Virus record (IMG/VR): IMGVR_UViG_3300045971_000477
Coordinates: 1-55,771 of that record
Origin: a virus
Lineage: Duplodnaviria > Caudoviricetes
Length of the DNA: 55,771 nucleotides
Reading direction: 5' to 3' (one strand)
The position numbers and the translations under genes were made by a program. Every line of letters starts with the position of its first letter. Position 1 is the stretch's first letter. Of this stretch, positions 1 through 55,771 are shown in pieces. Under the pieces are notes generated by a model. That model was not told the DNA's origin and made no database searches. It saw nothing but the letters and a program-made list of their open reading frames with translations.

Positions 1-672
1 ATGAACTACCATATCTCAAAATGTTCGGAAAACGTCAAGACTGGCAGGATACTGGTAACATCGACCAGTTCGGATTCCTGTCCCCCATCGTGCCCGTTCA
101 GAATAACGGAATGCTACGGGAAAACTGGTCCGCTCAGTCTGCACTGGCGCAAGGTCGATTCCAAGAAATACGGCGCTACAACAATTGCTGATATTTGCCT
201 TGCTGTGGTATCGCTGGACCTCAATTCAATCTGGAGACACAACCAGGCTGGTGACCTACCGGGCAAAGGCGAGTATATTTCGCGGGTAGAGCTTGAAAAG
301 ATAGTCCAGGCGAATTACGGAAAGCGCGGATTTACGCATACGCACAAGCACAAGCTAGTGCGCAACCATGCAATAATCAAATCGGCAAACGACAATGGAT
401 TTGCGGTGAACCTTTCAGCAAACAACCTTACGCATGCGGATGAACTGCACGCATTGCAGATTGGGCCTGTTGTCGTTGTATTGCCGAGTGACGCACCTAA
501 GCGGCTCACAACGCCTAACGGTTTATCAATTATTACTTGTCCAGCAACATACAAGGAAGGATTCAACTGCAAAAAGTGTGGCATATGTGCCCGAATTGAT
601 AGGGAATTCATCGTTGGTTTTCCGGCCCATGGGGCCGCAAAACGCAAGGTTGACACTATAGCTAGAGGATAG
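1..672 (+). CDS. Cys-rich phage protein (gp88-like)
   Basis: 223 aa; N-x-K-T-G, CPPSCPF..CY, WRHNQAGD and C-terminal TCPA..CKKCGIC..GFPAHG motifs resemble phage gp88-like proteins; AATATATG leader lies at the window end. Confidence 0.6.
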   Translation: MNYHISKCSENVKTGRILVTSTSSDSCPPSCPFRITECYGKTGPLSLHWRKVDSKKYGATTIADICLAVVSLDLNSIWRHNQAGDLPGKGEYISRVELEKIVQANYGKRGFTHTHKHKLVRNHAIIKSANDNGFAVNLSANNLTHADELHALQIGPVVVVLPSDAPKRLTTPNGLSIITCPATYKEGFNCKKCGICARIDREFIVGFPAHGAAKRKVDTIARG

Positions 673-692
673 TCACCAATCGGCCCATACTC

Positions 693-728
693 AAAAGCCC
701 ATCAGACCGTTGGATCTGATGGGCTTTT
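693..728. terminator. Bidirectional rho-independent terminator
   Basis: AAAAGCCCATCAGA-ccgttgga-TCTGATGGGCTTTT, a perfect 14-bp inverted repeat just after gene 1. Confidence 0.85.
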
Positions 729-1041
729 CCCTTTCCCTCAATCCTCAATGGACGCATAAAGTCAACCAAACTTGAATTGAATATAACTGGTGTTGCGCGT
801 CCAACGTCAAACAATCAGGCATGATGACAGTAAGTTGTCGTTTGGTGAACGACAACCGACTGCAGTTGTGTCAAAAGTCAAGGCGGTATGCTATGTCGAA
901 ATCGTGGGAACGCTCTAGAATGCCCCAGGAACGGTCTTGAGGTGCGAACCATGTCAACGGAGCGGACTGGTGCGCGAAATCGATTCTAGAGCCCATTGCG
1001 CGCGATTGCGCCCCATTGTTACACAATGGGGGAGGCGAAAC

Positions 1042-1104
<63 letters not shown>

Positions 1105-1475
1105 TGCTCATGTGATCCTGGGCGGCGCACACATTGCCCACCACACACGGCCCCCACTTGCGCCGGCGACCGGACCCCTCTGCTCGATGTCCCGTTGCCC
1201 ATATCCCGCACGCTCACCGTTCCTCCGCCGGTTTCCATGGACGGTTTCCCTGGGCGTTTCTCGCCACGATTTCACCCCTGTTTTTCGAGGGAATTTTGAC
1301 CCGTAAAAAGAGGGTCAATTTTGAGGGCCGAAATCAGGTCAAAAAATGACCGCAGTTTAGGTGCCCACCCCCCCTCCCCCCGGGGGATGTGAGCTAGGCA
1401 TGGTGCCCACCCCCACCCCCGGTTTAGGGGTGACCGGGGGTGGCCAAAATTTTCTGGCCAGCAAAAAAACCAAAA

Positions 1476-2024
1476 TTGCCAAAACCACCAGCCTGACTCA
1501 TTCTTAGACACTATTTCACAAAATGTTTTTCTAAATTTGTCATTTTTCAGATCACGCGAAAGTACAGTGAACTGCTGTACTTAAGCGTGATTTCTCGGGG
1601 AGGGTCAAAAACACCCTCGTAAAAAGTCGGAAAAAAGCGAGAAATCGGCAAAACATTTTATGAAATAGTGTCTAGAAGCCGGACAGATTGAGACTTTTGG
1701 CATTTGCCCACCTCGCGCTGTCCAATGAAGTCTGGCCAGAAGTGACCATGGTGGGCCCCCAGAAGAGCCCAATACCAAAGGGTCCGCAGTGCGGTTTTTT
1801 ATGGGCGATGTGTGTAATTCCCTTTATTTTCTTAAGAAAAGATCAAAAATATAGTACAGCAAACCACTGTACTATACTGTAGAACACCCTCTCCACACCA
1901 CCAGCAGCATCGAAACGAGCAACTTTACACATTTGTCTGAAAAAACCACCCTTAAACCCTTATAACCACAACCACTTCCAGTGGGCCCACCATGGTCGTT
2001 TCTGTCCAGACTCGTCTGGACAGC
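1476..2024. other. Non-coding region of nested long inverted repeats (structured RNA or origin candidate)
   Basis: IR 1505-1529/1650-1674 (1 mismatch); imperfect IR 1717-1758/1983-2024; inner stems 1551-1591 and 1793-1817/1925-1947; AGTACAG-N7-CTGTACT at 1561-1581 and 1853-1873. Confidence 0.7.
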
Positions 2025-2704
2025 AAGTTAAACAACCTTTCCTAATGGCCTCTCTCTACCCGTGCCCCCCTGGGCATCCACGCCAACCGCCCTAGAATCC
2101 CCCACAATCGTCCGCGTCATCATTCCGCTCTGGTATCCCGCCCCACCCCACGGAACGCCCCACAACCCACCCCTTGTGCGTGGGATGGGCATTTGGGTCA
2201 CCCATCCCCCGAACACCCTTTAATTGTCCGGGGGCGTTCCCTCCCTGGGCAATTTCCCATAGTCCACCATACATGGTGCCCTGCTACGGGGGGTGATGTG
2301 GGCAATTCTCCCCCTCCAATCACGCCCCATAAATCCCGCCGCAAATCCTCCCTCATTTTCCCCCTCAAAAACCCCCTCTAAATTGCCCCTATTTCCGCCC
2401 CTATTTCCTCCCCCCTTTTCCGGTGGGCCACTCCTCCCCTCATTCCCACCCCCCAAAGCCCCCCGTGTCCCATGTCGAGGTGGGCAACGTCCATAAGCCA
2501 CATGTCGAGGCGGGCAACCGTCCATCACCCCTCGAAATCCGGCACCCCACTCCCCTTACATATAGCATCACCCATCCATTCACCATCGTTTCGTCATATA
2601 ACCAAGGCCCCTATTGTCAAACAACCTTTCACCATTCCCACCCAACTAAATCAGCCTTTTCTGCACAAAATCACCATTTTTATCAAAAACTGCAAAACTT
2701 TTTG

Positions 2705-2733
2705 TTGCAGGAAGAGACACTGTGGGCTAATCT
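2705..2733 (+). promoter_or_regulatory. sigma70-type early promoter
   Basis: TTGCAG-N17-TAATCT with an A-rich upstream tract; similar copy at ~55015-55061. Confidence 0.6.
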
Positions 2734-2780
2734 TATTTCGTTGGCAGAGAAGACCAACGGGAAACGGAAAAACAAAATAT

Positions 2781-3047
2781 ATGAGAAAAATAAACGTGGA
2801 ATTACCGGCACATGTGCGAGGCGCTCTGAAATACGGCGCGAACTGCTACGGCGAAATCAAGGTGAAGATCCGCGAGGAAGGGACGGATTACGCTTATGGC
2901 TACGCCCAATGCGGAGCGGAATGGTTCGTTGGTCAGAATGGGGGGCGGTCGGTCTCGGGCAAAGCGTGCGAAATCTTGGGTGGGTCGGCGTTGTGCTATC
3001 TGGAAATCCCCGCGGATTCCATCGTCGTGCTATCGGAGGCCCAATAA
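2781..3047 (+). CDS. Hypothetical early protein (88 aa)
   Basis: Start moved to the ATG after the AAAATAT leader; first gene after the promoter. Confidence 0.7.
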   Translation: MRKINVELPAHVRGALKYGANCYGEIKVKIREEGTDYAYGYAQCGAEWFVGQNGGRSVSGKACEILGGSALCYLEIPADSIVVLSEAQ

Positions 3048-3133
3048 ATGTCCTCCCTGCGGTATGTGCCTGTTTCGGGGTGCATCCCAATCAGGTGGTG
3101 ATGGGCTAAATCAACCCTCAACTTAATCAATAT

Positions 3134-3415
3134 ATGTCAACAAAATTCAAAATCACAGGCGGTAAAAAAGGTTTCATCCGTGCAATTGAGGCGGCATTCG
3201 CCTCCAAGGTTAGCGACCCCACGGTGCGCTATAGCCACGCAAGGGGGTTCCACGTTGAGCCACAAACGACCCCTGCGGACGGTGACATGCTGTGGCAAGG
3301 GTGGGCATATTACCGTCCGGGCGTGTTGAGGAATGTCCGTTCCCTGCGCCCATGTCATTGGGCGGATGTCCGGCAGTCCATCCGGTGGGCCCATGAGAAC
3401 AATGTGGTAGGCTAG
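3134..3415 (+). CDS. Hypothetical early protein
   Basis: 93 aa; AATATATG leader. Confidence 0.7.
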   Translation: MSTKFKITGGKKGFIRAIEAAFASKVSDPTVRYSHARGFHVEPQTTPADGDMLWQGWAYYRPGVLRNVRSLRPCHWADVRQSIRWAHENNVVG

Positions 3416-3444
3416 TTCAACAATTCAACATTCAATATATATAT

Positions 3445-3651
3445 ATGACAAACAAATACAAAGCCCATTGTGCCGACTGCGGCAAGGAAGTCCCGGCGCG
3501 CATGGGCACGCTAAGCAAAGAAGGCCGGCGGTGGGCTGTGCGGTGCACGGATTGCAGCACGGTGAGCATGCGGAGGGATCGGTTTGACACGGAGTTGGAA
3601 GACCGCATGGCGGAAGCGTGCGGGTTGGGCATGGGCAATGAGAGGTGGTAG
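3445..3651 (+). CDS. Small putative Zn-binding protein
   Basis: CADC...CTDC motifs; AATATATATATG leader. Confidence 0.7.
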   Translation: MTNKYKAHCADCGKEVPARMGTLSKEGRRWAVRCTDCSTVSMRRDRFDTELEDRMAEACGLGMGNERW

Positions 3652-3724
3652 GCTAAAGTCCCCTGCCCCCCTGGTCCCGGTCCACTTGACCGGAGCCAGT
3701 AGGCAGTGAACAAGTAACCAAAAT

Positions 3725-4030
3725 ATGAAAACACAAGAGACGACATCGGGGCAGATAATCATTGAGCAGTTGGGCGGGAACAGGTTTCGCGCCATGACGG
3801 GGGCAAGGCACTTTGTTTTTGATGACGTGGGGCAATCCCTGACGTTCCGGTTGCCCTGGCCGGGCATCAATTTTGTCCGGGTGACCCTGACCCCGGCGGA
3901 CCTTTACGACATGGAATTTTTCAAGGTTCGGGGTTTATCCCTGACTTTGAAAGCACGGGAGGTGGGCATTTACTGGGATCGGCTGCAGGCGGTCTTTACG
4001 GCGAACACCGGGCTTGATACGCACCTTTAA
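3725..4030 (+). CDS. Conserved phage hypothetical protein
   Basis: IIEQLGGNRFRAMTGA...DLYDMEF...FTANTGL, a pattern typical of a widespread phage early-gene family. Confidence 0.75.
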   Translation: MKTQETTSGQIIIEQLGGNRFRAMTGARHFVFDDVGQSLTFRLPWPGINFVRVTLTPADLYDMEFFKVRGLSLTLKAREVGIYWDRLQAVFTANTGLDTHL

Positions 4031-4053
4031 TTTGGTTAACGAATAAAAATATT

Positions 4054-4410
4054 ATGATGACACCGGAAGCGAAGAACATTGCGCGGGAAACCCGGGCGGA
4101 GAGGATACTGGAGGGGGAACATGTTGCGGGTGTGCCCTTGCAGGCGTGGCATGTGGGCGAAACACCGTGTGCATGGGTGACGGGGGAGACCCCGGACGTG
4201 GATATTTTGACGGTGGGGGGGGTGCCCCGCCTTGCCATTCGCCGGGTGGCGGACGGGTGGGCGGTGAACACGGCAGGGCGGGCAACGGTGCGTTGGGACG
4301 GCGGGCGGGGCGCAATGGTGCTACATGCCGGGGAGAGTATCCTGGCGGGCGTGTTTGAAACTTATTTCAGGGCGAAAGTCCAGGCCGAGAAAATGACGGT
4401 ATGCCGGTAA
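4054..4410 (+). CDS. Hypothetical early protein
   Basis: 118 aa; AT-rich leader; operon context. Confidence 0.65.
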   Translation: MMTPEAKNIARETRAERILEGEHVAGVPLQAWHVGETPCAWVTGETPDVDILTVGGVPRLAIRRVADGWAVNTAGRATVRWDGGRGAMVLHAGESILAGVFETYFRAKVQAEKMTVCR

Positions 4411-4468
4411 AGCAGTCCCCCGGGGGGGGCGGCAGCGGATTGCTGCACGAATCAACGAATCAACAAAT

Positions 4469-4822
4469 ATGAAATCGAAATACAAAATCGGTTGGATTGG
4501 CATCAGGGTGGGCAAGTTGCTTGAGGGTTACGGTTGGATGCGGTTGGATCCTGCGTCCCCGAACAACCGGGATGGGTTTGACTGGGCCATGCCCAGCCAG
4601 ACGCGCAATGGGTTCCTTGAGACTGATTGGCGCAAGCTGGCGCGGCAGGTTACGGGCACCCTCGAGCGGTTGGCGGAGTTGCGGAAGCTACGTCCCGCCC
4701 CCACCCCCCGGGAGGTGATGGGCAACGTGGAACGGGCGCGGTTGGGGGGGGTGTCCAAGTCCCCGGCCAAAGGGGCAGCGAGCAGGAAGAATGGGTTGAA
4801 GGGTGGGAGGAACCAAATATGA
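4469..4822 (+). CDS. Hypothetical protein with basic C-terminal motif (possible DNA binding)
   Basis: Ends LGGVSKSPAKGAASRKNGLKGGR; AAATATG leader. Confidence 0.7.
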   Translation: MKSKYKIGWIGIRVGKLLEGYGWMRLDPASPNNRDGFDWAMPSQTRNGFLETDWRKLARQVTGTLERLAELRKLRPAPTPREVMGNVERARLGGVSKSPAKGAASRKNGLKGGRNQI

Positions 4823-5175
4823 ACCTTTGCAACCATGCCTGGACCGTGGACCGGACCACGCCCGGGGGAGAGTTGGAGTTGGAAGGATTCAGGCGGAAGG
4901 ACACGGCGATGCAGTATGCCCTCGAGCGCGGGGGCGCGGTGCGAAAGTCAACGGTGTATGATATCGGGCACTATCGTTGCGAGGAACTGGCGAGGAAGGT
5001 CGCCAGTCTGATTGCGGAAGACCTGGACAGGCGAGGCTGTGCGATAGGGGCGTTGCAGATGGGCGTGGTGGTTACCATGCTAAAGGATGCGGTGGAGGAA
5101 GCGACATGCCATTTCTGGGATGGCTTTGATACCCCCCGGGAGATGGGATGGGTGGGAGATGATGGTAACCCTTGA
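4819..5175 (+). CDS. Hypothetical early protein
   Basis: Start MNLCNHAW at an ATGA overlap with the upstream gene. Confidence 0.65.
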   Translation: MNLCNHAWTVDRTTPGGELELEGFRRKDTAMQYALERGGAVRKSTVYDIGHYRCEELARKVASLIAEDLDRRGCAIGALQMGVVVTMLKDAVEEATCHFWDGFDTPREMGWVGDDGNP

Positions 5176-5242
5176 CACCCTACCCCGGTGGGCCACCCCC
5201 CCCGGGGCAGCAGTCAGTGGTTAAATCAACAGCAATAAAATT

Positions 5243-6358
5243 ATGATTACAATAGATCAACAGAACAAGGCACTGGTGGAATTCATCGTCAAGCAGGCGG
5301 ACAGGCGGAACCCGCTTGTGGAAGTCTGGCAGAGCGAGGAGTCCATCACCATCAATGCTGGACTGGCGCGGGTTACCTTCCTGGCCCCCTGGTTGGAGAA
5401 CGGTGAGAACTTCGAGAGGGTCACCATCCCCGCGAGGGTTCTTAAGGGGTTGCCTGTCTCCCTGGTGGACTTTGGGGACGGCGAAACCCGGGTGACCTAC
5501 CCGGAGGGGTTGGTTATGCACCAATACAGCGCACACCTCGAGATGCCCCCCGGGGCGAATAGGGAGGGTGGGCTACTGGGTAGCCTGACCATGCCACCAT
5601 CGTTCCTGGAAGCACTGGGCAACGTGGCGCCTGCGGCGAGCAAGGCGGACACGCGATACATTTTGCAGGGGGTCAATGTCCAGGCAACCTTTGACGGGCT
5701 AAAGCTGGCGGCTTGTGATGGGCGTATGCTGCGGGTCGTGCACATCCCGACACGGGCGGAGGGTCCAAAGCCCAACCTAACCATCCCATCCCCGCTTGTG
5801 GCCCAGCTGCTGAAGCTTCCTGCGAGCATCAAGAAAGATTGCGTCATCCAGATGGGTTGGGGCGAAAAGTTCGTGACCTTCGAGGTGCATGCGCGGGTGG
5901 GCGCAGTCCAGCTCGAGGCGGGCATACTTGAGTGGCCCGGCGACACGGCAACTAGGCAGAGTTATCCTGATTACGGCGTAGTCACCCCCGCCCCCGGGGA
6001 CATGCCGATTACCGTGACGGTGGATGCCAAGTCCCTGAGCAACGCACTGGAGGCGATCAAGCCTGCTTGGTGCGAGACAACCACCGCCACCCGCGGCATC
6101 ATGCTGCGCCTTGATGCGGCAGGGGATTCCGGTGCCCTGCACGTTGAGGGTGTGGGCAATTCCACGATCCTTGTGCCTACGATCAAGGAGCCGTCCGCCG
6201 CCCTGAGCGTCGCATTTGATCCCCAGTGGCTCCTGACCCTGCTGGGCACCTACCGTGGGGCGGTGACGCTCCGGTTCAAGGACGAACTGACTCCGTGCCT
6301 GATGGGCCGGGAGGAAATGACAGATTATGCGGTTTTGATGCCTTGCAGGTTGGCTTGA
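5243..6358 (+). CDS. dnaN: DNA polymerase III beta sliding clamp-like protein
   Basis: 371 aa; ASKADTRYILQGV...LAACDGRML, YPDY, AFDPQWLL and C-terminal AVLMPCRL match beta-clamp motifs; N-terminus divergent. Confidence 0.75.
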   Translation: MITIDQQNKALVEFIVKQADRRNPLVEVWQSEESITINAGLARVTFLAPWLENGENFERVTIPARVLKGLPVSLVDFGDGETRVTYPEGLVMHQYSAHLEMPPGANREGGLLGSLTMPPSFLEALGNVAPAASKADTRYILQGVNVQATFDGLKLAACDGRMLRVVHIPTRAEGPKPNLTIPSPLVAQLLKLPASIKKDCVIQMGWGEKFVTFEVHARVGAVQLEAGILEWPGDTATRQSYPDYGVVTPAPGDMPITVTVDAKSLSNALEAIKPAWCETTTATRGIMLRLDAAGDSGALHVEGVGNSTILVPTIKEPSAALSVAFDPQWLLTLLGTYRGAVTLRFKDELTPCLMGREEMTDYAVLMPCRLA

Positions 6359-6504
6359 CACCCACCCCCGGTCATGGCAGGTTGACCCTGCGCTGAACAC
6401 GCAATGAAAGAGACAATCAAAATTTACAGCCGTCTGACCGCATTGGGGCGATGTCTCTTGCCCTGTTCACCTTGCGCCGGACGGTTGTTTTGTTTTGTGA
6501 ACGA

Positions 6505-7299
6505 ATGAAAACCAGTGGAATTATCATGGGCGTTGGAGCACCCAACCTGTGCCGGGATGGGCGGAAGACAATGTGCGCAATCATCCTGTCTGAACAAATG
6601 GGACTGATTCGAGTGTATCCGATTGACGGTGCGGCATACTTTCCGTTGTGGGCCAATGTGGATCTGGAGATAGAGACATCCCCCGGGGATGCACGCCGGG
6701 AAAGTTACAGGCTGATTTCATTTGCTGTCGGGAATCGGATGGAGGACGCCGCCATGAAGAGGGACTTGCTCGAGGCGTGCGTGCTCAAGAGTGGCAACCA
6801 AGATCCCATAGCCTACCAGAACAGCCGGCGGAAGAGCATCGCGCTGGTGCGTATGGCGTGGGGTGATCTGGAGGCAACGCTATCCCAGCGAGTGCCGGAG
6901 GTGCCCGGGGACGATGAGGAATGCGGTTGGGTTACCACCCAGGGGATGCACTGGAACAAGCCGTATTTGTCGTGGACAAGCTTACAAGGCGGCACTCACA
7001 AGACCCATTTGGTTGGCAGGGAGATTTACGAGGGCTTGCGGCATAACCCGCAGACGGCATGGCGCATATTCGAGAACATCCGGGTGAGTGACCCGGAGTG
7101 GGATGTGTGGTTGTTGCTGGGCAACATGAAGACCCGGCCCAATGTCTGGGTGTGCCCACATGTGCATAGATTGAAGCGTAAGGCAGCGGGGTATACCCCC
7201 GGGATATTTCCTTCCCGCGACGATGCGTGGCCGTATCAGGAACAGGAAGGCGTGAACACGGTTAAACCGGAAAATCAGTATTCGTTGGCATTACTATGA
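6505..7299 (+). CDS. Dual-OB-fold-like protein
   Basis: N-terminal ..P...G..TMCA.....LIRVYPI..F..W..V......D.R.ES pattern. Confidence 0.5.
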   Translation: MKTSGIIMGVGAPNLCRDGRKTMCAIILSEQMGLIRVYPIDGAAYFPLWANVDLEIETSPGDARRESYRLISFAVGNRMEDAAMKRDLLEACVLKSGNQDPIAYQNSRRKSIALVRMAWGDLEATLSQRVPEVPGDDEECGWVTTQGMHWNKPYLSWTSLQGGTHKTHLVGREIYEGLRHNPQTAWRIFENIRVSDPEWDVWLLLGNMKTRPNVWVCPHVHRLKRKAAGYTPGIFPSRDDAWPYQEQEGVNTVKPENQYSLALL

Positions 7300-8195
7300 A
7301 CAAGCATAAATTCAACATATTCCCAGAGGCAAAAGCGGAGGACTACAACAGGCTTCGTGACGACATTCTGGAGAACGGTTACGACAAGAAGCGTCCGGTG
7401 ACCCTCTACCAGGGGGACGTTCTGGACGGGTGGAACAGGCAGCGTGCGTGTGATGAGATTGGCATCTGCCCAAGCTACGAGCAGTTTGTGGGGGACGATT
7501 CTGCGGCGGTTGCGTTTGTGATGCGGACAAACAAGCGGCGCAACCTGAACAGTGGGCAGTGGGCTACTGTGGCCGTGGAGGCAGAGGCCGTGATGGAGGC
7601 AATCAAGGCGATGGTGGAGAAGGAAGCCTCTGCCAAACGGTCTGCGGCAACCACGGCACAGAATCTCGGTGGTGGACAAAATTGTCCACCACCGAAACAG
7701 GACACACCAAACCACACTGCCCCCAAACTGGCATCTGCATTCAATACCAGCGCGACATACGTCAAGCAGGCGACCAAGATCAAGGCTGCTGCCCCGGAGA
7801 TGTTTGAGAAGGTGAAGTCTGGGCACATGACCATGCAGGACGCCGCAAAGGCCGTCAGGGCCATTCCGACCAACCCGTGGCTACCAGATGAGGAGGAGCG
7901 GAAGGCGCAGGTGCTGGCGGGGCGCACAGTGGTTGCAAATGCGGAACGGTGCAAGAACCTAATCCAGTGGGCAGAGTCCAAGGGATTGGCCGTCCGGGTG
8001 GACCGTGGGACCGACTTTGGCAACCCGTTCATCCTTGGCCCGGACGGCACACGGGACGAGGTTTGCGACAAGTATCGCGATCACTACCTGCCATTCAAGC
8101 CGTCCATCCAGAAGCAGAGGCTGGCACTGGTGGGCAAGGTGCTTATTTGCCACTGCTACCCAGAACGATGTCACGGGATGGATCTCGAAAAATAA
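7296..8195 (+). CDS. ParB-like N-terminal domain fused to DUF4326
   Basis: N-term L.DDI.ENG...PV..Y.G.VLDGWNR.RAC..NKRRNL; C-term VDRGTDFGNPF..GTRDEVC..Y..L.GKVLICHCYPERCHG. Confidence 0.8.
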   Translation: MNKHKFNIFPEAKAEDYNRLRDDILENGYDKKRPVTLYQGDVLDGWNRQRACDEIGICPSYEQFVGDDSAAVAFVMRTNKRRNLNSGQWATVAVEAEAVMEAIKAMVEKEASAKRSAATTAQNLGGGQNCPPPKQDTPNHTAPKLASAFNTSATYVKQATKIKAAAPEMFEKVKSGHMTMQDAAKAVRAIPTNPWLPDEEERKAQVLAGRTVVANAERCKNLIQWAESKGLAVRVDRGTDFGNPFILGPDGTRDEVCDKYRDHYLPFKPSIQKQRLALVGKVLICHCYPERCHGMDLEK

Positions 8196-8239
8196 ATCTT
8201 CACCACCTACAAAACCTCGACAACCCCCCCGTAAAACAT

Positions 8240-8268
8240 TTGACAGTCCCCGCAAAACATTATATGCT
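8240..8268 (+). promoter_or_regulatory. Near-consensus sigma70 promoter
   Basis: TTGACA-N17-TATGCT; ATG at 8277 would be essentially leaderless. Confidence 0.8.
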
Positions 8269-8276
8269 TCCTACAT

Positions 8277-8540
8277 ATGTCAGTCATAAACACATCTGCA
8301 ATGACCTGGAACGACACGGCGCGGGCGTTCGGTGTTCGGGCGTCGAAGATCCCCCGGTGGCCGGACCCGCCCCCGGAGTTGCTGATGGTCATCAGCGAGC
8401 GGACAGGCAACGTGGTCCAATACAAGCTGGACTGTGCCACCGTGGGTGGCATGGACATTGTGCTGGGCTGGACGTATCGGCCCGGGGCGGATGCCCCTGG
8501 GTCAATTGCGGATACCAGAGTGCTGGTGGACAATAGTTAA
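8277..8540 (+). CDS. Hypothetical protein
   Basis: 87 aa directly after the promoter. Confidence 0.65.
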   Translation: MSVINTSAMTWNDTARAFGVRASKIPRWPDPPPELLMVISERTGNVVQYKLDCATVGGMDIVLGWTYRPGADAPGSIADTRVLVDNS

Positions 8541-8670
8541 CAACCCATTTTCCCCGGGCGGCGGCCAAAGCGGATCCCTAGCCGCGCATCAATTCAGAAT
8601 ACCCAAACAAGTTGCTGGCTTCCATACCCCGCCCGGGGGACAATTTCAACAAATCACAAAGGAGTAATTT

Positions 8671-8817
8671 ATGCACATACAACCATCGGACATTAACATA
8701 GCCTGGATGGGAGTGGGCATCGCCATCGGCGGCATCATTTCCATCATCGTTTTAGCATTTAACAAATGGGCGCACGCCCGAATCGAAAAGGACAATAACA
8801 ATGACGACAGCAACTAA
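8671..8817 (+). CDS. Small single-pass membrane protein (48 aa; not in ORF track)
   Basis: AAAGGAG SD upstream; MHIQPSDINIAWMGVGIAIGGIISIIVLAFNKW... Confidence 0.6.
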   Translation: MHIQPSDINIAWMGVGIAIGGIISIIVLAFNKWAHARIEKDNNNDDSN

Positions 8818-9124
8818 AACACCCCCCATCAACGACATCATCCCCAAGAACTACATTGACGCCTACGTCACCGGTTCGCGGGAGGTTCAGGTGGAAGCCT
8901 GCGGGGAGACCCTGCACGTTAACATTGAGACGGGCGTTCCTGTGACGCCCAAGGGTGCCTGGGGGCGCGGCGCGGTCATCAGGCAGATGAAGGTGGGCGA
9001 ATCCATCGTGGTGCCATTGAACGAACGGACGGGGTTCACGGCGCATGGCAAGAGCCAGGGGATCACGCTCATCTCCCGGCGGGTCGAGAAGACTGACACG
9101 GTCAGGATCTGGAGGACCGCATGA
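8801..9124 (+). CDS. Putative small DNA-binding protein
   Basis: IETGVPV..G....MKVGESIVV....TVRIWRT pattern common in phage proteins. Confidence 0.65.
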   Translation: MTTATKTPPINDIIPKNYIDAYVTGSREVQVEACGETLHVNIETGVPVTPKGAWGRGAVIRQMKVGESIVVPLNERTGFTAHGKSQGITLISRRVEKTDTVRIWRTA

Positions 9125-9423
9125 GCATGAAAGTGACTGAGTGGGTTATGTATGGTCCCGTGGAGGTTCAGGTCACGGCGGAGGCGGATCCGCACACGAA
9201 CGAGATCGTGGACGGCCCTTACTGCGCTTTGACGGGCGACCTGTTGTGCAGGGACGTGGCAAACGACCTTTTTAAGAAGCCGTTTCTGGCCCTCGACACG
9301 GAGGCCACAAAACGGGTCAACAACATCGTGCTGGGCATCGAGGAACTGAGCCAATTCCACAGGTTCAGCGGTGCGGCACTGGATCAGGCACGGGATACGT
9401 GGGAAGAGCGAGGTGGGCAATGA
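9121..9423 (+). CDS. Hypothetical protein
   Basis: 100 aa; ATGA overlaps on both sides. Confidence 0.7.
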   Translation: MSMKVTEWVMYGPVEVQVTAEADPHTNEIVDGPYCALTGDLLCRDVANDLFKKPFLALDTEATKRVNNIVLGIEELSQFHRFSGAALDQARDTWEERGGQ

Positions 9424-9845
9424 AGTCCCCCAGGCTCAAGTGGGAAGACTGCACCCTCCGGCTGGACGGGAAACTGTTCGGGCATATCTGCGATAAGGAT
9501 GACGGGGATAGCTGGTTAGGTTTTCGCAGGCAGGAAAACTCGGACAACCTTGTGGGCTGGCGCAGCACAGAGGCAGAGGCGCGGCAGCTTCTGGAGTCCG
9601 TTGCCTACAACGAAATATCAGAGCAACGACAGGGTGCACCCCTCCCCCCGGGAGTGATCATCACGGGCCAGTCCATCACCCTTGAGCAGGCGGATGCCCC
9701 CGGGCACTTGGTGATCACAATAATTGACGAGGGCACGGGCCCATGCGCAAGGCTTGAGGCGGAGCAATGGACGCTGAACCCTGGTGAGATTGAAATGGTG
9801 TCGGCGTTGGTGAATGAAATGTTGGCTAAACAAGAGAAAGTATAA
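9420..9845 (+). CDS. Hypothetical protein with N-terminal family-B module
   Basis: Start MKSPRLKW at an ATGA overlap; W..L.LDG..G.I...W...STEAEARQLL. Confidence 0.7.
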   Translation: MKSPRLKWEDCTLRLDGKLFGHICDKDDGDSWLGFRRQENSDNLVGWRSTEAEARQLLESVAYNEISEQRQGAPLPPGVIITGQSITLEQADAPGHLVITIIDEGTGPCARLEAEQWTLNPGEIEMVSALVNEMLAKQEKV

Positions 9846-9847
9846 AT

Positions 9848-10348
9848 ATGGAAACTAAATATAGATTGTTGGAACAGCTCGAAGAGTGTTTGGATGGCGA
9901 CGAGGTGCTTACGGTTGGCATGGTCTGGCAACGTGTCTGTGAATGCGTAGCTGGTCAGGACCTTACGCGTCCCATGCGCCGACCCGACGATGGGAAGGGG
10001 AAATATATCATCTGCGGCGACCCGGAGGGTGAGGAGTTTTGGAAATGGGGCGTGGGGTGGGTCACGTGGACGCCTGAAACCAGAGACTGGAACCATGAAA
10101 ACATCTGGCGCAAGGCGCGGGAGGTGGAGAATCCCACCCCCGCACTCTGGGTGGTGGTTCACACTGCCGGTAGTTGCAATGACTACACGTCAGTGGAAGA
10201 CCAAACCTTCTCATCCTGGCAGGAAGCCTGCGAAGCCGCGAAGCAGCAGGCGAGGATCAATGGGGCTGGCGCGGAGTTCGCCGTGGCCCACATTTACCTC
10301 ACGTTCAGGTGCTCTGTTGAAGTCGTGGAAAAGGAGGTGGGGAAGTGA
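9848..10348 (+). CDS. Array protein, family A
   Basis: KYRLL...RRPDDGKG module, LWVVV domain, ends KEVGK. Confidence 0.8.
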   Translation: METKYRLLEQLEECLDGDEVLTVGMVWQRVCECVAGQDLTRPMRRPDDGKGKYIICGDPEGEEFWKWGVGWVTWTPETRDWNHENIWRKAREVENPTPALWVVVHTAGSCNDYTSVEDQTFSSWQEACEAAKQQARINGAGAEFAVAHIYLTFRCSVEVVEKEVGK

Positions 10349-11112
10349 GCAAATACAGACTACTCGATGCAGAAGAACAAATACAAATCGCCGATGAGGT
10401 GAGGGACAGCGGCGTCTGGGAGACCGTGCCCATTGCGTGGGTGGGCCTGCGCAGCGAAGACGCCTCTCCCCGCCCATTCCGCCGACTAGATGACGGGAAG
10501 GGTGCGTTCATCCAACTCGGCCCAGAAGACAAGGCGGAGCCTGGGGACCAGATGCGGATGGACGGGACATGGCGGACGATCTACCCGGGGGGGGAGTGCA
10601 TGGTGGGCGAGCAGACGTTCCGCAGGAAAAGGAAGTCCGTCACGTATCGCCTGATCGAGTTTGGGGAGCGGTTGCAGCCGGGGGACCAACGACTTGGGCC
10701 TCGGAGGGAATGGTGTGACGTTGTGAACAACATTGCGGAGGAATGCGTTACCGCCCTCCCCTTTCGCCGCCCAGACGATGGGAAGGGTAAGTGGGTGCTG
10801 CTTGACCTGTGGACCGAGTTCCAAAGCGACGATGAGATATGGTTCAATGACACATGGACATCGCATTCCATGACAGGGTGGGTTGGCGGCGAGGTCATGC
10901 GCCGACGGCGTTTGGTGCAGATGTTTGCCCTGATCGAAGCAGACAACGTCCTATGCACCGGATCGGAAGCCAACTGCCGCAGTGAAGCTGCAAAGTGCGT
11001 TGCGGCGTTCCCGGAGAAGATGTATCGCGTCTGCAAGATGGTTGATGTCGCGATATACCGCACGCAGGTTGTGACTGAAAACAAGGTCGTGATTGAGGTG
11101 GTGGGGAAGTGA
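10345..11112 (+). CDS. Array protein, family A (duplicated module)
   Basis: Two YRL...PFRRxDDGKG units; ends EVVGK. Confidence 0.8.
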   Translation: MSKYRLLDAEEQIQIADEVRDSGVWETVPIAWVGLRSEDASPRPFRRLDDGKGAFIQLGPEDKAEPGDQMRMDGTWRTIYPGGECMVGEQTFRRKRKSVTYRLIEFGERLQPGDQRLGPRREWCDVVNNIAEECVTALPFRRPDDGKGKWVLLDLWTEFQSDDEIWFNDTWTSHSMTGWVGGEVMRRRRLVQMFALIEADNVLCTGSEANCRSEAAKCVAAFPEKMYRVCKMVDVAIYRTQVVTENKVVIEVVGK

Positions 11113-11306
11113 AAACCAAACGCACAATGACAGCGTGGATCGTGTTTGAGCAGGTAACACGTGAGGCCTGCATTATTCGCGGGACGTGCCTATCCAGAAG
11201 GGCCGCGGTGGAAAAAGCAAAAACCTTAGCGCGGAGGGACGGTCCACATTGTGAATTCTGGGTTTGCGAACAAACGAACATCATCACGAAGGAGGTGGGG
11301 AAGTGA
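11109..11306 (+). CDS. Array protein (resembles the family-A C-terminal domain alone)
   Basis: GTGA overlap; ends KEVGK. Confidence 0.7.
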   Translation: MKTKRTMTAWIVFEQVTREACIIRGTCLSRRAAVEKAKTLARRDGPHCEFWVCEQTNIITKEVGK

Positions 11307-11692
11307 ACTCACACACATGGCAGACAACGGACAACCGCCAGACATGGTGGCTGAGTGTGACAGGTAAAGAGAAAGGCGTTGTGTTTATGATCCCGGGCCA
11401 ATCCTGGTGGACATTCTACACGGACGCCGATCCAGACAAGCCGTTGCCCCACTTTTGCAGCCTCCAGGAGGCGAAGATGGCTCTTGCGAGGGAGGTGAGC
11501 CAACCAAAACGCGACTGGAAGGATTGGGAGACTTATTCAGAATTATTTCTAGACGGTGTTCTCGTAGCCGAAATATTTGAGGGCCTACGCGGAACCTACT
11601 GGTGCTGGCAGTTTTGCGACGCATCCAAGCAGGGACATTCTTGTAACCGCGCCGAGGCGAAGGCTGCGCTGATGAAGGAGGTGGGGAAGTGA
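11303..11692 (+). CDS. Array protein, family B (two fused modules)
   Basis: GTG start; ...EAKMALAREVS / ...EAKAALMKEVGK. Confidence 0.75.
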   Translation: MNSHTWQTTDNRQTWWLSVTGKEKGVVFMIPGQSWWTFYTDADPDKPLPHFCSLQEAKMALAREVSQPKRDWKDWETYSELFLDGVLVAEIFEGLRGTYWCWQFCDASKQGHSCNRAEAKAALMKEVGK

Positions 11693-11892
11693 GCAAGACC
11701 AAGCTGACGTGGGAGAATTACAAAGGCGCGTGGTATCTGAACCACCCGGATTGTTGCGTTGGTTCAATCGACAGGGTTCGGGACAAGGGATGGATATTCC
11801 TCAACTATTGCACGCCAGAACCAACGTGGTCCAAGACCTTCAAAACCCTTGCTGCCGCGAAGGCTGCGCTGATGAAGGAGGTCTCCAAGTGA
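11689..11892 (+). CDS. Array protein, family B
   Basis: WENYKGAWYL...AAKAALMKEVSK. Confidence 0.75.
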   Translation: MSKTKLTWENYKGAWYLNHPDCCVGSIDRVRDKGWIFLNYCTPEPTWSKTFKTLAAAKAALMKEVSK

Positions 11893-12113
11893 AACGCAAG
11901 GATAGTCCCCGGGGCATCTGGTGGGAGCAATTTAAAGGCTGCTGGTATCTGGTATCCCACGACGTGTGCTGGGGCGTGGTGTACCGAGCATACAAGGGGC
12001 AAGAAGTGTGGGGATATGTGAACCACACGCTGTGCGGTCCTGTCGAAACGTCGGGCACATTCACAATCAGAACCGAGGCGATGGCTGCACTTAGAAGGGA
12101 GGTGGGGAAGTGA
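11889..12113 (+). CDS. Array protein, family B
   Basis: GTG start; WEQFKGCWYL...EAMAALRREVGK. Confidence 0.75.
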   Translation: MKRKDSPRGIWWEQFKGCWYLVSHDVCWGVVYRAYKGQEVWGYVNHTLCGPVETSGTFTIRTEAMAALRREVGK

Positions 12114-12310
12114 AAAAACAATGGCACAAAGACCCAGTCATGGGGCACATCCACCGGCTGACCCGGGGGGATGAGCAGGTGGGTGCGGTGGTCAAGGCCC
12201 AGCAGGGGTGGGCAATATACAAGAATCATGCGGGAAAACTGGAACTGTTCGCATCGGCGGACACGTTGGAGGAAGCAAAGGAAACATTGAAAAAGGAGGT
12301 TGGATTATGA
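12110..12310 (+). CDS. Array protein, family B
   Basis: ...TLEEAKETLKKEVGL. Confidence 0.75.
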   Translation: MKKQWHKDPVMGHIHRLTRGDEQVGAVVKAQQGWAIYKNHAGKLELFASADTLEEAKETLKKEVGL

Positions 12311-12792
12311 GTAAATATAGACTGTTGGATGCGAACGAAATGGCTCGCGGGGGCGATGACGCACTGAAGATCGGTGGCTTCGGGTGGGAGCCTGTTACAG
12401 CAGGGGATCTTTACGAGGGACGGTTACCTGGGTGGGTACCTGTTCGGCGGCAGGATGACGGCAACGGGCAATGGTATCTGTTGGAGGAGGGTTGCACCAC
12501 AGAGCAGGGAGATCATGTGTGGGTGAATGCCCACGGGTGGAAGTCTGTGATTGCAGGGCAGGAGATCCATGCTGTGGCCGCACGCAGGAGGCGTGTGAAA
12601 GAACCCACGCTCTGGGTTGTGGTTGCAGATGGGCGCATTTCAACCAATCACTGGGAGGAATCCGCTGCCGTCAATGAGGCTAGGTGCATCAAACAGAATG
12701 CGCCGTGTCAAGTGGTGGTCGTCGCCCACATCACGCATGAGTTATCCATCGAGACAATCCAGACCGGGGTTGTGAAGGAGGTGGGCCATTGA
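12307..12792 (+). CDS. Array protein, family A
   Basis: MSKYRLLD...RRQDDGNG...PTLWVVV...VAHI...KEVGH. Confidence 0.8.
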   Translation: MSKYRLLDANEMARGGDDALKIGGFGWEPVTAGDLYEGRLPGWVPVRRQDDGNGQWYLLEEGCTTEQGDHVWVNAHGWKSVIAGQEIHAVAARRRRVKEPTLWVVVADGRISTNHWEESAAVNEARCIKQNAPCQVVVVAHITHELSIETIQTGVVKEVGH

Positions 12793-13058
12793 AACACCGC
12801 AAATACTATCTCTACATGCGGACCACAGGCATCTGCATCGCGGCATCCTGCGATTTTAACAGCCTGCGGACGTCCGACATGGATCACTGCGACTGGGCTG
12901 TGATCTGCAAGCACCCTGGGAAAGGGCGGTTTGAGGCGCGGGACATCAGCACCGGCGAGTTCCTGCCGCCAGCCAGATGCCGCAAGCTGGTGGAATCGTT
13001 GCGAAAAGCCCGGGCACGGAATGGGTTTGAAGGGGAATTGTGTGTTGTATGCAACTAA
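12789..13058 (+). CDS. Hypothetical protein
   Basis: TTG start in a TTGA overlap behind the AAGGAGGT SD. Confidence 0.6.
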   Translation: MKHRKYYLYMRTTGICIAASCDFNSLRTSDMDHCDWAVICKHPGKGRFEARDISTGEFLPPARCRKLVESLRKARARNGFEGELCVVCN

Positions 13059-13071
13059 TCCAGCCACTGCT

Positions 13072-14499
13072 ATGAACCTTAAAACCACCCCATTCACCCA
13101 CCAGCGGGAGCTATACGAACGCACGCGGGAACTCAATAGATACGCACTATTCTGGGAGCAGGGCACGGGGAAGACTAAGCCCACCATCGACACGGCAGCG
13201 TGGCTGCACATGCAGGGGAAGGTGGATGGGCTTCTGGTGCTGGCTCCAAACGGGGTCCACCGGAACTGGGTCAGTGACGAGATCCCAGCACACATGCCCG
13301 ATTGCGTGAGCTACAGTGCCCACACCTACCATTCCAGCAATGCGGGGAACAAGGCGCACAAGGACGCCTGCGAGCGGCTCCTTGAGGCACCAGGGCTTGC
13401 TGTGCTAGCCATGAGTTACGATGCCGCAGTCACGAAGGATGGCAGCAAACTGCTGGAATCGTTTCTGACAAAGCGAAAGTGTCTTTACGTTCTGGACGAG
13501 GCCACAAGGATCAAGAATCCATCGGCCAAACGGACCAAGGCGGTCCTGCTCACTGCACGGTTGGCGGCATACAGGCGCATCCTTACGGGCACCCCCATCG
13601 CCAACGGACCCTTCGATTGCTTTGCCATGATGAAGTTTCTCAAGCTGGACTTCTGGAAGGACTACTGCATGGAATCCTTCTTCGTGTTCAAACACCATTT
13701 TGGCATTTGGAAACAGGGCATGGCAGCAGGACGGCAGTTCAGTTATGTGGTGGGCTACAGGAACCTTGAACAGTTGCACGCCATCCTGAAGGACCACTCC
13801 TCCAGGGTGACCAAGGACCAGGTGCTGGACCTGCCTCCCAAGCTCTACTCAAAGCGGTATTTTCAGATGAACAAGGAACAGGTCCGGGTTTATAACGATC
13901 TGAAGAACGAGTTCATGACCTTCCTTGACGGTCAACTTGTCACCGCCCCGCTCGTCATCACCCGGATGATGCGCCTGCAACAGGTCACCAGTGGTTACGT
14001 TCCGTTTGACGGGGCAACAACCGTGCAGCAACTGGGCGAGGACAACCCACGCATGAAACTGCTGGAGGAGATCCTCGAGGACATGCCGCACAAGGCAATC
14101 ATCTGGGCCAAGTTCACCAAGGACATTGACATGATCATGTCCCTGGTGGGCAAGGAAGGCGTGCGCTATGACGGGTCAACATCCCCGGATGATCGGGCCA
14201 AAGCCATTGAGGCATTCCAACGGGGACCGGCGAAATACTTCGTGGCCAACCCTGCGGCGGCGGGAGAGGGACTGACCCTGCACGCGGCACGAACTGTGGT
14301 ATATTACAACAACAGCTTCAAGCTTACTGATAGACTACAGAGCGAGGATCGGGCGCATCGAATAGGGCAGGCCCGCCCCGTCTCTTATATTGATCTTGTG
14401 GCGGAGGATACGATTGACGAGCATGTGGTTAAGTCGCTGGTGAAAAAGAGCGACATAGCCCGGACAATCCTGGGCGATGATATTAAAAACTGGATATGA
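13072..14499 (+). CDS. SNF2-family (SF2) helicase
   Basis: EQGTGKT, VLDEAT, LTGTP, GEGLTL, QSEDRAHRIGQ. Confidence 0.95.
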   Translation: MNLKTTPFTHQRELYERTRELNRYALFWEQGTGKTKPTIDTAAWLHMQGKVDGLLVLAPNGVHRNWVSDEIPAHMPDCVSYSAHTYHSSNAGNKAHKDACERLLEAPGLAVLAMSYDAAVTKDGSKLLESFLTKRKCLYVLDEATRIKNPSAKRTKAVLLTARLAAYRRILTGTPIANGPFDCFAMMKFLKLDFWKDYCMESFFVFKHHFGIWKQGMAAGRQFSYVVGYRNLEQLHAILKDHSSRVTKDQVLDLPPKLYSKRYFQMNKEQVRVYNDLKNEFMTFLDGQLVTAPLVITRMMRLQQVTSGYVPFDGATTVQQLGEDNPRMKLLEEILEDMPHKAIIWAKFTKDIDMIMSLVGKEGVRYDGSTSPDDRAKAIEAFQRGPAKYFVANPAAAGEGLTLHAARTVVYYNNSFKLTDRLQSEDRAHRIGQARPVSYIDLVAEDTIDEHVVKSLVKKSDIARTILGDDIKNWI

Positions 14500-14837
14500 C
14501 TAAAAATAGCAGAGTATATGTTGTGCAGGATCAGAAGATGATCTCGCCCAAGGGTGTGCTGGTGAACAAGTTTGACCTGCGACCCGCAGAACCGTTCGGG
14601 GAATTGATCACACTGCTGCCGCCACCCGCCGGGGCGTTTGACGTGGAGGGCGTGATGGCTGACCTGTGGAGCGGCCTGCGCGACTACAGGGACGGTGACC
14701 ACCTGCTCCTGGTGGGCAATCCATGCCTGATCGGCTGGGCTGTAGCCATCGCTGCCAAAATCAATGATGGCAGAGTGTCCGTGCTCCAGTGGCAGGCGCG
14801 GGAGCGGCGATACTTTTCGGTGAGTTGCAGAATTTGA
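14496..14837 (+). CDS. Conserved phage hypothetical protein
   Basis: VYVVQ..D...A..FGEL..LLP...D.LLLVGNP...LQW....RY. Confidence 0.7.
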   Translation: MTKNSRVYVVQDQKMISPKGVLVNKFDLRPAEPFGELITLLPPPAGAFDVEGVMADLWSGLRDYRDGDHLLLVGNPCLIGWAVAIAAKINDGRVSVLQWQARERRYFSVSCRI

Positions 14838-14973
14838 CCACGCCAAACCGCAACAATTATCAAAGTCAAACTAAGACACAAAACAACGATTCACCTGTGG
14901 ACAGTTCGCAGCCACCGGTGTAAAACATAAGCAGGTAAGAGACAGCGAAACGAAACACGAGATTATAAAGATT

Positions 14974-15525
14974 ATGTCAGCAGACTATACGCAATATCAG
15001 GAACCCACAAGCAGCGATGCCCTTGCCCAGTTGGGCAATCTCGCACAGGAGATGACCACCATGGAAACCAGGGTGGTTGAGGCCGAAAAGGCTTTGAAGA
15101 ATGCGCAGGAAGATCTTCGCATCATCAGTGAGAAAACCATCCCGGAAGCCATGGATGCACTGGGCATTGAAGATTTCACGGCGCGGGGTGGCCTGAAGAT
15201 CAAAATCGGCGAGTCCATCCGGGCTTCGATCCCCAAACAGCGGCAGGAGGAGGCGGTCATCTGGCTTGACTCACACGGCTACGCTTCGCTGGTGAAGCGC
15301 AAGTTCACCATCCAATTTGGCAAGGATGAGGAAGAGTGGGCAAACAGGTTCGCGGCGGATCTCGCCAAACGCAAGCGGCAACTCGCCGTTGCCCAGGACA
15401 AAGCGGTTCACCCGTCCACCCTTTCCGCTTTCGTCCGCGAGCAGTTGGAGGCCGGTGCCGATCTGCCTCTGGACCTGTTCGGGGTGTACCGCCAACGGTT
15501 CGCAAAGTTGGAAGTGAGGAAGTAA
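14974..15525 (+). CDS. Conserved replication-module protein (coiled-coil N-terminus)
   Basis: IPEAM..LG...VHPSTLSAFVREQLEAG; upstream of the SSB-like gene. Confidence 0.75.
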   Translation: MSADYTQYQEPTSSDALAQLGNLAQEMTTMETRVVEAEKALKNAQEDLRIISEKTIPEAMDALGIEDFTARGGLKIKIGESIRASIPKQRQEEAVIWLDSHGYASLVKRKFTIQFGKDEEEWANRFAADLAKRKRQLAVAQDKAVHPSTLSAFVREQLEAGADLPLDLFGVYRQRFAKLEVRK

Positions 15526-15526
15526 C

Positions 15527-15778
15527 ATGACACTCAAAGATGCCATCATTCAAGCCCTCGTTGAAGTGGGCCACACCGAAGAGGAAGCCACACGCAAGGT
15601 GATCATCGTGGGCAGTTGCCACGGTGGCATGGCCCAGTTGAATGAGGATTGCATCCCTGATGACGAGGTCCGGGAAGCTGTAGACACGATGAAGGAACGG
15701 TTCGGCTACTTTCAGGCGAACCGTGATGAGGCAAATGAAGTCCGAATCGCGGCGGATAAGGCGAATAGCAACAATTAG
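15527..15778 (+). CDS. Hypothetical protein
   Basis: 83 aa in operon. Confidence 0.65.
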   Translation: MTLKDAIIQALVEVGHTEEEATRKVIIVGSCHGGMAQLNEDCIPDDEVREAVDTMKERFGYFQANRDEANEVRIAADKANSNN

Positions 15779-15896
15779 CATCAACGCACAATTAGCGGCA
15801 CCTGCTTAGTGGTGCGTAGGATGCGTGCAACGCAATCGTCTTAAGTGCCCGGGGACGTTAAAATCCGGCCACAAACCAAAAGAAAGCAGAACAGTT

Positions 15897-16745
15897 ATGG
15901 CAGTAAAAAATACGGAAACCGCAGTGCAGAAAACCAGCCCCCTCCCCCCGCCAGCAATGGTCATTGACTACGGGGGTGATGTGGGCGCGGGCTTCGAGAA
16001 CCAGAGCCAGTCCGACATGCTCATCCCCCGGTTGGTTGTGCTCCAGGCACTCAGCCCGCAGTGCAGTGATCGCGAGGACTGCCGCCCGGGCATGTTGTGG
16101 AACACGGTCACGGAGACCCCTGTCAGTGGCACCAAGGGTGTGGTGTTCGTGCCCGCCACAACCAAGCACCTCTGGAACGAGTGGGTGCCCCGCGAGAAGG
16201 GTGGCGGCATGGCAGGACAACACGCCCCGGAATCCACCGTGGTCCGGCAGGCAATCGCCCAGTCCCGCGAGTTCGGCAAGTATAACACGCCCCACGGCAA
16301 TCAGCTTGTCGAGACGTTCGACATTTATGCGGTCCTGCTTGACGAAAGCAACCAGCCGGAGTCCATGGCGGTGATCTCGTTCACGTCCGCCAAGATCAAG
16401 GTCTACAAGCAGTTTAATACCAAACTGAATATGTTCACTGTCAAGGCACCGGATGGGCGCAAGGTCCGCCCCCCGTTGTTCGCCCACAAGGTTCGCCTTG
16501 TGACGGTCAAGGAGAAGAACAACAAGGGCGAGTTCTACGTGTTCGATCTCCAGCCGGCGGACGGGTCAGTTGCCGAAAGCCTGCTCCCCCCTGGACACGC
16601 GGCCCTCGAGGCGGCAAAGGAGTTGCGGTCTGTTGTGGACCGTGGCGAAGTGAAGGTGGCTGATGAGAACGCTTCCTCCCACCGGGAAGCACCAATTGAT
16701 GCGGACGTTGTGTCCGACACAAACAGCACCGGCTGGAATGCCTGA
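15897..16745 (+). CDS. Putative single-stranded DNA-binding protein
   Basis: GFEN....D..IPRL..LQALSPQ, EW.PR..GGG, acidic tail ending in an aromatic residue. Confidence 0.65.
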   Translation: MAVKNTETAVQKTSPLPPPAMVIDYGGDVGAGFENQSQSDMLIPRLVVLQALSPQCSDREDCRPGMLWNTVTETPVSGTKGVVFVPATTKHLWNEWVPREKGGGMAGQHAPESTVVRQAIAQSREFGKYNTPHGNQLVETFDIYAVLLDESNQPESMAVISFTSAKIKVYKQFNTKLNMFTVKAPDGRKVRPPLFAHKVRLVTVKEKNNKGEFYVFDLQPADGSVAESLLPPGHAALEAAKELRSVVDRGEVKVADENASSHREAPIDADVVSDTNSTGWNA

Positions 16746-16816
16746 TTAACCAAGTCCCCCCGGAGGAGGTCCGATCCCTCACCCGGGTGGGCAATAACCA
16801 AGAAAGAGAATTGAAC

Positions 16817-17098
16817 ATGACGGAAAAAATGAAAGCGTTGGTGACAAAGCACACGGGGAACAGCAGGCTGCATGTGTCCTATGGCGTGTCCTCCAACTAT
16901 GACACAGGCCTGACTGCTGGGTTCACAGCCTACATGTGGGTCGGTGCCGCCAGCGCAACCTTCAACGCCCCGACTCTGGAGGAACTGGACGCACTGCTGG
17001 GTGCCAATGCCCACCATGCTGCGGTTCTACAGATCAAGGAGAAACGCATCGCGGAACTCCAATACGATCTCAGCCGTCTTCAGGGGGTGACCCCGTGA
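16817..17098 (+). CDS. Hypothetical protein
   Basis: Start MTEKMKAL; GTGA overlap with the next gene. Confidence 0.6.
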   Translation: MTEKMKALVTKHTGNSRLHVSYGVSSNYDTGLTAGFTAYMWVGAASATFNAPTLEELDALLGANAHHAAVLQIKEKRIAELQYDLSRLQGVTP

Positions 17099-17325
17099 GT
17101 GCCACCAACGAACCGATTGTCCGGCACTGGCCCGGAACCACCGTCAAATGGATGACCTATCAGGTTGGCCGGATGGTCAACCGCCAGGAGATTGTGCCGC
17201 AGTTTCTGGGGCGTGCAGTGGTGGGCACCAAGACCACCAGCAACTTCGTCACGGTCTTCAAGCTCATGGGTTGGGGAAAGACCGAAGAAGACGCTGTCAA
17301 GATGGCACACAAGAACGGGATTTAA
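17095..17325 (+). CDS. Hypothetical protein
   Basis: GTG start overlapping the upstream stop. Confidence 0.6.
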   Translation: MSATNEPIVRHWPGTTVKWMTYQVGRMVNRQEIVPQFLGRAVVGTKTTSNFVTVFKLMGWGKTEEDAVKMAHKNGI

Positions 17326-17333
17326 CGCCGAAC

Positions 17334-18314
17334 ATGAAACGATCCTTCCAATTCTGCATATCAACCAGCAACATCTGCAATCTGAAGTGCCCCTCCTGCC
17401 CCATCGGGCGGAGGGAAGAACAGAAGGCAGTTGAATGGCTCACCCCACAAAAGCTCCAGGCCATTATGACCAAGGCATTGGGCGAGTGCAGGGTGCCCCG
17501 GGTGACCTTCGTGGGGTGGTGCGAACCCACCTTGAACCCCGACCTTCCGCTCATGGTCCGCATCGTGCGTGACCACAAGGTGGCATGCTGGGTGACAACG
17601 AACCTGACCGCGAAGTTCGACATGGATGCCCTGCTGGATGCGTCCCCGGAGATGATCATCGTGTCCACCAGCGGGGTGACTCAGCGCACCTTCGCCGTGG
17701 ACCACCCCGGGGGCGATGTTGCCGCCATGCTCGACAGGCTCTGGTATCTTGCTGCCCACAAGCGGAAAGGCACCAAGCTCATGGTCCTGTGGCACAGATA
17801 CAACTACAACGAGTCAGAGATGGCGCAGATGGAGGGCTTGTGCAAACGTGCAGGCATCCACTTCTGCCCAGTGTTCGGCAAGTTGCTGGGGATCGAAGCG
17901 ATGCAGGCAGCGTTCGGCGGTTCCCGTGACCATGACGCCGTGATCGGGCGGATGATCCACCACATAACGGACATCCGGGATGCGTGCTTCAAGCATCGGA
18001 AGGCACCCTGCCGCGAGATCCAACGGTCCATCACCATTGATGCCTGGGGTCGGGTGCGCGTGTGCGGTGTGGCCTATCACAATGGTTACATGGGCGACTA
18101 CCTCGCAACGCCCATCGCGGATCTGATTGTCTCGAAGGGGAACAATCCGTTCTGCCGCCGGTGCATGGCCATTGGAACCCAGAACTGGGCCAACGAAACC
18201 ATGACCTGGAAACGGCGCGTGATTGATCGCGTGATTGGGGTGGGCTTCGCCACCGCGGGCCGGTTGATGACGATCAAGCCCACCATGCACAAGGGTCTGA
18301 GCACGGATCTGTAA
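17334..18314 (+). CDS. Radical SAM protein with SPASM/twitch-like domain
   Basis: CNLKCPSC, GWCEPTLNP, TTN, C-terminal C...IDAWGRVRVC...CRRC. Confidence 0.85.
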   Translation: MKRSFQFCISTSNICNLKCPSCPIGRREEQKAVEWLTPQKLQAIMTKALGECRVPRVTFVGWCEPTLNPDLPLMVRIVRDHKVACWVTTNLTAKFDMDALLDASPEMIIVSTSGVTQRTFAVDHPGGDVAAMLDRLWYLAAHKRKGTKLMVLWHRYNYNESEMAQMEGLCKRAGIHFCPVFGKLLGIEAMQAAFGGSRDHDAVIGRMIHHITDIRDACFKHRKAPCREIQRSITIDAWGRVRVCGVAYHNGYMGDYLATPIADLIVSKGNNPFCRRCMAIGTQNWANETMTWKRRVIDRVIGVGFATAGRLMTIKPTMHKGLSTDL

Positions 18315-18375
18315 ATTTCCGCAGTGGCAATACCGCCGGGACCATGCAGTTACTTGACTAACTATCCTTATTAAC

Positions 18376-18651
18376 ATGGCCCAAGAGCCACAACGTGGCG
18401 AAACTGCGGGATCTAACTACCCCACCACCATGAACGATTCATACCACACGGAGATATTTGGGCGAGGGGCCTTTGGTCCCTCGGGCGGTGGGGTCCATTT
18501 CATCACACTGAAAGCGTTCCTGAACAACATCCAGCAGATCGCCGCCAAGGACATGGCAGCGGATTGCAAATGCCAGTCCTGCAATGATCGCAGGGCGATT
18601 ATGAAACTGGCTGCGGATGCGATAATATTGATGGCAACGCCCACACACTGA
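18376..18651 (+). CDS. Hypothetical protein (start may be 18430)
   Basis: CKCQSC motif. Confidence 0.5.
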   Translation: MAQEPQRGETAGSNYPTTMNDSYHTEIFGRGAFGPSGGGVHFITLKAFLNNIQQIAAKDMAADCKCQSCNDRRAIMKLAADAIILMATPTH

Positions 18652-18657
18652 TCCCTT

Positions 18658-19473
18658 ATGCACACATACCTCGACCTTCTTACCACAATCATGCGGAACG
18701 GTGCCGTTAAAACTGACCGCACGGGAACGGGCACCCTGAGCGTGTTCGGTGCCCAGATGCGATTCGATCTGTCCAAGGGCTTCCCGCTCGTCACCACCCG
18801 GAAGATTGCGTGGAAACCCGTTGTGCATGAACTGTTGTGGTTCCTGTCCGGGTCAACCAACGTCAAGCCGTTGCAGGAGGCGGGGGTCCATATCTGGGAT
18901 CGGTGGGCAGATGAGAACGGGGATCTGGGGCCGATCTACGGGCAGCAATGGCGCAACTGGCGGGGCATGGATCAGATCTCGATGCTGATCTCCAATCTGA
19001 AGCGCAACCCCGATTCCCGCAGGCATGTGGTCAGCACTTGGAATGTGAACGATTTGCCCGACGAAGAGTTGTCCCCGCAGGCAAACGTCATGTGCGGTTC
19101 CATGGCCCTCGCCCCGTGCCATGCAATGTTCCAGTTCTACGTTTCCGACAACAGATTGTCATGCCAGCTTTACCAGCGGTCAGCCGATGTGCCCGTGGGC
19201 GTGCCCTACAACATCGCGGAATACGCGTTGCTAACGCACATGATTGCCCAGCAGGTTGGGCTTTCTGTGGGCGAACTGATCTGGACAGGAGGCGATTGCC
19301 ACATCTACTTGAATCAAATTGACGCCGTCCGGGAACAGTTGATACGAAGGCCACTGGGCCTCCCCCGGCTGCACTTGGCCTGGGCGGATAGCATATTTGC
19401 CTATCGCCCGGAGAACGTCGAGTTGATTGACTACCTGCCCCATCCGGCGATCAAGTATTTGGTGGCGGTATAG
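18658..19473 (+). CDS. thyA: Thymidylate synthase
   Basis: [44 protein letters not shown]. Confidence 0.98.
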
Positions 19474-19487
19474 CATTTTGTATTTTG

Positions 19488-19591
19488 CCCACCATCACCT
19501 CCGCATTCAGGAGCCAGCCGCACACCTCATTAGTGGATGGGTTTTAACTAACCTATGGGTGCGGACCCCGGAATGCGGAGTTGATGGTGGG
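19488..19591 (+). ncRNA. ~104-nt intergenic hairpin (candidate structured RNA)
   Basis: 21-bp arms 19488-19508/19571-19591 (1 mismatch); inner CCGCAC/GTGCGG and TTAGT/ACTAA stems. Confidence 0.45.
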
Positions 19592-19622
19592 AGATGAAAC
19601 TAACAAGGAACGCGCAACTGAT

Positions 19623-19796
19623 ATGAAAACCAAACACTACAGTGAACAGGTCTGCGCCCAGATCCTTGCCGCAGCAGCGGCTTTGGAGCAGGGCAAAGTC
19701 AACGATTGCCTGGATGCCCTACGGAAGGCAACGGCAGCGGCGCAAACACTTGAGCGACACATACTGGGCGTCACCGTGCCAAGGAGGGAAAAATGA
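19623..19796 (+). CDS. Hypothetical protein
   Basis: Start MKTKHY after ATATG. Confidence 0.55.
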   Translation: MKTKHYSEQVCAQILAAAAALEQGKVNDCLDALRKATAAAQTLERHILGVTVPRREK

Positions 19797-20005
19797 ACAA
19801 GGCGTGGGTCAAAAAGAACAAGGGCACCGAACGCCACCTCTACGTGGATGGTGAATGGGCGGGCATGATCTGGTATGGAGGGTGCGACGATTGGATCGCA
19901 TCCACGCACATGTCCGGGTTCCCCTGCATCGGTTGCCACGACGACATTAAAGACGCCATGGCCCAGATGGAACTGCTCGCAGAGAAGGGACGGGTGAAGC
20001 AATGA
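19793..20005 (+). CDS. Hypothetical protein, outlying family-B-like module
   Basis: W...LYVDGEWAG.I...W...DIKDAMAQM; AAGGAGG SD with ATGA overlap. Confidence 0.65.
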   Translation: MNKAWVKKNKGTERHLYVDGEWAGMIWYGGCDDWIASTHMSGFPCIGCHDDIKDAMAQMELLAEKGRVKQ

Positions 20006-21222
20006 GCATCGCCTTCTCCCCAGAGCAGCAATCCGCACTCGCCAAAGCCACAGCATGGTTTGCAGGGCAGCACCACGGCGCAAATCAGGTCTTTCGCCTG
20101 TTCGGTTATGCCGGAACGGGCAAAACAACCATTGCCCAAGAGTTGGCCAAGCAAGTGGCAGGCAACCAGCGCGTGCTGTTCGCTGCCTTCACGGGCAAAG
20201 CCGCCTATGTGATGGGCCAACGGGGATGCCCCGGGGCAACGACCATTCACAGGCTGATCTACAAGCCGTCCGGCAGATCCCACCAGACCCTCATGGAGTT
20301 GCAGGCCAAGCTGGAAGCCCTCTGCGCCCTCGATCCCCAGCCCATCGAACGCATTGAACAGGTCAAGAAGCTGATCCATAACGAGGAGGAATCCGTGTCG
20401 CGACCCTCGTTCATCCTGAACGTGGAAAGCGATGTCCACCACTGTGCCCTGGTGGTGATTGACGAGTGTTCCATGGTGGATCAGCGGATGGGCCTTGATC
20501 TCCTTTCGTTCACGAAGCCAGTCCTTGTGCTGGGTGACCCTGCCCAGCTTCCTCCGGTTCGCGGCGAGGGATTCTTTACCGCCGCCACCCCGGACATCAC
20601 GTTGACGCAGATCCACCGGCAGGCTTCCGGCAACCCGATCATCGCCCTCGCAACAACCGTCCGCATGGGCAACCCACTCCCCCCGGGGGATCATGGTTCC
20701 AGTCATGTGGGCAAACGATCCGATTTCTGCAAGGCAACCCTCGATGGAATTGATCAGGTGATCGTTGGGAGGAACGCCACCCGCCGCCAGTTCAACACCA
20801 ATTACCGAAGATGGATGATGGACATCACAGACCCTATGCCGGTGCCCGGGGATAAGCTGGTATGCCTACGGAACAACCACGAACTAGGCCTTCTGAACGG
20901 TGGACAATGGATTGTCGAAGAGGTGGCCCTGCCCGAAGAGACGGGCACGGGTTACCTGCACATGCGGATCCGGGATGGGGATATTTCCCAAGTGGTATCT
21001 GCCCATGCCGACATATTCAATGGGATTGAGATCCCGTGGTATGAAAAGCGGGATGCGGAAGAGTTTGACTACGGCTACGCCCTGACCTGTCACAAGTCCC
21101 AAGGCAGTCAGTGGGAGAATGTCCTTGTGCTGGACGAGAGCGAGTCGTTCCGTGAAAACGCCCAGCAATGGCTCTACACAGCCATCACCCGCGCCTCAAA
21201 GCGGGTCATTGTCCTGAAATAG
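20002..21222 (+). CDS. RecD/Dda-like SF1B helicase
   Basis: GYAGTGKTT, IDECSMV, GDPAQLPPV, YALTCHKSQGS, LYTAITRA. Confidence 0.95.
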   Translation: MSIAFSPEQQSALAKATAWFAGQHHGANQVFRLFGYAGTGKTTIAQELAKQVAGNQRVLFAAFTGKAAYVMGQRGCPGATTIHRLIYKPSGRSHQTLMELQAKLEALCALDPQPIERIEQVKKLIHNEEESVSRPSFILNVESDVHHCALVVIDECSMVDQRMGLDLLSFTKPVLVLGDPAQLPPVRGEGFFTAATPDITLTQIHRQASGNPIIALATTVRMGNPLPPGDHGSSHVGKRSDFCKATLDGIDQVIVGRNATRRQFNTNYRRWMMDITDPMPVPGDKLVCLRNNHELGLLNGGQWIVEEVALPEETGTGYLHMRIRDGDISQVVSAHADIFNGIEIPWYEKRDAEEFDYGYALTCHKSQGSQWENVLVLDESESFRENAQQWLYTAITRASKRVIVLK

Positions 21223-21228
21223 CCCGCC

Positions 21229-23100
21229 ATGCAAACCACTCTTGACTTCACCTCCGCAGCTTCGCGTTGGAAGGCAACACCCATTTCCCAGCTTCCCCAG
21301 TGGGAAGGGCACAAGCGCATTTGCGTGGATATCGAAACACACGACCCCACCCTCAAGGAGTTTGGTCCCGGCCCCCGGCGGGAGGGTTACATTGTGGGCG
21401 TTGCGTTCGCCATTGACGGTGGACCCTCCTATTACCTCCCGATGCGCCATGACTCCGGCAACCTCGACCCATTTGCCGTGACCCAATACCTTCAGGATCA
21501 AGCCAAGTTTTACACAGGCCAGATCGTGGGGGCCAACCTGTCCTATGACCTCGACTTCCTTGGTGTGGCTGGCGTTCACTTCAAACGCGCCGCCTTCCGG
21601 GACGTGCTGATCAACGACCCCCTGATCAACGAGCTTTACGACAAGTATTCCCTGAACGCGGTTGCGATGCGTTGGGGTGTGGGCACCAAGGATATGGGCG
21701 ACCTGAAGCAGGAGGCCCAGGCTCTTGGTATCAAGGATGCCATCGCCGCCATGGCGCGATTGCCCGCCCATGCTGTGGCCCGCTACGCACTGGGCGATGT
21801 GGACTTGCCCCTTCGTATCCTGCCCCTGCAAGAGCGTGAGATCGCCAAGCAAGGTCTGGAACGGGTTTACGACATCGAATGCCGCCTGATCCCCGTGCTC
21901 GCCGCCATGCGGCTCCGGGGCGTGCGGGTCAGTGAATCGCGCCTGACCCAGATCGAGGAGTGGGCATTGGCAGAGGAACAGCAGCAACTGGCAATCATCC
22001 AGAAGGCCACACGCGTCTCCATTTGCCCACATGAACTGTGGCAGGTGGATCTCACTGCACAGGCACTCCGCGCAGTTGGCATCTTTGTGGGCAAGACCCC
22101 ATCGGGCAAGTGGAACGTGGATAAGGAAGTGCTCGAGGGTTACGAGCACCCTGTGACGCAGGCAATCTCGATGGCGAGGAAGGTGAACAAGCTCCGCACA
22201 ACCTTCGCGGCATCTGTCCGCAAGCATCTCACCTATGGCAGGATTCATTGTGTGTACAACCAATCCCTGCGTGAGGACCGTGGGAAGATCCACGGTGCCC
22301 GTTGGGGTCGTCTCAGCACGGAACACCCCAACACCCAGCAGCAACCTGCCCGGGACGAGTTCCCGCACAGTTGGCGTGCCATCTACCTGCCGGATGAGGG
22401 GGGCATGTGGGCTGCGTGCGATTACAGCCAGCAGGAACCACGGATAGTGACACACTTCGCCTGCCGTGCAGGATGCGCGGGAGCACTCAAAGCAGCCAAG
22501 GCTTACAGGGACGATCCCAAGACTGACACACACCAGATGATGGCGAATTTGACCAAGCTTCCAAGAAAACAAGCGAAAAACATTTATCTGGGCTTGTGTT
22601 ACGGAATGGGAGGTGCAAAGTTGGCTATATCTCTGGGGTTGCCCACTGTGCAGAAGAAGGCTTACAACAAGGTGATTGAGGTTGCGGGACCGGAAGCCCA
22701 GTCCATCCTGGACATGTTTGACCGTGGCGCACCCTTTGTCCGGGAGTTGTTTAATGCGTCAAAGGAACTTGCGGATGATCGCGGATACATCAAAACACTG
22801 CTTGGCCGGCGGTGCCGGTTCCCGGCGGATAGTGGCGGGCGCGGTGGCTACATCTGGACGCGGGACGCAATGAATAAACTGGTGCAAGGATCCGCGGCGG
22901 ACCAGACGAAGATGGCAATGGTGATTGCCCATGAAGCGGGAATCCCGCTTCAACTGCAGGTTCACGATGAACTGGATCTGACGGTGAGCAGCCCAGCAGA
23001 GGCCCACCAGCTCGCGGCAATCATGCGGGATGCCCTGCCGCTGGTCCTCCCAAGCAGGGTGGACGTGGAGGTGGGCGCAAGCTGGGGTGAGGCGAAGTGA
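21229..23100 (+). CDS. polA: DNA polymerase family A with 3'-5' exonuclease
   Basis: DIET exo I, DYSQQEPR motif A, RKQAK...LGLCYG motif B, QVHDEL motif C. Confidence 0.95.
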   Translation: MQTTLDFTSAASRWKATPISQLPQWEGHKRICVDIETHDPTLKEFGPGPRREGYIVGVAFAIDGGPSYYLPMRHDSGNLDPFAVTQYLQDQAKFYTGQIVGANLSYDLDFLGVAGVHFKRAAFRDVLINDPLINELYDKYSLNAVAMRWGVGTKDMGDLKQEAQALGIKDAIAAMARLPAHAVARYALGDVDLPLRILPLQEREIAKQGLERVYDIECRLIPVLAAMRLRGVRVSESRLTQIEEWALAEEQQQLAIIQKATRVSICPHELWQVDLTAQALRAVGIFVGKTPSGKWNVDKEVLEGYEHPVTQAISMARKVNKLRTTFAASVRKHLTYGRIHCVYNQSLREDRGKIHGARWGRLSTEHPNTQQQPARDEFPHSWRAIYLPDEGGMWAACDYSQQEPRIVTHFACRAGCAGALKAAKAYRDDPKTDTHQMMANLTKLPRKQAKNIYLGLCYGMGGAKLAISLGLPTVQKKAYNKVIEVAGPEAQSILDMFDRGAPFVRELFNASKELADDRGYIKTLLGRRCRFPADSGGRGGYIWTRDAMNKLVQGSAADQTKMAMVIAHEAGIPLQLQVHDELDLTVSSPAEAHQLAAIMRDALPLVLPSRVDVEVGASWGEAK

Positions 23101-23106
23101 TAGGAT

Positions 23107-24393
23107 ATGAACATTTATAACGACATAGACAAGAACGCTGCTGCGTGGACGCAACAGCTTATAACCAACAGACTGATCCCGGGTGGGGTCATGGTCTGCA
23201 AATCAATCACGGACATACAACCACATGAACTCGACGGATTTACACAAGCACATTTCTTTAACGGAATTTCCGGCTGGGCCAGGGCACTCGACCTCGCAGG
23301 GTGGCCAGCAACTCGACCTATTTGGTGCGCCAGTCTCCCCTGCCAACCTTTCTCCTGTGCAGGGAAAGGCGAGGGGGTCAACGACGAACGTCATCTCTGG
23401 CCAGTCTTTTTCCAACTTGTCAAAGCCTGCCGACCTGTCGTCATTGTTGGCGAGCAAGTTGAAGCTGCGATTGGGCACGGGTGGCTCGATGGAGTATTCG
23501 CAGACTTGGAAGGAGAAGGTTACACCTGCGGGGCGACGGTATTGGGGGCACATAGCGTCCAAGCACCGCATAGGCGGCAAAGGATCTACTGGGGGGCCTT
23601 CGCCAAAGAGATCAGACAACCAGACAGCATCTTGGGGCACCCCAACGACGCAGGATGCCAAACACACGGGAATGTCACCATCGGAGTTGAATCGCGATCC
23701 CAACAACCTACGTGTGCAGGCGCACCAGACGGGAGGGTGGCCCACACCACAATCGGCAGACACGGGCAAGAGCGAAACTGTTCGGCAGGGATCGGAGAAC
23801 CTATCCGTTGTGGCCAACAAGACAAGGACGGATGGGCTCGCGTCAGCTTTGCAGCCGACTGCCTTGGAGGAGACGAAACGGAGCTTGGAGATACATGCTC
23901 AATCTGCGGTCTTGACTACGGAAACGAGTGCCTTTGCCCTGGCCCAACACAAGACGGAATCGAATACAGAGAAATTGACGGAGTGCTCTATGGCGGGCTG
24001 GGCAACAGCCAGCAGCCGGGATTGGAAGGACACCCCTGGAATGGCAGAGACGGGAGTGAACCCGGACGGGTCAGTGCGTCATCGGCTGGATCAGTTGCCC
24101 AGACAGGCAACATTGGCAACTTCTGGGGCAACACATGGCACCACTGCCGCGACAACAAATGGAGGAGAATCCCAGCCACGGCTAATGCTCAACGTGTTTT
24201 TCTCGGCATGGTTGATGGGCTACAATCCACAGTGGACCCTATCGGCCTTGCAAGCCTTGGGTTCCCGCTCGCGAAAACGATCCCAAACCGCGTCGCCCTC
24301 CTCAAAGGCTACGGCAACGCAATAGTACCACAGGTAGCTGCGGAGTTCCTGAAAGCCGTGATGAACATACTAGATAACAAGTCGGCAACATAA
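23107..24393 (+). CDS. DNA cytosine-5 methyltransferase (main frame)
   Basis: FFNGISGW, SLPCQPFS, GEQV, APHRRQRIY, LKGYGNAIVPQVA. Confidence 0.9.
   Translation: MNIYNDIDKNAAAWTQQLITNRLIPGGVMVCKSITDIQPHELDGFTQAHFFNGISGWARALDLAGWPATRPIWCASLPCQPFSCAGKGEGVNDERHLWPVFFQLVKACRPVVIVGEQVEAAIGHGWLDGVFADLEGEGYTCGATVLGAHSVQAPHRRQRIYWGAFAKEIRQPDSILGHPNDAGCQTHGNVTIGVESRSQQPTCAGAPDGRVAHTTIGRHGQERNCSAGIGEPIRCGQQDKDGWARVSFAADCLGGDETELGDTCSICGLDYGNECLCPGPTQDGIEYREIDGVLYGGLGNSQQPGLEGHPWNGRDGSEPGRVSASSAGSVAQTGNIGNFWGNTWHHCRDNKWRRIPATANAQRVFLGMVDGLQSTVDPIGLASLGFPLAKTIPNRVALLKGYGNAIVPQVAAEFLKAVMNILDNKSAT
23183..24325 (+). CDS. Nested +1-frame ORF, probable second methyltransferase subunit (start uncertain)
   Basis: 380 codons open inside the MTase; WGTP, WPTP and WATASSRDWKD repeats, and LNVFFSAWLMGYNPQW (motif IX-like). 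Confidence 0.7.
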   Translation: MGSWSANQSRTYNHMNSTDLHKHISLTEFPAGPGHSTSQGGQQLDLFGAPVSPANLSPVQGKARGSTTNVISGQSFSNLSKPADLSSLLASKLKLRLGTGGSMEYSQTWKEKVTPAGRRYWGHIASKHRIGGKGSTGGPSPKRSDNQTASWGTPTTQDAKHTGMSPSELNRDPNNLRVQAHQTGGWPTPQSADTGKSETVRQGSENLSVVANKTRTDGLASALQPTALEETKRSLEIHAQSAVLTTETSAFALAQHKTESNTEKLTECSMAGWATASSRDWKDTPGMAETGVNPDGSVRHRLDQLPRQATLATSGATHGTTAATTNGGESQPRLMLNVFFSAWLMGYNPQWTLSALQALGSRSRKRSQTASPSSKATATQ

Positions 24394-24397
24394 TCAT

Positions 24398-24796
24398 ATG
24401 AGCGAGCAACACATGCGTCAGAGAGTCATTCACATGCTGCATCCACTGGATGCCATCAGTGTCGAGAACGCGGTCTATCCGGGCACCCCGGACATCAACT
24501 TTTGCGATGGCTGGATCGAACTCAAGCAGATCTCCAAGTGGCCTTTCAACCCCAACACCAATGTCCTACTGCGCCATTTCACACCGCAACAACGGGTTTG
24601 GCTCATGCGCCGCTGGCGTGCAGGGGGCAACGTCTGGATGCTGCTCCAGTGCAACCGCGAATGGCTTCTGCTATCCGGCGAAACCGCCGCCGATCTGGTG
24701 GGCAGGGCACCCCGCAACACCCTGATTCAGGCCGCCCACAAATACTGGGAGTATGGTGTCGAAGGCGAAGATCTCATCGCATATCTGAAAAGGTAA
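24398..24796 (+). CDS. PD-(D/E)xK nuclease (VRR-NUC/resolvase-like)
   Basis: VEN...GTPD...WIELK...PQQ..W...GG. Confidence 0.8.
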   Translation: MSEQHMRQRVIHMLHPLDAISVENAVYPGTPDINFCDGWIELKQISKWPFNPNTNVLLRHFTPQQRVWLMRRWRAGGNVWMLLQCNREWLLLSGETAADLVGRAPRNTLIQAAHKYWEYGVEGEDLIAYLKR

Positions 24797-24802
24797 CCCG
24801 CC

Positions 24803-27187
24803 ATGACTCCAAATATCAAAACAGCCATCGACTTTTTCAAGGCAGTTCGCCCTGATGGTCCGTGGATGATCACATGCATCCACCCCGTCAAGCACGGTGC
24901 CTACACCTACACATTCAACGCGGATGATGCCGGGGAAGACCGGCTCGCGGACCAGATCCAACTGGGCAACGCAGCACACAACGTCTACTGGCAGGTGAAC
25001 CGGACGGAAGCCCCGATGAACGGGCCGACGAAACCTGCCAACAACAACATTACAATCGTGGAGTTTCTCCATGTGGACATCGATCCCCCGGGCAGGGGTC
25101 CACTGGGGCAGGAACAGGACAAGATTGAAGCGTTGCTGACTGGTCCGCTCCCGAACAACATCCCCCCGCCATCTATCATCGTCTGTTCCGGCAACGGCTT
25201 TCAGGCATTGTGGAAGCTGGACCCGCCCATTCTCATCGACGGGAACGGGTTCGGTGTGGATGAAGTGAAGCGTTACAACGTGGAGATTGCTGCGCGTCTC
25301 GAGGGAGATAATTGCGGGGACGTTTCCCGGGTGCTCCGCCTTCCGGGCACGGTCAACTTCCCCAGTGAATCGAAGATGCGGAAGGGGCGGTTGCCGTGCA
25401 TGTCCCGCGTCATCAAGATGGATATGTCCCTGACATATCCCATCAGCCAGTTCATCAAGGCTCCCATCCCCAAGATCGGTGCCAAGGGCAACGAGGTGCA
25501 TGTGGAAACGGACGTGCCCAAGTTGGATTCGGTGGAAGACCTCAACAAATGGGGTGTCCACAATCGCGTGAAAGCCATCATTGTGCAGGGGGAAGACACC
25601 CTGAACCCCAAGGAGGATGACAACAGCCGATCTGCCTGGGTGTTCGATGTGTGCTGCCAGTTGGCCCGCTGTAACGTGCCGGACAGTGTCATTTATGCGG
25701 TCCTGACAGATCCAGACTTCCTGATCTCCGCGTCTGTCCTGGAGAAGGGCAGCGGGGCGCGGAAGTATGCCATGCGCCAGATCGCACGGGCCAAGGAGAA
25801 TTCCATCGACCCATGGTTGGCGCGGATGAATGACCGCTACGCCGTGATCGGTAACATCGGCGGGAAGTGTCGCGTGATCGAAGATTCGTTTGACGAGGTG
25901 CTGAAACGGCACAGGATCACACGCCAATCATTCCCCGACTTCAACAACTTCTACTGCAACACCCGCATCCCGGTGGGAGACAAGGACATGGCGGTTGGGC
26001 AGTGGTGGCTCACGCATCCCATGCGCCGCACCTATGATACCGTGGTATTTAGCCCGGTGAAAGAGGTTGCCAATGCATACAACTTGTGGCGCGGGTTCGC
26101 AGTGGACCCCGTCCAGGGCAACTGCTCCCTGTTCTATGATCATATGCTGCACAACATCTGCTGCGGGAACAAGGAGCACTACGCCTATCTGATGGGGTGG
26201 ATGGCAAATGCGGTGCAGCACCCGGACACACCGGGGCAGGTTGCGGTGGTCATGCGGGGCAAGCAGGGAACGGGCAAGAGCTTCTTTGCCAAGACATTCG
26301 GGGCACTGTTCGGAAGGCACTTCCTGCAGGTATCCGACCCAAAGCATTTGGTGGGGTCTTTCAATGCCCACTTGCGGGATTGCGTTGTGCTGTTCGGGGA
26401 TGAAGCGTTTTTCGCGGGTGACAGGAAGCATGAATCCATCCTGAAGACACTGATCACAGAAGAACGGATCACGATTGAGGGCAAGGGTGTGGACGCTGAA
26501 GAGTGCAACAATTACGTCCACCTATTGATGGCGTCCAACAGCCAGTGGGTGATCCCCGCAGGCCCATCGGAACGGCGTTACTTCGCCATCGATGTGGGCG
26601 ATGGCAAGAAGCAGGACTCCGCCTACTTCGTGGAGATCGTGAAGCAACTCAGCAACGGTGGTCGTGCCGCCCTGCTCTACGACCTGATCAATTACGACCT
26701 GTCCGGGTTCGAGGTGCGGCATGTGCCCAAGACACATGCGCTCCAGGAACAGAAGGAAATCAGCATGACACCTGAGCAGGAGTGGTGGTATGGCAAACTG
26801 CTGGATGGGCGCATATTCCCCGCCGACTGGAGATGGACCCGGGAAGTGAAGCGGGACTCACTGTTCAAGGACTACATCGAAATGTGCGACATGCTTAGTG
26901 TGTATCGGAAACTGAGCATGGTTCGGTTGCTGCATTCCCTCGCGTCCCTCTGCCCCGGGACGATGACCGATGTCCGCAAGCGTGTGGATGGTGTGCGGCA
27001 GCAGATGGTGGCGTTCCCGTCCCTGGCCGATTGCCGGGAGGCGTGGAACACCCACTTCGGGGTTAACGCATTTGTGAATGCTGTGTCGGATAAGGATAAG
27101 GATACGGATAAGGATACGGATACCGCAACCGCCAAGGAACCCAAAGCCGCCGCGGAAGATGATCTCCGTGTCGAGGAGCCTTTCTAA
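24803..27187 (+). CDS. Primase-helicase (primase-polymerase plus SF3-type helicase)
   Basis: HVDID, SGNGFQALW, D.SRVLRLPGT.N; GKQGTGKS, FGDEA, MASN, ERRY. Confidence 0.9.
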   Translation: MTPNIKTAIDFFKAVRPDGPWMITCIHPVKHGAYTYTFNADDAGEDRLADQIQLGNAAHNVYWQVNRTEAPMNGPTKPANNNITIVEFLHVDIDPPGRGPLGQEQDKIEALLTGPLPNNIPPPSIIVCSGNGFQALWKLDPPILIDGNGFGVDEVKRYNVEIAARLEGDNCGDVSRVLRLPGTVNFPSESKMRKGRLPCMSRVIKMDMSLTYPISQFIKAPIPKIGAKGNEVHVETDVPKLDSVEDLNKWGVHNRVKAIIVQGEDTLNPKEDDNSRSAWVFDVCCQLARCNVPDSVIYAVLTDPDFLISASVLEKGSGARKYAMRQIARAKENSIDPWLARMNDRYAVIGNIGGKCRVIEDSFDEVLKRHRITRQSFPDFNNFYCNTRIPVGDKDMAVGQWWLTHPMRRTYDTVVFSPVKEVANAYNLWRGFAVDPVQGNCSLFYDHMLHNICCGNKEHYAYLMGWMANAVQHPDTPGQVAVVMRGKQGTGKSFFAKTFGALFGRHFLQVSDPKHLVGSFNAHLRDCVVLFGDEAFFAGDRKHESILKTLITEERITIEGKGVDAEECNNYVHLLMASNSQWVIPAGPSERRYFAIDVGDGKKQDSAYFVEIVKQLSNGGRAALLYDLINYDLSGFEVRHVPKTHALQEQKEISMTPEQEWWYGKLLDGRIFPADWRWTREVKRDSLFKDYIEMCDMLSVYRKLSMVRLLHSLASLCPGTMTDVRKRVDGVRQQMVAFPSLADCREAWNTHFGVNAFVNAVSDKDKDTDKDTDTATAKEPKAAAEDDLRVEEPF

Positions 27188-27189
27188 GC

Positions 27190-27226
27190 ATCAAAGGGTC
27201 GTGGGGGAATCCCGCGACCCTTTGAT
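27190..27226. terminator. Hairpin terminator between convergent arms
   Basis: ATCAAAGGGTCGTGGG-ggaat-CCCGCGACCCTTTGAT. Confidence 0.75.
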
Positions 27227-27293
27227 CTCAGAGGCGGCACTACCACACCCAGGGTATCTCCACACCCAATGGTATCTCCACACCCAATGGTCA

Positions 27294-27674
27294 CTACCAC
27301 TTCCCCTCCGGGCACTTCGACGTCTTTATCCACCACTTGAACCGTGTGCAGCCGCACTTGAACGACTTGCACTTACCCAACCCACCCCTTGCGCCACCGT
27401 CCCATAATGGGCATGCTTCGCAGACTTCCTTGATCTGGGCTACCCGTGCGGCATCCGCCACGGGGAACCCTGCTGCGGCCCATGCAGTTAGGGCACTGGC
27501 AAGGTTGGCGGCTTCCTGCATGATCCCCGGCTCGGGGGGGAGGGGGGGGGCTGAGATCGTGGGCAGTGTTGGCTTGACTCCTTGGTCCTGCCCACTGGAC
27601 GGGGCAGGTTTCAGTGTGGGCTTGATTGGTTCGATCCCCCCGTGGGCAGGACCAAAGAGTCTTAATGCTGGCAT
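27294..27674 (-). CDS. Small Cys-cluster protein (DUF6171-like)
   Basis: CEACPLW...KC..KCGC...KCPEGKW. Confidence 0.7.
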   Translation of the reverse strand: MPALRLFGPAHGGIEPIKPTLKPAPSSGQDQGVKPTLPTISAPPLPPEPGIMQEAANLASALTAWAAAGFPVADAARVAQIKEVCEACPLWDGGARGGLGKCKSFKCGCTRFKWWIKTSKCPEGKW

Positions 27675-30600
27675 ATCACTCCATCCTCATGGTATTCGGT
27701 TGCAAACGGGCCTGCGCCACACACACAGGCTTCTTGCGCCATGTAGATAGCCCAGGCTGTGCTGTAACGGTTTGGCTGGGCATTCGCATCATCCTTGTAG
27801 CCCAACCCATCGGGCGGCACCAGTGCAAGGCCGGCACTCGAAGATGCAGTGTTCCATTCGCTGAAGGTCAACACCCGATACGGCACTGGAGGGGTGGGTG
27901 CTCCCGTGGGCTTGTCGGAACGAGCCTCCACCAAGGTTTGCCGGGGATAATCCCCTGCGGTAGTTCCTGCCACCTCGCCGCACGCCCCGTCGTCCATCTC
28001 CCAGGGGGTCTGGGGCGTCTTGGTTGTTCCAATGCCCACCTGTTCGCAAGGCGCATGTGGTGGCTGCCACATCGGATCTTCCATCTGCTGGGCAAAAGCG
28101 CCCTGCCACTGGGCGAGGTAAGCTTCATCCCCGGAGGCCACGAGGCCCATCAGGTAGGACTGGCCCACCTCACCCCAGGTGTCCAGATCCGTGTTGTTCG
28201 TGATGCAAAGGACGTGCGGGTAGCAGACGGACCATTCCCGGCATGTTGGCGCATCGGAGTCGGTGAACGTGAACGCGGACACTGCCCGGGAGATCCCAAA
28301 TTCTGATGCCTGATGTTCCCTCAATGCCCCTCCCCCGGGGGCAGGAGGTGCCGGCGTGCAGCCGGAGCAATCGGCGTATCGGGCAAGGGCCAAGTCCCGT
28401 TCGGTGAAGTCCCGATAGTTCAACTCCCAAGTCAGGTAGAGGTAATCACCCTTCTGCCGCTTGTCATCCCACTTGTAATCCGCCGCCCCATGAACCTTGA
28501 CCGACCCGCCCCCTGCATATGCGGGCACGCTGCCAGTCACGTTGAAGATTGACGGACTGACGATACCAATGACCTCGATGTTCGTTCCCAGTGTCCCGAC
28601 ATCGGTGAAGTCCACATGATCCCCACGCTTGAGATATGGGGCAGGCTGCTCGAGGGTGATCGCCACTAGGCCCGTGTCGGCAATGTCCGTTGCGGACACC
28701 ACGTTGATTGGGCGACAGAACCCAGGGGCATCCGGCCACCGGATCTTGCCTATGATGCCCGTTCCGCAGTTGGCAATGGTTGGGCTTGTTCCCGGCCAAT
28801 AGGGTAGGGTGGATAGCGTGTAGGCTGTGGTGCCCGCGGTGTGGGTGACGGAGTAGTAGCCGTCAGGGATGCCCATCGCGTCACAGCCACAGACGTAAAC
28901 CTTGTCCCCTGTCAGGATGGGGTGGGCAACGGGTTCGGACAACACGTTCACGGTGTCCCCGCCTGAAGCGGATTGCACGCAGCACACGGTCAGTTCATCC
29001 AGCAAGTCCCGATCTTCTCCGCAGGGACGAGCGTAGTTCCATGAACGCCGGGGCACAACGGTCTCCGCCCACTTCTGGGCATAGCAAAGCCCCCCGTAAC
29101 CACGGATCCAGCTTCCGATGGGCATATCCCCGGCAGGCGCGTGCCACTGGGAATAATTCTCAGTCCACTGTGTTGCGGTGGCCGGGATGCCCACATCCGT
29201 GGCGTCATAGCTGCAGTAGGGGGTCGCCGTGCAGCACCGCAGGGGTTCTTCCCCCTCGTCCACGCACTGACTCGCCGCATTACCCCACGCACCCTGCACC
29301 CATCTGTAATACGATGCCCCTGCATCTCCCACACATCGTTTCCATGTGTAATGCTGGAAATCGAACTGTGGCCCGTAAGCTCGGACGAAAGGTGCAATGG
29401 GCGACCTGCACGGCAACGGCTTCCCCCTGATGGACCCGTCAAACGGTTCAGCGAAAGCTTCCGGGAAGTATTCCGGGTTGTTCGGGTCACGATAGGTGAA
29501 ATCGTTCGGCGGTGTCTCCATCAAGGTGTAATCGAACCATGTATCGGGAGAAACGGGTGACTTGACCTCCCGCCTTGTCACCAGGGGTGCGATGCTGACG
29601 AAATCATCTGTGCGCCACGGGTAGAGGATGTCATCGTTCATTGCCCACTCGTTCAGGAGGGAGAGGCAATCTGACTGGACGGATTCCCAAGTGTATGGCG
29701 TGCCCAGCGTGATGGAAACGGAAAGGGTGTTGGTGAGTGTGCCCTCCATGGTGTATATTGACCCACTCGTCCCCACGTCCTTCCGGTAAGCAATCTCCAG
29801 CACAGAGAAATGCAGGACATTGTCAGTCAGCCCGTATGACCCCGGGACGACATTCATCTTGTATTTGTTGGTCTGAGTGACCGGACCCAACACGGCCACG
29901 GTGGTTGTCTCGGGCACAAGGAAGTAATCCACCACTTCAGAAATCGTTTTGCCATTCAACAATGCCCATGCATTATCCGGTGCGGCTATGACCTTTCCGC
30001 ACTCTGCTGTGAGCTTGGTCAGATCCTTCAGAGATTCGAGGTCGATGTTTAGCCCACCACCCGCAGGATACAGGCCACCGTAGTCCCACGAACCGCCCCC
30101 GCAGGCGTTAACGGACGTAATGACGAGCGAATCCGTGCTTCCGTTGTCCCCCTGGGTGACGACACCTGTCAGCGGGGCAACGGCGTAGCTGCGCCGGACG
30201 CTTCCTGTGAGTGATCCTGAAACATCAAGACCAAGATCGCAACCGTGTGCGGTGGGCAATACCTCGAACCAGTTGTAACTCCCCTCAAGTTCAGCCACCG
30301 CCTGCTTGCTCAGATACTTCGTCTGAGGGGCGGTAAGCATCTCCGCACGGATCGCACTGCACCCGCATCCCGTGGGCAATGTGGCGCAGGATAGCCCATC
30401 CATTCCGTAACCACTGTTGAACCCATACCGCCCATGCCAAACCTTTGCAGCCTGCACATTCTTGAATCCGATCTTGCGGCATTTCGACATGTCCACTGTC
30501 CCGATGGGGTCAGTGGGGTATGTGTTGTAATCGTAGGTTCCCGTGCCGATGGGCGCCCCCACGGCGTTCAATGCGTAGAAGTCCCACGGGGCGCAGGGCT

Positions 30601-30901
30601 GAATGCAGACGTCCGGCACGGTGGTTGCCGTCTCATGCCCATTCTCGCAGATGACGTATCCGCACCCACCGCCCGCCCCGGGCGGGACGTTCTCCGGTCT
30701 ATTGTAGGGGAGCCGGTTTGGTCGTGGGGTGCTGGTGCCCACGTAGCACAACCAGTCCTTGATGCTGGTGTTGTTCGGATACCGCGCAATTGACTTCTCG
30801 TCGTTGCGTTTGTTCTGCCAACAGCCTCCCACATAGTTGCGGGAAGCTGTGGGCCATCCGCCACAGGGCGCGCGGAACGGTGCTCCGAAATCAGAGGCCA
30901 T
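27662..30901 (-). CDS. Large Cys/Trp-rich putative virion (tail-tip) protein
   Basis: 1079 aa; small beta-barrel-like repeats HPILTGDKVYV and PYLKRGDHVDF; many Cys; no signal peptide. Confidence 0.6.
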   Translation of the reverse strand: MASDFGAPFRAPCGGWPTASRNYVGGCWQNKRNDEKSIARYPNNTSIKDWLCYVGTSTPRPNRLPYNRPENVPPGAGGGCGYVICENGHETATTVPDVCIQPCAPWDFYALNAVGAPIGTGTYDYNTYPTDPIGTVDMSKCRKIGFKNVQAAKVWHGRYGFNSGYGMDGLSCATLPTGCGCSAIRAEMLTAPQTKYLSKQAVAELEGSYNWFEVLPTAHGCDLGLDVSGSLTGSVRRSYAVAPLTGVVTQGDNGSTDSLVITSVNACGGGSWDYGGLYPAGGGLNIDLESLKDLTKLTAECGKVIAAPDNAWALLNGKTISEVVDYFLVPETTTVAVLGPVTQTNKYKMNVVPGSYGLTDNVLHFSVLEIAYRKDVGTSGSIYTMEGTLTNTLSVSITLGTPYTWESVQSDCLSLLNEWAMNDDILYPWRTDDFVSIAPLVTRREVKSPVSPDTWFDYTLMETPPNDFTYRDPNNPEYFPEAFAEPFDGSIRGKPLPCRSPIAPFVRAYGPQFDFQHYTWKRCVGDAGASYYRWVQGAWGNAASQCVDEGEEPLRCCTATPYCSYDATDVGIPATATQWTENYSQWHAPAGDMPIGSWIRGYGGLCYAQKWAETVVPRRSWNYARPCGEDRDLLDELTVCCVQSASGGDTVNVLSEPVAHPILTGDKVYVCGCDAMGIPDGYYSVTHTAGTTAYTLSTLPYWPGTSPTIANCGTGIIGKIRWPDAPGFCRPINVVSATDIADTGLVAITLEQPAPYLKRGDHVDFTDVGTLGTNIEVIGIVSPSIFNVTGSVPAYAGGGSVKVHGAADYKWDDKRQKGDYLYLTWELNYRDFTERDLALARYADCSGCTPAPPAPGGGALREHQASEFGISRAVSAFTFTDSDAPTCREWSVCYPHVLCITNNTDLDTWGEVGQSYLMGLVASGDEAYLAQWQGAFAQQMEDPMWQPPHAPCEQVGIGTTKTPQTPWEMDDGACGEVAGTTAGDYPRQTLVEARSDKPTGAPTPPVPYRVLTFSEWNTASSSAGLALVPPDGLGYKDDANAQPNRYSTAWAIYMAQEACVCGAGPFATEYHEDGVICQH

Positions 30902-30904
30902 GAC

Positions 30905-31090
30905 TTACTCCGGGGTCACTTCCCATTCCTTGCCCTCGAAGGCTTTGCCGTTCCGCAACTCCTCGATCTTCGCCATGAGCGCGGCCTGATCCTCAACGGA
31001 CACCAGTCCTTTCTTCACGGCATCGTTGATGTAAGGAATGATTGCCTGCAAAATCTGGATTGCGGCACTGGCTATTGTGATTGGGTCCAT
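30905..31090 (-). CDS. Small amphipathic protein (lysis cassette)
   Basis: MDPITIASAAIQILQAIIP; follows the lipoprotein. Confidence 0.7.
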   Translation of the reverse strand: MDPITIASAAIQILQAIIPYINDAVKKGLVSVEDQAALMAKIEELRNGKAFEGKEWEVTPE

Positions 31091-31094
31091 AGTG

Positions 31095-31487
31095 TTATTG
31101 AGTTGCTGACAACATGTATTGGGAAGCTTCAGTCATGGCTGCTTTCAAGACTGCCAGTGACTGCTGTAACGCGGCAAGGTTTGCCGTGCTGGGCACTGAT
31201 GCGTAGGCATCGCGGAGGGCAATGGCGGTGGTCATCCACTTTGGCGTGTTCTTCCGCATGACGTCCGCCGCCTTCTTGATGTCCGGGTTGGACTTCAGGG
31301 CGGCACGGTTCTGCGATTCCCACGTCACGAATGTGTGGATGGTGTCGTATGCGGCACGGATGCCCACATCCTGTGCATACAGTTTGCTGTCCCCCTTGTA
31401 TGGTCCCGCAGGGTCCAGTGATCTGCACCCGATCAATGCCAGGGCGGCAAAGAGCAGGATCAACGGTGTTTGGATTATCTTTTTCAT
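31095..31487 (-). CDS. Lipoprotein (spanin-like position)
   Basis: MKK + hydrophobic stretch + lipobox LIG-C; helical body. Confidence 0.75.
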   Translation of the reverse strand: MKKIIQTPLILLFAALALIGCRSLDPAGPYKGDSKLYAQDVGIRAAYDTIHTFVTWESQNRAALKSNPDIKKAADVMRKNTPKWMTTAIALRDAYASVPSTANLAALQQSLAVLKAAMTEASQYMLSATQ

Positions 31488-31792
31488 GTTATCAGGTCTT
31501 TCGCATTCGGCAATTTCACCGACGCAAACAGGTCCACCAGAAAGGCGACCAGTCTGTAGAGTTTATTGTTGAGAATCACCGAAAGTAATTCCGGGTCCGC
31601 CTTGCTCTGCACAATGCGGGTAAGCCCATCCTGCAACCGCGTGCTGATGAACTTGGCGGCAAGGCGCAATGCGCCCATCCACGCAACCGCACCGGACACC
31701 CAGCCGTATTTCCCGGCCAACAGACTCATCAATGGTTCGATCTCATTCATGGCAAAAAGGAGTAGGACTGACAGTTCATCATTCATCCACAT
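31484..31792 (-). CDS. Holin-like membrane protein
   Basis: Small; hydrophobic segments; lysis context. Confidence 0.5.
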   Translation of the reverse strand: MWMNDELSVLLLFAMNEIEPLMSLLAGKYGWVSGAVAWMGALRLAAKFISTRLQDGLTRIVQSKADPELLSVILNNKLYRLVAFLVDLFASVKLPNAKDLIT

Positions 31793-32033
31793 GCTTCTTG
31801 TTACAACCTTTCCCTTCGCAGGGCAGGCTTCTCAGGTGATGTTCAATTGATGACAACTGGTCGTCAATTCCCTTGAACTTTGTCGCAAGCCACCAGCAAG
31901 CTCCGACCACCACACCCCCGACAGCCAGTGCTGTTCCTATCGAGATGTGTGTCTCCGGGCTGATGGCGTCTGCCGCGATGTTCGCTGCCATGGCGACGAG
32001 TGGAGTTCCTAGGATGAATAATTTGTCAGTCAT
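31779..32033 (-). CDS. Holin/antiholin-like membrane protein
   Basis: TM IGTALAVGGVVVGACWWLA followed by a short coiled coil. Confidence 0.55.
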   Translation of the reverse strand: MTDKLFILGTPLVAMAANIAADAISPETHISIGTALAVGGVVVGACWWLATKFKGIDDQLSSIEHHLRSLPCEGKGCNKKHVDE

Positions 32034-33190
32034 TTGAGCCTGGTGCGGTAGTATGTCTGCCCAGCAGGGGAGATGGGCAATGTGGCGTTACCGGCAGCAT
32101 CGGCAATCACGTCAGGCATGGGTGTCCATGTCAACAAGTCGTGAGTTACACTGACGCTGAATGCGCCAGATGCTGGTCCCCGTAAATTGAGTCCTTCTGT
32201 CGTCATCTTCTGTTCTGGCCCAGTAACCGCCCATCGATAGTTCAGCCTCCCCCCGGTTATCGTCTTGCCCGTGTAGGCGGGCATCCGATCCACTGCCGCA
32301 AGTAACGCATGAATTGCGTCCACGTCAGGTCGAGCGGATTTGATCAAGGCTAACGCCCCGGCCACCTTTGCGGCGGCAAAACTCGTGCCTGACGTGTAAA
32401 CATAACCATCCGTTCCGTGCAATGCAACAGGAACAATTCTCCCGGGCGCATGTAAATGTACGGATACAGCCGAATACGCAGCAACCGGATACGGGACATC
32501 CGCCATTGTTGACGATGACACAGCCACAACATTGGGCAGATGCCAGTTGATCGGGTAATCGATCCTGGTGGATTCGTCTACGCCAGCATTCAGTGCGGAG
32601 CACACAACGACAAGACCACTCTGGGCTATTGCATCCATGGCAAGTGGATCATTGGCTGTGAATCCCCATGGTAGCACAAGGATTGATGCACCAACGGCCT
32701 GCGCCGCCTTGACGGCGGGTCGGATGGCGATGCTGTTGAACTGGCACTTGATCATGTAGATCGAGGCCTCCGGGGCGATTCCCGCGATGCCTATGGCGTT
32801 GTTCGCTTCCGCAGCAATCACGCTCGCCATCGCTGTGCCATGCCCCGTGGAATCGGTCTGCCAATCGGTTGTTGGGCTGATGGCGATGCCGCCAATGATC
32901 CGGTTGCGAATGTCGGGATGGTTTGTGTCGATGCCCCCATCGGCCAGAGCAACAATGACACCCTTCCCCCGGGTGTATTGCCATGCGGTCAATAAGCCCA
33001 TGTCCGCACCTGTCGCGGGTGCTTCGTCGTAGGAAGGTGCGGGGTTTCCCTTGGAATCGTAGGTGTGGCACTGGTGGTTGGTTGGGCACATGTCCCACTG
33101 CCACGCGTCGCGGTAATAGGCAGGCCCGCCATCCCACTGGAGGCGTGTGGCGGGGTTGACCTGAAGGAACGTGTCGTTGGGTAGGTCCAT
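32030..33190 (-). CDS. Subtilisin-family (S8) serine protease
   Basis: VALADGGIDTNHPD (Asp), GHGTAMASVI (His), SGTSFAA (Ser). Confidence 0.92.
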   Translation of the reverse strand: MDLPNDTFLQVNPATRLQWDGGPAYYRDAWQWDMCPTNHQCHTYDSKGNPAPSYDEAPATGADMGLLTAWQYTRGKGVIVALADGGIDTNHPDIRNRIIGGIAISPTTDWQTDSTGHGTAMASVIAAEANNAIGIAGIAPEASIYMIKCQFNSIAIRPAVKAAQAVGASILVLPWGFTANDPLAMDAIAQSGLVVVCSALNAGVDESTRIDYPINWHLPNVVAVSSSTMADVPYPVAAYSAVSVHLHAPGRIVPVALHGTDGYVYTSGTSFAAAKVAGALALIKSARPDVDAIHALLAAVDRMPAYTGKTITGGRLNYRWAVTGPEQKMTTEGLNLRGPASGAFSVSVTHDLLTWTPMPDVIADAAGNATLPISPAGQTYYRTRLK

Positions 33191-33202
33191 CACTTCATCC
33201 AG

Positions 33203-33397
33203 TTAGGCTTCGCCTGTCGCACATCCTTCGCGGGCAGGGCAACCAGCGTCGCGTTTGATCCCGATCTCGTAATTCCGAATGATTTCTCTGGAGTGGAATG
33301 GGTAGTCCTGAAGGGCTGAGCCGAGTTCGGTGTAGATCACGCCATCCACGACTACGCCCTCGTCGTCGGGTTGTATTTTGGGGTGGTGCGTGCTCAT
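33203..33397 (-). CDS. Hypothetical protein
   Basis: 64 aa; ATGA overlap with the methylase. Confidence 0.55.
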   Translation of the reverse strand: MSTHHPKIQPDDEGVVVDGVIYTELGSALQDYPFHSREIIRNYEIGIKRDAGCPAREGCATGEA

Positions 33398-34374
33398 AGG
33401 CTAAGTCCCTTTTCATGACCAGTGCAACTCGGTGAGAACCAAATAGTTTCCCGCTTTGAATTCTTGTTTCCAGCGGAGTTTCCATATCCACCATTCGTTG
33501 CCTTACCGTTAACCTTTGACCACCCCGGAATGTCATGTTCACCATCATATCCGCATAGCGCGATTCTCAAATCAGGATCATTTTGATTTGCGATGCACCA
33601 GTTTCTGACCGTTGTGGAAACCGCCCCCTCCTGCATGTAAAGCCCATTTGAACAGTCCGCATCGTATGGAGGATCGAGGAATATGGCCGTTACACCGTGG
33701 CGCGTGGTGACAACTGGCGTGACAACTCTTGACCAGTCACCGCAACATACCCTCACATCGCGGATACGATCATGCAACCGGCTGAACCAATCCAAAATGA
33801 ATTGGCCCCTCCCTGAGTTTCCCACGTGGGGGAGTTGTCGATTGATGCCCTGACCTGAGTTTCCCACGTGGGGGAGTTTTCGATTGATGCCCTGACCTGA
33901 GTCGGCTTTGACGATCTCAACGCCGTTTGATTTCCACGGGCCTTTACCCAAGCACCACCCCGCGCCGATCCATGAGCATGCTCCCCACACCCACCACCCC
34001 GCTATTTTGGCGTCATAATAGTCGGGGTCTTCCAAAGACCAAAGCAGCTTCTCCGTTCGGTTTACAAGCCACCCATGGCGTGCGTGAAGATCAATCTCAC
34101 TCACCGGATAATCAGCCCAGTGCGCCGCCCCCTCTGGATCATTCGCTATTGCTCTCCAAAAGTTAGCCACGAAACCATTTGCGTCGTTGATCGTTTCAAC
34201 ACGCCTGCCCTCTGGAGCACCTAACAGCATGGCCAGACTCCCGCAGAATGGCTCAACATAATTATCAACCTCCCCGAATTGGGGCCAAACAATGTCCAAA
34301 GCTCTGCGCTTCCCCCCGAAATAGGGGAATGGAGCAACCAGTTGTTCGGTATTTTGTAAACTCATTGCATCCAT
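33394..34374 (-). CDS. DNA adenine methyltransferase (Dam/D12-like)
   Basis: PFPYFGGK, YVEPFCGS, IND, FLDPPY. Confidence 0.92.
   Translation of the reverse strand: MDAMSLQNTEQLVAPFPYFGGKRRALDIVWPQFGEVDNYVEPFCGSLAMLLGAPEGRRVETINDANGFVANFWRAIANDPEGAAHWADYPVSEIDLHARHGWLVNRTEKLLWSLEDPDYYDAKIAGWWVWGACSWIGAGWCLGKGPWKSNGVEIVKADSGQGINRKLPHVGNSGQGINRQLPHVGNSGRGQFILDWFSRLHDRIRDVRVCCGDWSRVVTPVVTTRHGVTAIFLDPPYDADCSNGLYMQEGAVSTTVRNWCIANQNDPDLRIALCGYDGEHDIPGWSKVNGKATNGGYGNSAGNKNSKRETIWFSPSCTGHEKGLSL
33812..33902. repeat. 42-bp in-frame tandem duplication inside the Dam-like gene
   Basis: Encodes SGQGINR(K/Q)LPHVGN twice; one mismatch. Confidence 0.9.
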
Positions 34375-37300
34375 CCGGGTTTAGCCTGTTTCACGTTCCG
34401 CACGGGGAGGGCATCTGGGAGAGGCACCAGAGTCAGGTTGGTATCCCCCGCCGCGATCTGGGCCTGAATCACCGCATTCGTCGCGCTCAGATAGGTGCGT
34501 TGCAGGTCGATGTTTGCACGTTGCATGTCGTAGGTCGCTTGCACACTGGCCTGCATCGTGTCCCAGTTCAGAGGCTGTAGGTTGCCACCTGTCCTAGCGT
34601 TGTAGGTTTGGTAGTCTTCGGTTGCGATTACAGACCTCTCCCACGGTTGGAGGGCCTTGAGTTTTACCAGGCCATTGCTCGGCCCCACGGCTGTGTTACC
34701 TGCCAGATAAAGGATTGCTCGTGTGTTCAGCTCCGTGAGCCTAGCCATCCTCCGCATGTTGATGAATGAGACTAGGCCGTTAGTTATATAAGGATTGGAT
34801 TCACGCCAAATGATCTCCTTCATGTCGCCTGTGGTTTTGTCGTAAAGCTGGGGCGGGGCGTCATCCGCGTGCGGGCTGATCTGCGTGGCCACACCATCAC
34901 CACCGGAAATATACATCTCAACCACTGCATTCGTGCTATTCGTTATAGAATAGAAGTATGCGAAATTGGGCGGTATGTTCGTGGGTTGGGAACCCATCGG
35001 ATTCAGCACCAACGCAACCGCCTCTTTGCCTGTGCCGCCAAGGGTGACTGTGTTATTCGCTATGGCCTTGGAATTGTAGCCGATGGATGTGGCGTTCGTC
35101 AGCGGCGTTGTGTTCGGGATGGTGGAGGAGCGACCTGAGGAGGTGCCGATGAACGTGCAGTTGGTGTCGATTAGGGATGCTGCGTTGTCTGCGGCGTTTG
35201 CACCGTCCGCGCTCCTGTAACCAACCGATGTATTCCCAGAACCTGTGATTAAATACGTCTGAGATTGATATCCCAGAGCAGTATTCTGCGTCGATAGCTG
35301 CAAAACGTTCTGCGCCTGATAGCCAATAGCAACTGTTCCTGTTATGTTAGTTGCACTTAGCAGCGCACTAGCCCCGACAACAACATTGTAAGAGCCGTTC
35401 GTCTTATCCTGTGCCGCCAATGTGCCCATAACAGTGTTATACGCGCCACCAGTCTCGTAGTAGGCCGTGGAGTAACCAACGGCTACGTTGTTGCTCCCCG
35501 TCATCTTATAGTGTGCCCCTCTACCAATTGAAGTATTGTATGATCCGGTCTGAGATGAATATTGCGCAGAGGTGCCAACAGCGGTGTTGGCTACGCCAGT
35601 CGTTGTGTTCCTCTGAGCGTAAGCACCAAGTGCCGTGTTGTCGGTTCCATCCAAATATTCTTGAGCATAGCTGCCAACGGCAGTATTTGCGATCCCGACG
35701 ATAACAGATTTTTGAGCTTGATAGCCAACTGCTGTGTTCTCCGTTCCGCTCTGCAAAACGTTCTGCGCCTGATAGCCAATAGCAACTGTTCCTGTTATGT
35801 TAGTTGCGTTCTGGACAGCACCCGCACCAATCGCCACATTGTAACTCCCATTCGTGTTTTTACTCAACGCACTCGACCCAATCGCAACGGTTACTATCCC
35901 AGCACTCGCAACCTGCGCGGCGTTGCTGCCGATGCTGATGTTGCCGCCGGGGTAGGCCGATCTGATCTCTTTGAAATAGGTGATGCCATTGAACGTATTT
36001 GATCCATAAAATGCATTATCCATGTTGGTCAGCGGCACTGTGCGGGGCAGTGTGAACCCACTCGCAGCAGGCACGCTGAATGACAAATGCGAATCGTAAG
36101 CCCCGCCACTCACGAAGTTCAGTGAAGTCGGAGTGCCATTCGTCCCGTCGACCTTCCACGCCCAGACGATGTGGGAAGCGTTCGTTGGGACGAAGGAGGA
36201 TGGAAGCGATACTGAGAAGTCGAACAGCACGGGCACGTTGCTCTGGCAGACCTGCGATGGTGCGGCGGCGACCTCTACGAGGTTGGAGAGGATGGGATCG
36301 TAAATGTAGATTTCGGGATGGAATGAGACGGAGGTTGCCGCGGCCCCCACCCTGAATGCATAGGCCTCGATGCTGATCGGCCCAGCCTCAAACCGTGCGA
36401 ATGTGTTCGAGGAAACAATGGAGCGGACGTATTGCCCAGCAGCAGCGGAGACTGTGTTGGTCGTCACGGTAGTTGGGACCGCGGCCCAACCCTGCGATTT
36501 GTTCGTGAGGGTAAGAACGCCTTGGGTGTTCGTAGTTCCCGTAGCATAAACGTGTGCGCCAAGAGAGGCGATCTGGGAGAGCACCCAGTTTGTATCGGCC
36601 ATGGAGCCTAGAGAGTAGCCGCTGGTGTTGGTGATCCCCGCGCCATTGCCTGTGATGGTGAAGCCGACTCTCAGATTTCCTGCAATCACGCCTGAACCCT
36701 GCACCGCAATTTCGCTGCCGACAACCAACTCATTGTCTGATCCTGCGGTCAGAATTACAGGGGAGTTTACACCCACGATCTCCAGCACGCCTGCGGAGTT
36801 GGTGCCGTTCACTGTCAGGTTGTTCGCAAACGTGATAGCTCGCGTGTCGCTGTTGGTCAGAGCGTTCGGACTGGCGGCGTTCGCCAGAGCATTTGACACC
36901 GCAATCAGCTCGGTGCGGGTTGCCAGTGTTCCGGTGGATACCGGAGGCAGTGAGTTGATGAAGTTGACAAGGTTCGTCCCAATGATCCAGCACCCTGCCG
37001 CGTTGAAATGGAGGTTGTCAATCGTGGTCCCCGGCAGAGGATACCAGAGGTTACCGGCTGGGCCTGTGGGTGAGTTGGAGCCAATGTAAGGTGCCGCGTC
37101 CCAATATACACCCCCGTAACTCGCCACGTTATTGCTGATCCAGTTGTTGAGCAACGCCCTGTTCGTTGGGTCCACCCAGCCTGACGTTGGGAATATTGCG
37201 CACTGAACAAATGGAATTGAGCGGTCTGAAATCGTGGTCCAGAGCGCACCGAAATAGCCCTGAATCGTGGCATTGGCGTTGCCTGCGATGAGGTTGTTCA

Positions 37301-38765
37301 CGCCGCCTTCGAGGATTATCATCCGTGGGTTTGCGTTGAACACATCGTTGGTGATCCGTGCCGTAAACTCCTGCACCTGTTGCCCACCCACGCCCATGTT
37401 CTGCCAGATCAACCCGAGATTCGTGGAAACGATGTCCGGGATGATGTTCGATGCGGCGGTATCGGCCTGCAAGTTCCCAATGATCGAATCACCCAGGAAC
37501 ACCACGACTGGGCTATTGGTCGCGTATAGCTCCACCAGAGGGACATAGTTGGTGAAGAATGTCTCGGTGCTCCACTGTTTGCTCCCAGTGAATCCCGTGC
37601 CATCGTTGTGCATCCACGTCCCTGCGCTCTGGAATCCACGAGTGTCGAATTTGAACGGGTTATAGTTCGAGTTTGTCCAGCTTGCGAATACCCCGACGTA
37701 ATCCCCAACCTGACAGTTCAGCGGTGGGGTGAAAGTCACGGTGTTGGTTCCACTCACTGTAACCTGCGAATGCACATCTGCACTGGTATCAATCAGGGTG
37801 AACGTCCCGGCGGCCGTGGTGTTGGTCCTCCAAATCTTGAACCGCAACTCGTAGAGGTTGGTGTTCAGGAGCGGGCTGGAGACGTAAAGGAACCTCGCCT
37901 GACTGACCGGGGTTGATTGCCTGATCCTGAACCGCGTGCCTGTGCTAAGCCACTCCAGGTTGGTGCCCGATGATCCCCAGCTAACGCTCGAGTTAGTGAA
38001 CGGTGCCCATGGGATTGACTGCGCTGTGTTGGTTGATGCAGTGGCATACCGTGCGGAGTAGAGGAGATTACTGTTGGATGGTGACGGGCCTGTGAGCAGG
38101 TTCGTTGCGGAGTTGAGCTGGGCCAATGTGGTGAATCCGTTTGTAGCTGCGGCATCCTGCCCGTAAACCGCACCCGCAAACGTGATGTCCCGCACATCCC
38201 CATTCGTTAACGCGCCAGATGTCCCCACGTTCGTCAGGCCTGCACCGTTGCCTGTGATTAATCCACCCACCGTCAGGTTGCTCACCAATGAAACGGCCCG
38301 CACATCCCCGTTCGTGAGTGCCCCGGATGTCCCACCACCCGCCCCGGCCACAAGTGCGTCCACCTGGGACATCGTGTAGAAGTTCGTGGCGGGATTGGGC
38401 ATGGCCACCGTGGCGGATGTGGCAAGGCTCGCCATTGGCACATCGCCCTCCGTATTGGTCAGCACAGCCATCTTGAAGACTGTGTCCACCCTCCCGGCAA
38501 AGGTCAGGGTGTAGTTGCCCCAGACCACGTTGGTGAAGTAGAAGGCACCGTTCGTGTCGGAGGTGGCGACCACTGGATCGCGACGGATGAAGACGCCATT
38601 GACTGTGCGCGGGTTGGGCGACACAAGGGTCAGTGTGCAGGCAATCCCTGTCTGTGGCGCAAGACCGTAGTTACCCACACTACCCGTGAGCAGGTTGGTC
38701 TGGGCAAAGGTGGGTGATGCAAGCGTCAGGAACGCGAGCAAAAGGATGGCGAGCTTATTTTTCAT
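34362..38765 (-). CDS. Signal-peptide-bearing fibre/spike-like protein with SGNH hydrolase and YadA-head-like repeats
   Basis: MKNKLAILLLAFLTLASPTFA-Q signal; FLGDSI..NMGVGG..EGGVNN..DNLH (SGNH); ~14-aa NTAVG/NVAIG repeats. Confidence 0.8.
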   Translation of the reverse strand: MKNKLAILLLAFLTLASPTFAQTNLLTGSVGNYGLAPQTGIACTLTLVSPNPRTVNGVFIRRDPVVATSDTNGAFYFTNVVWGNYTLTFAGRVDTVFKMAVLTNTEGDVPMASLATSATVAMPNPATNFYTMSQVDALVAGAGGGTSGALTNGDVRAVSLVSNLTVGGLITGNGAGLTNVGTSGALTNGDVRDITFAGAVYGQDAAATNGFTTLAQLNSATNLLTGPSPSNSNLLYSARYATASTNTAQSIPWAPFTNSSVSWGSSGTNLEWLSTGTRFRIRQSTPVSQARFLYVSSPLLNTNLYELRFKIWRTNTTAAGTFTLIDTSADVHSQVTVSGTNTVTFTPPLNCQVGDYVGVFASWTNSNYNPFKFDTRGFQSAGTWMHNDGTGFTGSKQWSTETFFTNYVPLVELYATNSPVVVFLGDSIIGNLQADTAASNIIPDIVSTNLGLIWQNMGVGGQQVQEFTARITNDVFNANPRMIILEGGVNNLIAGNANATIQGYFGALWTTISDRSIPFVQCAIFPTSGWVDPTNRALLNNWISNNVASYGGVYWDAAPYIGSNSPTGPAGNLWYPLPGTTIDNLHFNAAGCWIIGTNLVNFINSLPPVSTGTLATRTELIAVSNALANAASPNALTNSDTRAITFANNLTVNGTNSAGVLEIVGVNSPVILTAGSDNELVVGSEIAVQGSGVIAGNLRVGFTITGNGAGITNTSGYSLGSMADTNWVLSQIASLGAHVYATGTTNTQGVLTLTNKSQGWAAVPTTVTTNTVSAAAGQYVRSIVSSNTFARFEAGPISIEAYAFRVGAAATSVSFHPEIYIYDPILSNLVEVAAAPSQVCQSNVPVLFDFSVSLPSSFVPTNASHIVWAWKVDGTNGTPTSLNFVSGGAYDSHLSFSVPAASGFTLPRTVPLTNMDNAFYGSNTFNGITYFKEIRSAYPGGNISIGSNAAQVASAGIVTVAIGSSALSKNTNGSYNVAIGAGAVQNATNITGTVAIGYQAQNVLQSGTENTAVGYQAQKSVIVGIANTAVGSYAQEYLDGTDNTALGAYAQRNTTTGVANTAVGTSAQYSSQTGSYNTSIGRGAHYKMTGSNNVAVGYSTAYYETGGAYNTVMGTLAAQDKTNGSYNVVVGASALLSATNITGTVAIGYQAQNVLQLSTQNTALGYQSQTYLITGSGNTSVGYRSADGANAADNAASLIDTNCTFIGTSSGRSSTIPNTTPLTNATSIGYNSKAIANNTVTLGGTGKEAVALVLNPMGSQPTNIPPNFAYFYSITNSTNAVVEMYISGGDGVATQISPHADDAPPQLYDKTTGDMKEIIWRESNPYITNGLVSFINMRRMARLTELNTRAILYLAGNTAVGPSNGLVKLKALQPWERSVIATEDYQTYNARTGGNLQPLNWDTMQASVQATYDMQRANIDLQRTYLSATNAVIQAQIAAGDTNLTLVPLPDALPVRNVKQAKPGWMQ
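35298..35807. repeat. 57-bp exact direct repeat in the YadA-like region (35298-35354 = 35751-35807)
   Basis: Both copies encode ATNITGTVAIGYQAQNVLQ. Confidence 0.9.
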
Positions 38766-38769
38766 ATTT

Positions 38770-39549
38770 TTACGCATACGGATTGCAAACGATTGCAGGC
38801 TCCATCAGATCTGTTCGGACGTATTGGCGGATGATGGCCCGTTGCGCTAAAGCATACGTTGATGTGTTGATTGTTGCAATCAGGATGTAATTGCCATCTC
38901 CAAACGTGATTCCACTGGAGGACGTGCCGTCCAGCAGGCGGACGTACCACTCGCCAGCACTGATCGTGCTCCGGTCAACATAGACGTAGAACCATTCCGA
39001 ATCCTTGGGCACCGTGAAGTCGCATCCAGCCGATCCGTCATCCTGCCACGGAGTGTAATCAACCATCGTGCCCACATCGGTTGTGTCGTCCGGGTCTGAG
39101 TTTACGCCATCCGTCTGGTGAACGTATTTCCCCCAATCGTCCCCAATCCTCCCAGCCCGCACGCGAAATGTCCGCCACTGGAGATCTTCCGTAATGGGTA
39201 TGCTCCCCCCCTGGGCAATAATGAGGGCATCCCCGGCACTGGCAGACCCACCATCGGCTGTTGTGGAAAAGGCCGCGCGGTAGGTATTTGACATCACCGG
39301 CGAGGGGATCACCTTGAACGGGTAATAGATCGTCTGTGGTTCTGTTCCGCTGCCCTTATAGAACCGCATCCGGTCAATCTGCCGTTGAATGTGGTGGACA
39401 TTCTGGGAGACAGACCGGATCTGGGCATTGGTCTGGCTGTTCTTCTTCCACTGCCGGGGCACAGCATCCGAATCGCGCAAGGACCGTTGCGCCGATGCCT
39501 CATTGAAGTGCGGCAATGTCCTTAACGGGATTGGGTTGGTGTTGCTCAT
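38770..39549 (-). CDS. Putative tail protein
   Basis: 259 aa; position in tail module. Confidence 0.55.
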   Translation of the reverse strand: MSNTNPIPLRTLPHFNEASAQRSLRDSDAVPRQWKKNSQTNAQIRSVSQNVHHIQRQIDRMRFYKGSGTEPQTIYYPFKVIPSPVMSNTYRAAFSTTADGGSASAGDALIIAQGGSIPITEDLQWRTFRVRAGRIGDDWGKYVHQTDGVNSDPDDTTDVGTMVDYTPWQDDGSAGCDFTVPKDSEWFYVYVDRSTISAGEWYVRLLDGTSSSGITFGDGNYILIATINTSTYALAQRAIIRQYVRTDLMEPAIVCNPYA

Positions 39550-40670
39550 GTCGTTCTGAGCTTGGGCATGTCAATGGTGCTGAAGGGGCGATAGTCCGTC
39601 ACGGCATCCGGCCTCTTCGTGGCGGCATAGAACTCTGCGTCCCAGTAGCCCACGGGGGAACCAATCCACGTCCGGGTCAGCTTGAACCATGTCCGCTCAA
39701 ATTGCAGCTCATCCGCCTTCCGCAACCAACTGATGACGGGACTGCCTACAGCGTAGCCTGTGGACGAATAGCACTGGGGATTGATCTTGGCAATGTCATC
39801 AAAGACCGTGGCGGTGGAGTCTGCGGGATAGGTAGGGTTGTGGAAATAGTCCGGTAGCCCACCATCCGCGATGGGGTCTTCGATGTAACCTCCGGGGTTG
39901 AGGTAGGGTGGTCGCCAATAGTAGGAGGCCCATGTCACCTGGTAACCCGTCAGGTAGGGCGTCTCTTCCCCGCGCCAATGCTTCTGGATAATCTCTAGTG
40001 CCGCATATTTGCACATCGCCGTGCCTGCAAGCTTGGTGGAACTTGTCGTGTTTCCTGATGCGCAGAAGTCGAGGGAATCTTTGATCTGTTTGGCGAGTGC
40101 ATTTCTGGTGACTGGAGATGGGTTCTCCATGTAAAGCTGCAATGCGCGAATGGTCTGCTGGTTCCTGCTCCATTCCTCTGCGCTGGCCCCGTTCAACGAA
40201 TAGACATAGCGAGGGTGCTTGAGGATGTTCACGCCCAGTTCCACGGGCACAATGCCGAATGTGTCCCAGGGGACATCGAAGGATGTGGCTTCTGCTGTGC
40301 AAGTCAGGAGGGCAAACCCGCCACGTTGATGCTGCACCCTGGTGGAGAGCACGCGGGTTCTGTTTCCGCCATCGTCCAGAAGATGTGCCCCTCTGCCCAG
40401 CGTCTCCATTCGGGTCAGTGCCTCGTTCCAAGGCATCCTGAACCGGTGCGTGATGGTGCATTGTTCGGCACGTTCAATCTCGGGCGAATCAGGATCTTCC
40501 TCAACGATGGGCAGGTTGGTGCCGTTTGTGCCTGCTCTATTGGATACGATCCGTGCAGCCTCCGGGGTGGCTGTACCTTCCCGGGTGCCTGAGCTTGTGA
40601 CCAACCCGTCCGCACGGTTCATCCCACTGATGATGGGCCTGTAAACTGGATTGAATATGGTGGCGGGCAT
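39546..40670 (-). CDS. Putative tail/baseplate hub protein
   Basis: 374 aa; downstream of the tape measure. Confidence 0.55.
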   Translation of the reverse strand: MPATIFNPVYRPIISGMNRADGLVTSSGTREGTATPEAARIVSNRAGTNGTNLPIVEEDPDSPEIERAEQCTITHRFRMPWNEALTRMETLGRGAHLLDDGGNRTRVLSTRVQHQRGGFALLTCTAEATSFDVPWDTFGIVPVELGVNILKHPRYVYSLNGASAEEWSRNQQTIRALQLYMENPSPVTRNALAKQIKDSLDFCASGNTTSSTKLAGTAMCKYAALEIIQKHWRGEETPYLTGYQVTWASYYWRPPYLNPGGYIEDPIADGGLPDYFHNPTYPADSTATVFDDIAKINPQCYSSTGYAVGSPVISWLRKADELQFERTWFKLTRTWIGSPVGYWDAEFYAATKRPDAVTDYRPFSTIDMPKLRTT

Positions 40671-40677
40671 AGGGAGA

Positions 40678-41250
40678 TTACGTTACGAGCAGCACAACGG
40701 AGTCAGATGTCAGATCCGCGCCCTGCGCGTTGTGGACTAAGCACCTGTAGAATTTCCCATTCAGAGTTGCATCGGTGGGCGTTATGGTGAGCGTTCCGGG
40801 CACCGCCACACTGTAAACGCCATCTGTGGTAATTGTGGTGGGTGACGCAAAGTCGCTTGTTGCCGATACCTGCCACGTGTAGGTGGTGGCGACCTCGTTG
40901 GTTGTCACAACGACAGTGTAGTCCGCGTGATTCCCTCCGCCATGCACAAAGGTGGGAACCCCCACGGGCTGCGTCGTGATCTCGATGGGCCAAGTCAGAT
41001 CTGGTTCCACGGTGAAGGCCAGCAGGGCAAATGACGTCACGCCCATCGCAAACGGGGTGGACCCGTATCGCTTGCACATGAGTGCCTCGTCCGTCATTTG
41101 AATGGCCCTCGTCCAGACGGTGTTGCCCGCAGGCCTGTCCGCAATGGTTACCTGCTGGGCGGGTTGCGTGTAGGTCACGTCTGAAAGTGTGCCTGCAATA
41201 GTCACATCCGTTCCCGCCACCGTCACTGTGCTTATCGTTAATGTTTTCAT
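40678..41250 (-). CDS. Ig-like domain virion protein
   Basis: ITTQP...TYTWQ...TLTIT...NG.FYRC.V.N...SDSVVL. Confidence 0.75.
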   Translation of the reverse strand: MKTLTISTVTVAGTDVTIAGTLSDVTYTQPAQQVTIADRPAGNTVWTRAIQMTDEALMCKRYGSTPFAMGVTSFALLAFTVEPDLTWPIEITTQPVGVPTFVHGGGNHADYTVVVTTNEVATTYTWQVSATSDFASPTTITTDGVYSVAVPGTLTITPTDATLNGKFYRCLVHNAQGADLTSDSVVLLVT

Positions 41251-41253
41251 TTT

Positions 41254-42612
41254 TTATGCTCCGTTGAATGCCATGGGCATTCCACCGGGGTTGAATGCCG
41301 GTTTCTCACTGCCCCGTCCTGAAAGTATCTCCGCAATCCGTTTGGTGTTCGCTGCCGTGTCCTTGGCGTAGTTCGCCCCTGCTCCGGTGCCGATGACGAG
41401 GCCCATCTTCTCCCAGGCTGAGGCGGGAAGTCGTTTGGTGGCAGCGTCAGGTTGATCTGGAGTGGGTCGGAAAATATCCCCAATCTTGCTGGTGACTGCT
41501 TTTCCTCCGGGAAACAATTCAATGACCCACTTCAACCCCTTGTAGATCTGATCAAATAGCCAGTTGAACCCTTCTGCAATCTTTGCCAGTGCAAGGATCA
41601 CGCCACGGATTACAATGGTGACGGCATTTATTGCGGGTGCAAGCATGTAGGCCAGTTCCGCGCCCAATGCCTTCAAGTCCTGTCCAAGTGCGGAGAAGTT
41701 GACGCTCATGCCCATCAGGACGGGTGCCGTGCTTGCAAGCATCTCAGAGGACATCTTGAACGTGTTGCCCACATAAGCCACCACGTTCGCATATCTATCC
41801 ATCTCTTCCACACTGACGCCCATCGCATCGGCTACGGCAGATCGTTGTGTTACCATGCCCATCGGAAGCCCTCCTGATTGCATAGTCTTGGCGTAAATCT
41901 TCTTTGCCTCCTCAAATGCATGTGCTGTTGCCCGAACCACGGACATTAGCCCTTTGAGTGCGACACCAACACCCAGTGCTGCTGCTGTAAGCACAGCGGC
42001 GGCTGCGGCAGATCCCGATGTCCCTGCGGCACTCACTGCACTTCCCAACCCAGGAAGACCTCCTGCGGTAAGTCCACGACCCATTGCCCCGCGCATGCCT
42101 GTCCCGAACGGTGTGTTGAGTGCTGAGAATCCCTGTCGGAAAGATGCGAGGGTGGACAGAGGAGATCCGGGGTTGAACATGGGTAGTCCCGCAAAACCGA
42201 TGTTCTTTAGGAACTGGCCCGTGCCGGATGACCCGGAACCACCGGATGTCCCACTTGGCGTAGGCAACCCCGGAATAACCTGTCGTTTGTTGAACGGGGT
42301 GGGTTGCGCTGGCGGCGGGAGGATGATGGGGTTGAATGGGTTGCTGGATCCACCCCCAGTGTTCCCCGGGGTGGGGATCTTGGGCATCTTGGGCAGTGCA
42401 GTGCCCATCGCGGATACCATCTCTTTCCACGCGAACGTGGTCCGCATGATTGCGCTCGCCCATGTGTTCTGGGCAACCGTTGCACGTTCAAGACTTGTGA
42501 CCTGCTTGGACAGGTCCACGCCCATCGCTGCTTTCAAAGCTTTCTTGGCCTCTTCGAGATCCTTGCGCATCTCCTCAAGGCCCAGCCTCAGATTTACTTT
42601 GATATCAGCCAT
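41254..42612 (-). CDS. Tape measure-like protein (short)
   Basis: Ala/Gly-rich, helical, with hydrophobic segments; follows the chaperone pair. Confidence 0.65.
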   Translation of the reverse strand: MADIKVNLRLGLEEMRKDLEEAKKALKAAMGVDLSKQVTSLERATVAQNTWASAIMRTTFAWKEMVSAMGTALPKMPKIPTPGNTGGGSSNPFNPIILPPPAQPTPFNKRQVIPGLPTPSGTSGGSGSSGTGQFLKNIGFAGLPMFNPGSPLSTLASFRQGFSALNTPFGTGMRGAMGRGLTAGGLPGLGSAVSAAGTSGSAAAAAVLTAAALGVGVALKGLMSVVRATAHAFEEAKKIYAKTMQSGGLPMGMVTQRSAVADAMGVSVEEMDRYANVVAYVGNTFKMSSEMLASTAPVLMGMSVNFSALGQDLKALGAELAYMLAPAINAVTIVIRGVILALAKIAEGFNWLFDQIYKGLKWVIELFPGGKAVTSKIGDIFRPTPDQPDAATKRLPASAWEKMGLVIGTGAGANYAKDTAANTKRIAEILSGRGSEKPAFNPGGMPMAFNGA

Positions 42613-42805
42613 GGTTCAAAATCCTATCGTATTCCTGCTTCACATATCCGGGGGACTTCCGCTCGAGGTTGCTTCCCCAGAGGCTCGCTTCATTTTCCCG
42701 TGCCCAGTTGTAGTAGGCCCACCCTTGCGCCCCGGGAATCCGCTTTCTGATGTGGTCCGGGGTCCACCCGAACGCCTTCATCAAAATGCAACGCTTCTCC
42801 ATCAA
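42605..42805 (-). CDS. Tail assembly chaperone C-terminal (T-like) segment
   Basis: -1 frame relative to the upstream ORF, directly before the tape measure. Confidence 0.6.
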   Translation of the reverse strand: MMEKRCILMKAFGWTPDHIRKRIPGAQGWAYYNWARENEASLWGSNLERKSPGYVKQEYDRILNHG

Positions 42806-43329
42806 CCAACCGAAACCGTCAACGGCACTACCGATGACGCGGTAGGGTCCGCGCTCTGCTCACCCTCCTTGGTTGCGGCTCCATACGCCACAACGGTGGA
42901 CCAATAGGTGGTCAACTGCTGCACAATGGCCTTGCTCAACTCCGCGAGTGCGGGAAGGCGCAACTTGCCAAACTCCTTCTTGGCATGGGCACGCAACCCT
43001 TTCAATCCCTCACCCTGGATGATGCCTTCCACGGTGTCCGCATCGCGGGTCAAGATCCAGCACAGTTCCCATGCATGAGGCCCACGGGGGGTGAAGTCCC
43101 CCTCGTTCGCGGTCATCATCTTGTGAAGCGGATGCTCCAGCAGTGCGAGGAACTCGAAGTCAATGTCGTAAAACGGACGAACACTGTAAGGCCCTACCAC
43201 GATGTCGGGCAGGATTGAAAAAGCGTCGCGCAGTGGGCCGGGTAGCGGTTCGGCTGCTGCGCGACGTCCTGCGGTGTCTTCTCGTGCTTGTCGGGCAACG
43301 GTCTCTGCAATCTGTTGTTCAATGTCCAT
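42802..43329 (-). CDS. Tail assembly chaperone (G-like)
   Basis: Between tail tube and tape measure. Confidence 0.6.
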   Translation of the reverse strand: MDIEQQIAETVARQAREDTAGRRAAAEPLPGPLRDAFSILPDIVVGPYSVRPFYDIDFEFLALLEHPLHKMMTANEGDFTPRGPHAWELCWILTRDADTVEGIIQGEGLKGLRAHAKKEFGKLRLPALAELSKAIVQQLTTYWSTVVAYGAATKEGEQSADPTASSVVPLTVSVG

Positions 43330-43366
43330 GTGCTACAATGGCCCTGAACGGTTCAGGTTGCAATAA

Positions 43367-43801
43367 TTAACCTTCGATCAGGCGCAAACGCTCCACGGTA
43401 ATGGTTCGTTCACCCGCCTGCTTGGGCGCGGCCTCGTAGTTGCTGTCAACCACGGTGGCGGCATATGATCCACGGGATGAGCTGATAAGCCCCCCCGCGT
43501 CCACGATTGTGACGGAAGTCCCCACGGTCGGCGGGACCATTCCAGATTCATCACGAACCGTGATGTTCCAATCGTTGCCGTCGGTGAGGATGATACGTGT
43601 CGTGGTGATCCCTGTGCCGTTGGGCAACTTGATCAATTCAGCCAATTGCTTCTGGCTGAACTTGGACACAACGTAGTAGCCCGTGCCGTTGACGGTGCCG
43701 CCGGGAGATGGGCTGGTAAGAAGCCCATCTGTGCCCCACCTGATAGTGGTGTTGCCGCTTGCGGCGTATCCGACTGATTGTGCTGTAGGCCAATTAGCCA
43801 T
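43367..43801 (-). CDS. Putative tail tube (major tail) protein
   Basis: 144 aa, beta-rich; canonical position. Confidence 0.55.
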   Translation of the reverse strand: MANWPTAQSVGYAASGNTTIRWGTDGLLTSPSPGGTVNGTGYYVVSKFSQKQLAELIKLPNGTGITTTRIILTDGNDWNITVRDESGMVPPTVGTSVTIVDAGGLISSSRGSYAATVVDSNYEAAPKQAGERTITVERLRLIEG

Positions 43802-43822
43802 AAATGTGATTTCCTTTCTTGA

Positions 43823-44230
43823 TTACGCGGCAGCACTGATCAGTGCTCGCATTGTGAATACGCAGGGGGTGGCAGCAGCCGCAGTGGATGCCGTCACCTT
43901 CATAAGCGTCACTGTGGTTGCTGCGGCAACAAGGAACGGGTTTGTTCCATAAACTGCCGTGGTGGACCAGATGTAAGGCACGTTGGCTGTCAGTGACAGG
44001 GATGTTCCCGCAGACGCACCGTTGTAGGGAACCACCGTGGCATCCAGTGTGGAGAAGAAAACCACGGACTTAACGGTGGACACCGTCAGGTTTACGGGGT
44101 CGAGTGTAACCTGGGCACTGGAAATGATGGTGTTCTCCACCACCAACTCCACTTCCTCCGTGACATCCGTGCTCTTGGCGAAGTTGCCGCCTGCGGTGAC
44201 GCACCCCATTGATATTGTATGTGTAGGCAT
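43823..44230 (-). CDS. Putative virion protein
   Basis: Thr/Ala/Val-rich, 135 aa. Confidence 0.55.
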   Translation of the reverse strand: MPTHTISMGCVTAGGNFAKSTDVTEEVELVVENTIISSAQVTLDPVNLTVSTVKSVVFFSTLDATVVPYNGASAGTSLSLTANVPYIWSTTAVYGTNPFLVAAATTVTLMKVTASTAAAATPCVFTMRALISAAA

Positions 44231-44238
44231 TGTTTTCC

Positions 44239-44751
44239 TTAAGGTTGAACCTGATAAACATCAGGTATGTCGTTTGCTGTGCTAAACTCCAACACGAATG
44301 CGTCCATGAACACGTTGGCCGAATTGTTCGGGCCACTCCCCGGCAATGGCCGGATGCTCTTGTAATCGATGGGGAACTCCTCGGTGATCACCGTGATCGT
44401 CCGCAGAATCTCCCGCACTGTCTCAACGCAATCGTAAAACGGATCTTCCTTGGATGTCGGTCCCTGCTCAGACATGGCATTCTTGAACCCATGCCCGCGC
44501 ATGATGACCACCATCCAGCTACGGTCAACCCTATGGAGCCGATTTGCAAGATTAAATCCACCACGCGACACCTCGCCGTTAAATGCAACAAGGATTCGCG
44601 GAGCTTCCGACAACAGATAAATCTCCTCCCACAAATGGCGCATGTTCGCCATGACCTTGACGCTGCCGCCTTTCGGCTCTGCCCATGCCGCAATGGATCC
44701 CCCAATGTATTGGGCCTGCTCGGTTATTGATGGCGGGGTGGGCAAGCTCAT
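44239..44751 (-). CDS. Putative tail terminator/completion protein
   Basis: 170 aa following the gpG-like gene. Confidence 0.55.
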   Translation of the reverse strand: MSLPTPPSITEQAQYIGGSIAAWAEPKGGSVKVMANMRHLWEEIYLLSEAPRILVAFNGEVSRGGFNLANRLHRVDRSWMVVIMRGHGFKNAMSEQGPTSKEDPFYDCVETVREILRTITVITEEFPIDYKSIRPLPGSGPNNSANVFMDAFVLEFSTANDIPDVYQVQP

Positions 44752-45194
44752 TTCAACAGCCTTTCAATGGCTTGCGATGCAACATCTTCCATCCGCGCCT
44801 GTATTGCCGGGGTGGGATCACCGTTCTCCAGCATTGGAAAATAGGGACGTGCCGGGATGTTGTTTCCGCCGCCAAACTGATGGACAGTGGCGTATGGCAC
44901 CCGATCATCGGATGTGGACACCGTGTTGCCGTCCACCTGAATGGCGGACAACAGATCCCCGTCAACCAAAAGTGTGGCGTGCGCCCTGCCCACCCGGGCA
45001 GCATAATTGGGACTGAGTGCTGGCCATGACATTGGCCGGTAGGGGCCTGAATCACCGATGTTCCTCTGCACGCAATCCAGATAGTCCAGAGCCATCGCAT
45101 GCTCAATGTCTTCCTTGGCTCCCGTGAGCTTTGCGAGGATCTCCGTGCCCATCTGGGCCAGTTCAGTGTCGTCCACGGTCAGTTGGAAGTTCAC
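44748..45194 (-). CDS. Mu gpG-like virion morphogenesis (neck) protein
   Basis: WPALSP.Y, L.VDGDL, PYATVHQFGG..IPARPYF; GTG start in a GTGA overlap. Confidence 0.85.
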   Translation of the reverse strand: MNFQLTVDDTELAQMGTEILAKLTGAKEDIEHAMALDYLDCVQRNIGDSGPYRPMSWPALSPNYAARVGRAHATLLVDGDLLSAIQVDGNTVSTSDDRVPYATVHQFGGGNNIPARPYFPMLENGDPTPAIQARMEDVASQAIERLLK

Positions 45195-45964
45195 TTGGCG
45201 CCTCCCACCATCCAGCAGCGGCAGTTGCACACTTCTTCAGGACTGCCTTCCGGGTCGCCCGGATACATTAGCCCATTCGCGAAGGCTGTTTCCATGGCAA
45301 CGGCACCTTGGTTCCCGCAGTTCACATGGGTGTTCCGCACTTTATCATCCCCCACCGTCACCCAAATCTTGGTCTTGTAGCCCTGCTGCTGCAACGCGAG
45401 CAGTTGAACTGCACCAAAGGTGGCCTGGGCCTCTGTTAACGCCAATCGTTGCGCCTCCGTGTCCGCCAGACGCCTTCCGGTTTCGATCACCCGCGCCATT
45501 GCCTCCGCGTTGTTCAAGCCCTCCTTGCGGGCATCCTCTGCAGTCTGCCGCAGGGTTATCCTTGTTCTGTCCGAAAAATCACTGATCAAGTCTGATCTCT
45601 GCCGCAGGAATGCCGTCACGTCATCATCGGTGACCGTGGCTCCCAGGGTCGTTGCGGCATCCCTGAACTGGGCTTCCCCCTCATCATCCATCAACATCAG
45701 CCAATAGAGCATGAGTTCGTCACCTTTGCGCTTCCGCATTGCGTCCGCTTCGGCAGCGGCAATCAATCTGTGTGCTGCAATGAGGTAGGCAGCTTCTGCC
45801 TTGTCCCGGGCATCTTCTGCCGATTTGGTCGAGGACTCTTTCTCCGCATGGGCAATTTCTGCCTCACTAGCCCGAATTGCCAATGCCTCAATGCGCTGCG
45901 CCAACGATAGACGATGCATCACATCGTCCACGGTCAACGGAGCGGATTGTAGGAGTGTGGCCAT
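45191..45964 (-). CDS. Mu gpF/SPP1 gp7-like head morphogenesis protein
   Basis: K.W.TVGDDKVR.TH...YPGDP......NCRC. Confidence 0.88.
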   Translation of the reverse strand: MATLLQSAPLTVDDVMHRLSLAQRIEALAIRASEAEIAHAEKESSTKSAEDARDKAEAAYLIAAHRLIAAAEADAMRKRKGDELMLYWLMLMDDEGEAQFRDAATTLGATVTDDDVTAFLRQRSDLISDFSDRTRITLRQTAEDARKEGLNNAEAMARVIETGRRLADTEAQRLALTEAQATFGAVQLLALQQQGYKTKIWVTVGDDKVRNTHVNCGNQGAVAMETAFANGLMYPGDPEGSPEEVCNCRCWMVGGAK

Positions 45965-46464
45965 TATGGGGAAACCACCATGTCGTATTCACCGTCTATC
46001 GTGTCAGCCCCACCTGTGTCAGGCACTTCGCCTGCCGTGGTTTCAGGGTCCGTGGGGCGCGTATAGGGCATCCCGTCCCGGATCTGCTTGAGCATAGCCT
46101 GTGCGTCCTTGTACATCTGCATGAGCGGGGCGTAAACCCCGCCATTGGTCAGGAGCACCATCTGTAGGTTTGGCATGGAGTTAACCAACCGGAAAGCTGT
46201 CATGGCCAACACATGAATCTCTGCATCGGGCGGCACAGATCCTTCTGTCTGGCTCCGTGGGATGCGCCCGCCAGCAATCATGGCACCACGGAACTCCTGC
46301 ACGGTCTGGTCGAGCAGTGCGGTCTTCCGGTCTGTGTAACTAGGATCCAGCGGAGTGTCCGCTGTCGCGTCCTCGTTCACGTTCTCATTGCTGCGGGCCT
46401 GAACCATGATGCTAAGCACCTTGTTCACATCCGCCGCAACAGGGACTTTCCAGTTGGTTGACAT
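45964..46464 (-). CDS. Head-tail adaptor (Mu gp36-like)
   Basis: YKDA..ML.QIRDG motif; position after capsid. Confidence 0.6.
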   Translation of the reverse strand: MSTNWKVPVAADVNKVLSIMVQARSNENVNEDATADTPLDPSYTDRKTALLDQTVQEFRGAMIAGGRIPRSQTEGSVPPDAEIHVLAMTAFRLVNSMPNLQMVLLTNGGVYAPLMQMYKDAQAMLKQIRDGMPYTRPTDPETTAGEVPDTGGADTIDGEYDMVVSP

Positions 46465-46517
46465 AGTGATGGGTGCCCACCCCGGACAGGCGGGATGGGC
46501 ACCGTCGCATGTAAGGG

Positions 46518-46964
46518 TTACTTGCTGGTCGCAATGACCTGGAAGTTGGTCAGTCGGGCACTTTCAAGTGCGTCCGTGTAAACCGCCAACTTCACAAACT
46601 TCACAGCATTCATCGTGATGTTTGTGGTGATGGTCCGCGCGGACGTCAGGTTGGCTGTAAGCTGGACAGAGTTGTTCGTAGTCCAGTTAAGCCCATCCAA
46701 TGACCGGCTGATCGACAGAATCAAGTTGGATTGATTGTTGCCGTAGGTCTGGGCACCCACGTTGATCTGCAGGCCCAACTCCTTACCCGACAGGGTATAG
46801 ATGTTGGTCATTGCAGCATTCGTGGAACCAGACGAACTGGTGTTCAGGCTTTTCGCGGTCAGTGAATCAGAGCTGATCACCGTCGCCGGGGACCAGTAGT
46901 TAGCGTCCTGTGCAGCAGCAGTCACTGCGCCCACAGCCAGTAGAGATAGAAGGAATTTCTTCAT
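46518..46964 (-). CDS. Signal-peptide-bearing protein in the capsid-decoration slot
   Basis: MKKFLLSLLAVGAVTAAA-Q signal; S.SLDG.NW beta-sandwich-like motif. Confidence 0.75.
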   Translation of the reverse strand: MKKFLLSLLAVGAVTAAAQDANYWSPATVISSDSLTAKSLNTSSSGSTNAAMTNIYTLSGKELGLQINVGAQTYGNNQSNLILSISRSLDGLNWTTNNSVQLTANLTSARTITTNITMNAVKFVKLAVYTDALESARLTNFQVIATSK

Positions 46965-47040
46965 AGTCAAAAAGATAATCGGTCAGTTTTCAGGTTTGTG
47001 CAAGGGGATGAGCACCATTGCCCATCCCCTCACGGTTCAA

Positions 47041-48639
47041 TTACGGGGTGAGCACGATGCCCTGGCGGGGGTCGCCCTGGGCAAAGCCATACATCAGGCT
47101 GAGCCTGTTGGTCACCGTTGCAAGCTGGTGGTTGACATACTTGCAGTTCAGCATCGACAACCCGGAATCCGGGTCCGTCACGATCTCAATCGCGGCAGTG
47201 GCCGGGATGTTCGGGAAGGCCTGCGTGTAATCCTGCGGGATGCGGGACACCATCAGGGCTGAGGACTGGTTGCCCACGAATCCTACCTGGTTGATGCCAG
47301 CAAAGCTGACAGCACCCGTGGTGGCGTCAATGGCAGGCGCAGTCGCCGTGCCGCTGGCGTATGAGGACAACTGGCTTTCCAGCGGCTTCAGACCGTAGAG
47401 GATGGGCAGTTCCGCACTCTCCAGGGCGGACAGATCCTTGTTCACCAGTGCCGTGATGGCCTTGGCGGTGACAAGGTTGGTGTCGGTCAGGATGCCGTCG
47501 TGGTAGTAGGAGTGCAGGAGTGCAAACCGGCCAATGGCAGGCATCTTGGCGAGGGTCGCCCGATTCTTCAACGCGGCGAAGCTGGACAGGTTGAAACTGC
47601 CACCCAACGCGTAGGACTTGACGAGACCGGACCATGTCGCACCAAAGATGGTGGCGAGGAAGTCCTTGGTGATCTGCTCGCCCAAGCTGTAGGTCTGCGC
47701 GGACACCTGTTCAGCGAGCAGGTTACGAACAGTGCTGCCCAGCAACTGGGTGTTGAAGGAGATCTGCACGCCGTAGTGCTTGTTCATCGTCACGGAGACG
47801 TCCGTGGTCGAGGGTGTCGCATCCACCCAGCCGCCGGTGGTCGTGGCACTGGTCCCGCTGCCGGAGGCAGTGGGCGCGTTATACGAACTCACCGCCGGGG
47901 GCGTGATGTAGCGGGTGAACACAGGCTGGTTATACAGCGCGGGTTCGTTCCGCAGATCGGTGCTGATGTATGGCATGAAGTTCAGGATGTTCTTCAGATA
48001 GCCCAGGTTCCGCATGAGCACCAGAGATCCTGCAATGGTCCCGACGTTGGAATCAGTAACGTCAGCAGCGCGAACGATGTCGCGAAGCATGAAGTCGTTA
48101 CCGCCCCGCAACTTGGGCTGGATCTCGCTGGCGATGATCACGGCACTCTCGCGGGAGAGGGCGGCAGCCTCGGCAATCCGACCCGTGCGAATCAGGTTGT
48201 CCATGGGCTTCCGCAGGTCGCAAGCCTTGATGGCTGCATCCCGGGGATCAGCGTTCATGCTGGTGACACGCCCACTCACGCCGTTCTGTTCCTGCTGGAA
48301 CTGGGTGACGCGGGAGGCGAGGATGGTCTCGTCCTTTCCAGGAAGGTTGTCGATCATCTCCACCAGGATGTCCGCACTGGCGGCACCCGATGTCAGACGC
48401 TCAACCGCCTTGGCCTGCACGGTCTCGTCCTTGGGCAGCACTGCCCCGCGAGACTTGGCCCGGGTGACGGCGTCATTAACGCGACCCACGTTGGCCTGCA
48501 CAGCAGCCTGCTGCGCCTTGTGTTCGGTTTCGGTGACGGCAAAGCCGCCATCGGCAAGCACGGCGAACTCCTGTGCATTGCACTCAACGATGTCGCCCGC
48601 TTTGAAATTGTCGCGGGCCTTGATTAGAACTGCTTTCAT
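47041..48639 (-). CDS. Major capsid protein (with N-terminal scaffold-like extension)
   Basis: 532 aa after the protease; DVSVTMNKH, MP..GRFALL, DPDSGLS...L.LMYG resemble P22-coat/HK97-fold proteins. Confidence 0.8.
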   Translation of the reverse strand: MKAVLIKARDNFKAGDIVECNAQEFAVLADGGFAVTETEHKAQQAAVQANVGRVNDAVTRAKSRGAVLPKDETVQAKAVERLTSGAASADILVEMIDNLPGKDETILASRVTQFQQEQNGVSGRVTSMNADPRDAAIKACDLRKPMDNLIRTGRIAEAAALSRESAVIIASEIQPKLRGGNDFMLRDIVRAADVTDSNVGTIAGSLVLMRNLGYLKNILNFMPYISTDLRNEPALYNQPVFTRYITPPAVSSYNAPTASGSGTSATTTGGWVDATPSTTDVSVTMNKHYGVQISFNTQLLGSTVRNLLAEQVSAQTYSLGEQITKDFLATIFGATWSGLVKSYALGGSFNLSSFAALKNRATLAKMPAIGRFALLHSYYHDGILTDTNLVTAKAITALVNKDLSALESAELPILYGLKPLESQLSSYASGTATAPAIDATTGAVSFAGINQVGFVGNQSSALMVSRIPQDYTQAFPNIPATAAIEIVTDPDSGLSMLNCKYVNHQLATVTNRLSLMYGFAQGDPRQGIVLTP

Positions 48640-48674
48640 TTAGTTGGTCCTTGTTGTTTCCGCGTTTGTTTAGT

Positions 48675-49814
48675 TCAGGTTGCGGGCGTGCCTGTTTGCC
48701 GCTTCAGCGGCGAAATTCGTGCCCAGACACTGTCCAGTGTCATTATGGGCGTTAAGTGTGCCAGGACGGAATCCACATTGCCTTCCTGCGGCTCTTTCAG
48801 CATGTATTTGGCCTTGCTCAATGCTGCCTCAATATCAGCCAGCGCGTTCAGGAGATCATCATCCTCGCCAACAGTCAATGCTTTCCGCAGCTCCGATACC
48901 GCACTGCATCCTCCTTCAAGCATCTCTGGCACCGGCGGTGCAGGCGCATCTCCACATGCGGCAATCTTCCGTTTGCCCATATACAACTCCACAAACGTGT
49001 CCACCGTCGAATCAAGTGCTTCATACAAATCACCCAATGCGCGATGCTCATTGGACGTTGTTGACGCATTCCAGTGGGCCACACGCACGTTGCTCAGCAG
49101 AGCAAGAAGCGAACCAGCGCGGAGACAGGTGGGGGCAAGGTCACCTGTCTCCGCCTGGGGAGGCGCGGGTTCTGGTGGGGTTGTGGCTAAGTCGTCGGGC
49201 GTCTCGCCAGTGACTTTCGGTTCACTGGTGGACTTCTCTTGATCCGTGGTGTCCTTCGCCATCACCGGATTGATCGCCTTAAAAGCTGGTTTGTTGGTCA
49301 GGGTGCCCACACAGAACGCCACCCCGGTGATCCGGGCAGGGTTCTGGGCACTGCCACGCACGCCGTCCGGGAACTGATATTCCCCATCCTTGGCGGTTGC
49401 ATGGGCGTAGTCCGCATCCGTCGTGAATGATGGGGACCAACTGCGGTGGATCCTGCCATTGACGTTTCTTTCCCCCAACGCCGATGGCTCCGCAGCCAGA
49501 TAAACCCCATCTTCCTTGGCGACAAATCTCTTGGCCCAGATGCTCGCATCCTCTTCCTTGTGTTCGATGCAACCAAAGGGCTTCTGCTTTGGGGCATCAC
49601 TTATAAGCCCATCAAAGCACGCCTGCAACACACCTGCAGTCTGGGCAGGTTCAATCGCCACGGTCATGGTGATCGCCTTCCCGCGAAACCCCGCAGTGAT
49701 GGTATGCACTCCTGCCGGCATATACATGAACTCAACTTCCTCACCCTGCTTCCAGGGCTTGGGCACCTCGATCTCGTTCCCGACAGATAGACGGCAGTAA
49801 ATGATGTCGCTCAT
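48675..49814 (-). CDS. Mu-like prohead protease fused to a Dps/ferritin-like domain
   Basis: MPAG, IEH, WSPSF, GTLTNKPAF protease motifs; then AHWN....EHRALGDLYEAL...VDTFVE.YMG...DLLN....I....SKAKYML. Confidence 0.8.
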   Translation of the reverse strand: MSDIIYCRLSVGNEIEVPKPWKQGEEVEFMYMPAGVHTITAGFRGKAITMTVAIEPAQTAGVLQACFDGLISDAPKQKPFGCIEHKEEDASIWAKRFVAKEDGVYLAAEPSALGERNVNGRIHRSWSPSFTTDADYAHATAKDGEYQFPDGVRGSAQNPARITGVAFCVGTLTNKPAFKAINPVMAKDTTDQEKSTSEPKVTGETPDDLATTPPEPAPPQAETGDLAPTCLRAGSLLALLSNVRVAHWNASTTSNEHRALGDLYEALDSTVDTFVELYMGKRKIAACGDAPAPPVPEMLEGGCSAVSELRKALTVGEDDDLLNALADIEAALSKAKYMLKEPQEGNVDSVLAHLTPIMTLDSVWARISPLKRQTGTPAT

Positions 49815-51520
49815 TTCAAAATCTCCTGTATCCGGCTCCATTCCCCGTTCAGCTTGGGTGATTTCTCCGCCTCATCCACCAGTCGAGTCAACTCATCCAC
49901 CCTGTCCCGGGACAGTCCCTCGACCCGTGCCTTGACAGGTAACGTGCCGCCCGTGGGCACCGGATGCTGAAACTTCTGCGTCAGGTTGTCCCCGACGCCG
50001 TGATCCTTGCCTTTACCCAACCCTGACGCCGCTTGTTGCGCCTTCTCCGGGCTGGGATCGAGGATCTGGGTCGTGTCGCCCAGGATGCCCAACTGCCCCC
50101 GCACCAGCACCTTGTCGCCCTCTTCAGGCATCGCAACGCCCATCCTGTGATAGGTCTGCTCCGCAGGAACCGGCAGCGGGCAACTGCCAAGAATCGCCAG
50201 AAACTGGGCCTGCTCCATCGCCGTCATGGGCTTGCTGAAATCAACATCTATCTTGGGGCACTCACCAGTCTCCCCGTAGTTGACCATCAAAATGCTCTCC
50301 GCCAACTGCGACAGCGGCTCCGCTGCAATCCACTTGGCCAATCCTTCAATGCGGTCTGACCGAACTGTCATGTGGGCCTGACCCAAAGCGTAACTGCCCG
50401 ACCCGCCTTCCGTCCCGGTGCTCAGCGTCTGGCCCAGCATCAACAGTTGGCATTGCCTGTCGGCATTCTCCGCGAGTGCCCTCTGCGGATTGTCCGACCC
50501 AAGGGATGCAGGGGGACTCACGTTCAGGGTGGTCCCTTCAATGTGCCGGATAAAGCGATTGCCCAACCCCGCCTTGATGTTGGCATCAAGTGCCGCCAAC
50601 TCCTGCGGGGTGGTTCCGGGTCGGTAGGTCACATCCAGAAATGGACTTCCATAGTTCTGCGCCATCTTGGCCATCCATTCCCGGTTAAATACCACCGACG
50701 ACCAATACCAGGCAAGCGGACGCATGAATCCGGCCCCAAGCGTGCTGCCAGATGGTGAAAGGAACTGTCCGCATACGAACTTGCGAGCATCGGGTGTCTG
50801 ACCGACCTTCGCGAGGTTGAAATAGAGCCTGTTGTAGTTGTCATCGAAGACTGCCAAGGTGCCGTCGTTCGCAAACGTGAAGTGCCTCGGATGCACAAAT
50901 GCCGCACTACGCAGCAATCGCTCCCCGCCTTTCGGCTCTTCCCACATCAACTCTTCCATCATCAGGCCCATCGTGAAGGCTCCCGCCATGTGATAGACCA
51001 TCCCCTTGAATCCACGCTCGTCTGTGAACCGGTCAGGTTTCATGTTCTTGAAACACCGATTCACCAAATCTGCCTTCTCTTTCGCCTGCTTCGTGGGTTC
51101 CCTGCCCTCTTCAGCATAGGCCCGTGCCACATACTGCACGGATGACGCCGCATCCCGCAACTCATGGTCGCATTTGCGAAACATCGGCCACGAATCCTGC
51201 ATCAACAGATACAACTGATGCTGCTGCCACACGTCGCCACCCTGGGCGGCGCGAAGGATCATTGTAACCTGAGATGGACTCAGTTTACTGGGTAGTGCTA
51301 AATAAAACAGCTCTCGTGGATCATTCGTTATAGACCGATCCTCCAGGGGAGTGTCGTATTCTACGAGGGGCCTGTTCGGTGGATTGGTGCCAAACGGAGG
51401 AAGGATGTCTACTAAGCTTCTAGGCTTGTGCTTCTGCTCCACCTCTGTGTCTGAGGGGTGCCGCGGAATCCGGCCAGCCGTTGCCTTCACCACATTGATG
51501 TCGTAGCCGAATATCTTCAT
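49811..51520 (-). CDS. Portal protein (Mu gp29/DUF935-like)
   Basis: G.GFMRPLAW, W...AQNYGSP, LGQTLS..G.GSYALGQAH..VR. Confidence 0.9.
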   Translation of the reverse strand: MKIFGYDINVVKATAGRIPRHPSDTEVEQKHKPRSLVDILPPFGTNPPNRPLVEYDTPLEDRSITNDPRELFYLALPSKLSPSQVTMILRAAQGGDVWQQHQLYLLMQDSWPMFRKCDHELRDAASSVQYVARAYAEEGREPTKQAKEKADLVNRCFKNMKPDRFTDERGFKGMVYHMAGAFTMGLMMEELMWEEPKGGERLLRSAAFVHPRHFTFANDGTLAVFDDNYNRLYFNLAKVGQTPDARKFVCGQFLSPSGSTLGAGFMRPLAWYWSSVVFNREWMAKMAQNYGSPFLDVTYRPGTTPQELAALDANIKAGLGNRFIRHIEGTTLNVSPPASLGSDNPQRALAENADRQCQLLMLGQTLSTGTEGGSGSYALGQAHMTVRSDRIEGLAKWIAAEPLSQLAESILMVNYGETGECPKIDVDFSKPMTAMEQAQFLAILGSCPLPVPAEQTYHRMGVAMPEEGDKVLVRGQLGILGDTTQILDPSPEKAQQAASGLGKGKDHGVGDNLTQKFQHPVPTGGTLPVKARVEGLSRDRVDELTRLVDEAEKSPKLNGEWSRIQEILK

Positions 51521-51617
51521 GTGGTTACCTCCCCAAAAGAGGTTGCACCGTCACCGAATGACATGACATCAGACATCATCCATGCGGAACATACACCCGT
51601 TGCAACTGCAATGCAAA

Positions 51618-51809
51618 TTATTTGTTTTGGCGTCGCTGCTGGCTCTGCGGTTGTGTCGAAGGTGCGGGTAATGGTGCCCAATGCCCACACACCCGCGTGA
51701 CCTTCCGCACAGTGGGCCTCAACTGTAGCCCATTGGGAAATGGGATCGGAGGATTCAAATAACACAGGTCATCACTGTAATGCCTGCAACGCTCACATGT
51801 GTTCGTCAT
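51618..51809 (-). CDS. Small Cys-motif protein
   Basis: MTNTCERCRHY...C..NPP...P.V.....CG.W. Confidence 0.65.
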   Translation of the reverse strand: MTNTCERCRHYSDDLCYLNPPIPFPNGLQLRPTVRKVTRVCGHWAPLPAPSTQPQSQQRRQNK

Positions 51810-51816
51810 AAAATGA

Positions 51817-53808
51817 TTACTTTCCAAAAAACGCCTCGCCACCCGTGCTGTCGCCAAACTCCGCGTCGGAATGCACGAATTCCGATTCCCCCTGCGGGAC
51901 AGCCACCGGCGGCATTTCCGCATGGACCTGCCCAAATGCCCCGGTTACCTCGCAGAGCTTGTTTAGGGCACCAGAGGCAGCGTCGCACTGATCTTTCAAC
52001 CGCCCCACCGGGAACACCTCGATCTCATCCAGAAACTCCTCGTTCCACCTGCCCTTGAGCAGTTTCACGTTGCCCACACTCGCCTGCGCCGCCATCGGCT
52101 CAGCCCGCACTTCCTTGGCTCCCGTCACACGCTCTATCCGGCAATCGAACCCAGCAAGGTTCCGCACCGTCGCCTCCGCCGATTCCTTGCCACCACTCCC
52201 CGGCTCCTGCTCAACATACGTGGTCACTCGCCCATCATACCTCTGCGCATCCACTATCGCCATCCGCTTGATCAATGCCTCCCGCTCCACCGCCCCCAAC
52301 CGCTCCTTCACCACGTCAAGGATAACGAACATGCCCTTCTCTGTCCTGCCCATCAGCACCCCAGCAGTCCTTGCGCCCTTGCCGCCAAGTGTGCCCGCTT
52401 TATCGAAGAATCGCACCAGCCGCACAAACTGCGGCTCATACCCCAACACATCAAACCATTCCCTCTTGAACATGCCGCCACCCCTGGGTGCAGGCCGTTG
52501 CTGCAATTGCCCCGCCACATGGTGAATGCCCATGGTCTTCTCCAGACGCGTCACCATCTCCTCCGTGAATAGGTCCGGCCACAACAACTCCCCATCCTTT
52601 CCCCGGGGATCTTGAAAGCCCAGGCTGGTGGTCTTCATCCGGTCCGCCTCATACCGCATGGGCAGACAAATATGGTCCCACGTCCCTTTGCCCATCAAAT
52701 GACCCGTCAAATCCATCGTGTGCAACCGCTGCTGCACCACGATCTGACTCACCCCGCGACTCACACCACGGGTGCTGATCGTTCCGTCCCACCAGTCTAT
52801 CACGTTCTGCCTGTCCGCCTCGCTCTCCGCCTCCTTGGCGTTGTTCGGGTCGTCCGCGCAGTTGTGGGTCAGGATCCCGTTGGCAAAATAGTTGTGGTTG
52901 CCATCCACATTCAGGTTGTAGACATGCTCCGGGGCAGGGATCCCCTCAATGGATTCAATCAGATCATAACCGTGGTCGCCCACCACACCCGCACTCTTGG
53001 TTATCAGCACCATGCCCACCACACAATCCACCGCCGGGATGTAGGTTCCCTTGTTCGGAGCAAGGCTGACATATATCGGATGCTCCTCCGTGCATTCCAG
53101 CTTACGCCCTCCCCGCGTGGTTATCCGCACGCAGGCCCGCCCCACATGCTTCTCGTAGGCAAGTATCTGCCTCCACTCAACGGTTCCCATGGCCTCGTTC
53201 CACGTCGCCACACGCTCAGGCAGCCGGTTCTCCACCAATGGCCCAATGGGGACGTTTCCCTTCTCTGTCAGGATCAGTGTGTCCTTATATACACACACTA
53301 CGTCCGGATGCAACCCTGTTCCCTTGCCACCCACGCTCGTTGATAACCGCCAGCCACCTTGCGAGTTTTCAAACAACCCTTTCGTGTTCTGGTCGTCCTT
53401 GAATTTGATCGGCCAGTTGCTCTGATACCAGTCGCTAGATAATATATTCCTACACCTTACACTGTCTCTCATGGTTAGCCCATCACTATACGAGGCAAAC
53501 AGAAATCGCTTCGCAGGACTCTTCGCCCATACCCACGCAGGCCAAAACACGCACACCAACAAACTCTTCATCGCCCCGGGGGGCACGTTGATCAACAATT
53601 GCTTGATCTTCCCATCGTTCACCGCACTCAAATGATCGCACAACGCCCCAATATGCCAGTTGTCCCGATACTCCACGTCCGGCTCCACTATAGCCCACGC
53701 CTGCCGCACAAACTCATGGAAACTGTCCTCCGCCAATGACTTGAGTAACGCCTTCCTCCTGGCAATCAATGACGCCTTGCTGATTTCAATGTCTTTGGGG
53801 GATGTCAT
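51817..53808 (-). CDS. terL: Terminase large subunit (intein-containing)
   Basis: INVPPGAMKS, DDP, QQRLH..DL.G, QQRP.P.GG, EQEPGSGGKE, FP.G..KDQCDA. Confidence 0.95.
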   Translation of the reverse strand: MTSPKDIEISKASLIARRKALLKSLAEDSFHEFVRQAWAIVEPDVEYRDNWHIGALCDHLSAVNDGKIKQLLINVPPGAMKSLLVCVFWPAWVWAKSPAKRFLFASYSDGLTMRDSVRCRNILSSDWYQSNWPIKFKDDQNTKGLFENSQGGWRLSTSVGGKGTGLHPDVVCVYKDTLILTEKGNVPIGPLVENRLPERVATWNEAMGTVEWRQILAYEKHVGRACVRITTRGGRKLECTEEHPIYVSLAPNKGTYIPAVDCVVGMVLITKSAGVVGDHGYDLIESIEGIPAPEHVYNLNVDGNHNYFANGILTHNCADDPNNAKEAESEADRQNVIDWWDGTISTRGVSRGVSQIVVQQRLHTMDLTGHLMGKGTWDHICLPMRYEADRMKTTSLGFQDPRGKDGELLWPDLFTEEMVTRLEKTMGIHHVAGQLQQRPAPRGGGMFKREWFDVLGYEPQFVRLVRFFDKAGTLGGKGARTAGVLMGRTEKGMFVILDVVKERLGAVEREALIKRMAIVDAQRYDGRVTTYVEQEPGSGGKESAEATVRNLAGFDCRIERVTGAKEVRAEPMAAQASVGNVKLLKGRWNEEFLDEIEVFPVGRLKDQCDAASGALNKLCEVTGAFGQVHAEMPPVAVPQGESEFVHSDAEFGDSTGGEAFFGK
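52861..53295 (-). mobile_element. Mini-intein (145 aa, Hint domain, no homing endonuclease)
   Basis: Starts CVYKDTLILT, block B TEEHPIY, ends VYNLNVDGNHNYFANGILTHN followed by Cys +1. Confidence 0.93.
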
Positions 53809-54383
53809 CGTGTGTTGTCTGGAGGACTGAGCTTGAGCAGTAACTCCACAGCCGCCAACGCCGCCCTCTTCTCCGCATCTCCCATCCCTTGCGGGATCTC
53901 CACCTTCTCATCCACATTCATATTCAAATTCGCGTTCATACTCACCTCCCTCCAAATCTCACCCCTCTTCGCCCTCAACCACGCCAACGCCGCCCCCACA
54001 TCCGGCGGATAATGCTCCACCGTGTCTATCCTGGTAGGCACCCCATTCAAATTCATGATCTTCTGACCCACCCTGTCATACCCCAATGCCCTCTTCAATA
54101 ACGCATTAACCACCAACCCGTCCGCCACCGACCGCCCATCCTCCAATGATCCCTGCAACTCCCTGCTGCCCAACACGGTGTCCTGAAACGCACTGGGCTT
54201 CATGCCCAACGTCTGCGCTATGTGCGCATCAGATAATCCCAATAACGCCAAATCCCGCACCCTGCGCGGATCAAGCCGCACCTCACACACCACCTCCAGG
54301 GCGTCTCGAGTCGACGTGAGATGGTCGCGGCGCATGGTGCCATTGCCCAAGTCCCGGATCTGATTCGGATATTTTTTCCGCAT
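53805..54383 (-). CDS. terS: Terminase small subunit
   Basis: HTH-like N-part, V.NALLKRALGY, HYPPDV.A..AWL; directly upstream of terL; start uncertain. Confidence 0.8.
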   Translation of the reverse strand: MRKKYPNQIRDLGNGTMRRDHLTSTRDALEVVCEVRLDPRRVRDLALLGLSDAHIAQTLGMKPSAFQDTVLGSRELQGSLEDGRSVADGLVVNALLKRALGYDRVGQKIMNLNGVPTRIDTVEHYPPDVGAALAWLRAKRGEIWREVSMNANLNMNVDEKVEIPQGMGDAEKRAALAAVELLLKLSPPDNTR

Positions 54384-54818
54384 TCTGATGTTTACGATAG
54401 CCCACAGGGTGGCGCGATGCAACAATGAAAAATTTTATGTGGGGTATGGAAAAGGGGGCTGATGGTGCTGTTAAAATGGACCCCGGGGGGTATCACAGCG
54501 GCACATGATGCATGGGCGCCACGCCCATGCATCATGGGCAGATGGGATAGATGTGGGGACGATGGGCGCATAGCCCATATCCGCATATGCACCGGGACCC
54601 TTGTGCGGGGATCAGCAATATGGTGGGTGTGACCATGTCACGGGGTTCAATGATACACGGTCTATAGGTAAGGATCTGGGTTCTGGGTTTATGGGGGAGG
54701 GTGGGGGGAAAGCGGGCGGCGATCCGGGACCCCCTACCGCAATAAAAAGATACCCCGGGACGTGCCGGTCTGCAATGCACGCGAGCAGTCCGGGACATGT
54801 CAGGACGCAATGCAATAA

Positions 54819-54908
54819 GGAGCCGCGGCCACCGGAGCCGCGGCCACCGGAGCCGCGGCCACCGGAGCCGCGGCCACCGGAGCCGCGGCCACCGGAGCCG
54901 CGGCCACC
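54819..54908. repeat. Six perfect 15-bp tandem repeats
   Basis: (GGAGCCGCGGCCACC)x6. Confidence 0.97.
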
Positions 54909-55033
54909 TATACTATATAGGGCGGCCCCTATTAACCACTGCATCAGGCCACTTTATTGTCATAGATGTTTGCTCATAATCACCAATAAAACCGGGCTTT
55001 TCTCATAAATCGTAAAAAAGTGTAAAATATTTG

Positions 55034-55061
55034 TTGCACTTTGGTGGGGACGTGGTAATGT
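55034..55061 (+). promoter_or_regulatory. sigma70-type early promoter (second copy)
   Basis: TTGCAC-N16-TAATGT with extended TG; upstream AAAAAGTGTAAAATATTTGTTGCA resembles 2685-2709. Confidence 0.55.
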
Positions 55062-55109
55062 TGGTTTGTCGATAGAAACGAAACAAACGATAGAAACGAA
55101 ACAAAATAT

Positions 55110-55373
55110 ATGATCACAGCAACGATAACGGACTACAGCGAATACGCGGTTTGTGTGGGTACCGATGAATCCAACTATGGATCCAGCTGCACCCGGGTGC
55201 AGGCGATTAAAATCGCAGACACCCTCGATGAACTGATTACCGGTGAGTTTCCCGGGATCAACGTGCGTAGGACTGACGAGATTGGAACCCCCACCCCCAC
55301 AACTGGTCCGGACTTGAGCGTGATCGAAAAGGTTGATAGCTGGGTTGCGAACAACTGGACCGCCGCGCTTTAG
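55110..55373 (+). CDS. Hypothetical acidic early protein
   Basis: 87 aa; AAAATATATG leader. Confidence 0.7.
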   Translation: MITATITDYSEYAVCVGTDESNYGSSCTRVQAIKIADTLDELITGEFPGINVRRTDEIGTPTPTTGPDLSVIEKVDSWVANNWTAAL

Positions 55374-55403
55374 GGCGAAAAACAATCAACTAAAATTCAA
55401 TAT

Positions 55404-55688
55404 ATGAAAACAAACGAAAACACAACACGCTGGGCAGGTATGTTGCTGCCATGCTGGAAGGCGTCATATACAACACGTAGTTCTCACGCAATCGTGGAAG
55501 CCAGGGTTGCAATATGGCAAATCTGCACAGATGCGACACTAGGGCGCGGGCATGGTGGCAATATTCGCGAAACCCTAACGGACACCTTTCGCATCATGCG
55601 CAGACGCGTGGACCCGCAGGATAGGCATGATTTCTCTATGTTTTGCAAAATCATGAGGACGGATATGTCTGCACTTTGGAAGTCATAA
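55404..55688 (+). CDS. Hypothetical early protein
   Basis: 94 aa; AATATATG leader. Confidence 0.65.
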   Translation: MKTNENTTRWAGMLLPCWKASYTTRSSHAIVEARVAIWQICTDATLGRGHGGNIRETLTDTFRIMRRRVDPQDRHDFSMFCKIMRTDMSALWKS

Positions 55689-55689
55689 C

Positions 55690-55764
55690 ATGAAGTCAAT
55701 CACCCTTATTCTTCAATCCCTCGCGCTGGCCGCATTGGCCATAGCGATTTACATAATAGCATAA
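55690..55764 (+). CDS. 24-aa hydrophobic micro-peptide (not in ORF track)
   Basis: MKSITLILQSLALAALAIAIYIIA; fills the gap between the previous stop and the gene-1 leader. Confidence 0.5.
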   Translation: MKSITLILQSLALAALAIAIYIIA

Positions 55765-55771
55765 ATATATG

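What the first reader, a model, noticed from the sequence alone, without database searches (positions are those of the whole stretch)
9848..12792. Cassette-like array of paralogous mini-genes joined by one 18-bp 'KEVGK' junction
Seen: eight consecutive genes end in variants of AAGGAGGTGGGGAAGTGA. Copies are perfect at 10331-10348, 11289-11306 and 11675-11692, near-perfect at 11095 and 12096, and degenerate at 11875, 12293 and 12775. The motif is at once a strong Shine-Dalgarno, the C-terminal peptide KEVGK, the stop of one gene and the start of the next (GTGA). Two unrelated protein families share it. A 26-bp exact repeat lies at 11657-11682/11857-11882, and an eroded junction (GAGGGAGGTGAG, ~11488) sits between two fused modules. 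Most early genes use SD-less A-rich leaders instead. Inference: the junction is a portable micro-homology that lets ORFs be gained, lost, duplicated or shuffled while staying translationally coupled, like an integrase-free gene accordion, plausibly for anti-defence or host-takeover factors.
Basis: partly seen in the sequence, partly recalled or inferred. Interest (0 to 1): 0.85.

Follow-up and report, generated by a model that had tools for sequence, protein, structure and literature searches.

The report
Chained phage genes sharing one ribosome-site junction
Nine small early genes of an uncultured pond phage are chained so that the last five codons of each also spell the ribosome-binding site and overlapping start of the next, a known way of coupling translation that here also marks where gene modules have been fused, swapped and reordered.

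Summary
Eight consecutive gene boundaries (10331-12792) carry AAGGAGGTGGGGAAGTGA or a variant scoring 13-18 of 18. About 0.02 such sites are expected by chance. Each copy is a strong Shine-Dalgarno (SD) site, a 5-nt spacer and an NTGA stop/start overlap. Together these force a (K/R)EV(G/S)K-type tail on every protein.

The array is built from three module types: N, C and B. Family B is unrelated to family A by profile comparison, so the shared tail does not come from shared protein ancestry.

The rest of the phage is SD-poor. Strong SDs occur at 8 of 8 array starts, 5 of 21 other overlapping starts and 2 of 37 non-overlapping starts.

My best reading is a translationally coupled polycistronic chain whose junction is kept by selection on (re)initiation.

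The cassette idea is partly supported:
- A relative (L025) has different cassette content and order.
- The window's g4 is a fusion made by an 8-nt deletion inside a junction.
- Metagenomic homologues swap domains at a junction-like linker.

Three results count against an active recombination device:
- The identical 18-mer arises as an ordinary junction in 18 unrelated viral contigs.
- No structural variants were seen in the available assemblies.
- No recombinase was found among 20 flanking proteins.

The function of the proteins is unknown. I rate it a new variant of a known kind, of moderate interest.

The parts
9420..9845 (+). g0: a family B-type N-terminal domain plus an extra domain. It starts at an SD+ATGA overlap. 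Its 3' end is not a KEVGK junction (TAA, 2-nt gap, no SD before g1).
   Evidence: orthologue in L025 at 43% aa
9848..10348 (+). g1: family A, N-domain plus C-domain, ending VEKEVGK
10118..10135 (+). g1 interdomain linker REVENP (CGGGAGGTGGAGAATCCC). It contains GGAGGTG and scores 11 of 18 against the junction. It sits where homologues switch C-domains.
   Evidence: By sequence alone it cannot be told from background.
10331..10348 (+). Junction g1/g2, exact 18-mer, GTGA overlap
10345..11112 (+). g2: family A, N-N-C (N-domain doubled), ending IEVVGK
11095..11112 (+). Junction g2/g3, 16 of 18, GTGA overlap
11109..11306 (+). g3: stand-alone C-type module, 65 aa
   Evidence: E 4.6e-8 (Z=1) against the family A C-domain profile with tails removed
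11289..11306 (+). Junction g3/g4, exact 18-mer
11303..11692 (+). g4: two family B modules fused in frame (g4a 11303-11503, g4b 11504-11689)
   Evidence: The unfused orthologues are separate genes in L025 and in P0034, P0037 and P0041.
11489..11500 (+). Relic of a junction inside g4 (AGGGAGGTGAGC). It is 8 nt shorter than an intact junction, which merges the two frames.
11657..11682 (+). 26-bp tract identical to 11857-11882 (3' ends of g4b and g5). It ends inside the junction. Candidate gene-conversion tract.
   Evidence: The gene bodies are about 48% identical at nucleotide level. g4b orthologues elsewhere end AAVEKEV.. rather than AALMKEV...
11675..11692 (+). Junction g4/g5, exact 18-mer
11689..11892 (+). 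g5: family B, 67 aa, four strands plus a C-terminal helix
   Evidence: pLDDT 91.4
11875..11892 (+). Junction g5/g6, 14 of 18 (KEVSK), GTGA overlap
11889..12113 (+). g6: family B, 74 aa
12096..12113 (+). Junction g6/g7, 17 of 18 (REVGK)
12110..12310 (+). g7: family B, 66 aa
12293..12310 (+). Junction g7/g8, 13 of 18 (KEVGL), ATGA overlap
12307..12792 (+). g8: family A, N-C, ending VKEVGH
12775..12792 (+). Junction g8/g9, 15 of 18, TTGA overlap
12789..13058 (+). g9: last gene of the chain, 89 aa, no detectable family. It ends with TAA and has no junction.
13072..14499 (+). SNF2-type DNA helicase, the first gene of the replication module. Used as the synteny anchor.

Best explanation
The region is a gap-free, co-directional chain of nine small early genes (g1-g9, 9848-13058) in an uncultured pond phage. 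The phage's replication genes resemble those of Pseudomonas Abidjanvirus-type siphoviruses.

The genes are assembled from three module types:
- N and C, which together make family A. g3 is a lone C module.
- B, a roughly 65-aa sheet-plus-helix domain present five times in tandem.

Each of the eight internal boundaries is the ribosome-binding site of the downstream gene: an 8-9 nt Shine-Dalgarno (SD) sequence, a 5-nt spacer, and a GTG, ATG or TTG start that overlaps the upstream TGA stop. This signal lies wholly inside the last five codons of the upstream gene. It therefore dictates a (K/R)EV(G/S)(K/L/H) tail on every protein, whatever its fold.

Inferred mechanism: ribosomes finishing one cistron are held by the SD and restart on the overlapping, mostly weak (GTG) start codon. 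The whole chain would then be translated from one mRNA in fixed proportion. Selection on this initiation signal, together with inheritance through tandem duplication, keeps the junction nearly invariant while the gene bodies have diverged to 30-40% aa identity.

As a consequence, and probably not as its purpose, the junction is the place where modules are joined, fused and exchanged.

Shown here: the anatomy, the SD strength, the divergence of the paralogues, the fusion, and the variation among relatives. Inferred: the coupling itself, a single transcript, and the host's use of SD.
For: Anatomy and SD strength:
- 8 of 8 boundaries have a 4-nt NTGA overlap with an SD 5 nt upstream.
- Predicted SD duplex energies are -12.3 to -16.2 kcal/mol, against a median of -3.2 and a minimum of -12.8 for the other 60 genes.
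- Strong SDs occur at 8 of 8 array starts, 5 of 21 other overlapping starts and 2 of 37 non-overlapping starts.
- Start codons are GTG 6, ATG 1, TTG 1 in the array, against ATG 49, TTG 6, GTG 5 elsewhere.
- No promoter-like or terminator-like site lies on the + strand inside the array.

Evidence that the constraint acts on nucleotides:
- The last residue tracks the next start codon: K with GTG, L (TTA) with ATG, H (CAT) with TTG.
- The first tail residue varies chemically (K, R, E, N, T), while the EV that spells GGAGGT is kept.
- 20 of 24 family A homologues end in [KRE]EV[GS][KLN] even where the C-domains differ.
- Remote family B relatives keep the helix but not the tail.
- The identical 18-mer is used in the same way in 18 unrelated viral contigs.

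Literature: Huber et al. 2019 (PMC6728339, passages read) report that intragenic SDs are typical at overlapping pairs. In some SD-poor lineages they are used for reinitiation rather than de novo initiation, and removing the SD cut reinitiation in 4 of 5 E. coli pairs.
Against: - Coupling is not demonstrated. There are no expression or ribosome data.
- The host is unknown. It is only guessed to be a proteobacterium from 38-51% aa matches to Pseudomonas and Rhizobium phages.
- 16 of the 21 other overlapping pairs in this phage manage without a strong SD, so coupling in this phage does not generally need one.
- The SD energies use a recalled generic anti-SD sequence, not the host's own.
- Predicted SD accessibility (0.13-0.61) does not differ from background (0.46 +/- 0.21), so there is no sign of structural masking.
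- Selection on SD and start explains 13 of the 18 positions. The spacer, identical in 5 of 8 junctions, is only weakly accounted for. Among KEVGK junctions in other phages GGG is the commonest Gly codon but not dominant, at 19 of 46.
Confidence: 0.72

Rival explanations
1. Active recombination linker. The repeated 18-mer is selected as micro-homology. Through it, whole cassettes are duplicated, deleted, fused, excised and re-inserted without an integrase, in the manner of PeSL elements of T4-type phages. The translational role would be the condition that keeps recombinants expressed.
For: - Family B modules lie in tandem with a period of 186-221 nt.
- g4 is an in-frame fusion produced by loss of exactly 8 nt between the two GTGs of a junction.
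- A 26-nt identical tract ending in the junction links g4b and g5, whose bodies are about 48% identical. g4b orthologues elsewhere carry a different tail.
- L025 lacks g1-g3 between g0 and g4a and has a C-type (g3-like) gene after g4b. Content and order therefore differ, with borders at junctions.
- 29 of 253 homologue pairs have discordant N- and C-part identity, and the switch falls at or just after the GGAGGTG-encoding REV(EK)P linker.
- g6 and g7 are 99% and 96% identical to proteins that apparently share a 7,230-bp contig with a g8-like protein of only 46% identity. That these lie on one contig is inferred from matching contig lengths only.
- From established knowledge: direct repeats of about 18 bp a few hundred bp apart are known deletion and duplication hot spots in phage DNA.
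Against: - The same 18-mer arose independently in 18 other viral contigs as single junctions, with two copies in one of them.
- No joints, deletions or duplications appear in four public runs. These are contigs only, which drop rare variants, and two may be the source sample.
- P0047 joins a g5 head to a g2-type tail at a non-junction site.
- The internal linkers score only 10-11 of 18, which is background level.
- The synonymous Gly codon test is weak: P = 0.012 for 5 of 5 and 0.11 for 5 of 7.
- No annealing protein, integrase or other recombinase was found among the 20 flanking proteins scanned.
- Viable recombinants would cluster at gene borders by selection alone.
Confidence: 0.22
2. Protein-level tail. 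KEVGK is a functional C-terminal peptide (a tag, degron or binding motif) shared by all array proteins, and its resemblance to an SD is secondary.
For: - The tail is conserved in 20 of 24 family A homologues and in most close family B homologues.
- In family B the K-E-V residues are part of the confidently modelled terminal helix.
Against: - The first tail residue is K, R, E, N or T, and the fourth is G, S, W, A or N. These are chemically unlike each other but compatible with the SD and spacer.
- The last residue follows the next gene's start codon.
- Fused genes drop the G-K but keep the EV.
- Remote family B relatives lack the tail.
- Unrelated proteins of unrelated phages carry the same tail at the same kind of junction.
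- The g1 tail is modelled with low confidence.
Confidence: 0.04
3. Pure descent. The junctions are alike only because the genes are recent tandem copies, with no special constraint.
For: The paralogues lie in tandem, and g2 and g8 share 73% identity over 52 nt spanning the junction and gene start.
Against: - The paralogue bodies are old: 27-42% aa identity, and about 48% nt identity for g4b against g5. The junctions remain at 13-18 of 18.
- The junction is kept at 17 of 18 in L025, whose orthologous proteins are 41-79% identical.
- Unrelated modules share it.
Confidence: 0.02

Closest known systems
Translational coupling by termination-reinitiation at NTGA/TGATG overlaps with an intragenic Shine-Dalgarno motif (Huber et al. 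2019, PMC6728339; passages read)
   Same: - Co-directional genes with a 4-nt stop/start overlap.
- The SD lies inside the 3' end of the upstream gene at the usual spacing.
- SD use is concentrated at overlaps in a genome that otherwise uses it little.
   Different: - Eight consecutive boundaries use almost the same 18 nt, across unrelated protein modules.
- A fixed pentapeptide tail is imposed on every protein.
- 6 of 8 starts are GTG.
- Coupling itself is untested here.
Start-associated sequences (SAS) of Cluster K mycobacteriophages (Pope et al. 2011, PMC3203893; passages read)
   Same: - A repeated sequence containing an SD and longer than rRNA pairing needs.
- It lies a few bases upstream of starts.
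- It is confined to non-structural genes, shared by different gene families and conserved across related phages.
   Different: - The sequence differs (13-bp consensus there, 18 nt here).
- SAS go mostly with ATG starts and are scattered. Here the copies are consecutive, fully embedded in coding sequence with an obligate overlap, and mostly on GTG.
- There is no extended inverted-repeat partner here.
PeSL cassettes of T4-type phages (Arbiol et al. 2010, PMC2839356, abstract and section 16 read; Comeau et al. 2014, PMC4122927, search listing only)
   Same: - A conserved expression signal is repeated between small accessory genes of a hyperplastic region.
- Relatives differ by whole-gene insertions, deletions and replacements bounded by the repeat.
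- No dedicated integrase is involved.
   Different: - PeSLs are intergenic elements of about 100 bp holding a promoter and a terminator stem-loop, and mini-circles were shown experimentally.
- Here the repeat is an 18-nt translational signal inside coding sequence.
- There are no promoter or terminator matches, and no circles or variants were observed.
Integron gene cassettes (recalled from general knowledge; no paper read)
   Same: An ordered array of small promoterless genes with a repeated boundary element.
   Different: No integrase was found among the 20 flanking proteins scanned. The boundary is a ribosome-binding site rather than a folded attC recombination site, and the genes overlap.

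Membership tests
Translationally coupled overlapping gene pairs (termination-reinitiation) | Co-directional neighbours with a 1- or 4-nt stop/start overlap | tested here: met
   8 of 8 boundaries are NTGA overlaps
Translationally coupled overlapping gene pairs (termination-reinitiation) | SD motif inside the upstream gene's 3' end at initiation spacing | tested here: met
   Predicted energy -12.3 to -16.2 kcal/mol at 8 of 8, with a 5-nt spacer. The anti-SD sequence was recalled, not taken from the host.
Translationally coupled overlapping gene pairs (termination-reinitiation) | Downstream translation depends on translation of the upstream gene | not testable with these tools
   Needs reporter constructs or ribosome profiling. 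The predicted SD accessibility result was uninformative.
Translationally coupled overlapping gene pairs (termination-reinitiation) | Genes share one transcript | tested here: inconclusive
   A consensus scan finds no + strand promoter-like or terminator-like site in 9848-13058. No RNA data are available.
Start-associated sequences (Cluster K mycobacteriophages) | The 13-bp SAS consensus sequence | tested here: not met
   The junction is a different sequence
Start-associated sequences (Cluster K mycobacteriophages) | A repeat 3-7 bp upstream of starts, in non-structural genes, across different gene families | tested here: met
   5-nt spacing, in the early/replication arm only, shared by modules C and B
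PeSL recombination cassettes | An intergenic element of about 100 bp with a sigma-70 promoter and a terminator stem-loop | tested here: not met
   There is no intergenic space and there are no promoter or terminator matches
PeSL recombination cassettes | Indels and replacements between relatives bounded by the repeat | tested here: inconclusive
   L025 differs in content and order at gene junctions and homologues switch at a junction-like linker. However, there is only one DNA relative, it is distant, and the rest is protein-level evidence.
PeSL recombination cassettes | Excised mini-circles | not testable with these tools
   Only assembled contigs were available, and they show no joints
Integron | A tyrosine-recombinase integrase next to the array | tested here: not met
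   No integrase family appears among the 20 + strand proteins flanking the array. The - strand structural genes were not scanned.
Programmed -1 frameshift site | A slippery heptamer X XXY YYZ at the frame change | tested here: not met
   G GGG AAG does not fit the pattern, and a stop and an in-register start codon are present at every boundary (by inspection)

The most novel reading that the evidence does not exclude
The junction is a selected, self-contained cassette linker. One 18-nt sequence would supply the ribosome-binding site, the stop, the start and the recombination micro-homology. Single-domain modules (N, C, B) could then be duplicated, deleted, reordered and fused in frame without an integrase, either by an 8-nt slip between the two GTGs or by erosion to an REVEK-type linker. 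This would give the phage a combinatorial library of early proteins. Similar tail-as-RBS arrays noted elsewhere in this scan would make it a general, so far unnamed, mode of accessory-gene evolution in phages.
Probability: 0.22. Interest if true: 0.7.

Novelty: new variant of a known kind. Interest (0 to 1): 0.42.

Why it matters
The array shows clearly how a translation signal buried in coding sequence can fix a peptide on unrelated proteins. Conserved C-terminal motifs in small phage proteins should therefore not be read as functional peptides without checking the next gene's ribosome-binding site.

If the junction also channels recombination, it would explain how phages keep fast-evolving accessory genes expressed while shuffling them. 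It would also give a simple sequence signature for finding such hypervariable arrays.

The N/C domain swaps among homologues, and the g4 and P0044 fusions, document gene fusion and domain exchange at cistron boundaries in natural phage populations.

Tried and rejected
Searches for relatives and families:
- Close relatives in the phage record collection by DNA: none.
- Family A in viral contigs, JGI metagenomes and GTDB genomes: no confirmed relative. Two scans with a too-diverse alignment returned errors.
- The SNF2 anchor gave one viral relative, L005. Like PaMx11, it has lysis genes and no array upstream of the helicase. Its full record has no family B match.
- Pfam and PHROGs on all ten array proteins: nothing below E 0.03.
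- Shorter relatives of family A (stand-alone domains): none.
- Earlier notes on this genome or by sequence: none.
- tRNAs: none.

Reads:
- Four public runs showed only sequence identical to the window or small fragments. There were no joints. X1 and X2 may be the source sample, and contigs cannot show rare variants.

Structures:
- The g1 model is poor (pLDDT 47.9).
- The g5 model is good. Its matches are only uncharacterised small phage proteins (best E 2.8e-3, TM 0.6-0.78), and nothing in the PDB (best E 0.54).
- The Atlas gave no feature hits for g1, only weak structural neighbours of its C-domain.

Other tests:
- SD masking by mRNA structure: no difference from background.
- Synonymous Gly codon test: weak.
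- Frameshift or polyprotein reading: rejected by inspection, because there is no slippery heptamer.
- P0034 as a chimera of the g1 head and the g4a body: only 6 of 8 N-terminal residues match g1 (E 0.27), so this is left open.
- Recombinase near the array: none found.


Full report
**What the window is.** The window is a whole IMG/VR viral contig of 55,771 bp, estimated 88% complete, with 56.8% GC. Early and replication genes lie on the + strand up to about 27.2 kb, and structural genes on the - strand. Public runs that hold it are labelled pond metagenomes. Its SNF2 helicase and primase are 47-51% identical to those of roughly 57-kb Pseudomonas siphoviruses (Abidjanvirus: PaMx11, Ab18). Its terminase is 38% identical to Rhizobium phages. 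The host is therefore probably a proteobacterium, but this is a weak inference.

**The observation.** It is correct in every detail.
- Genes g1 to g8 (9848-12792) each end in a variant of AAGGAGGTGGGGAAGTGA.
- The 18-mer is exact at 10331, 11289 and 11675. It scores 17/18 at 12096, 16/18 at 11095, 15/18 at 12775, 14/18 at 11875 and 13/18 at 12293.
- Six matches with up to 3 mismatches compare with 0.02 expected.
- Only 5 other sites on either strand reach 13-14 of 18.
- All 4 copies of AAGGAGGTG in the genome are array junctions.
- Every boundary is a 4-nt overlap: GTGA six times, ATGA once, TTGA once.
- The 26-bp exact repeat and the eroded junction inside g4 are also real.

**What the genes are.** None has a Pfam or PHROG match. 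All-against-all and profile comparisons resolve three module types.
- N-domain: KYRLLD..., PxRRxDDGxG, WxWGxGW.
- C-domain: strand-helix-strand, modelled with moderate confidence only.
- B-domain: about 65 aa, four strands and a C-terminal helix, pLDDT 91.4.

The order of modules is:

| Gene | Modules |
|---|---|
| g0 | B + extra domain |
| g1 | N-C |
| g2 | N-N-C |
| g3 | C alone (E 4.6e-8 against the C profile with tails removed) |
| g4 | B-B |
| g5, g6, g7 | B |
| g8 | N-C |
| g9 | unassigned |

B shows no detectable relation to C (hhalign probability 0.3%). Its match to N is at best non-significant (E 6e-4 at Z=1 among 23 sequences). Fold searches give only uncharacterised small phage proteins and no solved structure. 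Function is unknown, and the anti-defence suggestion has no support here.

**What the junction is.** It is the downstream gene's ribosome-binding site written into the upstream gene's last codons.
- Predicted SD pairing is -12.3 to -16.2 kcal/mol for all 8 array starts. The other 60 genes have a median of -3.2 and a minimum of -12.8 (the anti-SD sequence was recalled).
- Strong SDs occur at 8 of 8 array starts, 5 of 21 other overlapping starts and 2 of 37 non-overlapping starts.
- Array starts are GTG 6, ATG 1 and TTG 1. Elsewhere they are ATG 49, TTG 6 and GTG 5.
- No promoter-like or terminator-like site interrupts the array on the + strand.

This is the pattern Huber et al. 2019 describe for overlapping pairs. 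It includes lineages that use the SD for reinitiation but rarely for de novo initiation (PMC6728339, passages read; its supplementary data were not seen).

**Nucleotide constraint or protein constraint.** The evidence points to nucleotides.
- The last residue follows the next start codon: K = AAG for GTG, L = TTA for ATG, H = CAT for TTG.
- The first tail residue is K, R, E, N or T, and the fourth is G, S, W, A or N. The EV that spells GGAGGT is nearly invariant.
- 20 of 24 family A homologues from metagenomes end in [KRE]EV[GS][KLN], even where the C-domain is of a different type. The other four end TEINK, TEVAS, KEMSK and VEVAP.
- Close family B relatives keep the tail. Remote ones (P0050, P0052, P0053, P0055, P0058) keep the AKAAL helix but end differently.
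- The identical 18-mer occurs in 18 other viral contigs of 2.9 million, with GC from 38% to 64%. In 17 of its 19 occurrences it sits between two ORFs of at least 35 codons, as KEVGK-stop plus a GTG start. Some of these contigs are near-duplicates of each other.

The sequence is therefore a recurrent convergent solution. None of those contigs has more than two copies, so the run of eight here remains exceptional.

**Does the junction also act in rearrangement?** Several results say that module boundaries are where change happens.

1. *The g4 fusion.* The window's g4 aligns to the unfused g4a'/g4b' genes of L025, and to the window's own g4/g5 junction, with a single 8-nt gap. Loss of the 8 nt between the two GTGs merges the frames exactly. 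P0034, P0037 and P0041 are stand-alone versions. P0044 looks like an independent B-B fusion.
2. *L025.* This 1,354-bp JGI contig is the only relative whose DNA I could reach. It shares g-2, g-1 and g0 (59%, 41% and 43% aa), g4a (79%) and g4b (41%). It lacks g1-g3 between g0 and g4a, and it has a C-type gene most like g3 after g4b, where the window has g5. Only 21 codons of that last gene are on the contig. Its two array junctions are 17 of 18 identical to the 18-mer.
3. *Domain swaps.* Among 23 family A proteins, 29 of 253 pairs differ by at least 40 points between N-part and C-part identity. P0006 and P0025 are identical for 96 residues through REVEKP and 30% identical after it. P0017/P0023 and P0022/P0026 switch at the same place. 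P0008/P0009 are 46% identical in N and 98% in C. In the window that linker is CGGGAGGTGGAGAAT, which contains the SD core. At 11 of 18 it cannot be told from background by sequence alone.
4. *The 26-nt tract.* It is identical between g4b and g5 and ends inside the junction, while the gene bodies are about 48% identical. g4b orthologues elsewhere end AAVEKEV.. rather than AALMKEV... This suggests gene conversion.
5. *A sharp identity drop at g7/g8.* Proteins that seem to share one 7,230-bp contig are 99% (g6), 96% (g7) and 46% (g8-like) identical to the window. That they lie on one contig is inferred from the lengths only.
6. *Junction plus gene start.* The junction and the first codons of g2 resemble those of g8 (73% over 52 nt), so the junction also travels with the downstream gene.

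**Against an active recombination device.**
- The four runs show no joints or indels. They are contigs only, X1 and X2 may be the source, and X3 holds only fragments.
- P0047 joins a g5 head to a g2-type tail away from a junction.
- GGG at the Gly codon is only mildly favoured in other phages' KEVGK junctions (19 of 46). The window's 5 of 5 (P = 0.012) or 5 of 7 (P = 0.11) is therefore weak evidence for homogenisation.
- No annealing protein, integrase or resolvase-type recombinase stands out among the 20 flanking proteins.
- Selection would leave breakpoints at cistron borders whatever their origin.

**Comparison with what is known.**
- The mechanism is ordinary translational coupling at NTGA overlaps.
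- The closest described repeated signal is the start-associated sequence of Cluster K mycobacteriophages, an SD-containing repeat before a subset of non-structural genes of different families (PMC3203893, passages read).
- The closest recombination analogue is the PeSL of T4-type phages (PMC2839356, abstract and section 16 read). PeSLs are intergenic promoter-terminator elements of about 100 bp with demonstrated mini-circles. None of that applies here.
- Earlier notes of this scan (unchecked AI notes) describe several other phage arrays whose protein tails double as the next gene's ribosome-binding site. The architecture recurs. I did not test those claims.
- My five literature searches turned up no paper describing tail-encoded ribosome-binding-site arrays as a class. 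That is not proof of absence.

**Verdict.** The dual-coding reading is right. The 'gene accordion' reading is partly supported as a description of how the array has evolved, but not as a demonstrated mechanism. I rate it a new variant of a known kind, with interest 0.42.

Noticed in passing
window, whole (gene starts listed): The phage is SD-poor overall, with a median predicted SD energy of -3.2 kcal/mol. Many ATGA overlaps have no SD. Strong SDs are concentrated at overlapping starts (5 of 21) rather than non-overlapping ones (2 of 37). Several early genes (3134-6358) have A/T-rich leaders with no SD.
   Followed up: partly
window 8801-9845: The coupled chain begins upstream of the reported region. 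The g-2/g-1 and g-1/g0 boundaries are SD+ATGA overlaps (ATCTGGAGGACCGCATGA and GAGCGAGGTGGGCAATGA). The first is 15 of 18 conserved in L025, by my count from the sequences printed.
   Followed up: partly
L017 6800-7650 (- strand): An unrelated phage contig (43% GC over the stretch held) has two consecutive genes ending KEVGK with the identical 18-mer and GTGA overlap. The next boundary is of the same style (AAGGAGGCCAAGAAATGA, ending KEAKK).
   Followed up: partly
P0044 and P0047 (metagenomic proteins): P0044 (138 aa) is two family B modules fused through ...LLEVSGQVKW..., which looks like a frame-merging change at an overlap. P0047 (37 aa) is a g5-type head joined to a g2-type tail, VIEEVSK.
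   Followed up: no
window 13072-14499 compared with L005 and L006: In the complete relative L005 and in Pseudomonas phage PaMx11, the helicase is preceded by tail-fibre or virion structural genes and a lysis cassette. Here it is preceded by the early-gene array, so the module order differs between these phages.
   Followed up: partly
window 27400-27560: A C/G homopolymer-rich stretch (for example GGGGAGGGGGGGGGCTGA at 27537) lies in the zone where the + strand and - strand gene blocks meet.
   Followed up: no
window 17148-18314 and 23107-24393: There is a weak radical-SAM-like match (PHROG E 2.3e-6) and a DNA methyltransferase (E 4.5e-61) within the replication module.
   Followed up: no
window 9848-10130 (g1 N-domain) and homologues P0006-P0027: The family A N-domain has very conserved motifs (PMRRPDDGKG, WKWGVGW, WRKxR). 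It matches no Pfam or PHROG family, has no usable structure model, and gave no relatives in IMG/VR, JGI metagenomes or GTDB genomes.
   Followed up: partly
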